A stretch of 64,000 nucleotides of DNA from Octopus sinensis (taxonomy: Eukaryota). Numbering within the stretch: position 1 is the stretch's first letter; every line of letters starts with the position of its first letter. The stretch lies in NCBI RefSeq assembly GCF_006345805.1, contig NC_043006.1, positions 100,316,001-100,380,000 on the forward strand, given 5' to 3'. Shown here in pieces: positions 1 to 64,000 of this stretch. The notes under the pieces are model-generated. The model had not been told where the DNA came from, did no database searches, and worked only from the letters and a program-made list of their open reading frames with translations. Position numbers and translations under genes: made by a program.

Positions 1-192
1 GCTGTGACATATTTTCTCTGTCCCATAATGATGAAAGGTAGAGTCAATGGGAGTTTAAAAATAATTAGATTTAATCCTCTTAATATAACTAACATTGTGC
101 GTGAAATCAAAGTTGCGAACATCATGGCAAATATACAAGCATGACACCCCTAATCACCCTCTTAGAACTGCTAATATTCTCGGAACGATAAA

Positions 193-405
193 GGTGGTGA
201 GCTGGCAGAATCGTTAGCACGCCGGGAAAATGCTTAGCAGCATTTTGTCTGTCTTTACGTTCTGAGTTCATATTCTTCAGAGGTCGACTTTACCTTTCAT
301 CATTTCGGGGTTGATAAAATAAGTACCACTTGAGCACTAGGGTCAATTAATCGAATAAAACCCTTCCCCAAAATTGCTGACCTTGTGTCACAATTTGAAA
401 CAAAT
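193..405 (+). mobile_element. tRNA-derived SINE with Nin/Deu-type core (family A, tail type 1)
   Basis: Head GGTGGTGAGCTGGCAGAATCGTTAGCAC, B-box-like GAGTTCATATTC, core GGTCGACTTTACCTTTCATCATTTCGGGGTTGATAAAATAAGTACC; homologous to copies at 2013, 43075 and 53300. Confidence 0.85.
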
Positions 406-1481
406 ATATTCAGAACGATACTTTCATTCTCAAAGATCGAAGTTTACCAAACACCAAAAGAAAAATACATAAAAATCAGTATTTTCTATCTACATAGAGC
501 AATTCATACATATAAATGTACGATCAAAACAAATGTGAGACCGAATGCCCAAGTAAAGGCAGGTCGCATGAGAAGTGCCTCAGCATGGATCCTTTCGTTA
601 CTCAGTATGGCTACGACGATTAGTAGTAACTGGTTCCAATACAGCAGTAGCACTGTGACCGTCTCTATCACATCCATTATTTATTACCACTTTCCCTGCC
701 TCAGTTCCCGTCTGACCAGACAGGAGCCGTTGATCTTGCATTTCGGAGAAGGGAAGTGTTCCTCCGAAACAGCTGGTCCATTTCCTATCATTACGCGCTG
801 AGCAGAGTAGGACCAGACATGTAACGTTGTTATAACTTTATCGCTACTTTGTTTGTTTTTGTTTACATTTTGGGTGTACTTAACATCAACCCTGCTTTTG
901 TAATATCCTTTTGTGCGACTCCTTGTGGCTAATAAATTATCATCTTCATTAATCTTGTAGTTGCTGTTGTTATTTGGAAATACACGGAAAACAAATCATA
1001 ATATTAAAAATATTACAAACAATAAAAAGAACAACAACAGACGTCAGAGTACTTATAATTACGAATAAATGACACAACCTAGACATTGATTTAATATCTT
1101 TGTCGTAAAAACAAAAAATAGATGACCTTTACAGCCTTTGAAAATAAGAAAGCTAAAACCGAGTTTTAGAAATATTATTTCTAAAATATATATATATATT
1201 TCATTATTACTGCAACTACCTATCTAAACAGTTTTTATTCTTTTATAAACTTCATGGTACAAATGATTATATAATACATACATATAGAAATAGAAATATA
1301 TACTTATATACATACATACATATATATAAATATATATATATATGTGTGTGTGTGTGTTGTGTGTGTGTATGTAATTATGTATGTATGTCTGTATGCATGT
1401 AAGTATGTATGTGTTAAGCCTTTCGTTATTCATATCATTGTGGAGATTGTATGATGTAGACTTATCATTGCTGTGTTTTCA

Positions 1482-1854
1482 GTCTCATTGATAGAGTATT
1501 ACAAAAAGTTGGCTATGAACTATATACAATGACTGTTAACCACTCAAAATTCTGTTCTTAGTTTTAAAAATAAAATGTTCATACGTAAAACGTATAAGTA
1601 AATTCTGAAATGTAAAAATATATTTCTGTACCCAATCATACATACACACATACACACACACGTGCACGCACAAAAACATTCACACACACACATACGTGGG
1701 TTTGTGCATTGTGATTTGGAAATGAAATAATTTTATAAATAAGATTTTATGAATTTTACGTATGTACATTTTATTTTAAAACTAAGAAAGGTTTAATTTA
1801 GAAACTAAGAATGCTGTGCATACCCAAGTTTTTGTAATATTTTATCAGTGAGAC
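1482..1854. mobile_element. Foldback/MITE-like element with long imperfect inverted arms and central (CA)n
   Basis: GTCTCATTGATAGAGTATTACAAAAAGTTGGCTATG is inverted at 1817-1854; TTCTTAGTTTTAAAAATAAAATGTTCATACGTAAAA is inverted at ~1754-1788. Confidence 0.7.
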
Positions 1855-2012
1855 ACACAAAAAAGCATAATTAAGAATACATCTTACAATTTGCATAAGT
1901 CAATACTTTCGATTTGGATGAAGAAAAGGTTTAACGTCTTGGCTTATCCCTAGACCGACTCGGAATAAGCATTCTTTTCATAAAAGACATTGAAATGACA
2001 AACAGGTAGGAG

Positions 2013-2243
2013 GGCGGCGAGCTGGCAGAGACGTTAGCACGCCGGGCGAAATGCGTAGTCGTATTTCGTCTGCCATTACGTTATGAGTTCAAATTCCGCC
2101 GAGGTCGACTTTGCCTTTCATCTTTTCGAGGTCGATAAATTAAGTACCAGTTACGCAGTGAGGTCGATATAATCGACTTAATCCCTTTGTCTGTCCTTGT
2201 TGGTCCCCTCTGTGTTTAGTCCCTTGTGGGTAGTAAAGAAATA
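2013..2243 (+). mobile_element. tRNA-derived Nin/Deu-core SINE (family A, tail type 2, LINE-like tail)
   Basis: GGCGGCGAGCTGGCAGAGACGTTAGCAC head, GAGTTCAAATTCC B box, GTCGATAAATTAAGTACCAG core, tail TGTCTGTCCTTGTTGGTCCCCTCTGTGTTTAGTCCCTTGTGGGTAGTAAAGAAATA. Confidence 0.9.
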
Positions 2244-2738
2244 TATTTCAGGTACGTGAAATCGCATGGCCACTCAGGATCATAAAGTTGTGAGTTCAAA
2301 TTCTGGACCGGCAGATGCGTTCTTCAATACAGCACTTCATTCTGTAATTCTCTAGTCAGCTGTAATTGCGCACCAGCCTAGTATTGGGGCAGCTTTCTCC
2401 TTCTCTAGCTGTCTCACTCTGGCTGTGTCTGTGAGCAAAGTTTGAGAGCCCGGAGAATTAGGGAGACCGATGCCTGCTTGAGACTGCTTACATGCCTAAA
2501 ACAATTAGCGAAAGCACTGTGTTTGTTACCAACCATACTAGCTCGAACAGGACGGTTAGATAATCTGTGTTCTACTGTACTGCGTTAAGGTCGTCTCCAC
2601 AGATTTTCTATAGCAATTTGTTATATCGCACGTTCGGATGGCGTTTCTTCTCAATAACGTACCTCTACTCAACTACCGAACTCTCACTTACGACGACTCG
2701 ACTCAAGAGAGCTCGACGTCTAGTCTACCGACGGCTCC

Positions 2739-4416
2739 TCTTTCCTTATTATAACCACAGAGAGGGTAAAAACAAGAACAGACAGGATACCACAGAGAGG
2801 ACAATACATATAACGAATATGAATGAAATGATTATATACCAATGAAATTATGAATGGCTGCATGCGCCCCCTATCAAATGCAGTACCATCAATATTGTTT
2901 ACAGTCCATTATTATCGGATATTTAAATAACAATTAAATAACATTTAACAATTAATTAACATGTAACATAACATTGCAAGTCGCTAATCCGTGTATCCTC
3001 CAGCGATCCACATCGGATTCCTGACGCATTGTCTTTCCAATAAGAAGTCATATTACTCGCTATCCATTGATTCAGTGCTATCTAAAAGACAGTCCTTTAT
3101 TAACGGTATCGCGTCATCCCAGTTGATAACTGGTTCCACCTTTTCAAACTTGACTTCAAACTGCACCATTCCCATGTCGCACCTTTTTTCAACTCCTCAT
3201 AGCTGTTCGGCTCTAATTGCTTTTGTTCCATCGTAGTCGAAACCCTTAGGTAATTTTACCCGTATTACTGATTTCATTTTCAGGATATCAATACCATATT
3301 TTCTTCGGCTGGTTTTCACCCCCTCCTTCATTCCTTTTTTCTTCACCTCACCTTTAGAGGAGAAACTTTCATACTTTCCTCTGCTATCTTTCTTGTCACT
3401 ATTTTTTCTCCGTTACATCCCATCGCCTCTTTTTTTTTCTTTTTCAGCTTCTCCGGTGGAGAACCCCTTCTACTTTTCCTGTTACAGCTCCTTCTCCACA
3501 TTCGACAACGTTTCCTCTCTCTGCGTCAAGCTCTCATCCCTCTTTTTTCCCTTGCTTTGAGGGCAGTCCGCTTTTTTGTGTCCTCTTTTGCTACACAAAA
3601 ACATTCCAAAGGCCTGCCCTCTACCACCACATTCAGCTTGTTTCCTTCGGGCAATATTATTCCTTCAATTATAGAATTCAGGTCTTCCAGGGTGGCTTGA
3701 ATTTTCATTTTAGCCCGTAACCCCAGAAGTCCAACTTTTGAGTTCTTGTTGCCTTTATTATTTTCGAACTCTGTTGCACGTGGAAGAAGACTACCGCCAT
3801 AATCCACGTCTCGTTTTATTCGGGTGGGATTTTACCCACCCTTACTCTCGCCATTCTTTTCCCGCAGTAACTCGGTAGGAAAGCCCACTCGCCATTCCTA
3901 ATCGCGTCTACTGCATGCTCTGCTGCTACTTCTTCAGATGCGAACCTGACTTCTACCACTCCGAACTTCTGACTTCTTGTTACAAAAGTCGTCAAGTTTT
4001 TTATATTTTTGAGCATTTTTTCTATACTCTCAGTCGCTGCGGTTTCGATTATTCCTGTGGACAATCTTAAAGTCTCATACAGGACCGTTCTTTTTTGTAA
4101 ACTTTCCGAAAATTCCTTTGGCGGTACCAGAGAGTGTTGTTCCTTGATTCTTTAACACTTTTCCACATTCTTTAATTCTGTCTGTTTCTACCTTTACATC
4201 CATCACTGTTAACGAGGCAGTATTTTCACTACTTGTTGCCACCGCTGTATAGCTCTGGCTCGAGTATTCAAATTCTCCATTATACAATTAAATCACAAAC
4301 AACAAATATATCCAGGCACACCCGTACAGGGAAAGCCTTCAACATTCAATAATAATTAATTCACAATCAATTAACATGTAACTTACAAAAATTAATCCAA
4401 CACTCTCTGACAACTC
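2739..4416 (-). mobile_element. Non-autonomous non-LTR retroelement carrying only a degraded ORF1 (gag-like, CCHC knuckle); L1/Tx1-like
   Basis: Consecutive minus ORFs 4075-4287, 3816-4064, 3526-3807; across a frameshift reads ECFxCSKRGHKKADCP (CX2CX4HX4C); no EN/RT between ORF1 and the 3' end; bounded by CTACCGACGGCTCC-type repeats. Confidence 0.7.
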
Positions 4417-4430
4417 TTACCGATGGCTCC

Positions 4431-4906
4431 TGTTTCTTTATTATAGCCACAAGGGCTCAACATAGAGGGGGACAAATAAGGAGAGACAAGACACCACAGA
4501 GGGGACAATACATAGAATGAATATGAATGAAATAGTTATATAACAATGGAATTATGAATGGCTGCATGTGCCCCTCATCACATGCAGAACCATTAATGTT
4601 GTTTACTGTCAATTATTATCGTATATTTAAATAACAATTAACTAACATGTAACATTCTTTAATTCTGTCTGTTTCTACCTTTACATCCGTCACTGTTTAA
4701 CGAGGAAATGTTGTTACTACCTGTTGCCGCCGCCGCAGAGCCGTGGCTCGAGGAATTTAAATTCTCTATTATACAATTGAATTAAAAACAACAGAAATAT
4801 ACAGGAACACCCACACAGGGAGAGCTTTCAGCAATCAGTAATAATAAATTAACAATCAATTAACATATAACTCACAAAAATTAACTCCACCTCTCTCTGA
4901 CGATTC
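4431..4906 (-). mobile_element. Second, internally deleted copy of the same retroelement family (3' end fused to 5' end)
   Basis: 4431-4655 aligns with 2739-2970 and 4655-4906 aligns with 4168-4416; bounded by the same 14-bp motif. Confidence 0.8.
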
Positions 4907-6526
4907 CTACCGACGGCTCCGGCTCGCTCTACTCGACGCTTCTACGACTAGCTATCACTAGCTATACGTATTGGACTAGCCTACCTATCGTCTGAGGGCG
5001 TCCACGCAACAGAATTATAACCAGCACTGATTTTGTAACGACGTTTCGCAAACGAAGCGTCAGATGTAAACAAACAATGATATCGAAGATGAAAAAATGG
5101 GTAATGGACGTATATACCATATTTCGAGAGTTTCTCCTGACGTCTAGGATACGAAACGTTATAACAAAATCAGTGCAGGATTTAATTTCTAAAGAAAATC
5201 TGTAGAGATGATCTTAACGCATGATTTAAGTGCACTGCTAACAAAGTAGTATTGACTTATAAAAAAACTTTTAATATTCTTTGTAGCATATTATGTTTGC
5301 TTAATGAAATATCCGGTACCTACAAATCATTACTATTGTACTGTGTTTCCGGAATAATTTATCCAGAGCTAATTATCTTAATGTAGATTAAGAAGTATTT
5401 GCTGCTACGTCTAAATTCTCGCAGACGTCTCCTCCTCTTCCTCAACACGTTTGCTTAAACATTGTCTCTCATATGATGTCCCTTGTACGAAACCTTTGTT
5501 CCGTCTATAAAATCAGGTTGGTTTTGTTTAATTTTATCATTACATGATAGTTTTCACGCGAGCCTTATAAGAGTGGTAATATTTAGAGTATGTTACGAGT
5601 CGTGTAACATGAGTAGGGGCAGCAATAATTACCAGTCTATACTGTGATGACGGAACGGAGGGAAGGAACTGCCATTGATGGCTAACTACATTAGGAAGAG
5701 ATTCATCAGAATACAGCGGGTTCATCCAGCCGAGATCTAATTCCAGTGCTTGCAATAACAATACATGATGATACTCATGGATATGGAGAGCCCTTTCAAC
5801 TGGATAAGGACAGTCCTTTCATCATGGATAAGGACAGCCCTTTCATCTTCTAATTTTCACTAACAAGGTCTGAGTTTACTTGTAACTATGCGCGAAGAAA
5901 CTTGCACCAAGTTCTTGCAGTGAGATCAAGCACAGAACACCCGAATCCCAAAACGCTTTCCCTAACCATCAGTAATATTCTTTCTTAATTGTTGATACAC
6001 TTCTGTATTATCTCAATGGCTCAATATGTAAAACCTCTCACACGACGACAAATTTCGCTGCACGCTGCTCGCAACAAGATTATATTTATAATCAGGTTGT
6101 TGACGTATGTGTGAGATGAACGAATGAATAATGAATCAGACGCTCAAAGGAAATCAGTCCACAGTTTCTGCATTCTTCTCCTTATAAAGATGCAAGAGCA
6201 ATGTGAGTATGCTTAGTATTAGACAAAACGATAGTGAACTTGATAGCTTATGCATGTTAAACCTCTTAGGCAAAGTGCACTCAAAGGCATCATAGAAATA
6301 ACTTTCGATTAACAAAATTAATCTCTTTCTTCAACACTCCGTCCAACAAATAATACCTGTTTGTTGAATTCACGTTACAATCATTAGGTAACTGCATTTG
6401 AATATTTGAATTTTCCATGAATTTACAAGCGTGAAATAAACACTATGTGAAATAACCTGGCCTTTTTTATGAATATTCCGCATTTTAGCACACAGATTTG
6501 AAGTGAATTGCGAGTTGGGCATAATA

Positions 6527-6667
6527 TAAGGTTGTCCCAAAAGTTCGTAGAAAGTCTTGGAAAATAATGGTCTTTATTTTGAGGAATAATTTTTGTTGTT
6601 TTTGTTAGTACTTAGCGAGTAAAAATTCAATTTTCGCAAGTGTTTACGAACTTTTGGGACAACCTAA
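6527..6667. mobile_element. Mariner-type MITE (~141 bp)
   Basis: Perfect 21-bp inverted repeat AGGTTGTCCCAAAAGTTCGTA / TACGAACTTTTGGGACAACCT; TA on the left flank. Confidence 0.85.
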
Positions 6668-7288
6668 TCATAGAGTTTGTGTTTATACAATTTTCGAGTG
6701 GGTACCTAATAACTGGAAATATACTAATATTTTGGTATTGTTCCATGATGCTGATATCCCAAGATGTGTGAGTTTGACTAAATCTATACAGACAAGGACT
6801 GCATATCTCTATAATGAAACAATGTTACCCACACATATCCAGATTGTATTTTATTTTGAGTATTGTCGATGTCAAAATGAATACCAAATCTGTTAGAGGT
6901 CTTTCAGTCACAAGTACATTCGAGTACATTATTCTGTATAACCATATTCATTAAAACAGACACGCACACACACACAAACACACAGGCACTCCCCGCCTCC
7001 ACATATATATACAAATATATGTATATAGAGAGAGAGGATATGTGGAGTTTCCGTCAGGATGGCTCAAGCTAATAAATTTGCCTTTTGAGTGCCCAAATAG
7101 GTGTGGAAACAAAATCCCGGATATAACAGTTGTGTGATTGTCTTGTTCAAAGACGGCTATGGGTGCTACACCTTTGAGTCAATAAGTATAGGTTGAAGTA
7201 GTGACGAAAACGTACAATTATGCAGTGTAGGACAAGGACATTTAATTACTACCTGTAACCTTATGTATCCACAAGTTTCACCAGTGTC

Positions 7289-8550
7289 TCAAGTGCCTAG
7301 AACCCTCATTATAATCCTTGCTGTACCGAAGAGACAAACATTCTGTTGGAGCCCTACCAGGCATTCTATTTCAATCTGCCTCAGCCATTTGTCTATATAT
7401 TGGTTTACTATTTCCAACGCCTCTCCGTATCTATAATCGTTATTATAGGCAATACCTTTTCTGTTCGCATGCTCCAAATTCTTCCTATTTCAAGTTTTAG
7501 GGGTTGTATTTTTTCTTCCTCTTTCTTTACAATCCTGGAATCAAACACGCATGAGTCGAAAAGTAAGCAACTTCGCCTCTCCGTATCTATAATCGTTATG
7601 TCTGTTCTATTATTTTCTAATTCCTTGTCCGTTTGAATTGAGAAGTTCCACAAAATCTGGCATTTCTCCGACGCTAGTATTTTTTCGACTCGATGATTGT
7701 ACCATAATCCAAATCTCTGACAGTTTCCAGTGTATAACTTTTAAAACCTGGTCCTGCTTCCATTTCTTATATTCTTATATTCTTCCTGTTCCAACTTGGC
7801 ATTGTATCACAATATGTGCCACTGTCTCGTTCCAAGTGTCACAAGCTCTTAATTTTTCTTGCACATTTTCTCCATATATATATATTTTCTCAAGCTGCTT
7901 GTTTTTATCGCTTCACCTCGGGCTGCTACAATTAGGCTCTGCTTCATTTTAACTGCCCCCATTTTTTAACCAAGCCTAGGATTTTGATCCACATACGTCT
8001 TCAGTGGCTATCTAGAATTGGCCATGCAGAGGTTTCTCTTCGATCTGTACTCCATTTCTATTTCCTTCTTATCATTTTCTCATATTGCGCGTTTCATCCC
8101 TTTTTCTTTCTTAACTGCCTTTAGTAGTTTTCCTGTGCTGTAAATACTATGTAAATACGCTACTAGATTTTTCTTTCCATCTGTACTTATTCTTCTACAG
8201 CTATTAAGCCTCTTCCACCCTGGTCTCTCCTCAAGCACAGACGGTTGATATCAGCTTTCGGATGGTGAACTCCATACATCTTCAAAAACTTCCTAGTTTT
8301 TCTGTCAGGTTTCTTTATTTCGTTTCTGGTCCAGTCTAAAATTCCAACTTCATATGTGATTAAGAGTACTGCTCTTGAATTTATTGCTTCAATAAGATTT
8401 TTGAAATTCAGTTTTGGCTGCAATAATTTACTCACTCTCCTTTATGCTCTCTACTGGTAATTTGTTTCATTTCTTCAGTTTTCTTATCTCATCGGCTTCC
8501 AGTATTCCCAAGTACTTAACCAATATCCTTTCTCAACTGCTCATCATCCC
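7289..8550 (-). mobile_element. R4/Dong-clade LINE, degraded 3' part (RT C-terminus, CCHC finger, restriction-like endonuclease)
   Basis: Peptides LDWTRNEIKKPDRKTRKFLKMYGVHHPKADINRLCLRRDQGGRGL; ETVAHIV; WNFSIQTDKELENNRTDITIID..LLFD; LQQNVCLFGTARIIMRVLG. Confidence 0.85.
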
Positions 8551-8724
8551 TATATAAAACCCCTTTGATAGTTAAAAGATACATGCAGGGTCGCTGGAGC
8601 AGGTACAGCCCTACATGGTTAGTGAACTGAGATGTGTCAGTAGAGCCCATAGTTACGTCGAAGAAAAATTATTGCGAATAGCTTTGCACCAAAGTTTGTT
8701 ATCAAAGAAAATCAGTGTCTAATA

Positions 8725-8880
<156 letters not shown>

Positions 8881-10171
8881 TCTGTGCACATATATATGTA
8901 TATAAGCACTTTCACATGTTTTGTGTGTGTGTTTGGGTAGATGTGCCCATAGTCATGTGTCAGAAAGAAAATTATAAAAATTATTATATTAGAACAAATG
9001 AAATCGAACTTATATGAACATGGCATCATTCCAAGTTAACAGTATCAGAATAGTTCGAATATAATGGACTCAAACAATTCTGTGCTATAATGAAATAATA
9101 TACTGACTCGATATTTAGTTTCTTCACTTCGTTTCTAATTCATCTCTGTAAAGTTCCAGAACTGATAATACATTTGACACGTCAGTTTTGATACTTGTCC
9201 TGTTGTTATTTTTTTTGTAGTTGTAAAAGTTGATTTTCATTACTGACCCCAAGTCCAATCCATTATGGAGCACATGGATACAGGTAGGCATTCTCTTAAC
9301 GCCATCCTGTAAGTTTTTTCAGTCATAGTGTGTCCTAATGTATTTTCAGAATGTCGTTATCCAGTGAAAAATATTAATAGATTTGGTTAAGCACCTCCCA
9401 CCGTCATCGGTTCTTGAAACACGCACCTGTAATCGAATATTTTCTAACGTATTAAGGTTATAATGATTGAATTCGGTAACTTCTTCAGTATCGAAAATAT
9501 TTAAAAACATATCTACATTTCACTTTTCGTACAAGTTCATAATTTTTTCTTTGGATTTGAAAAAATGAAAACATTTCAGATTTCTCAGTTCGGTAGTTGT
9601 CTAAATATATAGAGCAGTAGCATATCAAACTGTTCTTTTTCGTGACATGGTAGGTAAATGTATGATAGAGATTTGGCTTGTATTTGCAGCAAAGAGAGCG
9701 GTCACGTCAAGGTGGTTTCTTTGATTATCCTTTGAAATACTGGTAACAGAGATTATAAAAACATAATGGCTATGGGGTCTCAAATTCTTATTGCCAAGTA
9801 CACTGATATAAATATTTTCACTCTGTCCGTCACGTATTATTCTTAAGTAGATCTAATAGAAATAAAAACAACTGATTTCATATCGACGCAAGAGAAATCG
9901 ATAACGATTATTTATTAATTTACTCATTCGTATTTATATTTCCCATTATTTAACTAATATATAGCTAGGCTGGCGCGTAGTCTCTGAAGCATTACAATAA
10001 TACTACATGAATATTAGGCTGATTCCAGTCACCGGACTGTTGTCATTATGAGATACAGCCTTCAAGAGTATAGCTGATTATATATAGTCACTCGGGCATG
10101 TATAATACTCTAAATTTGAAATAACTCTAATCGTGACAACTTGTGGAACCCATGTCTGCGTAGAAAGGAGA

Positions 10172-10412
10172 ACACACATATACATATATATATATATATA
10201 CATACATGTATGCATGCATACACACATACATACATACATACATACATACATACATACATACATACATACATGCATATATACATACACACACATACACACA
10301 CATATACACACACATACATACATACATACATACATACATACATACATACATACATACATGCATGCATACACATAAATGTAAGCGTATGTGTGTATGTGTG
10401 TGTGTATATGTG
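10172..10412. repeat. (TACA)n/(CA)n compound microsatellite
   Basis: Direct reading; explains the HTYI/MYVC ORFs. Confidence 0.95.
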
Positions 10413-11039
10413 TATTTTGTTCCTGCGCTTATCGGCTGTGGGATTCGATCAAGAAAAAGTTTCATTTTAATACGCCATAGGTTAAAAAAAAAACTGAATA
10501 CCTCAAACCAGGTGAGACAAATCGTTCCGTGGGTGAAGGACGGTGGATATCGAAAATCCGTTGCCATTTCGGGTTATTGGCTCTGTGCATCAGATTCACA
10601 TATAGCATAAAATCCATCTGCTGATGTGTAACAGTACTGCACAAGTAAAATAAAAGTAAAGTGTGAACTAGAAACAGCTCTTGTATAGTAAACATTACTG
10701 ATACTACAAACTTAATCTATGTGTTTTGTATATATACGATTTGGCTGCAAGATTTGTCCAGGGAAAAGGCCCTTTAAGACGTTGAACGTTAGAGAATACT
10801 GAATACTTGGCGAGACGAAACGCCCCCTAGGGGAACAATATCGTTGTCTGCTTATATACTTGCATTAATTCCATAAATGGTAAACTTCAGGGCATCCACC
10901 GGTAGGGTTAGTCTTCCATTTTGTCATTTAACGGCAAGATAAAAGATACCGAAGCGCTAGTTCTATCCACGAAAACACCACTGCACCACTCATCCGTTAA
11001 ACATAAATGAAACCTAACTAAATGCCTTGTAATCACTCC

Positions 11040-11430
11040 AAATACTGGGCCTCACTATCATCCGAAGGACTCTCCTTATATTAGCGCGGACCGCATCCCC
11101 AAATCTTGCCCCTCACTTATGGATTTGAAGATATTTCAGTCCACAGCCGCTGATTATATTCTGCAAGGCTAAATGTAGGCTCTACATTAGGGTGCTGCAC
11201 CTATGTTAGGGTTAGTGTTGCAGCTATGTACACGGACACCATAAATCCCATCTAGTGAAGGGAGACCCGCTTCATGAATATTCTCTGACAAATGAACACT
11301 CTCTATCCCCTCGTTCACAAGCGTGCTCTCTCCCCTCTCGGTTTTTGCTATAGCTACTATATTTCCTTCGTATCCCAGCCACTCAGCTACCCGCGACACA
11401 CTTGTCTCTTCACCTATCGGTCATTCTTGT
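11040..11430 (+). mobile_element. Highly degraded APE-endonuclease remnant of a CR1/Jockey-like LINE
   Basis: Plus-strand fragments GCCTYVR, EGRPA..HEYSLTNE and VSSPIGHS appear in the order expected for LINE APE motifs; multiple stops and deletions. Confidence 0.4.
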
Positions 11431-14400
11431 GGATTTCATCTGAAAATTTAAAAGATATAAAACATTTATAAGTCGCTTTAATTCCTACAACTCATATATG
11501 GAATACATTCTCACAGAGTAAATTCTATAGAGAGATTTACGTCAGTATCCGAATAGCAGATGTATGTCTTAGCCAATATACATCGACGCCATAGATTTAC
11601 TCAGCTGGAATATTATGTCTGACAAATGTACTATTATTATTTAAATCCTTCAAGTTGAGAATGTTAAATTTGTTTGAAACAGATTTACAGTAATGACACC
11701 TGTAATTCCCGAATTTATTTCCACTAGTTCTTCCTCAAACTGATGTTACACCACGAACGCTAAAACAAGAAAATCAAACAAAAAACAAAGACTAACATAT
11801 TTTTCCAATACAAGAAAGACGTGCGAGTGAGAGGAGTCAGCAGTCTCAACCTAGCAACGTATGCTAAATAGTCTACTTCTCTTCTGACAGCCTAATTTGT
11901 TATTCTCTATAGACGTAACCACAAATCATCTTTTCTCACGTCAATGTAATTATATCCGTTGACTGAGATCCTACTGTTAAATATTCAATTACCTATACCA
12001 AATCATGATGAATAAATTGATATATAATTTATCAGCTTTGAAGCAATATTTATGTGAGAAGCTATGATAACAGATATTTTCTGTCTGGTTTAGATAGATT
12101 TTGCTTTGGACACGGTGTGCTGTATAGTAACGGCTACGTTTCTGAAAAGCTGAATACAAGTTCCCTACTTACTAACTTGACGTCAATATTTTTCTTAACT
12201 TACACATCTTTGGGAAACTATTAATATCATGTAATCACATGTTTTTTTGAGTTTTACTTTCTTTGGATTTTGTAAACTTGTAGCTTTTATTTCACTAAGA
12301 AATAATAATATACGTTTTCCTTTGGCTACTTACGATTCTGCAATTACAGACACAGCAGATGTCTAGAAATTAGATAAGATTCTAAAGAAGGAAATGCTGA
12401 GAAGATAATGCTTTATATAAGAAAATATTCCAATTAATAATCATTCAGAATTTTAGATTTTTTTTTGAAAATATCTCTATGTATTTGGATGAGTTGTTAA
12501 GTGAGTTGCGACATAGAAAACCTAAATTAAGTCACGTGAAACAACTTTCATAGAGAAGCGACACCAAATAGCTTTGTTTCTATCATCCAGGGTGGACATC
12601 TTCAAATACATAAAACATTCTCCGTCTACTTCAAATGTTATTGTTATAGCTGGTACGTAGCCTCTTTCTATCCTACCGATTTTCACTAAACGTTTCATTA
12701 GTTCTCTCTCTAACCTAGTATGTTCTAACATTGGTTCTGCACTTACTGAAACCACTTTATATAATGCTTCTTCTTAATACCACCCATCATTTATTTGTAA
12801 AAACTAAAATTTCCAATTCTGCCAGATGTTGATCTCATCGACACTGTTTGCTATTTGTCCCAGTGTAGACAGTGTTGAGAATGACACTTTCAGTTTCCAG
12901 TAAGTGTATCTCTTATATATGAATATTACTTTAAATGCAATGAAATTGCGTCAGTGATCACATTGCAGGCACAAGACCCAACTTGCTATCAAACAATAAA
13001 GTAAAACTAAATATAATGGTTCATGTGTTCACAACAGTTTAAAGTAAGCTCCCATGCCACTCCTACTGAACTTAGACATTCCTAACAGCAATTTTCTAGC
13101 AGTAAAAAGGGAAACTACAACATGATTCTAATTTTTTTTAAATGCAAATATACGAAGAATACAAACGACGATAGTAAGAATGAAAAAAGACTGCCGTATT
13201 TTTACAATAGTTATACTGAATTTAACAAAGTCAACACATGTTCCATTTAAGCAGTTTTGGCGGTTTTTGTTGTAAGATGTCCTGTATACAATTAATGAGT
13301 CATAATTGTGATAAAATTAGTCTTTTCACGAAAATTCGCCATTCTAAACTGATCGTAATTTACGTTCAGATGGATTCATGGATTAACGATGATAATGCCA
13401 TTCTATTCACTAAGAATCAATCACTGAATGGTGTTAAATTATGTTGTCAACTAAGCACAATAACTATAAATATGCAAATATATACAGGTGTCACTTGTTC
13501 TATTTTATCATAAGATGTTCCTGTCTCTTTGCAATCACCAATTAAGTCTTCATTTTGTTTTCTTATTGCACTTCATGGGTCAGAATTACAAATTATCGTC
13601 GAATTAGACTCTCTTCATTCAAAATAATAAATGTTCACTCTCATAAAGATTTAACTGCAGTTCTAGTATCCAAATCTTTAAATTGTTAAGTGCTTTTTTC
13701 TTTCTATTATATTTTTGTCTATGAATTTCAAAAGCCGATAAATAATTTCAAATTATCAAATGCTACAGTTCCTACTATTGAAGATAAAATTTGCTCTCCT
13801 AGGCGAAATCGGATTTAGTGTAACGCTAAATTAATAATGATTAATAAGTTTACTACAGCGAACCGCATACATCATCCATAGTCTGCGCCCGAAAAGAACA
13901 GGCCTTTGCATATGTTTCAGATTATAAAGTACACTTAAATAAATGCAGATATTTAGGGAGAAACCGTATTTACGAAGATCGAAAGTGCCGAATGTCTCAC
14001 ATATTAACGAATTTAATAAAATGTGCATAGTAAAGTCATACACACAATTACAACCAGATTTCACTTTCTCAGACTGAACAAGTCGGCCTATATAAAACTA
14101 GTGTAATTTTTCAACATTACATAGAAACTATATGAAAGCGAATCACAGATGTGTTAGTTTTCCAGCAATGACATGGCTTCAGAAAAAAATTGTAGTCGAT
14201 GAAAGTATAATCATGCATATGACTCTATTATTAATGTAAATAAAAGTGCTTCACATATTAGATTATGTGCGAGTGTGTTTTGGACTGATGAGGTACAGTG
14301 TTCACATCCACTAATTAATAGGGTTAATAGATTATAACACAATGATAATAATGAAGTTTAACAACTTCCACAAGAAATGTTTTATAGCTATATTTCAGGC

Positions 14401-16107
14401 AAACGTGAATCTTTATTGAAATCGAGATGGATTCCTTTAGGCCACCTGAGCTAATTTCTTGAATTGGTATACTTCAACCGTTTGTTAAAAATTAATGTGT
14501 AGCGCTAAAGTTTGATTCATTGAAGTATCTTATTATTAGAATCGTGTATGATAAAGGGCATCCTTATATTTATGCTAGTCATATGATAGTTCAATGTGAA
14601 TGTAACTGGTCTAATATAGAAAGAAAGGTAGACGCAGACGCTCTCTTCATAAAAGGTTTAATCTGAAACTGATCGCAGATATTTGACGCGTTTATTCCTG
14701 ATGGTTTGAACATTTGTTTTCGTAACTCCCAAAGAATATGTTGAGGGACACTGTCCTTGTGAAGATTTGACTTCGTTGTCAGTCAGGTCAAAGGATGTAA
14801 AATTCATAATGTTAACATCTGAAGACAATTATCTATTAGAAATATTCCCTGTTTATAGCAGATGAATATAATAAAACTGCATTTTCACTTTTGGCTAATG
14901 GGACTGTAATTGAACGAGAGTACCGGACAGAGGAAATTACTAATCGTGTAAGAAATCATTTAATAGAAGTTTTCTTAAATATTTATCGTACGTTGATATG
15001 TGCCCCTTGCAATGAAATCTTTTATCGTACCCATAAGTGTTTAGGAATGAAAAATGGCTCCAAAATAATTGTTACTATCTTCTACATCTTCGAACCCAAT
15101 GTAATTTCATTGTTTGTAAGGTCCATAATATATTTATGGGCGCATTATAACATTGGAAAAGGCATATTTCATGCAATGATTGCCATGTAAGGGCAGAAAT
15201 GGATGCTAATCTGTTGCTTCATGTGAGATATATCAGTAAAATTTGTTTCAAATGTCTATCTTTTATTGATTGTTGGCCATCACATTCATGGCAAAAGTTT
15301 CACTTAAATTGGGATTATGCAGAAAATCAACGAGATATCCTAATAAAAACTGATATCCTAATAATAACATGCTACGGGGAGAAAAATTATTTGCAGGAAC
15401 GGAACTAGTCAAAGAGTATAAGTTTGTCTACTGCCTTTTTCTTTAATGCTTTGATATGTCAGAAGGCATTTTCAGATAATAGGCCCGCGTATATAGCTCT
15501 TAATAATTGGTTGAAACGATTGGTCTAAATAAACTTACAAACACCCACTTACAAGCCTTCTTCAAGTAGCGTCGTTCAAAGGACTGTATGAACAATAAAA
15601 ACATTTCTTTTTACTTGATTTATTCATGGAACTGGATTAGTCTTCGTTCAAATTATTTTCTAAAGAAAAAATATTTTGTGCAGCAATTAATCTGCCTCTG
15701 AGTGATTAAGTTATTCACTGTCAAAATAAATTTACCTAACGTCCTATTGAATCTAAAAATATCATTTACGCTGAAAAATCACTATGTCGTTTAAAGGTGA
15801 TTAGAAATCTTGCCTGTTGAACGAATCTGAGAGTATATGAAAATCACTGATTTAAATAATGGTGTGTCCCTTGGATAATGTTAGTGTGCCAACAAAGCAT
15901 CTTATAACATGTATGGAGATTAAAATTGTATTCTTTTGGATGAATTGGAAATGAACTTTTTGAAGTGAAAGTTATCCTTTAAGGATTTTGTCCTATAAGT
16001 ATATTGCTACTTGTCTTTGAGATGAATTTATGTCATTCTTCTATCATTCACAACGTGAACATTCCATCTCATCTCCTAGAATTTTATGTTTATTATATCC
16101 AATATAT

Positions 16108-17270
16108 AGGGTACTCCAAAAATGTATACACATAGTAAATGATTAGAAATTTATGTTTTTTAAAATATATGTAATTCTCAAAATCTGGTTTAATTACAAA
16201 CAGAATTTAATTGTTTTATGAACGCTTGTTTTCAAACTGACGACCATTCGTTCCCAACCACTGTCGCTTAGGCAAAGTAGTGGAGTCGCAAACGTCAGAA
16301 CGCATTCCGTTCCTTATTTGTGTACATATAGTTGAATCGCGGCGCTCATAAAATGTTGCCGGTTTTCTACCATAAATTTAATTTTTAGCATTCCCATGCT
16401 AAAACTTGCTAGTGGTACGAGGTCGTTTAAAGCGGAGTGTATTCTAGTCAACCACTTTCTCCAGACCACCTATTTGTCAAAGACCTAATCAATGAAGGCT
16501 CTTAGATTGGTGTGGGTATTCTCCTTTTGTTGATAAAAACCCTTCACATTTCCAAAGTTTCCATGAATATTTGGTTCGACAGATTTTTGCAGCAAGGTCA
16601 AGTAAATGAAACCAGTAACAGTACCATAAAAAATAATGGTTCAGTTAATCATTTTAATGAGAAGCCGTACCATATTGTAACTCCATTCAAATTAACATGA
16701 TGTTTCTCTAAAGTCTCAAGGACTACGTAAATGCAAGTGTGACGCTTAATTGAGCAAATTAGTCTAAATTGGCTTCATCACTCCAAACAATCGTTGTCAG
16801 AATGTGAACATCAACACAACTTGTCAAGTACCACGTTCAAAACAACTCTCTTCTGTCCAGATCATCTTCATTGAGAATGGAAAATGTCTTTGTCGTAACT
16901 ATTCCAATGACTGTTTCAAAAAGGTATGTACGCAAGATTTTGAAATTCCTATCGCTTGATACAAAATCATTTTTTGAACTCTATAATTGTTTCTAGTACC
17001 CATTCTTGCCACGTGTCGCTCGCCGATGTCTGCAGTCTGTCGGGACCTTTCTTATGACTCTATTTCAGATTTCCTCCTACAATGTCGTTGTACTTCGACT
17101 GCATTTTTGAACTTCCAGTAGGGCTTTAGGACAACCCTTTTTTTGGTTAAAATCTTAGCCTGGTTCTCTACATTATTTCTAATGGGGTCAGCCTGAAAAG
17201 AAAAGAAAATTCAATGAATCATAAGCTGTTAAACTTTGTAGGGATTTTTGAGATACTTGGCATTTATACC
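16108..17270 (-). mobile_element. Degraded Tc1/mariner-superfamily transposon with DUF4817-like N-terminus
   Basis: Minus-strand fragments RVVLKPYWKFKNAVEVQRH, LNEDDLDRRE, TIVWSDEA, HHVNLNGVTIWYGFS; TIR-like TAGGGTACTCCAAAAATGTATACAC at ~16107; far end not resolved. Confidence 0.7.
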
Positions 17271-17524
17271 TATGAAGTAAGCATATGACCTGACTGCAAA
17301 GTACAGTTATAGGGCTCCTGCTGCTTTATTGTCGCTAATACATTTGCTATTCTGTCTTAGGTTTGTGTTAATCATGTTTTCCCCTTTGTTGGCAGTATGC
17401 AAAGGCTTATGTATTTCAGTCGTTTTTTTTCACCCTTTATACTCCGGCAAGTAGACTTAGCTGTCTTGAGATCACATAATTCTACTCTTAGTAATACGTT
17501 TCATAATAGTTCTTCTTTTTTTTT

Positions 17525-18701
17525 TAATGTTTCAGTCTTTGGACTGCAGATATAGTGGGGTACTGCCTTGAAGGATTTTAATCAGAGAATTCACCCTAGT
17601 ACATTTTTTAAAACCTGGTGCTTATTTTATCGATCTCTGAGGCTGAAACACTATATTACGATGATTTAAACAAACCAACTCCAGCTATCGCGCTTAAGTA
17701 GGGGACAAACACAAAAACTTACTCAAACACACAGTCACACTCAAGAGTGCACACATACACACACACATATGTATATATTTCTGTATGCGTATATGTATTT
17801 ATATGTGGGAAATTCTGTCTCTGTGTGTGTTTGTTTGTGGAGTTGTTAGCTAACTCCTCCTACATCTTTTTATCGATTTTGATGAAACTTGACATATGAG
17901 TAGAACTCATGTCTGGAAACCTCATGGCATACTAAGATTATTGAAAAAAATCGATGATAGCGTCCCTGGAAGGATCATTATATATATATATATCTAATAT
18001 ATTTCATTTTAACACTCAAGGGAAATAACCCATTCACCCAGATTTTAACAGCCAAGGGAAATAACCCATTCATTTTCGTAAATCATTTGGTATAAATCAA
18101 ATTGAGTATACTTTGTGTTAGAACTTGAACTGCTAGAGTAATTTTCGCAGTTTATCCAGTACAACCCTTACACAAGTAAATAGTATTTTCCTAAACAATA
18201 AATCCACTTATTTCAGTTAGTGACTTATTCACGAATATACCAACACGAGCGCCGCTGAGGGTAATATTCTCTGGGAACGCGCAAAAGCCCTTTCAGAGTT
18301 ATTTACTTTGAATTGTTATTATCTTATACCTGATTAGTCTGTTATTACGTAACATGCTTCACGATTTTAGTATACATACCTTATTAGTATTTCCTGCTAA
18401 GTTCTAAATACTCTGAGAACGCATTAAAAACTCTTTTCTGGGCTACTTTATTTGAATTCTTACTAGACGGTAACTAATTTCATGTTATTACATAACTGAC
18501 TTCACAATTTGGGTATTCATAACATATTGGACATTCCTAAAAACAAGATCCTGTGTATGAGAGTTCGGTATTCTTTGTAAATGCACCAAAACCGTTTTAA
18601 GGGCTACATTATAATGTTGGTATGGAATTAGCGAAACAACTATGAGAATAGAATCAAAGGATAAGTCCCGCTTTCCCAGGATCCACCGTGTACGTCAACT
18701 A

Positions 18702-18779
<78 letters not shown>

Positions 18780-18990
18780 ATATGTACCTTATGTACTGGC
18801 GTACACATATGCGTATACACGCGTGTCTGTATCACTTTTCTCAGTTTTCGTCCACCAAACCCACTGATGAGGCTTTGGTAGCTCGGGATTATAGCAGAAA
18901 ATACTTGCCCGGGGTGACATACAGTGGGACTGAAACCGGAACCGAATGGTTAGGAAGCAAACTTCTTACAACATAGCCACGTTCTGCGCT
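17525..18990 (-). mobile_element. SINE family B (internal microsatellite), split by a ~900-bp insertion
   Basis: 3' half 17525-17715 and 5' half 18835-18990 both match the intact copy at 57184-57600 in reverse orientation. Confidence 0.75.
17795..18702 (+). mobile_element. Non-autonomous Helitron-like element
   Basis: Ends in CTAG followed by T within (TA)n, with a degenerate GC-rich hairpin just upstream; 5' part has GT-rich repeats and CGATTTTGATGAAACTTG typical of non-autonomous Helitron/HINE elements; no TSD; internal CAAGGGAAATAACCCATTCA x2. Confidence 0.6.
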
Positions 18991-19267
18991 TGTGTTATTT
19001 ATAAATTTTTCAAACGGATTACATATTTGAAAGTTATTCCGTTTAAATGAACTCAATATCAAATCAGTTTCACTTTCAAATACTTTTGTTCTGTATGTTC
19101 CGATCTTTTTTTTTTTTACGAGTTTACTAAATAAACATTGGGAAATATTGTCAGATAGATACAAAGAGATGAAGCAATGTATACGATATAAATTAGCAGC
19201 AAAATACACAGACATCAGTATTTCAGTTGGCAACAATAAATACGGTTTCCAGTTTACAAAGCCAGAT

Positions 19268-19380
19268 GACATTTCCACATCCGCCCTCTATAAATCAAAC
19301 ATTTCCGTATCCGCTCTGTGTAAATCGCAAGTATTTCCATATCCTCCCTGTATAAATCGCAAATCTTTTCTCCACCCTGT
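19268..19380. repeat. ~30-bp minisatellite, 3-4 diverged units
   Basis: CATTTCCACATCCGCCCTCTATAAATC / CATTTCCGTATCCGCTCTGTGTAAATC / TATTTCCATATCCTCCCTGTATAAATC. Confidence 0.75.
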
Positions 19381-20212
19381 TTGCCTGGTGTGTGTTCAAG
19401 TGAACGCCAGATGCTAACAAGATACTACTCAATATGTCACGTTATGTTTCATTTGTATCGTGTATACATTTCAAATAATTGTACTACACTCTCCTAAGTG
19501 ATATTTCGTTATTATAAAGGATGCATTTTATTATTTTATATTAAGTTAAAAACACGCGTTCAAAAAATTGTAATTGTTTGGTCGATCGTCCAAATGAATG
19601 TTTGTTTACCGAAAAAACTAGCAGCTCACACATTCTGGGACAAACCCCAACAGATAATCAGCATGTTGTAGAAATACATCCATTTTTTTTTTTACATATA
19701 AAAAGAAAATCTGAATCACCTATCTAACAGAATCCCATTGCTACTTCGTGCCATTTGTCTGGTTTCTTTCCTTCAGAACTTGTTGGTTCTCTAAATATGT
19801 TCAGCTGAATCCAAACCCCTCGTTATCCTTATTTTGTTTTACTTGCTAAACCGCGCACTTCAGTATTCTGCCCTTCAAATAAATTACTATGAGCTTACAT
19901 TTTCTTGGAAGTAATTTCAACAACTACTAACTTACAAGTTTCAAATCTAATTATGAAACATTATACCTACACCCGGTATAGATCCAAAGCAAGTATAAAT
20001 CGGAAAAAATACGGGCGATATTCCTGTCATTCAATAGAATACAAGAGACACAGATCGCGAACACTGCAGAAAATACAAACCTTGTGGTATGCAATTGGTG
20101 CAAATTGTTTCATATTAAAAGAAAAATTCTCTGTTCTTAATATTTGTATTTTACATTCGAAAATATACGCCATTCAATTTAAACAACTATTGTATGTTAC
20201 AATATTCAAAAA

Positions 20213-20283
20213 CGATGATGATAAAGATGATTGCGGTGGTGGTAGTGGCGGCGGCGGCGGTGTCGGTAATGATGACGATAGCG

Positions 20284-20329
<46 letters not shown>

Positions 20330-20400
20330 GGAGGAGGAGGATGAGGAGGAGGAGGATGAGGAGGATGAGGAGGAGGAGGAGGAGGAGGAGGAGGATGGCG
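20213..20400. repeat. (GAT)n(GAG)n trinucleotide repeat
   Basis: Direct reading; source of the poly-D/E ORF. Confidence 0.95.
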
Positions 20401-20857
20401 ATTAAAATATATAAAAAAGAGATAAAAGGAATATTATGAAAATAATAACTATGATGAAAAGAAGAGTAAAAACAAACAGGAATGATAATGGAACTATGCT
20501 AAGAAAACAAACACTCATTATATATGATCGACGGCCTTGGACAGGGAAAATGGTTGTTTTGTCTAAAAGAGAAAAGGAAAATAAATATTCTGAAATCAAT
20601 GTAAAATGGAGTCTAAGTAAATTATTGCTTCTGTCTACGCATGAATGTGAAGATGTGTGTGAGTGGTGTTCCTAAATATTGGTGTGTATCTCCATATGTG
20701 AAAGAAAATGTCTGACGTGTCTAGTGTGCATGGATTATTTTTCTAAAAGCAAACATATTCAAATACATATATATACACACATTTGCATTCATCTCCCATA
20801 CACACACGCTCACGTGCGTGTTTGTGTGTATGTATGTGTGCGTGTTTGCATGTGTGT

Positions 20858-20894
<37 letters not shown>

Positions 20895-21184
20895 TGTGTG
20901 TGTGTAATGCAACTATTTTCTTTATTTACAATAAATTTACAAGTAAATACATAAATAATTTTAACTAATAGAAAATATTGAATAATAACCATTTTCGAAG
21001 TGTGAAAAGTGGAAAACATGTGAAATACGAGAACAAGTTCATTAAATGTCATTTAGCAATAAAAATGGAGAAGAAAACATTTTCTATGACTATATTATAT
21101 AATAAACTGAAAGGGAAAATATGAACACATACACTTACACACACACACACGTGTGTGTGTGAGTGTGTGTATGGTTCTATGTAT

Positions 21185-21712
21185 TTTATACTTCGAGAAG
21201 GGCCTTTATGCCAACAGGAAACACACGCACTAGTTCTATTTCGCTTCTTTCATCATTAAGCCTTTTACTAATTGACTGATAGTGGAGGCGCAATTCCCAG
21301 ACCGGGCGTTGTGAGTGTTTATTGAGCGAAAACGCCTAAAATCTCCACGAGGCTCCGGCAAGGGATGGTGGTGATCCCTACTGTACTCTTTCACCACAAC
21401 TTTCTCTCACTCTTACTTCCTGTTTCTGTTGTACCTGTATTTCAAGGGGCCGGCCTTGTCACTCTCTGTGTCACGCTGAATATCCCCGAGAATTACGTTA
21501 AGGGTGCACGTGTCTGTGGAGTACTCAGCCACTTACACGTTAATTTCACGAGCAGGCTGTTCCGTTGATTCGGATTCGGATCAACCGGAACCCTCGTAGT
21601 CGTAACCGACGGAGTGCTAAGGAAGAAGAAATTGACTAATAATAGCAAAAGAAATGAAAGAATACTAGACCATGTGTTTTTTCCGACATAATAACGTTCT
21701 TGAGATGTAACT
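21185..21712. mobile_element. Old foldback/MITE-like element interrupted by a SINE
   Basis: 21187-21243 is an imperfect reverse complement of 21657-21711. Confidence 0.45.
21282..21629 (+). mobile_element. SINE family C with TSD and a deleted tRNA head
   Basis: TSD AATTGACTGATA (21270-21281) / AATTGACTAATA (21630-21641); (GAA)n tail; ~50 bp of head missing relative to the copy at 26027. Confidence 0.9.
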
Positions 21713-21739
21713 AAATGTGTGTCAACACAAGTTCACATT

Positions 21740-21908
21740 AAGAATCCTGATGAAAGAATCCCTCCGAAAGTGGGGGGCGCCACGTCAAAACGGTAGAGGA
21801 GTAGGGGCCGAAACCGGTCGTGGTTCCTCCTGCTGATGTTTTGAGCTAACTGGATCCTATAAAGGAGCTGTTTTGGTAGCAAAACACGAAACACGGTTGT
21901 AATCCCCT
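21740..21908 (+). mobile_element. Penelope-like terminal repeat remnant with hammerhead ribozyme motifs
   Basis: CTGATGA at 21747 and GAAACCGGTC at 21810-21819. Confidence 0.45.
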
Positions 21909-22014
21909 GTGTGTATGTGTCTGTGTTTGCCTGTGTGTTTGTAGGTGTATATACGTGTATAGTGTATGTACGTATGAGAAATTGTTTGGGTTGTATCGAA
22001 AATAATCCTTGTCA

Positions 22015-23540
22015 GTTATGGACATGCAACATTCAGTATCATAGAGCTAAAAAACAACTGCAATAAACGCTGCAAGAAATCTACGCGCCCGCCAAAATGC
22101 AACAATTGGGGCAGGAGATAAAATGTCACAAAGAACACCATGAGGAAGGCAGTGAAAACCAAAGACGAATCAATAGAAGAGTTTCGTGTCTCTCTGAGAA
22201 AGAAGCTGGTAGTTCTTTGTAAAGTTTATTGGTTGGGAACATGTAGACGAAAGTTGTCATGGAGCATAGAGTTTTATTTTCAACCCATGTATATTTAGGA
22301 ACAAAACTGTTTAGTTTTGAGCGTAGAGGCAAGATCAAATGTGAAGCTGATGAAGTCCTTTCTTCACAGCTTCATTAGAGCAAAGTCCCGATAAGCCTCG
22401 CACGCCTGAGGACTACTGAGTTCGACATTGGTCACCGAATTCAAGGAAGTTCAGTAACTTGTTATGGTACAGTACTCAACCTTTGCTCTAGGACACTGTT
22501 AAATACCGTACAATATTTATAATCGATGTCCAAGTCTATTTTCTTGTGTGCAGAAAATGCTGAAACAGATGTGGTAAAAAGAAAGGTATGCTATTTAGAG
22601 ATTCTGTGCCGAGGGGATTTGGATTATTAAGGAGAAAAATATGCAGCTGAGGATCATCTCGTTACTCAGCATTTAAGGGAATATAATTTTAAGTATCCAG
22701 CCGCGACATCTAATGAAATAAGTTTACGTATCCCATGGCTACATCTGATGAAATAATTTGAAGTATCTAGTCGAAGCATCTGAGGAAATAATTTGAAGTA
22801 TCTAATCATGACTTCTGAATAACAATGAGTATATTGAGATATCGGTGCAGAAAAGTGAGGTATTTGGAACAGTTGGCTACATGGAAGATACCGGATCTCT
22901 TAAGAGGAGTAAAGAAAGGTAGAGATGAACTAGCAAATCTGTGGTTGGCACCCACAAAATCCTACGAATATATATCCCGGATGAGAGAAAAGGAGAGGCT
23001 AAAACCTCAAACTTATAGTCATGAAGAATACGAATACAGTAACTTTGAGTTCATAATGTTTAACCAAAGTATTAACTCTACGAGAAAATATGAAAACCTC
23101 TTCAATACAGAATATCTTCCACAATCGGGAATTCCGTAATAGGCAACATGAATTACAACACGACAAAGACTCTCAGACCGAACCAGTAGCACTCTGACCC
23201 CACACACATTGGCAAACTTAAACGATGTTTTTAAAAGCATTCAAACAGAATTCAAGGTTCCTGGGATTACGAATCGAATGTGAGAAACCGAAAATAATCT
23301 GTCTTTCATGCAAAATATTTTAGCACAACAAATTTAAGTGACCCCAAAAGGTTTAATTTTAATTTAATGCCATAATACACTAACTTCAAAGAAATCCAGT
23401 ACGATATGTCTCCCATCTTACTGAATTTAAACGCTAACGGAAGAATCAATTCAAAAGTAAAAGAATGGTCAGTCAGCTGCAGGAAATGGCAGCAGTTACA
23501 GGGAAACAACAATAAGAAACTAGACATTAGAGACATGTTA
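22015..23540 (+). mobile_element. Possible degraded Gypsy-like LTR retrotransposon remnant
   Basis: AATAAA-containing segment ending ...CGACA followed by PBS-like TTGGTCACCGAA (~22428), then tandem repeats and broken gag/integrase-like peptides (LAQQI-DPKRFN; SKVKEWSVSCRKWQ). Confidence 0.3.
22670..22820. repeat. 35-bp period minisatellite, ~4 units
   Basis: Core CATCTGATGAAATAATTTGAAGTATC recurs at ~22670, 22707, 22742 and 22777. Confidence 0.85.
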
Positions 23541-23927
23541 TGACTTTATATCCAACTGTCACACTAAAACCAAATGCAACATATTTCGCAGATCATGGGA
23601 AATTATCCACCAAATGAAAACCAATAATGACATCTTAATTAAAGAAGAAGATAAGCGGGGGTGTTATTGGCATTGTAGATTTTGAATACTGCAAAAATGC
23701 CACATAATCCCTACTACAATAAACACTACATGCTATGAAATGGTAAGCAGTTTCTAACAATGAAAAGTAAAGCATATTGTACCTTAAAATGCACATATAA
23801 AACCTATTCGCATCAGCTTCCACAAATATCCATTACACTCGATGTAATGCATATTTATTTATGACTCACTCGGTGAATGTGCGGTCTTAATGTATCTCAT
23901 TATTTCAAAAACTTAATTAATGATAGT

Positions 23928-24050
23928 GATTTCAGATTTTAGCACAATGCCAGTAATTTCGGTGTGAAGGAGTAAGCTGAATACATCGACCTCCAGTTCT
24001 CAAGTGGTAGTCATTTTATTGACTCTCAAAGGGATAGTCAATCTCAGTTA
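23928..24050 (-). mobile_element. Degraded family A SINE 3' half
   Basis: Reverse complement resembles the core and type-1 tail of 193-405. Confidence 0.55.
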
Positions 24051-26026
24051 ATAATATTAATGACAATATAAATTTCAGAAGGGAATACAGTGTTATTTTA
24101 ATCATAAAAAAAACGACAAAAAGAAATAATCGAAAATTGAAATGACCTAGCAATCGACAGACTCTAAACAATGTTTAATGTTTAATTCATGCTACCTAGA
24201 ACATGCTAAAATAAATATGCTGTTCACTCGAACGCAATAAACTCCAAAGAATAAAAGACTCTAAGAGTGAAAGCTTGAATGGCTTTAATCGATAACAGAA
24301 TAGAACCTATCCGGCTAATAGACGTTGAAGAATTATGAAGATCACAAAATATTTCAAATACACCTAATATACTATCCTGCATTACAACACACAGACCAGG
24401 AAATTCAGAAACATAGAAATTATCCATTGAGACATGCAATTATTCAGTTAAGACGCAAGACAGGAAATGCCATCCTAAATGCACGAAATATCTAAAAACA
24501 AACGACATCCTAAATGGCTTAAATGTGTTCTTACCGGCGTCAAATTTCCCATTAAAACACAAGTCAAATAATTGAAGTGTGTGGATGCCCTAATTACAGA
24601 ACTTACATCAATGTTTTAGAAGACAGGTCATATTAATTTGAAATAAGACATATAAGAAAAAAAACACTTAACTTGTCGGCAGTGCCATTAAGAAAATCCA
24701 CGGAGGAAGGCATGTTTAAAGAGTGAAAGTGGCAGAAAATTAAGGAAAGAAAGAAAAGAAGGAGGAAGTTAGAAATGAGGTAACAATTGATAAAATTGAT
24801 TGGCAGTTTAATTGAGTGTGAGAGAGGTAGGAATGACAGCGTTGGTAATGTAAATTAAGGTATAACGTTCGAATTTTCACTTTATTGACGGAAATGTCAA
24901 CAATGTTAAGAAAATAGCAGTTGCGGTGGTTGTGTACTAAGAGCCAACTATGTATTGAATTTATTGCAAGTGTAAAATTGAAGGAGTAAGGCGTTGGTCG
25001 GTGCCATTGAAAATTAGAAAGGAACAAGGTAAGAAAATGTAAATAAAATAGTTGAAGGTTCTTCGCTGATATTAAATTCTGCTGTTTGAGGACCACCCTA
25101 AACCAGTAGGCCTATGCTTGAAAATGTTCTTTGTGATCGTCCTAAATCGGTGTATAAGAATAATTCTTAGAAAGTCCCCTCCTATTTCAAGACTGTAAGT
25201 TTAATTTGAGGAAGGTTATTCACAGCAATATCTAGCATGTCTCGCTACATAGGACCTCATCAATGACACTAACAACATTGACAGGTACAACTTCTAGCAA
25301 AGCTTTCCATTCAAACCCATTCTCCAGGTTTTAAAGATTACTGTCAAATTGCACCATTGTTGGGTCCACCACTGATACACATTCCTCCAACTCATATTCT
25401 ATGGATTGTTGTGTCTCAATTTTTAATTGTATTTTCCATCATTCTCCCTTTCATTGTACTTGAATACTCCACATATTGATACCTCCCAAAATGCTCCCTT
25501 CTATGCAGATAATATTCAGTTCCCTCCACGAATACTTAACGCATAAGGTCCCCTTACACACGAACATAGAAGACTAATTTACACAACATCAGACACATTG
25601 AAAGCATTCTCAAATGGACACATGAACCCAATTGGTTCACGGAAATTTATTCTCAACATTTTGTACGTCATTCTTTCAATAAAATTCTTTCAATAAAATT
25701 CTTCAATAAAATGCAATTAACGCCTTCATGGTTGCTACACATGTTAAACCTTACCAATACCTCACAAGCTTTAATCTTCTTTCCTTTACAATTGTAAACT
25801 TTCCTCTCCGTGTTACACATGTTCAATCTCAGCACAAACCGTATGAATCCCTTCAGTCTCTGACTATCAGTAAGCTTTAAGGTTACTTCCCCGCAATCCA
25901 AACTCCAGCATGATGTGGTTAACTGTACACTGTGAGATAATAATTGTATGACTTCTCAAAATATTTCAACGACAATCAGCAGCCAAACCATCCTCATCCT
26001 CATCGTCTTTCTCATGATCAACATCG

Positions 26027-26225
26027 TGGAGGTTCAATGGCCCAATGGTTAGGGCAGCGGACTCGCGGTCGAAGGATCACGGTTTCGATTCCCAGACCGG
26101 GCGTTGTGTGTTTATTGAGCGAAAACACCTAAAGCTCCACGAGGCTCTGGCAGGGGGCTGTGGCGACCCCTGTTGTACTCTTTCGCTCCAACTTTCTCTC
26201 ACTCCTTCCCGTTTCTTGTCCCCGA
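26027..26225 (+). mobile_element. SINE family C, 5' part with intact tRNA-like head
   Basis: A box TGGCCCAATGGTTAG, B box GGTTTCGATTCCC; body matches 21295-21425. Confidence 0.85.
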
Positions 26226-26229
26226 CTTC

Positions 26230-26302
26230 CTAGATTTCGGAGACGTAAACACTCCAACGTCAGTTGTCAAGAGATGATGGTGGTGGCGACAAACACACAC
26301 AA

Positions 26303-26342
<40 letters not shown>

Positions 26343-26501
26343 AAACACACACACACATATATATATATATATACGACGAGCTTCTTTCAGCTTCCATCTG
26401 CTAAATACGCTCACAGGTCTTTGGTCGGCGCGAGGCTATAGTAGAAGACACTTTCCCAACGTACCACGCAAGCTTCCTACCACACAGACACTTCTGCGCC
26501 T
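26230..26501 (-). mobile_element. SINE family B, partial
   Basis: Reverse match to 57184-57460 with internal (CA)n(TA)n. Confidence 0.8.
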
Positions 26502-27164
26502 GTCTCTTTATGTAACTGATTTTATAATTTTTCGCACCGATTATTGTGTGTAACACCAAATTTACGGAAGTGAATCATCACAAAAAAAAAAAAATGATCA
26601 GCATAGTTAAGATAGTCTTATAAAAAAATAAAAGAGTTCGTATTCTCTTTAAAAGAATCTGCTATGTCTAATTTTGGCGATTTTATACGATCAGATTAAT
26701 ATATAGTTGAAATATTCCTTAATTCTTACTGGTATTGACATTCAGTGAGATTTTGGTGAAATAAGACGCAATTTCCTTCATGGTATTTACTCACTTGTGG
26801 CATCGAATGTTTACAAGAATATGTTTGTTCAATGATTAAATTTATATTAAATTTATTTTGTTTCTTCTCGGTTGTTTTTAAATCATTTCATAGCATTTTA
26901 ATTAATGCTTTAAAGTTGAAAGTAATGTCTCGTGTTCGATGATTCTTCAGGCTGATATATAGATTATTGCATACAATTCTCTTCTATCAGAGAGCTTCGA
27001 TTTAGATATAACAAATCTATATTGGGTTTTCATTAAATTCTGGAAGATTATATTGGTTTTCTGTTCCATAATTTTATTCGAGATCTCATCTATAAAAATG
27101 GACTTTTTCTTCAAAAGATGACTTTATGAATGTTGCACTGGAATTCTTTATTTCTCAGTTTACT

Positions 27165-27204
27165 TGTGTATGTCTGTGTGTGTGTGTGTGTGTGAGGCAG
27201 AGAT

Positions 27205-27277
<73 letters not shown>
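27165..27277. repeat. (TG)n and (AG)n microsatellites
   Basis: Direct reading. Confidence 0.95.
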
Positions 27278-27280
<3 letters not shown>

Positions 27281-28439
27281 TATGCGCGTGTTATGTGTAT
27301 ATGTTTGTGTTGCAAAGAATATTCCGCTTTATCGCTTAGTGGAATATTCTGCTACTTTGAATCGCGCTCATCAGCAGAACGGAATCCCGACAGTCTCCTC
27401 CCACTCAGCAATCCGTATCAAGTAGTAATCATTGCACTTCATACTGTCTAATCTTTGGTAACATACAACTAAAACCCTTAAAGTTGTAACAAATTTCACG
27501 CCTCATTATTTCATTATATTATTAAATTATTCCGCAATATTTAAAATAAATAATGAGAAGTTCAAAATAAAATATCGTATTTTCATCTGTAACTGCCGAT
27601 ATAACATATCGAACGTTAATTCTAGTTTATAAGAAAGTTTGTGTTTAGATACAGCAAACCTATAATTTGGTTTCCGTTAAATTCTGGGAGATTATGCTGC
27701 TATTTTATTTTGTAATTTCTGGTTGCGCATTCATCTAACAAAAAAGGTTATTATTCAGAATTGATATTTATTTATCATTTTAGCTTCAGGAACCCACTTT
27801 GATTCTTATTTCATATTGTTTTGTTTTTGTTCTTTTTTTATTCAAACGTCACCGTTTCCCTATTTTATTGCATCTCCATCCCTTAAAATCGTAAATTTCC
27901 ACAGCTGATGGTAACAAATAAACATTTTATTCATTGATATAATTCTGAAAAAGCGGTATCAGTTAATTAATTGTATATACTGGAATAAATATTTTATTTC
28001 TTTTAAAAGTTTATTATCTTTCTAAGTCAAATCAACACAATATGATAAATATTGGCAATTCAATTAGATATCCAATGCACAGAGAGAGACTCTGTGTGTG
28101 TGTGTGTGTATGTGTGTGTGTGTGTGTGTGTATGTGTGCGTGTGTGTGTGCGTGTATGTGCATGTGTGTTTGAGAAAGAGACAGAGAAGGAGAGAAATAT
28201 GGTAAGAAAGGGAGAAGGAACCAACCGTGGTTCTAGGCTGCTCGTTTGTTTAAAGATCCTGAAACACAAAGATTAATTCGGTTGTCTGAGAAACTAGAGA
28301 CTCGCAACGAATACTGTAAAGCATACGTTCCCTAAGACTCACGGTTCTACTAATTTGTCGCCGTCGCTATGTCACTATATTCGTATTGTTTGTAATGGTG
28401 AGTACAGGTGCACAGTTGGCTAATATAGATACAGTTACT

Positions 28440-28590
28440 AAGGAGCACTACCTTGTGACTAGTGCGTCGGATTCACGACTGCATGGTCTTAGGGCTGGTT
28501 CCTGGACGGGGCGAGACAATGTACCTTTGGTGAAAGCTCTTCATTTCGCGTTGCTTTTAGCCTGTTCAGATGAAAATGAATACAAGTCAA
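28440..28590 (+). mobile_element. Highly degraded tRNA-derived SINE
   Basis: Head-like GTGACTAGTGCGTCGGATTCACGA..GGTTCCTGGAC followed by CTTCATTTCGCGTTGCT, similar to the family D core. Confidence 0.4.
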
Positions 28591-29801
28591 ACGCATAGAC
28601 TTTCTTCTCCCCACCGCCAGCTGTTACATTCTCGATATTCACCAGGGTCTGTGAGGAGGTATATGCTTACTCGTGACTATATAGACATCTAAGCCAATTA
28701 GTGAACCATGGTACTTGGCACCGAATCATACACAAATGCGAATGACGTCTACCCTTTTATGATTTTGTCCATAGATAACGCAAAATAACCTTCCACCACT
28801 TGACTTACCTACCTGCAAGTCAATAACATAACGATGTAGATTTGACGGCTATAAGCAATTTTTACACTGTAAAATTTAAGAATGTTTCACTACTATGGTA
28901 ACCTGAATTTTCTAACTTTTCTACATTTGATCACGTGTTCGTATTTACTGAAATTTTAGTAGGTTTTTTTTTGTCTTTTTTGTTTTATGTTTGTACAGTA
29001 GACATACTGCGACCTTCGGGCTAAAACATTTTAAGGATTTATACTATCTGAGTGTTAGTTTTATTTCATCTATAACGTCATTTGAGAGAGATTTAGTTTC
29101 TATTTCTGGAAAGCTGTGCGACTACTTTGAGGCTATCACAATAGATCCAGATTGTCATTACGATTACTGAGCGAGTCCTGTGTAATTCTCTTCTTGCTAA
29201 GCTTACCACTATTCGTCTATTGGAACGTTGCTGTCAGATCGCACCATCGCTTCCTCTGCTAATGGATCTCTTTGAACCACAATCTATTAAATCTATTGAA
29301 TCTGGAATGCCTTCAATTTTGTTTGTGTTCCGAAACGCTCCTTATCGTCGTGCTTTAGTGATCAGCTTGTTATATTTATTAATGCTCATTGATTTGCAGA
29401 TTACTCGTTCTTAACTTGGCGCAGATGGACCTCATCTATATGCAACATAGACACATCAAGTCAAATGTACATGACATCCATAAAGAGATACATCGAATAC
29501 ATCTCCAAGAAGGAATATGATATATTCTCTTTAAACACCTCGATGGCGTCTTGACTGTCTCCACTTTTTCAACAGCTCATATCAAAAGGACATTGTGCAT
29601 CACCCTTTCTACCCTTTGATAACATACTATTAAAACACTCAGACTTGCCGCACGGTATCACGGAATGAGTCCTCATGGAAGAGCATAGCTAAAACATAGC
29701 TAAAACTGGGTCTTCGGGGTCCAAGTCTAATTCATTTCTCACAAACTCCTGATCTTTTTCGAAGCTAGTAAGAGTCACAATTACTAAATGCTGTTATATT
29801 T

Positions 29802-30057
29802 TTTTATCTTTTATCTTTTACTTGTTTTAGGAATTAGACTGCAACCATATTTGGGCACCACCTTTAAGAATTTTTAGTCGAATGAATCGAGCCCAGTACA
29901 GCTTTTAAGCCTGGTACTTATTCTATCGAGCTCTGTTTTGCCGAAACAGTAATTACGAGGACGTAAACATACCAGCACCGTCTGTCAATCGGTTGTGGCG
30001 GACAAACACACACACGCACACATACACACACACAAACGCACACACACACACACACAC

Positions 30058-30130
<73 letters not shown>

Positions 30131-30136
30131 CTTACA

Positions 30137-30207
<71 letters not shown>

Positions 30208-30217
30208 ATATATATAT

Positions 30218-30289
<72 letters not shown>

Positions 30290-30472
30290 TATAGATAGAT
30301 AGATAGATAGATACGGCGAGCTTAAGTTTCAGTCGGCCAAATCCACTAGCAAGGCTTTGACCAACCCGACACTGTAGTAGAAGACACTCATCCAAGATGC
30401 CGTGACGCTGGATTGAAACGGAACCATGTGGTTGTGAAACCAGTTTCTTACCATAGAGCCACACCTGCGTCT
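29802..30472 (-). mobile_element. SINE family B with expanded internal microsatellite
   Basis: Tail, core and head all match 57184-57600 in reverse; centre expanded to (CA)(TA)(CTAT)n(ATAG)n. Confidence 0.85.
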
Positions 30473-30529
30473 ATGTAGAACAATTCTTTTTCATCATCAT
30501 CTCATTACTATTATTGCTATTGTTGTTGT

Positions 30530-30860
30530 TGATTTCGAGGTTGTTGCCCTTGTTATTCTCTTGGTCTTCCACACTCTCCTCAGGTCTCCGGCTACAACCT
30601 GGCATTTCTCATCTTTTTCAATTTCTTTAGTATCGGATCTGTTATCATAGCGCACTTCAAAATCTATGATCTTACACATTTTGTCTATTTTTGCCTGCTT
30701 ATAATCATATCAGGTCTTTTTGCTTCAATAATATGATAAATCTTTATGAGGTAATGCCACAAGATCCTGTAATTCAGTTTCTATGATAGACTCTTGTTCG
30801 TGATCCTAACACTTTTCTGATAGTTGAAGCTACACACTCAGCTAACATATCATTGCACTC
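30530..30860 (-). mobile_element. R4/Dong LINE endonuclease fragment
   Basis: CKIIDFEVRYDNRSDTKEIEKDEKCQVVAGDLRRVWK, preceded by RPD-like sequence. Confidence 0.7.
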
Positions 30861-30882
30861 TTTCACCTACATAGTGATACCT

Positions 30883-30946
<64 letters not shown>

Positions 30947-30950
<4 letters not shown>

Positions 30951-31122
30951 CTGTCTTCCCTTCTGTGGATCTTTCCTTCTCCTATGTTTTCGACGAAGAG
31001 CTCCGCTCGAAATATTAAACACTCCTTCTTTCCTTCTTTCCTGAGCGTCCAATAATACTATATTTGTTCTACGTCCTCGCGTTGTTGTGTTTTTTTTTTT
31101 GTGCTTTCTTGTTTGGATTAAC
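30947..31122 (+). mobile_element. Penelope-like short repeat with degenerate hammerhead core (copy 2 at 32073-32245)
   Basis: GTTTTCGACGAAGAGCTCCGCTCGAAAT resembles CTGANGA-GAGC-loop-GCTC-GAAAC; related element at 59060-59245. Confidence 0.5.
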
Positions 31123-31153
<31 letters not shown>

Positions 31154-31171
31154 TATATAATATTATATATA

Positions 31172-31205
<34 letters not shown>

Positions 31206-31206
31206 T

Positions 31207-31546
31207 CGGAGACCCTCTTCGGTCACGACACAGACCATGGGATTGCACCTAGAAAGTTACCCTCCTAGACACAAGTCCGGGTGAGGTTGTTTATGGAAGA
31301 CCACCAGTCGCCCATGCATACCGGTCTCCCCTCTCCACGCCACCAGTGTTATCCAAGGGAAAGACAAAGGTCGATACAGCTTGGCACCAGTGACGTTGCA
31401 ACTCATTTCTACAGCTGAGTGAACTGGAGCAACGTGAAACAAAGTGCCTTGCTCAAGAACACAACACGCAGCCCGGTCCGGGATTCGAGCACACAACCTC
31501 ACGATCGTAAGCTCGACGCTCTAACCACTGAGCCATGCGCCTTCAC
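31207..31546 (-). mobile_element. SINE family D, full length
   Basis: Minus-strand head GTGAAGGCGCATGGCTCAGTGGTTAGAGCG...CTCGAATCCC, then CTTGAGCAAGGCACTT core; inserted in (TA)n. Confidence 0.9.
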
Positions 31547-31558
31547 ATATATATATAT

Positions 31559-31865
31559 ATATTACATTATATAAAAGGGCTTAGTAAAATAAATTACTTT
31601 GCCACATACTGAACTCATTAGAAATAGCAGCTAAAAAAATTGTTTTAGCTATTTCTAATACTTAAAGAAAATCTCTCTCAGATAGTGTTTGCTCAAACCA
31701 ACTCACGAAGGTATGGGGGTAAAAACATTAAAAAATCACAAGTGCAAAGGTTATTTGAGAACGTATTAGAAATAGCTAAACAAATTTTTTTAGCTGCTAT
31801 TTCTAATGAGTTCAGTATGTGGCAAAGTAATTTATTTTACTAAGCCCTTTTATATAATGTAATAT
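31559..31865. repeat. Long inverted repeat, ~103-bp near-perfect arms with ~100-bp spacer (copy 2 at 32637-32943)
   Basis: 31559-31661 is the reverse complement of 31763-31865 with few mismatches. Confidence 0.95.
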
Positions 31866-31954
31866 TTTGAATTCGCCTTAAATGGTCCCTTTACATACTG
31901 AATACTTGGTGAAATTGATTAATAATTAATTAATTTTACCCTCAATTGTTGAAA

Positions 31955-32011
<57 letters not shown>

Positions 32012-32034
32012 ATATATATAATATATATATATAA

Positions 32035-32076
<42 letters not shown>

Positions 32077-32248
32077 CTGTCTTCCCTTCTGTGGATCTTT
32101 CCTTCTCCTATGTTTTCGACGAAGAGCTCCGCTCGAAATATTAAACACTCCTTCTTTCCTTCTTTCCTGAGCGTCCAATAATACTATATTTGTTCTACGT
32201 CCTCGCGTTGTTGTGTTTTTTTTGTGCTTTCTTGTTTGGATTAACTAT

Positions 32249-32285
<37 letters not shown>

Positions 32286-32286
32286 T

Positions 32287-32624
32287 CGGAGACCCTCTTC
32301 GGTCACGACACAGACCATGGGATTGCACCTAGAAAGTTACCCTCCTAGACACAAGTCCGGGTGAGGTTGTTTATGGAAGACCACCAGTCGCCCATGCATA
32401 CCGGTCTCCCCTCTCCACGCCACCAGTGTTATCCAAGGGAAGACAAAGGTCGATACAGCTTGGCACCAGTGACGTTGCAACTCATTCTACAGCTGAGTGA
32501 ACTGGAGCAACGTGAAACAAAGTGCCTTGCTCAAGAACACAACACGCAGCCCGGTCCGGGATTCGAGCACACAACCTCACGATCGTAAGCTCGACGCTCT
32601 AACCACTGAGCCATGCGCCTTCAC
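32287..32624 (-). mobile_element. SINE family D, duplicate copy
   Basis: Same as 31207-31546 apart from two 1-bp deletions. Confidence 0.9.
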
Positions 32625-33033
32625 ATATATATATATATATTACATTATATAAAAGGGCTTAGTAAAATAAATTACTTTGCCACATACTGAACTCATTAGA
32701 AATAGCAGCTAAAAAAATTGTTTTAGCTATTTCTAATACTTAAAGAAAATCTCTCTCAGATAGTGTTTGCTCAAACCAACTCACGAAGGTATGGGGGTAA
32801 AAACATTAAAAAATCACAAGTGCAAAGGTTATTTGAGAACGTATTAGAAATAGCTAAACAAATTTTTTTAGCTGCTATTTCTAATGAGTTCAGTATGTGG
32901 CAAAGTAATTTATTTTACTAAGCCCTTTTATATAATGTAATATTTTGAATTCGCCTTAAATGGTCCCTTTACATACTGAATACTTGGTGAAATTGATTAA
33001 TAATTAATTAATTTTACCCTCAATTGTTGAAAG

Positions 33034-33068
<35 letters not shown>

Positions 33069-33227
33069 ATATTATATATATATTATATATATATATATAA
33101 TATATATATATATAAATAGATGAGTGTATTTTTACCTTGTTAACAATTAACACGGAAAAATAAATAAATAGTTACATGTGTCGAAAGTAAAAATACTTGT
33201 TTAAACCTGCGTTAACTCCATTTTTTA

Positions 33228-33292
<65 letters not shown>

Positions 33293-33299
33293 ATTTGAG

Positions 33300-34745
33300 C
33301 TAATATTCTGTATTCACACAATAGATGGTTCGTACTTTCGTTTCTTTTCTGACTGATTTTACATTTGCTGACTGAGTTTTGTTGATTCTGACCTTTTATC
33401 AGATTTCCCGTAATGGCTTGTTCCTGACCGGTTATAATTACAGTTTGGGTCTTTCGTTTCAGGCTTCCGCATAAATTAGCTATGTAATTTCAATTCTTTC
33501 TATTTGTCTTTTGAATTGTTTTTCCTTCTCTCTTTGTATTCTCCTACTGCCTCAATAATTCTGGGTGGCAACTCTAGTTACCGTTAGTATTATTTCTTTA
33601 ATTTGCATAACATATTTTTTCAATCCAAATATCACACTACTAACGGTATCTTCTGCGTTTAGTAATCCTCTCACTGATCCCATCGTGATTTGGTAAAAAG
33701 AGTTTGTCAGTATTACTTTTAGAATGGTGTGCGTTGTGCATTGTGAGCAGCTCTCTAGTTCTTCTATTCAAGTTCTGTAGTTCGGTCTTTCAGAAAGTGA
33801 CCAGAAAGGAAACCCAAGCTATTCGCCTTAGTGATATTGCGTCCATTAAATTTTGCTTCGAATATCTACATAATTCTTCCTTTCTATTTAGATATTTTCT
33901 CTCTTAATTCTTCTTCTATTATTCTATCGTCTTGTAGCACCCCTATGTCTTTGTATCCTTTTATTCCACAGCGATCTAATGATATTGCCTAGTGGTTCTT
34001 TTATGACATCAAAATTTATATTCCGGCTTCTCTTCGAAATTAGTAACATGCACTTATTTACCGCAAACTATATTCCAATATCTTTACTAAATATTCTGAC
34101 TGTTTAGATCAAAGACTCCAGGAGTTTTTCATTTTTTGTATATAGCTTTAAATCATCCATATAAAGCACCTTGGGTTTGGTAAACTCGTGGGCAAGTCTG
34201 GATTGTTATTGTTCATGGTGTGCACAAATGTTTTACAAACTGAATCACTGTCCTCGATAACGGGTCAAAACCAGTTTCCTTCGATACTGAAGACTTCTCT
34301 TATAATCCTTGCTATTCCCAATAGGGGAGACTTTTGAATTAATGCCACTCTTGTAGTTACAACAACTTTAACAAGGACCACAATTAGATCTGTTGGTGAC
34401 AGTACCTAGGGCACCTATGATAACTGGGATTACTTTTGTAGAAAACCTAAACCTCCACAGTCGTATTTCGCTCGCCATGTCCTAGTATTTTCCTATTTTC
34501 TGCTGTTCTCTGGCCCCCTAAGTTCATGCTCGCAGACATAGCCATATCTCTGATGATGCACCCTGTTTTCCCCTGTCCAAAACGATAATATCTGGTTGCT
34601 TTGCATGGAGCTCATAATAAGTCGGTATATTTAAATCTCGTAATAGCGTATACTGGTCGTTCTCTATTACACTTTTCGGTTGATGTTGAACCTCTTAGCG
34701 CTTTTGCCACACAGTCATTTGTTACTGCTTTTATATTCTTTCTGT
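33300..34745 (-). mobile_element. R4/Dong-type LINE, degraded RT region
   Basis: Minus strand reads LYMDDLKLY at ~34141-34166; upstream YRPVYAI-like and downstream YKDIGVLQ-like motifs. Confidence 0.75.
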
Positions 34746-34776
34746 ACCAAATGACTATAGGAATGTTATGTGCATA

Positions 34777-34794
34777 ACTACTACTACTACTACT

Positions 34795-34849
<55 letters not shown>

Positions 34850-35208
34850 CACCACTACCACCACCACCACCACCACCACTACCACCACTACCACACCACC
34901 ACCACCACCACTACCACCACCACTACTTCCACCACCACCACCACTACCACAACCACCACCACCACTACCACCACCACCACCACCACCACTACCACCACTA
35001 CCACCACTACCACCACCACCACCACCACCACCACCACTACCACCACTACCACCACCACCACCACCACCACTACCACCACCACTACTTCCACCACCACCAC
35101 CACTACCACAACCATCACCACCGCCACTACTACTACTACCACCACCACCACCACCACTGCCACCACCACCACCACCACCACTAACACCACCACCACCACC
35201 ACCACAAA

Positions 35209-35244
<36 letters not shown>

Positions 35245-35277
35245 AGCTGCTGCTGCTGCTACTGCTGCTGCTGCTAA
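34777..35277. repeat. (CTA)n(CCA)n(CTA)n(CTG)n trinucleotide array, ~500 bp
   Basis: Direct reading; source of poly-P/H/T/G/V ORFs. Confidence 0.95.
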
Positions 35278-35865
35278 GTGAGAAAGCAGTGCATGCCATT
35301 AAAGTGACACTGGAGTAAAATGAAGCCTAGTAAACAAATCATGAGTACCCATCTGATAAGGGTACACAAGGGTACACCAGACACCCACCTCCATATCCCA
35401 TCCCAACTATTCATTATGACAACTTACGACCACACACATATTTGTCAACGTACCAAACGATCGGCACGTTGGTCAGGTTATTGGGCCCCATCAACCATAG
35501 AGCTCTTATATAGCACTTCCAGACTTCCAGCTTTTCGCCCCAACGAAGAACAGTCTTCGGAGACTATGATTTAATTATTTAGACAAGGGTGAAATTGCTG
35601 TAAAAATGAGGGTAGAACAGTCCGCATCTGAAACAAGGTTCAGCAAAGGCGCTAATACATCATTCGTGAAGGCGACAGTACTGCATTGTGGCTTTGTATA
35701 CTCCATCAAAATCTGCAGCTGTACAAACTTCATTTGTGTATGAGACTGTCTCACACAAACATATATATGTGGTACTTATATATGTTTGTGTGAGAGCGTA
35801 TGTATGATTGCGTGAGCGTGTGTGTGCGCGTGTGCGTATATATACATATATATAATATATATATA

Positions 35866-35964
<99 letters not shown>

Positions 35965-36638
35965 CGTATATATATATCAGTGTGCGTGTGGTTTTGTATG
36001 TGCCTGAGTGTATGCGAGTTTATATCATATGACATTTTAAAGTATTTACTATCTTTGAGCTTAATCTCTTTTGTGAAAGATATTTTATGAGTATTTTCTT
36101 ATTAATCATTTATAGTTAGCTTAGAACAAATCTCTGCTAAGTTCATTGATTCATTAACGTTTCAAGATATTTTTGGTCTCATTATCTCTATAATATAATA
36201 GTTGTACTGGCGTTTAATTCGCCAGCTTTACAGAAGATCGTCGAGAATCATGAGATTGATGTCATAACAGATAACATTGGCAAGACTGGATTTGAAATTA
36301 TTCAATGATAAATCGAATTAGATGTCATGATTTCTTTTATGTGAGATGTATTTGTATCGTGATGTTTGGGTTTCTTTTTCTGTAACATTTTCATAGTTAT
36401 TCTTCTTAAGGAAAGGTTTATTTTGGGATGGAAGTTGTAAATAAATTTTTTGGTTAACTTGGTCCCTTTGATTCTGTGCTAGATATTCATGTAAAGGAAG
36501 GAACTGAGCTATCAACTGAATAGCATTTAGGTGTCTGCAACCTGAGAGTGTCTAAGGTTATAAGATAAAATGGGAAGTTATGATTGATGATAGGATCGGA
36601 AACAAATATTTGGACACTATTGCATCCGAACTGAAATA

Positions 36639-37886
36639 CGAGGGGCGTTCAATAAGTAATGCCTCTGACCCACTTGCAGTTGTTTGATCTAGCATGTGCA
36701 ATCATTTATATCTCTATAGATTAAGTGGTAAATTACAGCTCTGAACTAATTGTGGTTTCTGATTTACAGGTGTTTGAACTGAGTCAAGTGTGAAATGGAG
36801 CCTGTTGAGTGTCGGGCAGTGATCCGCTTTTTATATTTGAAAGAACGCACACCACAGGAGACTTTTGATGAAATGAAAGTAACTTATGGTGGTGATGCCC
36901 CATCATATGACCTTGTAAAACGCTGGCATTGTGAATTCAAACATGGTCGGAACTCTGTGGAAACAGCTCCCAGATCTGGTCGCCCCCCTACTGCTATTGA
37001 TGAGGCATCTGTCTGTCAAGTTGAGGCTGCCATTTTGGAAGATCGACGCATAACTATTCGCCAAATAGCCCATGAGGTCAAGATTAGTACTGGGTCTATG
37101 GAAACTATCATTCATAACCATTTGCACATGCAAACGGTGTCTGCCAGATGAATTCCCAGGTTGCTCACACCTTTCCAGAAGCAAGAAGGCGTCGAGTGCT
37201 CGAGGATGAATTTGGAGATGTGCCAAGGAGATGAGTCAAAATTTTTCAAAAGACTGATTACACAGGATGAAACCTGGGTCCATCACTATGATCCAGAGAC
37301 CAAAGCCCAGTCAATGCAGTGGAAGCACCGTGACTCACCTCCTCCAAAGAAGGCAAGGGTGCAGCGCTCCGCTGGCAAGGTCATGCTCACAGTCTTCTGG
37401 GACCAGGACGGAGTAGTGATGACAGATTTCCTGGCAAAGGGTACCACAATTACAGGTGCCTATTATGCTTCACTTTTGAGGAAATTAAGAGAAGCTATCA
37501 AAATCAAGAGGCGGGGCAAGATCAGCAAAGACATCCTCCTCCTGCAGGACAACGCTCCGGTCCACAACTCGCGTGAACTCCTTCCCCATGCCCCTACTCT
37601 CTTGACCTTGCACCCTCGGATTTTCCCCTCTTCCCAGCCATGAAGTTGTTTTTAAAAGGAAAGCGTTTCCCAGATGATGCAGCCTTGATTTCTGAAGTCA
37701 CGTCTTGGTTGGAGGACCAAGCTGGGGTCTTCTACAAAATCGGTCTCCAAGGCTGCACCAAACGATTGGAGAAATGCGTAACTCTGGCTGGTTTCTATGT
37801 AGAAAAAGACTAATAACCTTGCCAAGTTTCGTTGCTCTACTGCTATGGGAAGTGGGTCAGGGGTGTTACTTATTGAACGCCCCTCG
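36639..37886 (+). mobile_element. Mariner transposon (DD34D type, irritans-like), both TIRs present
   Basis: TIR CGAGGGGCGTTCAATAAGTAA / TTACTTATTGAACGCCCCTCG with TA on both sides. Confidence 0.95.
36795..37813 (+). pseudogene. Mariner transposase, disrupted
   Basis: MEPVECRAVIRFLYLK...; TGA replaces W of WIPRLLT at 37149; ITQDETWVHHYDPE; LQDNAPVH followed by a deletion; frameshift before YSLDLAPSDF. Confidence 0.92.
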
Positions 37887-38145
37887 TACCTTCGTGGATA
37901 AACTGAGGACGTCGAAGCAGCATGAAGATTGTTTTTTTCGGCGGTTTCTTCTTTAGCTGAACAAAGCTATAGACGAAAGTGTCTCGATCTCACATCTGCT
38001 CATAAAAGCACACCCTGGTTTAACCAAGAAGTCAAATATGCCGTTTCAGTAAAGAAGGAGGCTTAGAATGCTTGGCTCGGACATACGCCTCCCCTTCTGC
38101 GGGAGCAGTGCACTGAAGCATGAATTGTTGTAGCAGAAATGGGAC

Positions 38146-38482
38146 ATTCCAAAGATTGGAGCGGTTTGAATGGGAAATGATCCCCACCCACCATATTCGC
38201 CGGACATTGCCGCATCTAATTATCGTTTGTTCCGTAGTCTTCAAAATAATTTGGACGGAAAAAATATGAATTCTGTACATGAGGTCAGAACAGTACTTGA
38301 TGAGTATTTTTCGTCAGGGACAAATGAAGTTTGGAAGAGGGGCCTAACAAATCTACCAGACAGGTAGAAAAGAATTGCAGAAAATAAAGAAGATATTTTA
38401 GATTAAAAAAAGAACATTGTTTATCTTAAATTTGAAAAATTAAAGAAGTATAAAAAACACATTATTTATGGGGTCACACAAT
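38146..38482 (+). mobile_element. Mariner 3' fragment (cecropia-like) with right TIR
   Basis: PHPPYSPDIAASNYRLFRSLQNNLDGK...GLTNLPDR; TIR-like CATTATTTATGGGGTCACACAATA. Confidence 0.85.
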
Positions 38483-38934
38483 ACATATAATATATTATCG
38501 ATATATACGCCCATATACATATGTGTGTATACTAACACACACAGCCGAAACATTCGTGCATATAATGTAATAGAATAGAATATATTAATAACTTGACAGA
38601 TTCGAATTATAATAATTCCAATTTATTCTCTGAAACTAAAAATAAAAAAAAGAAATAGCAATTAACATGGCACAATAGATACCCCATATCCAGCGTCATA
38701 TATTTCGTTCATTTTGATTGAATTGGTGATGCGTTTAACTACTTTGTAAAGCTGTTAATTGATTGCTCTCCTAATTATATTCTTTATCCCATGTGAAATC
38801 GAAAAGAATTCAACAAGAATTATTATGCTGTCCTATTGGGTAAATTGTACCTACAATAATACAATAATACAATTTTACAAACGCACACCCTTGCACATAC
38901 TTTTATGTCACCGCATATTTAATGCTAAATGTGT

Positions 38935-38959
38935 TATATATATAAATATATATATATAT

Positions 38960-39024
<65 letters not shown>

Positions 39025-39290
39025 GTGTATGCATACACCTTTATATATACAAGCTTTTACATGTATGAAGTATACATATAGTGTGTAGATTTTATGTGTA
39101 CTTACCTAGTTATGTATATACATTTATACATATATATATATAAACATATATCTATATATATATATAATATATATATATACATATATATACAGACATACAT
39201 ACACACACACACATACATATATTTATATATATATATATATATACATACATACATACATATATATATATATATTATATATATATATATATA
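38935..39290. repeat. (TA)n/(TACA)n low-complexity tract
   Basis: Direct reading. Confidence 0.9.
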
Positions 39291-39477
39291 AGTACGTATG
39301 AAATGGATGTGCGTGCGCGTGTAAACGCTCTAAAGGGTTTTGCGTCTTTGACTTCTTGCTGATTAGATTTGGGATGCCAAGTCCAATTAGAGCATTGACT
39401 TTGGTCTCCGAACGTAATAATTGAATAAGAAAATGTTGAAATAACGCAAAAGTACGGAAATGTATTCAGATGTATCT

Positions 39478-39522
<45 letters not shown>

Positions 39523-40150
39523 TGCGTGCATGTGTGCGTTCGTGCGTGTGTCTGTGCGCGCCTGTGTGTAGCTGCACGTATGTACGTTTGTATTAGTATA
39601 TTTACATCTGTACTTGTGCACATAGGTAAACATGTATGTATTTGAAGAGAGAGAGAGAGTGAGAGAGTATGAAATTGAGGAAGAGTGAGGAAGAGAGAAT
39701 AAGAGAGATGATTGTAATGCTGTTGAAACATTAACTCAAATGAAACAGTTTCTGATAATAACGTAAACTTAGCAAACGGTTAAAAGGAATTGTATTCGGT
39801 CTGTACAAAGTTCAAAGCAGACGAAGCCTCAACAATGCCAGGAATTTCTGTGAAGTTATTGGTATTAAATAAAGTACATCAAACAACCGCTTCAACATTT
39901 TACTAAATCAACATCTTAGTTAAAGCTTCTAATTGCAGTTCCTCCATAAAGGTCGGCTGCAGAGGTGGTTATGGAGGTTCTTTGAGGTTGATGATGGTGG
40001 TGAATACGCCGTTGTTTTGTTGCTCATGTCTGTTGTACATGCAGCCATCGTGTTTCAACTTTATCATTGTCATATTGGTATTTATTCTTTCAGTTTTCGC
40101 CTGTGAATTGCTCATACTGTAAGGATTTCTCCCTTCTACTTTCTCTCTCC

Positions 40151-40187
<37 letters not shown>

Positions 40188-41256
40188 CCTTCTCTTTCAC
40201 TTTACGCTCTGCCCTCTCCATCCACTTTATCCTTCGTCTCTTCGTGTTACGATTACTACAGCCATCGTCACTGACACTAACATTACCACAACATACCAAC
40301 TACAAGGACAACAAAAGCAACTGTTAAATATAACAATATTAATACTCCTACTACCGCTGCTCCTACGTTATAAAAAAAAAGTATTCTGTCCTTTTCTCGT
40401 CTCCCATTTTATTCTATTTCTGCCTCTTTCTATGATTTCTTTTTTATTTTCATGCTTGCTCTCCTTCTTTGTTCCACTGATTTCATTGATTTCATTCATC
40501 CTTCATTCTTTTTTCATTTCTTTCTGTTCTCTGTTACATAATTCTTGTTTCGATTCTTCTTTTCTTCCTCTATTTCCATTTTCTCTTCTCTGAAGGAAAT
40601 AAGTGTTCAAAGCCAAAATGAAAAGCTAACCAAAAAAAGAATTTCCAAAAAAAAAAAAAGAAAAAAAAGGCGAAAACTCGTTTCATCCTTCTTGGAACTT
40701 TCTTGTCGATCGGCATCAATCAGCCATTTTTCTTCTCTAAATTCTTCCTCGTGTAGCTTCCCTCACATTTTTTCACTTTTCTCCTTCTTTTCCTCTTGGT
40801 CTTCGCTTATTTCTTTCTCTCAATGCATACTTTCAATTTTTTTTTTGTCTTTGTTATCTACCTTTTTCAACCTTTTGCTGCATAACGTTTGTGTCTGTGG
40901 CATTATAAGAATTTCATATTCCCGGAGAGCAAAAACTTGCTCTTTTTTATTCTTTTTAAAGCGAACTTCATATAATGACCACTTTGGAACACCAAGATAT
41001 TAAATTATTGAAAAACATCTGGTAGAATCGAAACCAAGAAGCCATTGATCGATTATTCTAACAATCGCAACAATGATTATCAACAAACGTACAGGTACAC
41101 ACAACCATATAACATTTGCTAGTGTGTGTGTGTGTGTGGTGGTAAACAGATTGATTTGGCAGTAGTCCTTGACAGGTGCTTATTCTATTGCTCAAAAAAA
41201 GGCAGAAATAATATAAGCGCAAAGCATAAAAGAATCTTTGTCACACACACACACAC

Positions 41257-41308
<52 letters not shown>

Positions 41309-41344
41309 TATTATTATTATTATTAATAATAATAATAATAATAA

Positions 41345-41394
<50 letters not shown>

Positions 41395-41616
41395 TAATAA
41401 TAATAATAGTTGCGTTGAATGTTGGCATAAGGCCAATATTTTTAGATAGAGGGCAGTATTCGGTTACATTGAACCCAGTACTTGACTGTTATTCCACTTC
41501 GCCTTTAATAATAAGAGGCGGGAGAAGGAGGAAGAGGAAGAGAAGAAGAAGAAGAAGAAGAAGAAGAAGAAGAAGAATGATAATGAAGAAAATATGATGA
41601 TGATGACGACGACGAC

Positions 41617-41694
<78 letters not shown>

Positions 41695-41850
41695 GATGAT
41701 GATGATGACGACGACGACGACAATGATGACAACGACGATGATGATGACGACGATGATGTTGACGACGATGATGATGATGACCATGATGATGACGATAAGG
41801 AGGAGGAAGATGATGATGATCGTCATCATCATCATCATCATCATTATCAT
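41257..41850. repeat. (TTA)n(TAA)n, (AGA)n and (GAT/GAC)n trinucleotide arrays with a short SINE fragment at ~41412-41490
   Basis: Direct reading. Confidence 0.9.
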
Positions 41851-41854
41851 AGGG

Positions 41855-42700
41855 TGACATAAGAGAGAATCAAGAGCATCAGACGAGAAGAGAGTCAAGT
41901 GCAGCTCCTTAGAGAAGGTGTACCCAGGAAAGAAAGATTCATTAAAACACTGTAAAGAAAAGACAATTTGAAAGATGAAAAGACAGTAATAAACGTTGTA
42001 ATGGAACTAAAAGAAAAGCGTGAACGAAAAAATAGCTGAAATACAGCGATATATGGAAATAGTTTGTTTCCAAATAATCAAAAGTGTTTCTTTGGAAAAT
42101 TGAACGGAGTAGAAAAGCATATCAATGGAAGGCAGATGGAGGGAAAAAAATAAAAATAGAACATTTTAGAGTGATTTATTGGACAAAAAGAAAGGCTACC
42201 ACAAGAAGATGCTGGCATAGATAGAAGTAAATAATTAATGAAACTGGCTATCATAGTAATTATTCCGGGTTTCATTACAACATAATCGATAACGCACTTA
42301 ATGAAAGGGTGCCCGCACCAGGCAAGGATGAAGAACATCAATGCTGGCAAGTACTGAATAAGATATTAGGTTAAATTCATCAACAAACTGGCACTGATAT
42401 CTCAAACTACTGACCGATAATTTGTTTGGCACTACTATGGAAATTATAAGCATGTATGTTCGGGCATCCGATCTATGCACACTCAGAGAAATGCAACTGA
42501 TCACTTGAATAGAAAGTGTGCAGGAGATATTCAGGAGGGACAAACAACCAGCAGGTAATTGACATGATGATTATAAAAAATTGCATGAAGGAATGGCTTA
42601 GGAAAGGGCTAGATGGATTCCAAAAAGCACATGACACCTGAATATTAAAGTCACTCAAAATTCTAACAATTACAAAATCCTAACAATTACGTAACAGATT
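41855..42700 (+). mobile_element. R4/Dong-type LINE, degraded pre-RT/RT fragment
   Basis: YGNSLFPNNQKCFFGKLNG, EQEIFRR-GQ..QVIDMMIIKNC and DFQKAHD-like motifs. Confidence 0.6.
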
Positions 42701-43074
42701 AGGCAAGTCGACGAAAGAAACTGGATTCGAATTGACAATCTATGTCAGTTGTTCACCTCACTGATGCGCAAAAATGTGAAATCCATCGGCCATTGGGAAA
42801 TTTGCAACTCTGAGGGAGGAAATGCCTTTAATCGATATTTCTTTAGGCCATCTGGACTATCTCGAAAAACGATCTGTACAGATTAAGAGATACATTTTAT
42901 CCTGAACTGGTGGTAGAGGACTGACAACATCTATGTTGTGCAAATGTATGGTTGTGCTATCACAAGTGTTTTAATTGAGCCAACATCTTTGTGAACTTTG
43001 TCTATGAACTTACTGTCTATGACAGAATACCCCTTAGGACGTCAACCTTTTAGATCGAAAGAAAATTATTATTA

Positions 43075-43310
43075 GGCGGCAAGATGGTAGAAACCTTAGC
43101 ACTCCTTGCAAAATACTTAGCGGCATTTATTCTGTCTCTTTACCTTCTGAGTTAAAATATCACCATAGGCAACCTTACGTTTCATGGTTCGATAAAATAA
43201 GTACCATTCGAGGACTGGAGGCTGATGTAATCGAGTTGACCCTTCATTTTGGGGTCGTTAAATTAAGTATCAGTTGAACATTGGAGTTGATATAAGCAAC
43301 TTACACCCTC
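43075..43310 (+). mobile_element. Family A SINE with tandemly duplicated Nin/Deu core, lacking its tail
   Basis: Head GGCGGCAAGATGGTAGAAACCTTAGCAC; core occurs twice (TTCGATAAAATAAGTACC ~43188; GGGGTCGTTAAATTAAGTATCAG ~43251). Confidence 0.75.
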
Positions 43311-44416
43311 TTAATCCAAGTAGAATAAGTGAGCATAGAGCTAATCCCCAAATCGATCAGCCGGCCGAACGGCACAAAATTACACGTGACCGTAGAGGGC
43401 ATGTAGACGAGGTGTTTCCTCTGTTGTGACAAAAACCACCTCAAGGCCTCTTGTCTCAGACAGAGATAGGTGGAACGGCCTGCACTACTACCAACGCCAC
43501 TGTTAGTGCCATCTCCAGTGCAGCAATAGCAACAACAGGTGCAACAGCAGAGACCGGCTGTTGATGCACAAGGAAAGCACTAGCGGCATCACCAATACTA
43601 CACAAGCAGCAGCAACAACGATGCTGCCCGCAGCCGGCTCTGAAGCGCAACCAACTTCAGTACCAACATCACCAGAAACGGTCTCAACATCCAAGGCTGT
43701 ACTGCTAAACAACTGGAGAGGGGAGGTGCAAACAAGCTGCACTCCCTAACAGCAGCAGCACACAGACACAACCACCAACAACACCAACACTTTCCCCAGC
43801 GCTACCACCCCAAACACAAACACAAACACAAATTACAACACCCCACAGTCTCCACAAGCACTACCAACCTCACAGCCATAGACACAAACAATATCGACCT
43901 TGTAAAACACTTAAAAAATAATACAGACGCCACAATGAAAGACTTTGTCTTCCCGACACACAACGCACCACTACCACACATACAAATTTTTTTAAATAGC
44001 ACAAAACACATACGAACATTTAACAACATTTTCCGATGCTGTTGGGCCGTTTCAGAAAACTTTTTCGAAAACCTCTACAAAAACCTACTCGTGGAAACAA
44101 TCACGCCAAGGAACAAGCGGGTCATCTCACCAGACAACAATGGTAAGTAGCGCTCTCCTCCATTAGTATATATTTATTTTCAACATGGTCGTGCTCAAAA
44201 TTGGTTGTATAAATGCCAGGGACCTCGAGACACCTTGGAAACAAGGTCACCTTTTAAACGACCTGAGGTCCTTTATGTAGATGTAGCCGCCATTAGTAAA
44301 ACCAGATTTTCCGACACGCAGGCCTTCATGGCCTTCTTCACTGAATACGCGGTCTACTTATCTCCGTGTCGGCCGGGAGATGGTGGTGGTGGTGGTGGTG
44401 GGGGCGGTAGTGGTAG

Positions 44417-44447
<31 letters not shown>

Positions 44448-45590
44448 GTCGGTGGAGGCGGTGTATATGGTGGTGGTGGTGTATGTGGTAGTGTTGTGGT
44501 GGTGGTACTGCAGTGCTTTTTCGGAAAGGTCTGTATTTGAAAATAAGGCAATCTTCCTGGATCCAGAAGGTAAGTTCGCTGCCCTGGATGTGAACAGCAG
44601 TGATGTCGATAGCTTCAGACTGGTTGCTGCCTATGCTCGGACTGGGGCAAGACAGCCGAACTACTTCAAGCGTCTGCAGATTTTCCTGGAAACGTCTCAA
44701 ACATTAGCGTTAGTAGGGGTTTGGAACTCTGTTTTAGACGCACGTTTGGATTGTGTGGGGTTATCTAATAGGAGAGTGGGGTACAAAAGCCACAGAAATT
44801 TGCTGACGTTTTCAACTGTCTGGCAGGTACCGACAAGATTACCCGAATGTGCCAATGTGGGCTTGGACAAATCGCATCGACTCATCTGTATCTATTTAGA
44901 ATTATCTGTAAGCCAGCGGATAAGGATAACATAAGTTGTCCACATTCTCACATGCTCGGTTACACTGACCACACATTCTTAATCTGTACGGTCGACCTAG
45001 CTAGGCTTCATAGACAGAGCCCCGGTTAGTGGAAGCTGAATACATCGTTACCAGCATGCCAAGCTTTCAGAGACCGGATTAGCGCATTATTTCAGAGGGC
45101 ATTGATGGGGCAATCGTCAACAACAACTGATGATTTGCTATTAAAGAGGCAATTAGAGTAGAATCCATTAGATTCAGTAAGGCCTTAGCGGTCGAAAATA
45201 TAGAAAAGAGGGAGATTTAGTAAGAATGTTAGATGAGGCACTCAGAAAAGCATCGCAAATGACGTGTTGGCAGCGAGGTTGGTCCTCGATCAATTTTTCG
45301 ACACCAAACACGAAGGCTGTGTTGTCAGAGCTAAGGCACGTTTACTAAGCAAGGGTGGAACGAAAAATACTCTGTGGACCCGAGTGGCGGAGGCAAAACA
45401 TGTCAACAAAGCCACCATTCTCTCTATGGTGGACCACAACGGGCGCGAGATATCTGAACCTAAGCAGATGTATGCGGCTTTTCAGCAGCACTTTGCTCGA
45501 CTGTTCGGGACGAGTGGTAAGAAGGATAACGGGGCAGATTTCGGATTTTACTTGTACGTCCTGCCGAGCCTCTCGACCGGCGAGGTGAAT
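43311..45590 (+). mobile_element. L1/Tx1-clade LINE: ORF1 remnant plus APE endonuclease/N-terminal ORF2, truncated before the RT
   Basis: ORF2 start ATG 44185 MVVLKIGCINARG; DVAAISKTR; FLDPEGK..LDV..FRLVAAYA; LVGVWNSVLDARLD; YTDH; PG*WKLNTS; GCVVRAK. Confidence 0.85.
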
Positions 45591-45847
45591 CATTCAGTAA
45601 CCTTATTTTTATCACCACCTGCTTTCACTGCCCCACCAAGAGTATTTTTCCTTTTAAGTGTTCTATTTCTATTTCTGATATTTTGTTTTTGTTTTGCGAA
45701 TATAGCTTCGTATGTTAGCTAGTTTATTAGGGTTCGTTGTTGTATCCAAGTCTTTATTTAGGTAATTTTTCTTACAGATTTTATATGTATACGTTGTTGT
45801 ATTTTCGTTCTTTGGGTGGATCACTGCTGTAATACAAGCGTGTAAGA

Positions 45848-45949
45848 TTCTTCTTCTTTCTTCTTCTTCTTCTTCTTCTTCTTCTTCTTCTTCTTCTTCT
45901 TTCTTCTTCTTCTTTTCTTCTTCTTCTTCTTCTTCACTTCTTCTTCACT

Positions 45950-45981
<32 letters not shown>

Positions 45982-46059
45982 TCTTTCATCTTCTTCTTCT
46001 TCTTCTTCTTCTTCTTATTATTATTATTATTATAATCATCATCATTATTATTATTATTA

Positions 46060-46101
<42 letters not shown>

Positions 46102-46127
46102 CATCATCATCATTATTATTATTATTA

Positions 46128-46164
<37 letters not shown>

Positions 46165-46175
46165 CATTATTATTA
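45848..46175. repeat. (TTC)n(TTA)n trinucleotide array
   Basis: Direct reading. Confidence 0.95.
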
Positions 46176-47299
46176 GTATGTATACGCAATGCAGTAATAT
46201 GTGATTTTACCGGAATTTCTTGCAGAACATCCACCCTGTTTTACTCATTGACCGCCAGGACTACAAAAAGAAGAAAAACACAGTACGAATATGACAATGG
46301 CGGTTCTTAACAAGGTTCTAATGTCTATTCGAATGTACACGTCGGAGCTAGCGGACACATTGGAAGCAAGTGTTATGTACATACCTTACTATATAGATCG
46401 TAGAAAGATCTAAATTTGGGACAAAATGATACATAACTTCACATAGCAGCGTATTTTATCTGACACATTAAATATAGAAATGATTAACCTTTAGTTATAA
46501 AACATAATATTCACCGCTTTCGAATAAATTATGGGAATACTGTATCATTGGTTTAAAGCAAGCAGGTTAGGAAAATAACGTAACATTTTTGTCAGGAGCC
46601 ATGCTCTTTCGCTAAATGCCTATCTCATAATGTTAGCATCCAACAAAACATCGAACGTCGGATGAAAATGCGAAATGTAATGGTGTGTTTGCTTTTACGT
46701 GATGTATCCTCTGATATTTTCGATTTGATTTGATGGCTCATTTATTGTATGGGAGGCCGTTCCCACCGTATTGTTTTGTTTCTTTGACGAAACCTTGTTT
46801 ATTTTCTGTGGTAGATTATGTTGTGATGTTTCATTGAGGTTTTCTTTATGGCGGGGGGAGAGGGGGCTTGTGTCGCTTTTTTTAAAAAATGATATCAGTC
46901 GTTTTGTTTTATTTTCAAATAAACAATCAAGAGAATCATGAAAGAGTTGTATGAATCGTAGAGGAGAATAAATAAATGGGGACGGAAGAGCATAATTTGA
47001 ATACATTTGCAAATGTGCGGAGAACGTAATGAACAATAAAAAGATTCCAGAAATGAATCTAATACATGTCATACAAAGAATACGCATTGAAAATGAAACA
47101 AAAACACCGTGAATTCACGCAAAACAAGGAATACGCAGAAGCGAATAAAAACACTATAATCGAAAGCGACTTATACATAAAACATCACACCCAGACGAAA
47201 TAAAGACTTACAAAAAAAAGAGAAAGGAAAATACATGAAATGACACTCAAAACGAAAAGAATATATCAATAGTGCCATTCACAAATACAGTGTGACAGA

Positions 47300-48800
47300 A
47301 AAGCAAGAAGAGGCACAAATTTAAAAGAGCAAAGGACAACAAAAAATGATGAAGGTGATAGAAGAGCCTTACGAACACAACAAATTCTCAACCATATTAA
47401 AATAATCCTTTCTACTGCAATCAGATTGGGACTAAAGAGTCAACTCAGAACACTAATCTGAAATTTAGGACTATATTTGAGGAATGATAATATAAATGAA
47501 AGGCATCACCAGAATGTAGGTGACATGGATGCCAGAAACTCCTGTGAGAGGTTCAGCTCCCCTAATAAAACACCGTGTATCAGCAACCAGAGTGATATAT
47601 TTTCTGTGGAAGTTGTATTTGTTGCATTATGGAGCAAAATAAGATTTGATTCTAATTGAATAAGACTTTATTTGCGCTGACCTAGAGAAAAGTTTCAGGA
47701 GTTATCTATACTAAAGCAAAATGGAGAAAGATCCTGGACAATTATAATGTGTAATATCAATATAAAAATAGAAAACCTTGAATTGAAATGACTGCAACAA
47801 GTCGTATTAGTAAAAGAGAAGTGTTAGCAGTTCGTTCAGAACTAGATATTTTAATCATATATCAAAAACCTTTTAACGGGAAATTACGACAAAACAACAT
47901 CGCAGAACGCATCGACATGAAGAGGAGGTCAAAGATATTGTGGGAAAATATCGAGCATAGACATTTGTTACAATACAAATAAACAATGGATGAGAAGAGA
48001 ATGAGAAAAATATAATTATATCACGGCATAGGATAAGTAGGAATTTAATAACATGATGGAGTCTCCAAGCAACTAAAAAGCTTCCGGAATTTACAAAATC
48101 CTGTATTTCTGCCCGAAAGGCTTGAATATTATTCATGGATTTGTGGCAAAAACATTCATTGAATTAGCAATGAGACTAGAATTAAAAACGGAATACTTAC
48201 TTGAGCACAATGTAATATTAATTTTCAAAAAACATGACACAACGGTCTCCAAAACTGCAGCAGCTTTCAACGACATGCAAAAAGCACTTACAACATCTAC
48301 AATGAGCTGCTTATTTCTAGAGGAGCAGAAATGCTTAGATGCTGGAAGTGATATACAGTTGCAAAGAACAGCTGCATGGAATCGGACTGCTATAGAAAAG
48401 AGGAAGACAAACCTCAGAATGGTAATGATTCATTACCGAATATTATTCCATTCGATGGCACACTTATATTTTTGAGACATCTCTTTTATATGAAAAGGCC
48501 TCATTAATAAAAGCTTCATTAACGAAGCCTTTATTAATGAAGCTATGTCATATCAAATTCGAAAACAACTTTATCACTGAAGGACAAAATGATAATTAGA
48601 ATCAACCATATATCTACAAGAAGCAGCACATTACAAGAAGACTATTCTCTCTTGTATTCTTCTGCCTAACAGATCTAATGAATAAAACAACAAATATCTA
48701 TAAAAGTTTCAGCCCAGTTGGAATCGAGTTGTTCTACAAGGATGGAGCAAAAATATTCAGGTAGCGACTCTAGTAAAATTACCCATGGACATAGATTTGT
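47300..48800 (+). mobile_element. R4/Dong-type LINE, very degraded
   Basis: KTEYLLEHNVILIFKKHDT, FLEEQKC, KTNLRMVMIHY and LQED..SLVFFCL motifs in RT order with many indels. Confidence 0.55.
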
Positions 48801-49149
48801 AAAAATAAATATCATAGCAGACAAATATAGCAAAGAATCTGGAAATGTAACAAAAGGAGAGAAATTGAGAGCATTTAATCAGATTAGACACTGAAATCAA
48901 AGGATTATACCAAAACTGTTTACAGAAATACGTAAGAAGAAACACTTAAACAACGTATTCGGGCAAAAGTATTGAAGGTGCTCCGCTACTCTGAGCTCAT
49001 ATTGCAGTTCTTTTCTTTTAATCTACATGCAATATAGCTGAAAACTTGGGGATGAGATGTGGGGAGGCCAGTATAGAAATACACTCGTTGTATATAACAT
49101 AAGAATTTACATTGGTAGAACTTGTCTAAGGATGTGGGTAGTACATGGC

Positions 49150-49700
49150 AGTACAGTCTTTTAGATTTCTTTGCGATATGGTTCCCTAGGGACGTCTAGA
49201 TATTTCTGACATCCTTTTGTTTCATGCCTGGTGCATCTACAATAACTAGAACAGTTTGTGCTTCCAAGAACCCGCAACTTTTGTAATTCAAAGTCTTAAT
49301 ATTTATTAATACTAGGATTGTGGAATTCTTTTACCAGAGGGAACAGTTACAGCTATTATTCCAAAAGTACTTTCTTCTCTGTTTTTAATAATTATGTCTG
49401 GTGGTTTATCTTGCATTGTTCTGTCAGTATTAATTGGAAAATCTATACATTTAACCATTCGCTCAGGATGTTATTCATGCCAGATATCAGTTAGCTGGCG
49501 TGTCGAATTTGTAGAGCTTACCTATTTTCTAATGTAAATATTGCCCTGCGCTATCGTGCGACTTTTATGACGCACGATAGCGCGACATAAAATGTTCTTC
49601 CTTATTTCTGTCTAAGCTGTTTAGTTCGTCTACTGTCTATGCGATTATCCCTGCTCCATATCTCAGGTGTTGACAGCTTCAGTCTTATTCCGTCCCTTTA
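49150..49700 (-). mobile_element. R4/Dong LINE 3' fragment
   Basis: Minus strand HDSAGQYLH, DFPINTDRTMQDKPPDIII, TVLVIVDAPGM. Confidence 0.7.
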
Positions 49701-49784
49701 ATTTCGATTTAAGTAACCTTCTCAGTCTGCGTAAGTGCTCAACCTTAAAATTTGTCATTTCTTTTTCTATCAATTTATCCATTT

Positions 49785-49788
49785 ATTA

Positions 49789-49846
<58 letters not shown>

Positions 49847-49878
49847 TATTATTATTATTACCACCATCATCATTATTA
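49785..49878. repeat. (TTA)n microsatellite
   Basis: Direct reading. Confidence 0.95.
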
Positions 49879-50722
49879 TCCCTTTCTCACAAGTTTTGTT
49901 GGAGCTCCTGCAGTCTTGCATGCGTAGCGGACTTACTACCTGCAGCCTACAGTACCATATTTTTCGTTCGTTTCAGCCATCTAATACCTTCCTGATTATT
50001 CTGGTGGTGCCAAGCAGACAAAATTTTGTAACAGTTCTACTCGGTACTCTATTCCAGTTTCCTTTATATTCTTCTTGATGTCATCTGCTACTCTTCCCAT
50101 GGACCCAACAACAATCGGCACTATCTTCACCTCTTCTGGTTTCCTTTTCTCTTCGACTCTTCATTTTTCATAGCCGGACTATTTCGTACTGAAAATTGTT
50201 CTTTTCGCCTTCCTTCTTGACTGTTCGTGGGTTAAAGGAGCATGCAACGTCAACTATATAGCAGCCATGGTGCACCCTGTCCACACCCACTAGGTATGGG
50301 CTGTTATGCTCTAGCACCTGATCTGTTTGGATCGGAAAATGACAGAGGAATTTGCTATTCCGTGACTCTGCCACTCTCAGCGGTTTGTGCTCATACCACG
50401 TCTTGCCCCTCTCTTGCCCCCACTTTTCGCACAGATTCCAATGTAGCACTTCTGCTACCGAGTCGTGTCGCTACGACTTGTAGTGGCTTTTGGGTATGTG
50501 AAGGTCAATCTTTGTGATATGGGCAATGGTTTCATCCACTCTATTGCAGATGCAGCAGAGTAGAGACACTTGCTCATTCCTCAGGTTGACTCTCCAGTTC
50601 GTGGTCAGTGCTTGGTCCTGCGCTGCCAGTTTAGTGCTCTCAGTTTCTTTTCCTAGGGTTCCTTTCATCAGTAAATCCCACCTATTTTCCCCAGCAACTT
50701 CTGTTGTGGCCACATGGAATTA
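49879..50722 (-). mobile_element. R4/Dong LINE, 5'-truncated, 3' end running into (TAA)n
   Basis: ETESTKLAAQDQALTTN..CCICNRVDETIAHI; WYEHKP..FPIQTDQVLEHN..IVDVAC; CLLGTTRIIRKVLDG*. Confidence 0.9.
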
Positions 50723-50829
50723 ATTGTGTAGTCACTTCTTGCATAATTCTTCTTCATGTCCTTTTTGTACTTCTTCCTTTGTTTTTCCTTTTATTATTAT
50801 TAATATTATAATTATTATAATTTTTTTTT

Positions 50830-51073
50830 TCTTCTTTCAAATTTGCTTCCATTTCTTGCCGAGCGTCTTCCCGACTCCTAGGGCAAAGAAACTCATAGTA
50901 TACATTGGTAGGCCATTAAACCAAACTCAATAGTTCGTTCATTTTTTCTTTTTTAAGATTAAATTTTAAAATATGGGCAGTAACAGCTCTCACAGCGACA
51001 ATGCTCTTCTCAATACGTGTGATGTACCAGTTAAGACAAGCTTTTGCACTTCTTGCAGGGATGGTAAGCCAGG
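50830..51073 (-). mobile_element. Short 5'-truncated R4/Dong insertion flanked by TAA repeats
   Basis: PGLPSLQEVQKLVLTGTSHVLRRALSL* plus 3' UTR; TAA-like repeats on both sides. Confidence 0.8.
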
Positions 51074-53299
51074 GTTATTATTATTATTATTATTAATATT
51101 TTTATTGTTGTTGTCGTTGTTGTTATTTTCATCATCATCATAATCATCACTATTATTGATGCCATTATTCTTCGATGGCATTATAAATGTAGAATGTTTC
51201 CTCATTTCCATCCATTTTGCACAATAATCGATAGTAATCAGTTTAGTTCTTAAGTTTTACTAGAAGCTAGTATTCTTCTCCCGACAATATATTTCAACCA
51301 TGATGTCGAACCGAATTTGCTTTGCATTTGAAGAAGTAAAGAATTAGTAAATCGGTGACAGAGCTGTGTATTTCTAACAAATTCGAAATGTAGAAATCTT
51401 CAATGTCGATTCTAGTGTAACACATGAATTGTGAATAATTCTAGAAAATTCGGATTCATTGAAGCAAGTAGAAATATCTCCAATATGTGGTCAGCTTTAA
51501 ATACTTGTGTGACAAAGTAGAGAAACGTTTGCATATATATTCCATTTTAATGAATACAATCATGTCTGCCATATAATCTACATTTATTTTCCAGGAAATG
51601 TTAATAGCTGCCTCATAACCGTTGTTCTTGTAGAAGTATCGGGTTCGATTGTAAGTAAATTGTACAGGAGAGGACAAACTGAACTGTTTTAATATTTGGC
51701 ATAGCTTCGAAGACATGTAATAGTGTTGCCTAACATGGACGGTATCTACATTATATAGAAGCGCTGGAAGTTCATTCACAAAGGGCAGCAAATGCCAAGG
51801 TGAAGCTACGTGGGTTGGGTAATTTGAAGGTTTCTTAATTTTCATTGAAATATATTTGAATAAGGTACAATGTTTTTACCTTAAACGCAACTCCAAGTTT
51901 AAGACACGTACAGCACCGTGTGTTCTATAATTCTGTTATATAATTCTGCTCCTTATTTAATAATCTCCATAAATATTTTTACATACGTGGCACTAATTCA
52001 CACAACTCTCTAAAACAAATGATCGTAAGGGACAGGATACTGCAGGAAAATATAGATAAAAAGGCGTTACTCATACCGATAGCAACGCATCACTCAACAT
52101 TTGATTTTTTAAAAATAGTCTGTTATTGTGCTTTATCTTGCTGGAGGTGATGCGTTCGTAAAATGCCATTGGATGAAAGAGGGTGCTGTGATAGAAAAGA
52201 ATGAACACTCCTGGCAAAGAGCTTCTCGATAAAATCGCCTTCCTTTAACGGATTATAAATTAGAAACCTTCAAGAACACCGTGTTTCGTATCTGTCTACT
52301 TTTAATGATGTTACAATAGACTCCATATTCATTAACCAATCTATTACAGATTACAGACGATAAAATAAAGACAAGTTGTTTTACAAAAAGAGATTTTTAA
52401 CTTTCTCGATCGCAACGCCGTGCCAATTGCAGTAATTTACCTTGTTTAATCAGATATCAATAATAAACAACAACAGGTCTTCCAGATAATGTCTGCAGTA
52501 GACTGTGAAATAGATGAATATTGTTTTATATTTTAGGTTAAATTGGAAAACAAAACAAACAAAACTAAGTTTTATTGTTAACATTCCTTGAAACAAAAAT
52601 GATGTTTGTTTTTTCTTTTTTTTTACATGCAACTTTTCTACACTACTGCGTTTGGAAACTTGACTTTTAACATATTGTTAGGAAAAATTCTTTGCAATTA
52701 GATTTTTTATTGCTAACTACTCAACTATGAAGTTGGAGTGTTGATAATTATCGGTTTCTTAACTGTGATACTTCTTATCAACCCATTACGATCTGTAACA
52801 ATAAACAAATGTATTCTAATGCGATCTTATCTTCTTCATTGCGTCAATAGTTTAAATGAATTTAAATGACACTCTAATAGTTTTACTATCATAGATATTA
52901 CGATACGATTTAGATTTAACAAAATACAATTCACAAAGAAATATTCCTAGCAATGGCGATAGCAAGAGAAGATGAATGGCAACCTAGACATAGAAGAAGA
53001 AGAATATCAGAATTTACGTATACATACCCATGAACCTTTGCGACAATGAATTATGATGCCTTGCTTCAAGGACTCACTTGATCACTTTCATCCAATGTTG
53101 TCTTACAATACAGAAATCAAATGCTCATTACTCCATCAGTGCTCTTTCAGCACACATTAGACAGTAATTTCCGTGTGAATTAAAATATTCTATACGACCG
53201 ATCTGTCCATACTCGTTTTTCTGTGGCACAGAAAACAGAGTTCAGTATCACCTGAAGACATTTCTTGTAGTAGCAAATGCCAATTTAACTAATTTCTAA

Positions 53300-53517
53300 G
53301 GCGGTGAGCTTGTACAATCGTTATTGCGCCACGCAAAATGCTTAGCATTTGCTTTCTGTCTGTCTTCATGTTTTGAGTTCATATTACAGCGAGGCCGACT
53401 TTGCAGTTCTTCCTTTTGGGGTCGATAAAATAAGAACTAGTTGTGCAATGAAATCGTTGCAATTGACTTATTCCCTTCCCCAAAATTGCTAGCCTTGTGC
53501 CAAAGTTTGCAACCAAT
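53300..53517 (+). mobile_element. Family A SINE, tail type 1
   Basis: Matches 193-405 (GGGGTCGATAAAATAAG core; CCCAAAATTGCTAGCCTTGTGCC tail). Confidence 0.8.
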
Positions 53518-53775
53518 ATAGCTCCTTTCGGAAATGTACTACTACACCTCGTAGTAACAAATTCCAAGCACACGAACTGAACGGCTGTGGAAACGTTGTA
53601 TTATCTATGAATACCACGCAACGTCAGATTCATCACGCGAAGCGGTGAAATATTTGTTAGTTTTCCCAGACTACCCATTGAGCTATTCAATGTTCTTCCG
53701 TATTTAAATATAATACAGCTGGGTTTTTTTTATCAGTTATATCAACTGCTGTATCTTGCATTACATATAATATAA

Positions 53776-54109
53776 AGAACCCTTTCGGCCATGAATGACC
53801 ATGGGATTGCACCTAGAGAGTTCTCCTCCGAGACACAAGTCTGGGCAATGTTGTTTATGGAAAACCAACAGTCGCTCATGCATACCAGTCTTCCATCTCC
53901 ACGCCACCGATGTTATCCAATGGAGAGGCAAAGGCCGATGTATCTTGGCACCAGTGACGTCGCAATTTGTTTTTACAGCTGAGTCAATTGGAACAAGGTG
54001 AAATAAAGTGTCTTGCTCAAGAACACAACACAGAGCGGGTCCGGGAATCAAACTCACTACCTCGTAATAGAGAACCCGACGCTTTAACCATTGAAACAAG
54101 CACCTTCAC
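53776..54109 (-). mobile_element. SINE family D, diverged
   Basis: Colinear with 31207-31546. Confidence 0.85.
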
Positions 54110-57100
54110 CACATGACTGATTAATTTCCCAAAATTGTTTTTCGAGTGATTGTATCTCATAGTGACTTACAGTATTGAATTTTAAATCATCACTATTTAA
54201 TTATTCAATGTAAAGTTTAGATTTCGGAAAGAAAATGGAGTTTCGCCACAACGACATTACACCCCAGATGAAGACCTTAGTATACGATAAATACATTTGT
54301 TGATAAACCCTAAATAAACGAATGCTTCTTTTAAGCTCTAGCAATTGCCTTATGTATACTTAACACACCCTGCCGACACCGCAAAGAGTGTCACCCATTC
54401 AATTATATTGACTGATTTGGTATAAGTTAAATATGTCACCAGCAATTCACTGAAAACTTCAGAGGAAGAATGCAAACTGTCGACGTTTGGCGTGAAGATA
54501 AACTGTCCCCTATATTGAATTGGCCTTCAACGATAGTCCTGTACGTCTTTCCCTTCAACAACATAACTAGCTTTCTAAATACAAGGATATTTAAATCAAA
54601 AGAAATATTTTTCTAAACTCGTGTCAATTTTCCTTTCCATGTTATCATCCAGACAACATAAAACGACTACCGCATTCAGTTGCCTAAAAATATAAATAGA
54701 AAGCCACCTAAACCGCAGTAAAAATAGAAAAAGTGTAAGAAAAGAGAATCTTTTGTATATTCCGGGATCAGAACATTTCATTATCTCAAAATATCAGATA
54801 ATGCTTGTTTTATTACTTTTCGAATAAAATTTGCGCAATTCGGATCCATTTATTTAAAGATATTAGCAAATGATGTACAACCAATTTTTCTTTTTTCTTT
54901 GTTCAGTCATGGTTTAACATCTTTCTCTCTTCTCTGAATCTCCTTCACTTCCCCTCTCTCACTCACTCTTCACCCTCTCTTTTGCGCGTGCGTTCTCTCC
55001 TCATTCTTTTCTTAAAGTTTTTTTCCCCTACTCGCAAAAATTATATCAATTTTGTCACTGTTGATAAAATCATATATATCTATTTTGATGAAAGATACTC
55101 TTTCTTCCACGGCAGACACGATTTTATAAAAAGCAAAAATGTAAAAGATAATGGCAACGAAATAGATTTTCAAAAGACTTGTTTTCACTGTTAGAATTTG
55201 ATTGAAATAAACGAACATTACATTGATTTAAGAATGCAGTGTCTTGACATTTGTCTGAATTTTTTTACTCTTTTCTTGTCATTTTCAAAAATAATTCTTT
55301 ATGTCTAATTATTCTTTCAGACTTTTCCTTTATGTTGAAGTTACTGAGAGTTTTATAACGTTTTAACTATTGATATTCTTAATGCTTTTCATTTGATCGT
55401 TGTTTGCGTAATTGCTGTTTTAGTTATTTTAACAATCGTTTATTATATGGATGACGTTGCGTAAAATAATAAATTCCACTAAAGCCGAATAAATGTAAAC
55501 AATACACGAAGGTTTAATCCAATCGTCTACTAATGTTACATTCAAAGATAATCGTGAGTCTTGAGTAGTTTGAACAAGACGAAAGCCAGTAGTAGACATA
55601 ATCAATTGCTTAGTGTAATACCACCACCTGATCCTTGAGTGTCTTCAGCGGAACTCAATCTATATTAAGCATTCGAACCAAATCTCTAATATGAGCAAAC
55701 CTTCCATCCTTCGTCCCATGTATGTCCGAAGCAGTGAAAATCCTCATAGATGCTACCATTGCATCATCATTAAATAAACTAAACAGAAAAAATTATGTTC
55801 CAATTTTGTATGATTCCATGTTTGACTTAGTCCTTCAGCTAGCCGTGATTAATTAACACTAGTCATGTTCTGCAGTAGCATATATCTATTATATACCCCT
55901 TACACAATTATGGTTTTCCAAGTATGTAGGGAATCCTAGACATCTATTACTATTGTACTAGTGCATTTTGGTAACAATTTGCAGTAACTAAACTTTTCAT
56001 CCACTTTTAATTTCTCGACAACCATTCTATTATTTATGATTGAACAAAGGATTAACAGTAACATTTTTAGTGTTCGAAGTCTAAAATTTCAACAGGGCAG
56101 GCACAAAATCAATATCTTGGTTAATAATTTGAATATAGAAAAACCTCGCATCGGTTTCCATTCGAAGGGAAGTGTTGTCTTAATTATTTATTGAACGTGA
56201 GTTGAAAACGCAGCTCTCCTGGTCTGTGTAAACCCGATCAAACTGGTCTGGTTGTGCAAGGTCCTGATCTGTTTAGGTATTCACTAGTCGATATCAACGG
56301 GGAAAGCACGCGCAGGCAGAGTACTGGAAGCATAGAGGATTGGGATTAGTTGTTTATCACAAGGACTGGGGTTAGAGAGTGAGCAAAAAGATCGAATGGT
56401 AACAAGATAACTGACATTCTTTATTCTTTGTTTAAGATATTATGCACTCTGCCATATTGGTCTTCAGGACATAAGTCGTAAATCTCGTGGCGCCTATTGC
56501 TGAGCTGTATTTAATATTTGTCTCTCCTACGATACGCTATACTCTGAGCCGAAATATATATATCACAGATGAAATCTACTGATGTTTCCAAAGCAAATTT
56601 CAGGCGGGTTACGTAAAACTAAAATGTATTGATTCTGTGAAATCTCTTCATTAGTTTGGCGCCCTTATACAGAATAATGATTTCGAAAATATGTGTAGTA
56701 GTGGTTAAAACATCGGCCCTGCGGTTTTGTCTTTGCATATTTGTGTGTGAGCAATGTGTGTATGTGTGCGTGTGTCTGTCAACGCGTAGAAACTTTTGAC
56801 TTCGGGTTTATGTTTTCATTGCCTGGTTCATATTTTCATCGCCTCGGTGTTAATGACAGTTGCCATGGTCTTAGATTTGATTTTCTTCTCGTACTATTGG
56901 AAGAGAAGTAAAAATGCTTAAAGCGGCTTCTGTTCTCGAACTAACGGGTAGGTTAATAATTTTAATATATCCAGACATAGACACTACAAGATGTATTTGT
57001 AATCCTAGTAAGAATGTCATGGAGAAATATGGCAACGCCTCCATTTCTTCGGTTTGTGCAATCTGGACAAAATGGTGGGAATAAAAGAAATTCCATTCCC

Positions 57101-57183
57101 ACATCTAAATAAACGTTTACTCAGATGGGTATGGGTTAAGTTTCAGAAAAAGTTGGAGTGCTTCTATTTAGCATGGTGTAATA

Positions 57184-57354
57184 GGCGCAGGAGTGGCTGT
57201 GTGGTAAGTAGCTTGTTTACCAGCCACATAGTTCCGGGTTCAGTCCCACTGCGTGGCACCTTGGGCAAGTGTCTTCTGCTATAGCCCCCGGCCGACCAAA
57301 GCCTTGTGAGTGGATTTGGTAGACGGAAACTGAAAGACGCCTGTCGTATATATG

Positions 57355-57385
<31 letters not shown>

Positions 57386-57600
57386 ATATGTTTGTGTGTC
57401 TGTGTTTGTCCACAGCATTGCTTGACAACCGATGCTGGTGTGTTTACGCCCCCGTCACTTAGCGGTTCGGCAAAAAAAGACCCATAGAATAAGTACTGGG
57501 CTTACAAAGAATAAGTCCCGGGGTCGAGTTGCTCGACTAAAGGCGGTGCTCCAGCATGGCCACAGTCAAATGACTGAAACAAGTAAAAGAGTAAAAGAGT
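57184..57600 (+). mobile_element. SINE family B, full length
   Basis: Head GGCGCAGGAGTGGCTGTGTGGTAAG, GGTTCAGTCCC B box, CTTGGGCAAGT core, internal (TA)(TG), tail (GTAAAAGA)n. Confidence 0.9.
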
Positions 57601-58404
57601 AACCAATGTATGAAAATTATGTATGGATTCATTTTTCTCTGTTGAGTAATGTGATGGGAACGGGGAACATCAGATGTTTGTTACAGCTGTTTCAATGTCT
57701 TTTCACTCAGCCCATTATTTATTAGAGGCAACATGTTTAGGCGGATAGTTCGTTCGCTGAGATACTGGTGATGCATTGCAGATAACGTTACAATGAAACT
57801 CCTCGAAGAATTAACATAATAAAACGTAATTGTTTGTTGAATAATTGGTGTTCATTACTTTGATTGCTGTTGAAATAATTATGTTTGTCGTTGCTTTTGA
57901 TCTCTGTGTGTGTCATCTTGATTCACATATTGAGAGTAGGAATCTACACTGTACTTAACAAAGATGCTTTTGTGGTAGAGATTGGCCTTCATCCTGCTGA
58001 TGCAGTAAGCGGATATTGCATGAGTGTACAATTTGGCGAGAATGTGAATGTTATCATGTCGTTATTAGAAGCAGTCTCTCTCCCTGTGTGCGAGCATGAT
58101 CATGTGTGCATGCATGTATACGTAAAGAAACGTGGGTCGAGAACATATGTATGTGCGTGTGTGTGTATGTGTGTGTGTGTATAAAAGTACATGTATACTT
58201 ATACTTGCTTTTGTTGTAATAATTTCCTTTTCGTCATTAGCCAACACAAAAGTACATGCATAAAGGTAAAAACAATAACAAAACAATTTCCTGAATCTGT
58301 TTCTCTCTTAATTTGTCTGTGTCATATATTGGCTTGCCACCTTCGCTTACTCTGTTCCTTGTCATTTATCCATCGATTTATCACTTTACCTTCATCTCTC
58401 TTCC

Positions 58405-58405
58405 A

Positions 58406-58468
<63 letters not shown>

Positions 58469-58483
58469 GTGTGTATATATGTG

Positions 58484-58556
<73 letters not shown>

Positions 58557-58935
58557 GTGTGTATTTATGTATGTATATATGTGTGTGAGTGCTTTTGCAC
58601 GTGCGTATATATCTGTCTACATAAATAGCGCTTCCTCATCGCGGTTATATTTGCCAAAATCCATCACCTGGCAAACGTTCGTCAAACATAATGATTTGTA
58701 ACAATGAAAATTAACAAGATTTCCCATCGGGGATGTTTCGTAAATTAATCTTCCTGTTTTTCATTGGTTCTTCCAAGTAATTGACCCGGCGTGTATATTC
58801 TGCTTCATTCATTTTAACCCTTTTGTTGTATTTCGAACGGTGTGTTTGTCTCTATATGCACAAATACATAGACATACAGCCATACATATACATACATACA
58901 TACATACATACATACATACATACACACATACACAC

Positions 58936-59024
<89 letters not shown>

Positions 59025-59035
59025 ATATGTATATA
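58405..59035. repeat. Clusters of (CT)n/(TA)n/(TACA)n microsatellites
   Basis: Direct reading. Confidence 0.9.
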
Positions 59036-59059
59036 ATCATGTTGAACAGTTAATTGCTA

Positions 59060-59245
59060 CATTTGTTTTTCTATCTCCATTTTATTTCGTTCCATCGGCC
59101 TTTTTTCCTCTTAACTGTTTCTGCTGATGAGCGTAGGCTCGAAACATCAAAGACTTTTCAATTCTTCCCTAGCGTCAAACTAATATACGCGATTGTGGTT
59201 CCCTCACTCGTCTCGGTCCTATATTTTTTTGTAAATTTGAAATAT
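59060..59245 (+). mobile_element. Penelope-like short repeat with hammerhead-like core
   Basis: GTTTCTGCTGATGAGCGTAGGCTCGAAACATC; related to 30947-31122; flanked by (TA)n. Confidence 0.5.
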
Positions 59246-59481
59246 ATGTATGTATATATATAGACTTGCGAATGCTAATATCCCTGAAGGCTACAAATTT
59301 GTGGCCAGCAGAAAAAACTTAGACCAGGTCGATGACATTAATAATACAAATAGTTGTGTATGTGTGAGTGTGTGTGTTAGAGAGAGTGTGCGTGTATGTG
59401 TGTCTGTCTGTGTGTGTGCGTGTGTGTGTACGCGCGCGCGCAAAAGCAAAGTATTATTAAATATCTGGGCGACTTTGTCTA

Positions 59482-60713
59482 TCAGGTTATCCCATAAGTT
59501 CTGTCCGATTTTACCTTCTTTAAAATTGAATGAAATTTAATAGTATTTTAGAATGTCTAATAGAATTAAAATTTATTTTTATGCATTTGTGTACATTTTA
59601 AACTAATTAAATATTATTTTACAGAATAATAGAATTAAAATCTCTTTGATAAAAACCCTTTCTAACATGGAAGTATCCAAAGAGCATTTTAGGCACATGT
59701 TGCTTTATGAGTACAAAAATTGAAACTCTGCAGCAGAATTGACGTGATACATACACTCAGTTTATGGGAAAGAATGCTTGAATGAAAGAACTTGCAGAAG
59801 GAGAGGGTTTGCAAAATTCAGAAGTGGAGATTTCAGCCTTGAAGATGAAAATCAAACAGGACGTCCAGTTGAATTTGATGATTAGCTCCTTGAGGCATTA
59901 CTTTAAGAAAATCCTGCATTATCAGTTGAAGAATTGGCAATAAAGCTTAGTTCAAACCACACAACTGTTCATCGTTATCTTCAACAACATGGAAAGGTTC
60001 CTAAACTTGGAAAATGGGTGCCTCATAAATTGTCCGAAAGCAACCGCAAGTCCATTCTTGCGAACTCATTTCACCCTTTTTGGATAGACATCGAAATGTT
60101 AAACGTTGTAAACAGTGGCTTGGTAAAAGGGAAAAAGCTCAACCACGACCGAGAAGGGAACTTCATGGGGAAAAGGTTCTTCACTCTATCTGGTTGGATT
60201 GCAAAGGAGTAATTCACTTTGAATCGTTACTACCTAATGCAACAATCAATGCTCAAGTCTACTGTCAGCAATTAGAGCGTTTGAACCAAGCTTTGAAGAA
60301 AAAAAGACCCACTTTAGTGAATCGAAAAGGAGTGATGTTTCATCAGGACAATGCGCGACCTCACACTGCAAAGATCATATCACAGAAGATCGAAGAGCCT
60401 GGTTGGAAAAAAATTCCTCATCCACCTTATTCTCCCGACCTTGCTCCTTCAGACTACCATTTGTTTCGTAGTTTACAGAATCATTTGTGGGACATGGCTT
60501 TCGCAAGCTCGGAGGAAGTCGAAACTGACATTTCAGAGATATTCGCTTTGAAACCAAAAGAGTTTTACATTGATGAGATTAAAAAAGAAAGCTTGCAAGT
60601 AGATGGAAGGAAGTCATATATAATCAAAGAAAGTACATTAATGATTAAATTTCAGTTAAATATAACATTTAATCACTTGTTTTCTTTATTCAGAATTCGG
60701 ATAGAACTTATGG
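59482..60713 (+). mobile_element. Mariner transposon (DD34D, cecropia-like), defective
   Basis: Left TIR TCAGGTTATCCCATAAGTTCTGTCCG after TA; partial right TIR CGGATAGAACTTATGG; ATG 59667 MEVSKEHFRHMLLYEY; WVPHKL; HQDNARPH; PHPPYSPDLAPSDYHLFRSLQ; stops and a deletion removing the first catalytic D. Confidence 0.92.
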
Positions 60714-60903
60714 CATGAATTGATAAATTGATCAGCGAAGGCCATTTTACTCCACTTATTCTGTAAATTTACGTTCCGCCGCCTATCCATTTTGTAGATA
60801 CAAAGATTGTTACACCAGATAGTTTTGGTATAATAAGGTCACAGAGTAAAGTAGAAATACACAGTAGAATGGAGAATTATGAATTTTTAAATGTATTTTT
60901 CTA

Positions 60904-62093
60904 CAGGGTGGGAAAGCAAAACTTACGATGAACGTTAAGTTATTTTTTCCCAGCAGACACTAAGACAATCGTTTTGAAACCTGTCATAATCATACCTAAC
61001 ACTATAATCGTTACCTTTTCAGAAACTTTTGTCCATATGAGTAATCAGGAAAGCAAATGTCAAAGAATGTGTAATTTGCTGAATGCACTCGTCACACCAA
61101 AGGAGATTAATGTAGAGAATAGAATGACAATGAGAAAATCTATTACGAGGAAGTCTGGAAGTGAAGGAATCAAATCTTTTATTAAAGCTCTCAAATCCCA
61201 AATCCTAAAGGATCCAACCAAATCCATGAGAAAAATGGCAATTGAACTTGAGGTAGACAACAAGACCATTGGAAATGCTGTAAAATATGATTTGAAGTTA
61301 ACAGCTATGAAAGAAAACATATTGGAAAGGGGCAAGAAAATTATTACATGGTTCAAGAAGAAATTCTCCATTGTAACGATCTTTTCATCTGAAAAGATCT
61401 TCAATGTCGATGCTGTTCTGAACCGCAGAAATGACAGATTTATCGCAAAATCGAAAGCTGAGGTTAACAAGACATTCAAAACAAAACATCCTGCTCAAGT
61501 TATGACTTTTGGTGCCGTGGCTACCGATGGAAAGAAGATGCCTATAAAATTCTACAAAGCTGATGAAAAGATCACTGTTAATACTTACTACAAGACTCTG
61601 AGATATCAGGTATTGCCATGGCTTAAAGCAAACTACCCAGATGGGAATTATGTATGGACACAGGATGGTGCTCCAACGCACACAGCTGGAAAAATACAAG
61701 ATTTCTGCAAATCCAACTTTAGCAATGTTTTGGAATCATGTTTATGGCCGCCTTTTAGCCCAGATCGAAATCCTCTGGATTATGCCGTTTGGGGCGTTTT
61801 AGAACATGCTACCAATAGAACATCACACAGCAATGTCGATTCTCTTAAAGATACTATTAAAGAAGAATGGGAGAAGTTGTCTCCCGAATATTCGAAGAAC
61901 ACTTGTGCAAGTTTCAGGAAGCGTGTGAAGGGAGTTATTGAGAAAGATGGAGGGCAAATAGAATAAAAATATTTTCTATTATGTAAATTTTCTTGTGGCA
62001 AATAAATTCTCGTGATTTTCAATAAACTAATTGGTCATACACTGTCTTTCAATCCCTTCCTCAAAATATTGTAAATTTTGCTTCCCCACCCTG
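60904..62093 (+). mobile_element. maT (DD37D) Tc1/mariner-superfamily transposon
   Basis: TIRs CAGGGTGGGAAAGCAAAACTTAC / GTAAATTTTGCTTCCCCACCCTG with TA on both sides. Confidence 0.93.
61037..61966 (+). CDS. DD37D transposase ORF, open but probably catalytically dead
   Basis: ATG 61037 MSNQESK; QDGAPTH...WPPFSPDRNPLDY with 37 residues between the second and third D; first triad position reads FSSEK instead of FSDEK. Confidence 0.8.
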   Translation: MSNQESKCQRMCNLLNALVTPKEINVENRMTMRKSITRKSGSEGIKSFIKALKSQILKDPTKSMRKMAIELEVDNKTIGNAVKYDLKLTAMKENILERGKKIITWFKKKFSIVTIFSSEKIFNVDAVLNRRNDRFIAKSKAEVNKTFKTKHPAQVMTFGAVATDGKKMPIKFYKADEKITVNTYYKTLRYQVLPWLKANYPDGNYVWTQDGAPTHTAGKIQDFCKSNFSNVLESCLWPPFSPDRNPLDYAVWGVLEHATNRTSHSNVDSLKDTIKEEWEKLSPEYSKNTCASFRKRVKGVIEKDGGQIE

Positions 62094-62724
62094 TATATCT
62101 TTGTGTATCTGTATATTAGATTCAGTGAAAGATTTTTTTCACTGGGGATTTTGGGCAATTTGTATCTGCATGTTATATCATCAATTTGATACAACTATCC
62201 AATCGTTGCTGTGCTGTCTATTCTTTATTTTCATATTTCACATATAAACACTTATTTTCATTCTTTATTCTACGGCTTTGATTGCGATTTTGTGAAAAAA
62301 TTGCAGTTAAAGCCATTTTACGTTACCTGTAAAAAAAAAAGGAGGTCCGAGTGAACGTGCTGCAGCAGCAAAGTGTAATATACGGAAGGTCTCGGAAGTG
62401 ACAATGTACGCATGTGCGTATGTATGTATACGCGCACGTATGCATGTGCCCATGTATGTGTGTGCGTACATGTACGCACACACATACATGGGCACATGCA
62501 TACGTGCGCGTATACATACATACGCACAATAGTAAAATAAAAGTTCTGTGATATAGAGATAAATATCTGATAATAGGTTTTAGGGTATAGTTTTGGGAGT
62601 GAGGGTCGTAAATCACTTCCTGGCTTCGGCCGGGGAAGTTGAAATTTGATATTATTGTGATGAGTGGTCACTCTACATCTATCCATCACTACAGGTTTAT
62701 AGCTTTATGTTTATAGTGTGTATG

Positions 62725-62878
62725 TGCGTGCATATACACACATACATATATACATACAAACATACATACATACATACATGCATACACAGGCGTATGTACG
62801 TACATGCATACATACATACATACATACATACATACACAGACGTATGTACGTACATGCATACATACATACATACATACA

Positions 62879-62909
<31 letters not shown>

Positions 62910-62950
62910 GTGTATGCATACATACACACATACATACGTACATATATATG
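62725..62950. repeat. (TACA)n microsatellite
   Basis: Direct reading. Confidence 0.95.
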
Positions 62951-63173
62951 ACGAACTAACTGTTACTTTCTCAGATGCAACACGGATTTTTGTCAGTGAA
63001 CAGGTCGCGGATTTTAGCGACGAAAATATTTTGACAAATTAAACTTGAATGTTGAAGTGAATCGAACGGCTTTTGTGTGTTTCTTAAATGGCTTACAAAC
63101 ACCTTCCACGCTGCAATTGTTTTCGTTTCAGCACACGATCCCAGATCAAATTACTTGCTCTGCGAGTACATCT

Positions 63174-63229
<56 letters not shown>

Positions 63230-63230
<1 letters not shown>

Positions 63231-63389
63231 GGAGTGGCTGTGTGGTAAGTAGCTTGCTAACATACCACATGGTTCCGGGTTCAGTCCTACTGCGTGGCAC
63301 CTTGGGCAAGTGTCTTCTGCTATAGCCCCGGGCCGACCAATGCCTTGTAAGTGGATTTGGTAGACGGAAACTGAAAGAAGCCCGTCGTA

Positions 63390-63461
<72 letters not shown>

Positions 63462-63672
63462 CGTGTATGTTTGTGTGTCTGTGTTTGTCCCCCTCGCATT
63501 GCTTGACAATGCTGGTGTGTTTACGTCCCCGTTACTTTGCGGTCCGGCAAAAGAAGACCGATAGAATAAGTACTGGGCTTACAAAAGAATAAGTCCCGGG
63601 GACGATTTGCTCGATTAAAGGCGGTGCTCCAGCATGGCCGCAGTCAAATGACTGAAACAAGTAAAAGAGTAA
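63230..63672 (+). mobile_element. SINE family B, near full length
   Basis: Highly similar to 57184-57600. Confidence 0.9.
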
Positions 63673-63682
63673 ATGAGTATAT

Positions 63683-63714
<32 letters not shown>

Positions 63715-63837
63715 ATATATATATATATAGATGTACATGTAATATGTACACATATATATACACATATATACATGCATACCTATATACACCCATACACACA
63801 TACACATAAACCCAGTCCCACACACACACATACATCG

Positions 63838-64000
63838 GTGCAGTTTTGGCTGTGTGGTAACAAGCTTGGTTCCAAAACACATGGTCCTCAGTTCAGTCCC
63901 ACTCTGTGGTAACTTGGCATGTGTCTTCTGCTATAGCCTGAGACTAACCAAAGCCTTGTCAGTAGATTTTGTAGACATAAACTGAAAGAAATCAATTGTA
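63838..64000 (+). mobile_element. SINE family B, diverged 5' part running off the window
   Basis: TGGCTGTGTGGTAACAAGCTTG..GTTCAGTCCCAC..GTGTCTTCTGCTATAGCC. Confidence 0.8.

Follow-up and report, generated by a model that had tools for sequence, protein, structure and literature searches.

Head-to-tail ORF1-only L1/Tx1-group retroelements in a Ty3/Gypsy solo LTR of Octopus sinensis, with a probable insertion bias downstream of TATA boxes

The window analyzed here, a 64,000-nucleotide stretch of the Octopus sinensis genome, contains two ORF1-only retroelements in head-to-tail order, separated and flanked by three copies of a target motif, all within a Ty3/Gypsy solo LTR. This LTR in turn lies inside an older inverted-repeat element. 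The nesting order is shown: the outer repeat received the LTR, and the LTR received the two retroelements. We consider it likely that the family of these inserts (family A) homes to positions downstream of the LTR TATA box, and we predict that it is copied from the host promoter.

The array, its host LTR and the inserted family

The array is delimited by a 14-bp motif (GGAGCCGTCGGTAG in sense) that occurs three times on the minus strand: an upstream copy within the 5′ part of the LTR (4907-4920), a middle copy between the two units (4417-4430, with 2 mismatches against the outer copies) and a downstream copy (2725-2738). An earlier note on this DNA had reported the motif at all three positions and read it as a regenerated target duplication, which our analysis upholds. 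The motif is found nowhere else in the window at ≤1 mismatch, 0.00 matches are expected, and none of 100 shuffles gave three. Half of the motif, GTCGGTAG (sense), is similar to the family-A element's own 5′ end, and the alternative that the motif is a retroelement terminus is to that extent borne out. A known RNA gene was rejected as the target, since an Rfam search of window positions 1-8000 yielded only sub-threshold matches to simple repeats.

The host of the motif is a 218-bp repeat with TG…CA ends, split in the window into 2619-2738 and 4907-5011. A search of the 2.72-Gb genome with positions 2560-2738 (best 40 matches scored, 30 fetched) gave listed matches that start at ~2619, not at 2581, and most of these continue directly into 4921-5011 with a single motif copy and unrelated flanks. 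Sixteen of the 28 full LTR copies are solo, and 14 of these 16 have a 5-bp TSD with ≤1 mismatch (exact in 8); a PBS-like flank adjoins 6 of the 28 and a PPT-like flank 6 of the 28. At one locus, L061, paired LTRs, both empty, have ATAAC on both outer sides, with PBS and PPT both present. Internal ORFs linked to the LTR encode zf-CCHC, protease, RT and integrase in Gypsy order, as established by collinearity of the L066 internal region (zf-CCHC/protease/RVT_1) with L061 and L068 (Integrase_H2C2 or rve). The repeat combines TG…CA ends and a TSD within the 4-6 bp range with PBS and PPT and with gag-PR-RT followed by integrase, and the window host is a minus-strand Ty3/Gypsy solo LTR, oriented like the inserts. 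Its 3′ part (putative R/U5; 2619-2738) ends in the downstream motif copy and its 5′ part (putative U3/R; 4907-5011) holds the upstream copy; its TSD is CAATT on the left (2614-2618) and GAATT on the right (5012-5016), with 1 mismatch, at a point that is empty in other copies of the outer element. A 6-nt deletion and 2 changes have destroyed, in the window LTR, the TATA box that other LTR copies possess.

Both inserts lie on the minus strand and have common ends, as the earlier note had described; the two units are 85.1% alike at the 5′ end and 86.1% at the 3′ end. Unit 1 (2739-4416) is a decayed, non-autonomous ORF1-only element of the L1/Tx1 group with an AATAAAG-type tail, belonging to subfamily A1 of family A. 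Since at least 10 other loci align with it at 74-82% along ~1530 or more of its 1678 nt, unit 1 is the family's normal 1.7-kb form apart from a ~12-nt loss near the 3′ end. Unit 2 (4431-4906), also of family A, has lost ~1.2 kb internally, and the edges of the deletion meet at an ACAT(T) microhomology (~4652-4655); splicing was rejected as the origin of this deletion because no AG acceptor is visible and microhomology is present. The claim that the units carry different internal deletions accordingly stands for unit 2 but not for unit 1, whose form is shared by ten loci.

A broken ORF1 occupies several frames of unit 1 (3197-4151, minus strand), of which the frame 3816-4151 is 25-41% identical to ORF1 of autonomous elements; a weak zf-CCHC match lies in 3482-3664 (E 0.037, below the cut-off). 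No ORF2 match was found at E≤1 in window positions 2501-5400, and the ORF2 matches carried by six locus ids lie, by their coordinates, outside the ORF1-only elements. The autonomous elements with related ORF1 carry Exo_endo_phos (APE), RVT_1 and zf-RVT. The best PDB match of autonomous ORF2 is LINE-1 ORF2p (E 4e-68), a named homologue of one such ORF2 is 'Transposon TX1 149 kDa protein' (39%; family A itself has no RT), and for a related ORF2 the best named homologue is from Argonauta. In a quick ORF1 tree (84 segments, 104 columns) family A forms 10 rows with support 100 and groups with two other ORF2-less short families (39 of 84 rows, SH-aLRT 87). Judged by an ORF1 homologous to that of APE-RT-zinc-finger elements, TSDs and an AATAAA-type tail, and by near-full collinear copies, several with TSDs, that moved with ORF1 only, the inserts belong to a HAL1-like family of the L1/Tx1 group that encodes ORF1 alone. 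The earlier assignment to L1/Tx1-type non-LTR elements is upheld. An autonomous partner with the same ends, as the note had envisaged, was not found: among the best-scoring candidates no autonomous element shares the 3′ 200 nt of family A, similarity being limited to ~30-nt tail matches, and an exact 23-mer from the family-A 3′ end occurs at 7 loci, none with an ORF2 C-terminal match.

Target preference and spacing from TATA

Family A has a real target preference that is not exclusive. All genome searches scored the best 40 or 150 candidates, and the samples below are partial. The exact motif joined to a family-A tail occurs at 3 places genome-wide, namely the window and loci C9 and C14; at C6 the 5′ junction is as in the window and the motif has decayed. 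Six of 8 subfamily A1 rows lie in this Gypsy LTR family (the C12 junction is deleted), which agrees with the preference claimed earlier. For family A as a whole the figure is 6 of 17 rows (5 of 17 listed loci), above Kojima's threshold of >20% in one target, in an incomplete sample. The remaining copies use other LTRs, SINEs, relatives' 5′ ends and unrelated sites, and single-target specificity in the sense of the earlier note does not hold.

The LTR itself was surveyed in 53 copies from 60 fetched loci (80 matches listed), about 3 of which are probable haplotype duplicates. Thirty-eight copies are near-complete, 9 contain clade inserts (window included; 8 of the 52 other copies) and 6 are otherwise broken. 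Seven of the 9 inserts were recognized by their tail and 2 by their 5′ end, and one is a SINE-tail fragment. Each half-LTR query favors breaks outside its own half, and the two queries together span the LTR. All 9 inserts are in sense and fall at LTR positions 114-151, a 38-bp zone that lies downstream of the TATA box and is used by three ORF1-only families. In an empty LTR copy the TATA box lies 52 nt before the motif, and the hand-mapped family-A junction in this LTR is 50 nt after TATA.

A spacing from TATA is also seen in other hosts. Five hand-mapped family-A junctions lie 28-31 nt after a TATA box, and most of their hosts are LTR-like by eye (PPT-TG starts, CAACA ends); an automatic TSD check on these LTR-like hosts found none. 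In a blind scan of 258 loci and 76 events, TATAWA at -33..-24 was present in 5 of 11 target classes of full-length elements (background 2.8%, p 7e-6) and in 7 of 31 classes of short elements (background 4.5%, p 4e-4), and clade TSDs often begin 26-31 nt after TATAWA. This bin was picked after inspection among 14 and was fixed beforehand for the held-out tests. These gave 1 of 6 new classes in 40 new autonomous loci (p 0.14) and 2 of 7 classes in 60 loci of two sister families (p 0.07), or 3 of 13 when pooled (p 0.02-0.05); one of the three classes shares a host family with a discovery site, and without that class the count is 2 of 12 (p 0.12). The counts in these scans cover only tails with a TSD of at least 15 nt (42 tails were removed on this ground from the sister-family set), and tandem and SINE events were tallied separately. 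No TATA occurs in the bin for 6 of 11 full-length and 24 of 31 short classes, the short set including false TSD calls. Other targets of the clade are the U1 snRNA 5′ end, SINE heads, relatives' 5′ ends and sites without any sign of a promoter. The window site speaks against homing in that it lies ~52 nt after the TATA position, not ~30, and its own TATA is gone. Contigs compared with a TATA-containing target unit gave no joints or start clusters, a result informative neither way. Taken at the level of sequence, a positional bias after TATA is probable, although it is partial and awaits firm replication.

Homing downstream of the TATA box could proceed as follows. Target-primed reverse transcription can act in trans, and copies stack where the duplicated target recreates the site. 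APE and RT would come in trans from an autonomous Tx1-like partner whose AATAAAG tail is similar, and nicking would favor the open region around the transcription start. Each insertion would regenerate its site in the TSD, allowing copies to stack. Family-A RNA would be transcribed from the host promoter, and the A1 5′ end may be a captured LTR leader, because the ~35 nt that directly follow the insertion point in a second LTR can be aligned with four A1 5′ ends. The GTCGGTAG homology would then anneal and help to fix the 5′ junction; such annealing would explain why the site lies ~50 nt after TATA in this LTR and fits the variable spacing from the 3′ junction to the octamer.

The main rival to this reading is an endonuclease sequence preference, to which APE-type LINE target choice is usually ascribed (PMC4494074). 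Under plain Tx1-type specificity the partner endonuclease would read a short sequence near the LTR TATA (for A1, one like G..TCGGTAG), with no positional homing. TCGGTA(G) is indeed present at A1 sites in three LTR families, autonomous families (L118-, L119-, L235- and L123-type) reuse one exact site many times, and sequence preference is established for Tx1 (PMC4494074). However, the 3′ junction lies 7 nt from TCGGTAG here and 2 nt from it in the other two LTRs, three families insert at different positions (114-151) of one LTR, and unrelated targets share the TATA offset and not the sequence. On this balance we regard pure sequence specificity as possible but rather unlikely, and homing downstream of TATA as the preferred reading.

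A broader form of promoter homing can be put forward only tentatively. A whole animal L1/Tx1 radiation, autonomous and ORF1-only alike, may target transcription starts by position (LTR promoters, the U1 snRNA 5′ end, SINE heads, tandem TATA units and the elements' own 5′ ends); such elements would have no promoter of their own, and captured host leaders would serve as new 5′ ends that steer re-insertion.

Independence of the insertions and the outer repeat

That the two units are independent insertions at one site, as the earlier note had proposed, is shown by their relationships to copies elsewhere. Twelve of 17 other 5′ ends are nearer to unit 1 than unit 2 is, and each unit has relatives elsewhere that are up to 88-91% alike. 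A tree of 17 natural copies separates two subfamilies (support 99/100), the units are not sisters in it, and monophyly of the six copies in this Gypsy LTR family is rejected (AU p 0.003).

These relationships bear on the possibility that an active Gypsy element carried a single ancestral insertion in its LTR to new places, with the recurrence being inheritance. Every LTR-hosted family-A copy does fall in one subfamily, and loci C9 and C12 have an A+B insert arrangement in common. Against such spread stand the two non-sister insertions at one site in the window, the rejected monophyly of the six LTR-hosted copies, the two empty LTRs of L061, and the putative LTR pair of L066, which bears different inserts at different positions around one internal region. 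The stretch adjoining the L066 5′ LTR did not yield the right half of that LTR. For the window copies inheritance through the LTR element is largely refuted, and we hold it to be unlikely overall, with very little weight left to it.

The third layer is an inverted repeat that brackets the array (38 nt, 2581-2618/5184-5221, 87% complementary). Its left arm is 2581-2618, and the remainder of the element spans 5012-5337, with internal arms at 5013-5063 and 5137-5221 and similarity on to ~5310-5350. In other copies the similarity likewise extends ~100 nt past the right terminus proposed earlier, and the arms of one copy measure ~230 nt; TTAA is therefore internal to the outer repeat, and neither a flank nor a TSD as previously read, the right arm not being terminal. 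The ~460-bp element with 38-bp termini described earlier was correct as to the inverted repeat, but its span is made up of two nested repeats, the LTR and the outer repeat. In empty copies the sequence of the outer repeat runs uninterrupted across the point of LTR insertion, with no motif there. A 9-bp flanking repeat (1 mismatch) surrounds the outer element in the window and is not evident at 4 other outer-element loci examined. The outer repeat is a bystander, unrelated to the LTR.

The earlier note had proposed a Tx1L/Tx1D-like pair in which the retroelement specifically parasitizes a TTAA-flanked MITE. The array does lie within an inverted-repeat element with TTAA-containing arms, and the inserts are of the L1/Tx1 group, yet the motif belongs to the LTR, C9, C14 and C6 use the same site with no outer-element match, and none of 19 other outer-element loci (among the matches listed) matches the LTR halves or family A. 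The empty host with one motif and unrelated flanks is the Gypsy LTR, which refutes the MITE as the target and leaves that proposal with almost no probability. A local tandem duplication of a single insertion, with later deletion, would account for the head-to-tail order and for one 46-nt stretch that is 98% identical between the units, but it is rejected, and hardly credible, because the units are not mutual nearest relatives at either end and lie apart in the tree.

Related systems and implications

LTR-targeting Tx1 elements are already known: the crocodilian families Tx1-8_Crp and Tx1-4_AMi target LTR retrotransposons, and Tx1 families occur in LTR retrotransposons, Mariner and Harbinger, with transcription from the target having been proposed (PMC4494074). 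Those two families were placed by RT phylogeny, whereas family A has no RT, and the octopus sites are concentrated after the TATA box in several LTR families. Tx1-Mar/SINEU-2 and R2 resemble family A in that a non-autonomous partner shares the transposon target, and it has been proposed that transcription can start in the flanking target and that 5′ extensions are captured (PMC4494074). The Tx1-Mar/SINEU-2 target described there is one Mariner family, entered at about position 240 in the opposite direction, whereas family A enters LTR promoters in sense, and the octopus passenger encodes ORF1. HAL1 (half-L1) is a non-autonomous derivative of mammalian L1 that encodes only ORF1p (PMC5753468); compared with HAL1 as outlined there, the octopus ORF1-only elements come from a Tx1-like lineage, form at least three families and have a target preference. 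The Xenopus Tx1L/Tx1D system, whose Tx1D has been termed a non-autonomous piggyBac (PMC4494074), has in common with the octopus inserts the broad group and TSD-regenerated stacking at one site, but the octopus inserts are hosted by an LTR whose TSD is 5 bp long rather than by a TTAA DNA transposon, and the preference is not exclusive. L1-Tx1 families are listed for Octopus vulgaris (PMC13282606). Among the papers listed in our literature search, none dealt with the targets of Tx1 elements in cephalopods or with LINE insertion close to TATA boxes, and position-based promoter homing is the part that is possibly new.

If homing fails, what is left is a new example, from an invertebrate, of Tx1-like elements that target LTRs and have HAL1-like passengers, a finding of use for annotation but not a surprising one. 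Homing is testable in this genome because thousands of copies are present (24,040 zf-RVT candidates at first look). If the sites share a distance from TATA and not a sequence, this would point to tethering or to recognition of the open complex. Dictyostelium TRE5/TRE3 and yeast Ty3/Tf1 insert by position relative to a transcription unit and not at a fixed sequence; the TREs and Ty3 use Pol III genes, and Tf1 is an LTR element. Homing across such a radiation, if true, would represent, in a non-LTR element, the Pol II equivalent of TRE/Ty3 tethering. Sense inserts with a poly(A) signal just after the LTR start would silence the host retrotransposon, and family A, if it does home to LTR promoters, would be a hyperparasite that truncates Gypsy transcripts, with old insertions mapping past promoter activity.

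Target sites of the autonomous families

One autonomous family of the L1/Tx1 group of non-LTR elements has its fixed insertion site in a tandem unit of ~350 bp, seen at the fetched loci L119 (7004-7700), L128 and L241-L246. This unit contains a TATA-like sequence, a core resembling a hammerhead and, at its end, a run of T, a combination with a putative likeness to retrozymes; searched against Rfam, the unit gave no match. A second autonomous family inserts 26-28 nt after a TATA in a tandem unit of ~470 bp (L235:900-1750, L236, L240 and L259). The ~470-bp unit has a short exon-like stretch with GTAAGT at its end; no splice joint was found for it in public contigs, a result that is uninformative either way. 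Another family uses one exact target, without TATA, at L118, L120, L127 and L251-L253. This target lies in an array; part of the sequence upstream of the array matches, in reverse complement, the sequence downstream of it. At L134 (6653-6822), on contig C15 of the searched genome (G000), the 3′ end of an autonomous element directly adjoins a complete U1 snRNA (125 bits, Rfam) at the snRNA's 5′ end; the 5′ junction was not found.

Other repeats in the window

The outer inverted-repeat element is bordered by a possible 9-bp duplication with one mismatch (2572-2580 and 5333-5341), which, if genuine, would suggest a Mutator-like class; the duplication is not evident at four other copies. A 24-nt tandem repeat occupies 5775-5848 in three imperfect copies. 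An abundant SINE lies at 2011-2246 and also at ~195-340. Since its 3′ tail resembles that of the L1/Tx1-group clade, this SINE is probably moved by the same machinery; two SINE-type copies outside the window also carry TATA at -26 to -28.

Arrays of autonomous elements

Autonomous elements also form long tandem arrays in the searched genome (C3:72.50-72.53 Mb, C9:70.50-70.52 Mb and C9:76.60-76.62 Mb), spaced ~3.6-5.7 kb apart. Several elements in these long arrays retain an open ORF2 of 1126-1140 aa, suggesting that they have been recently active.
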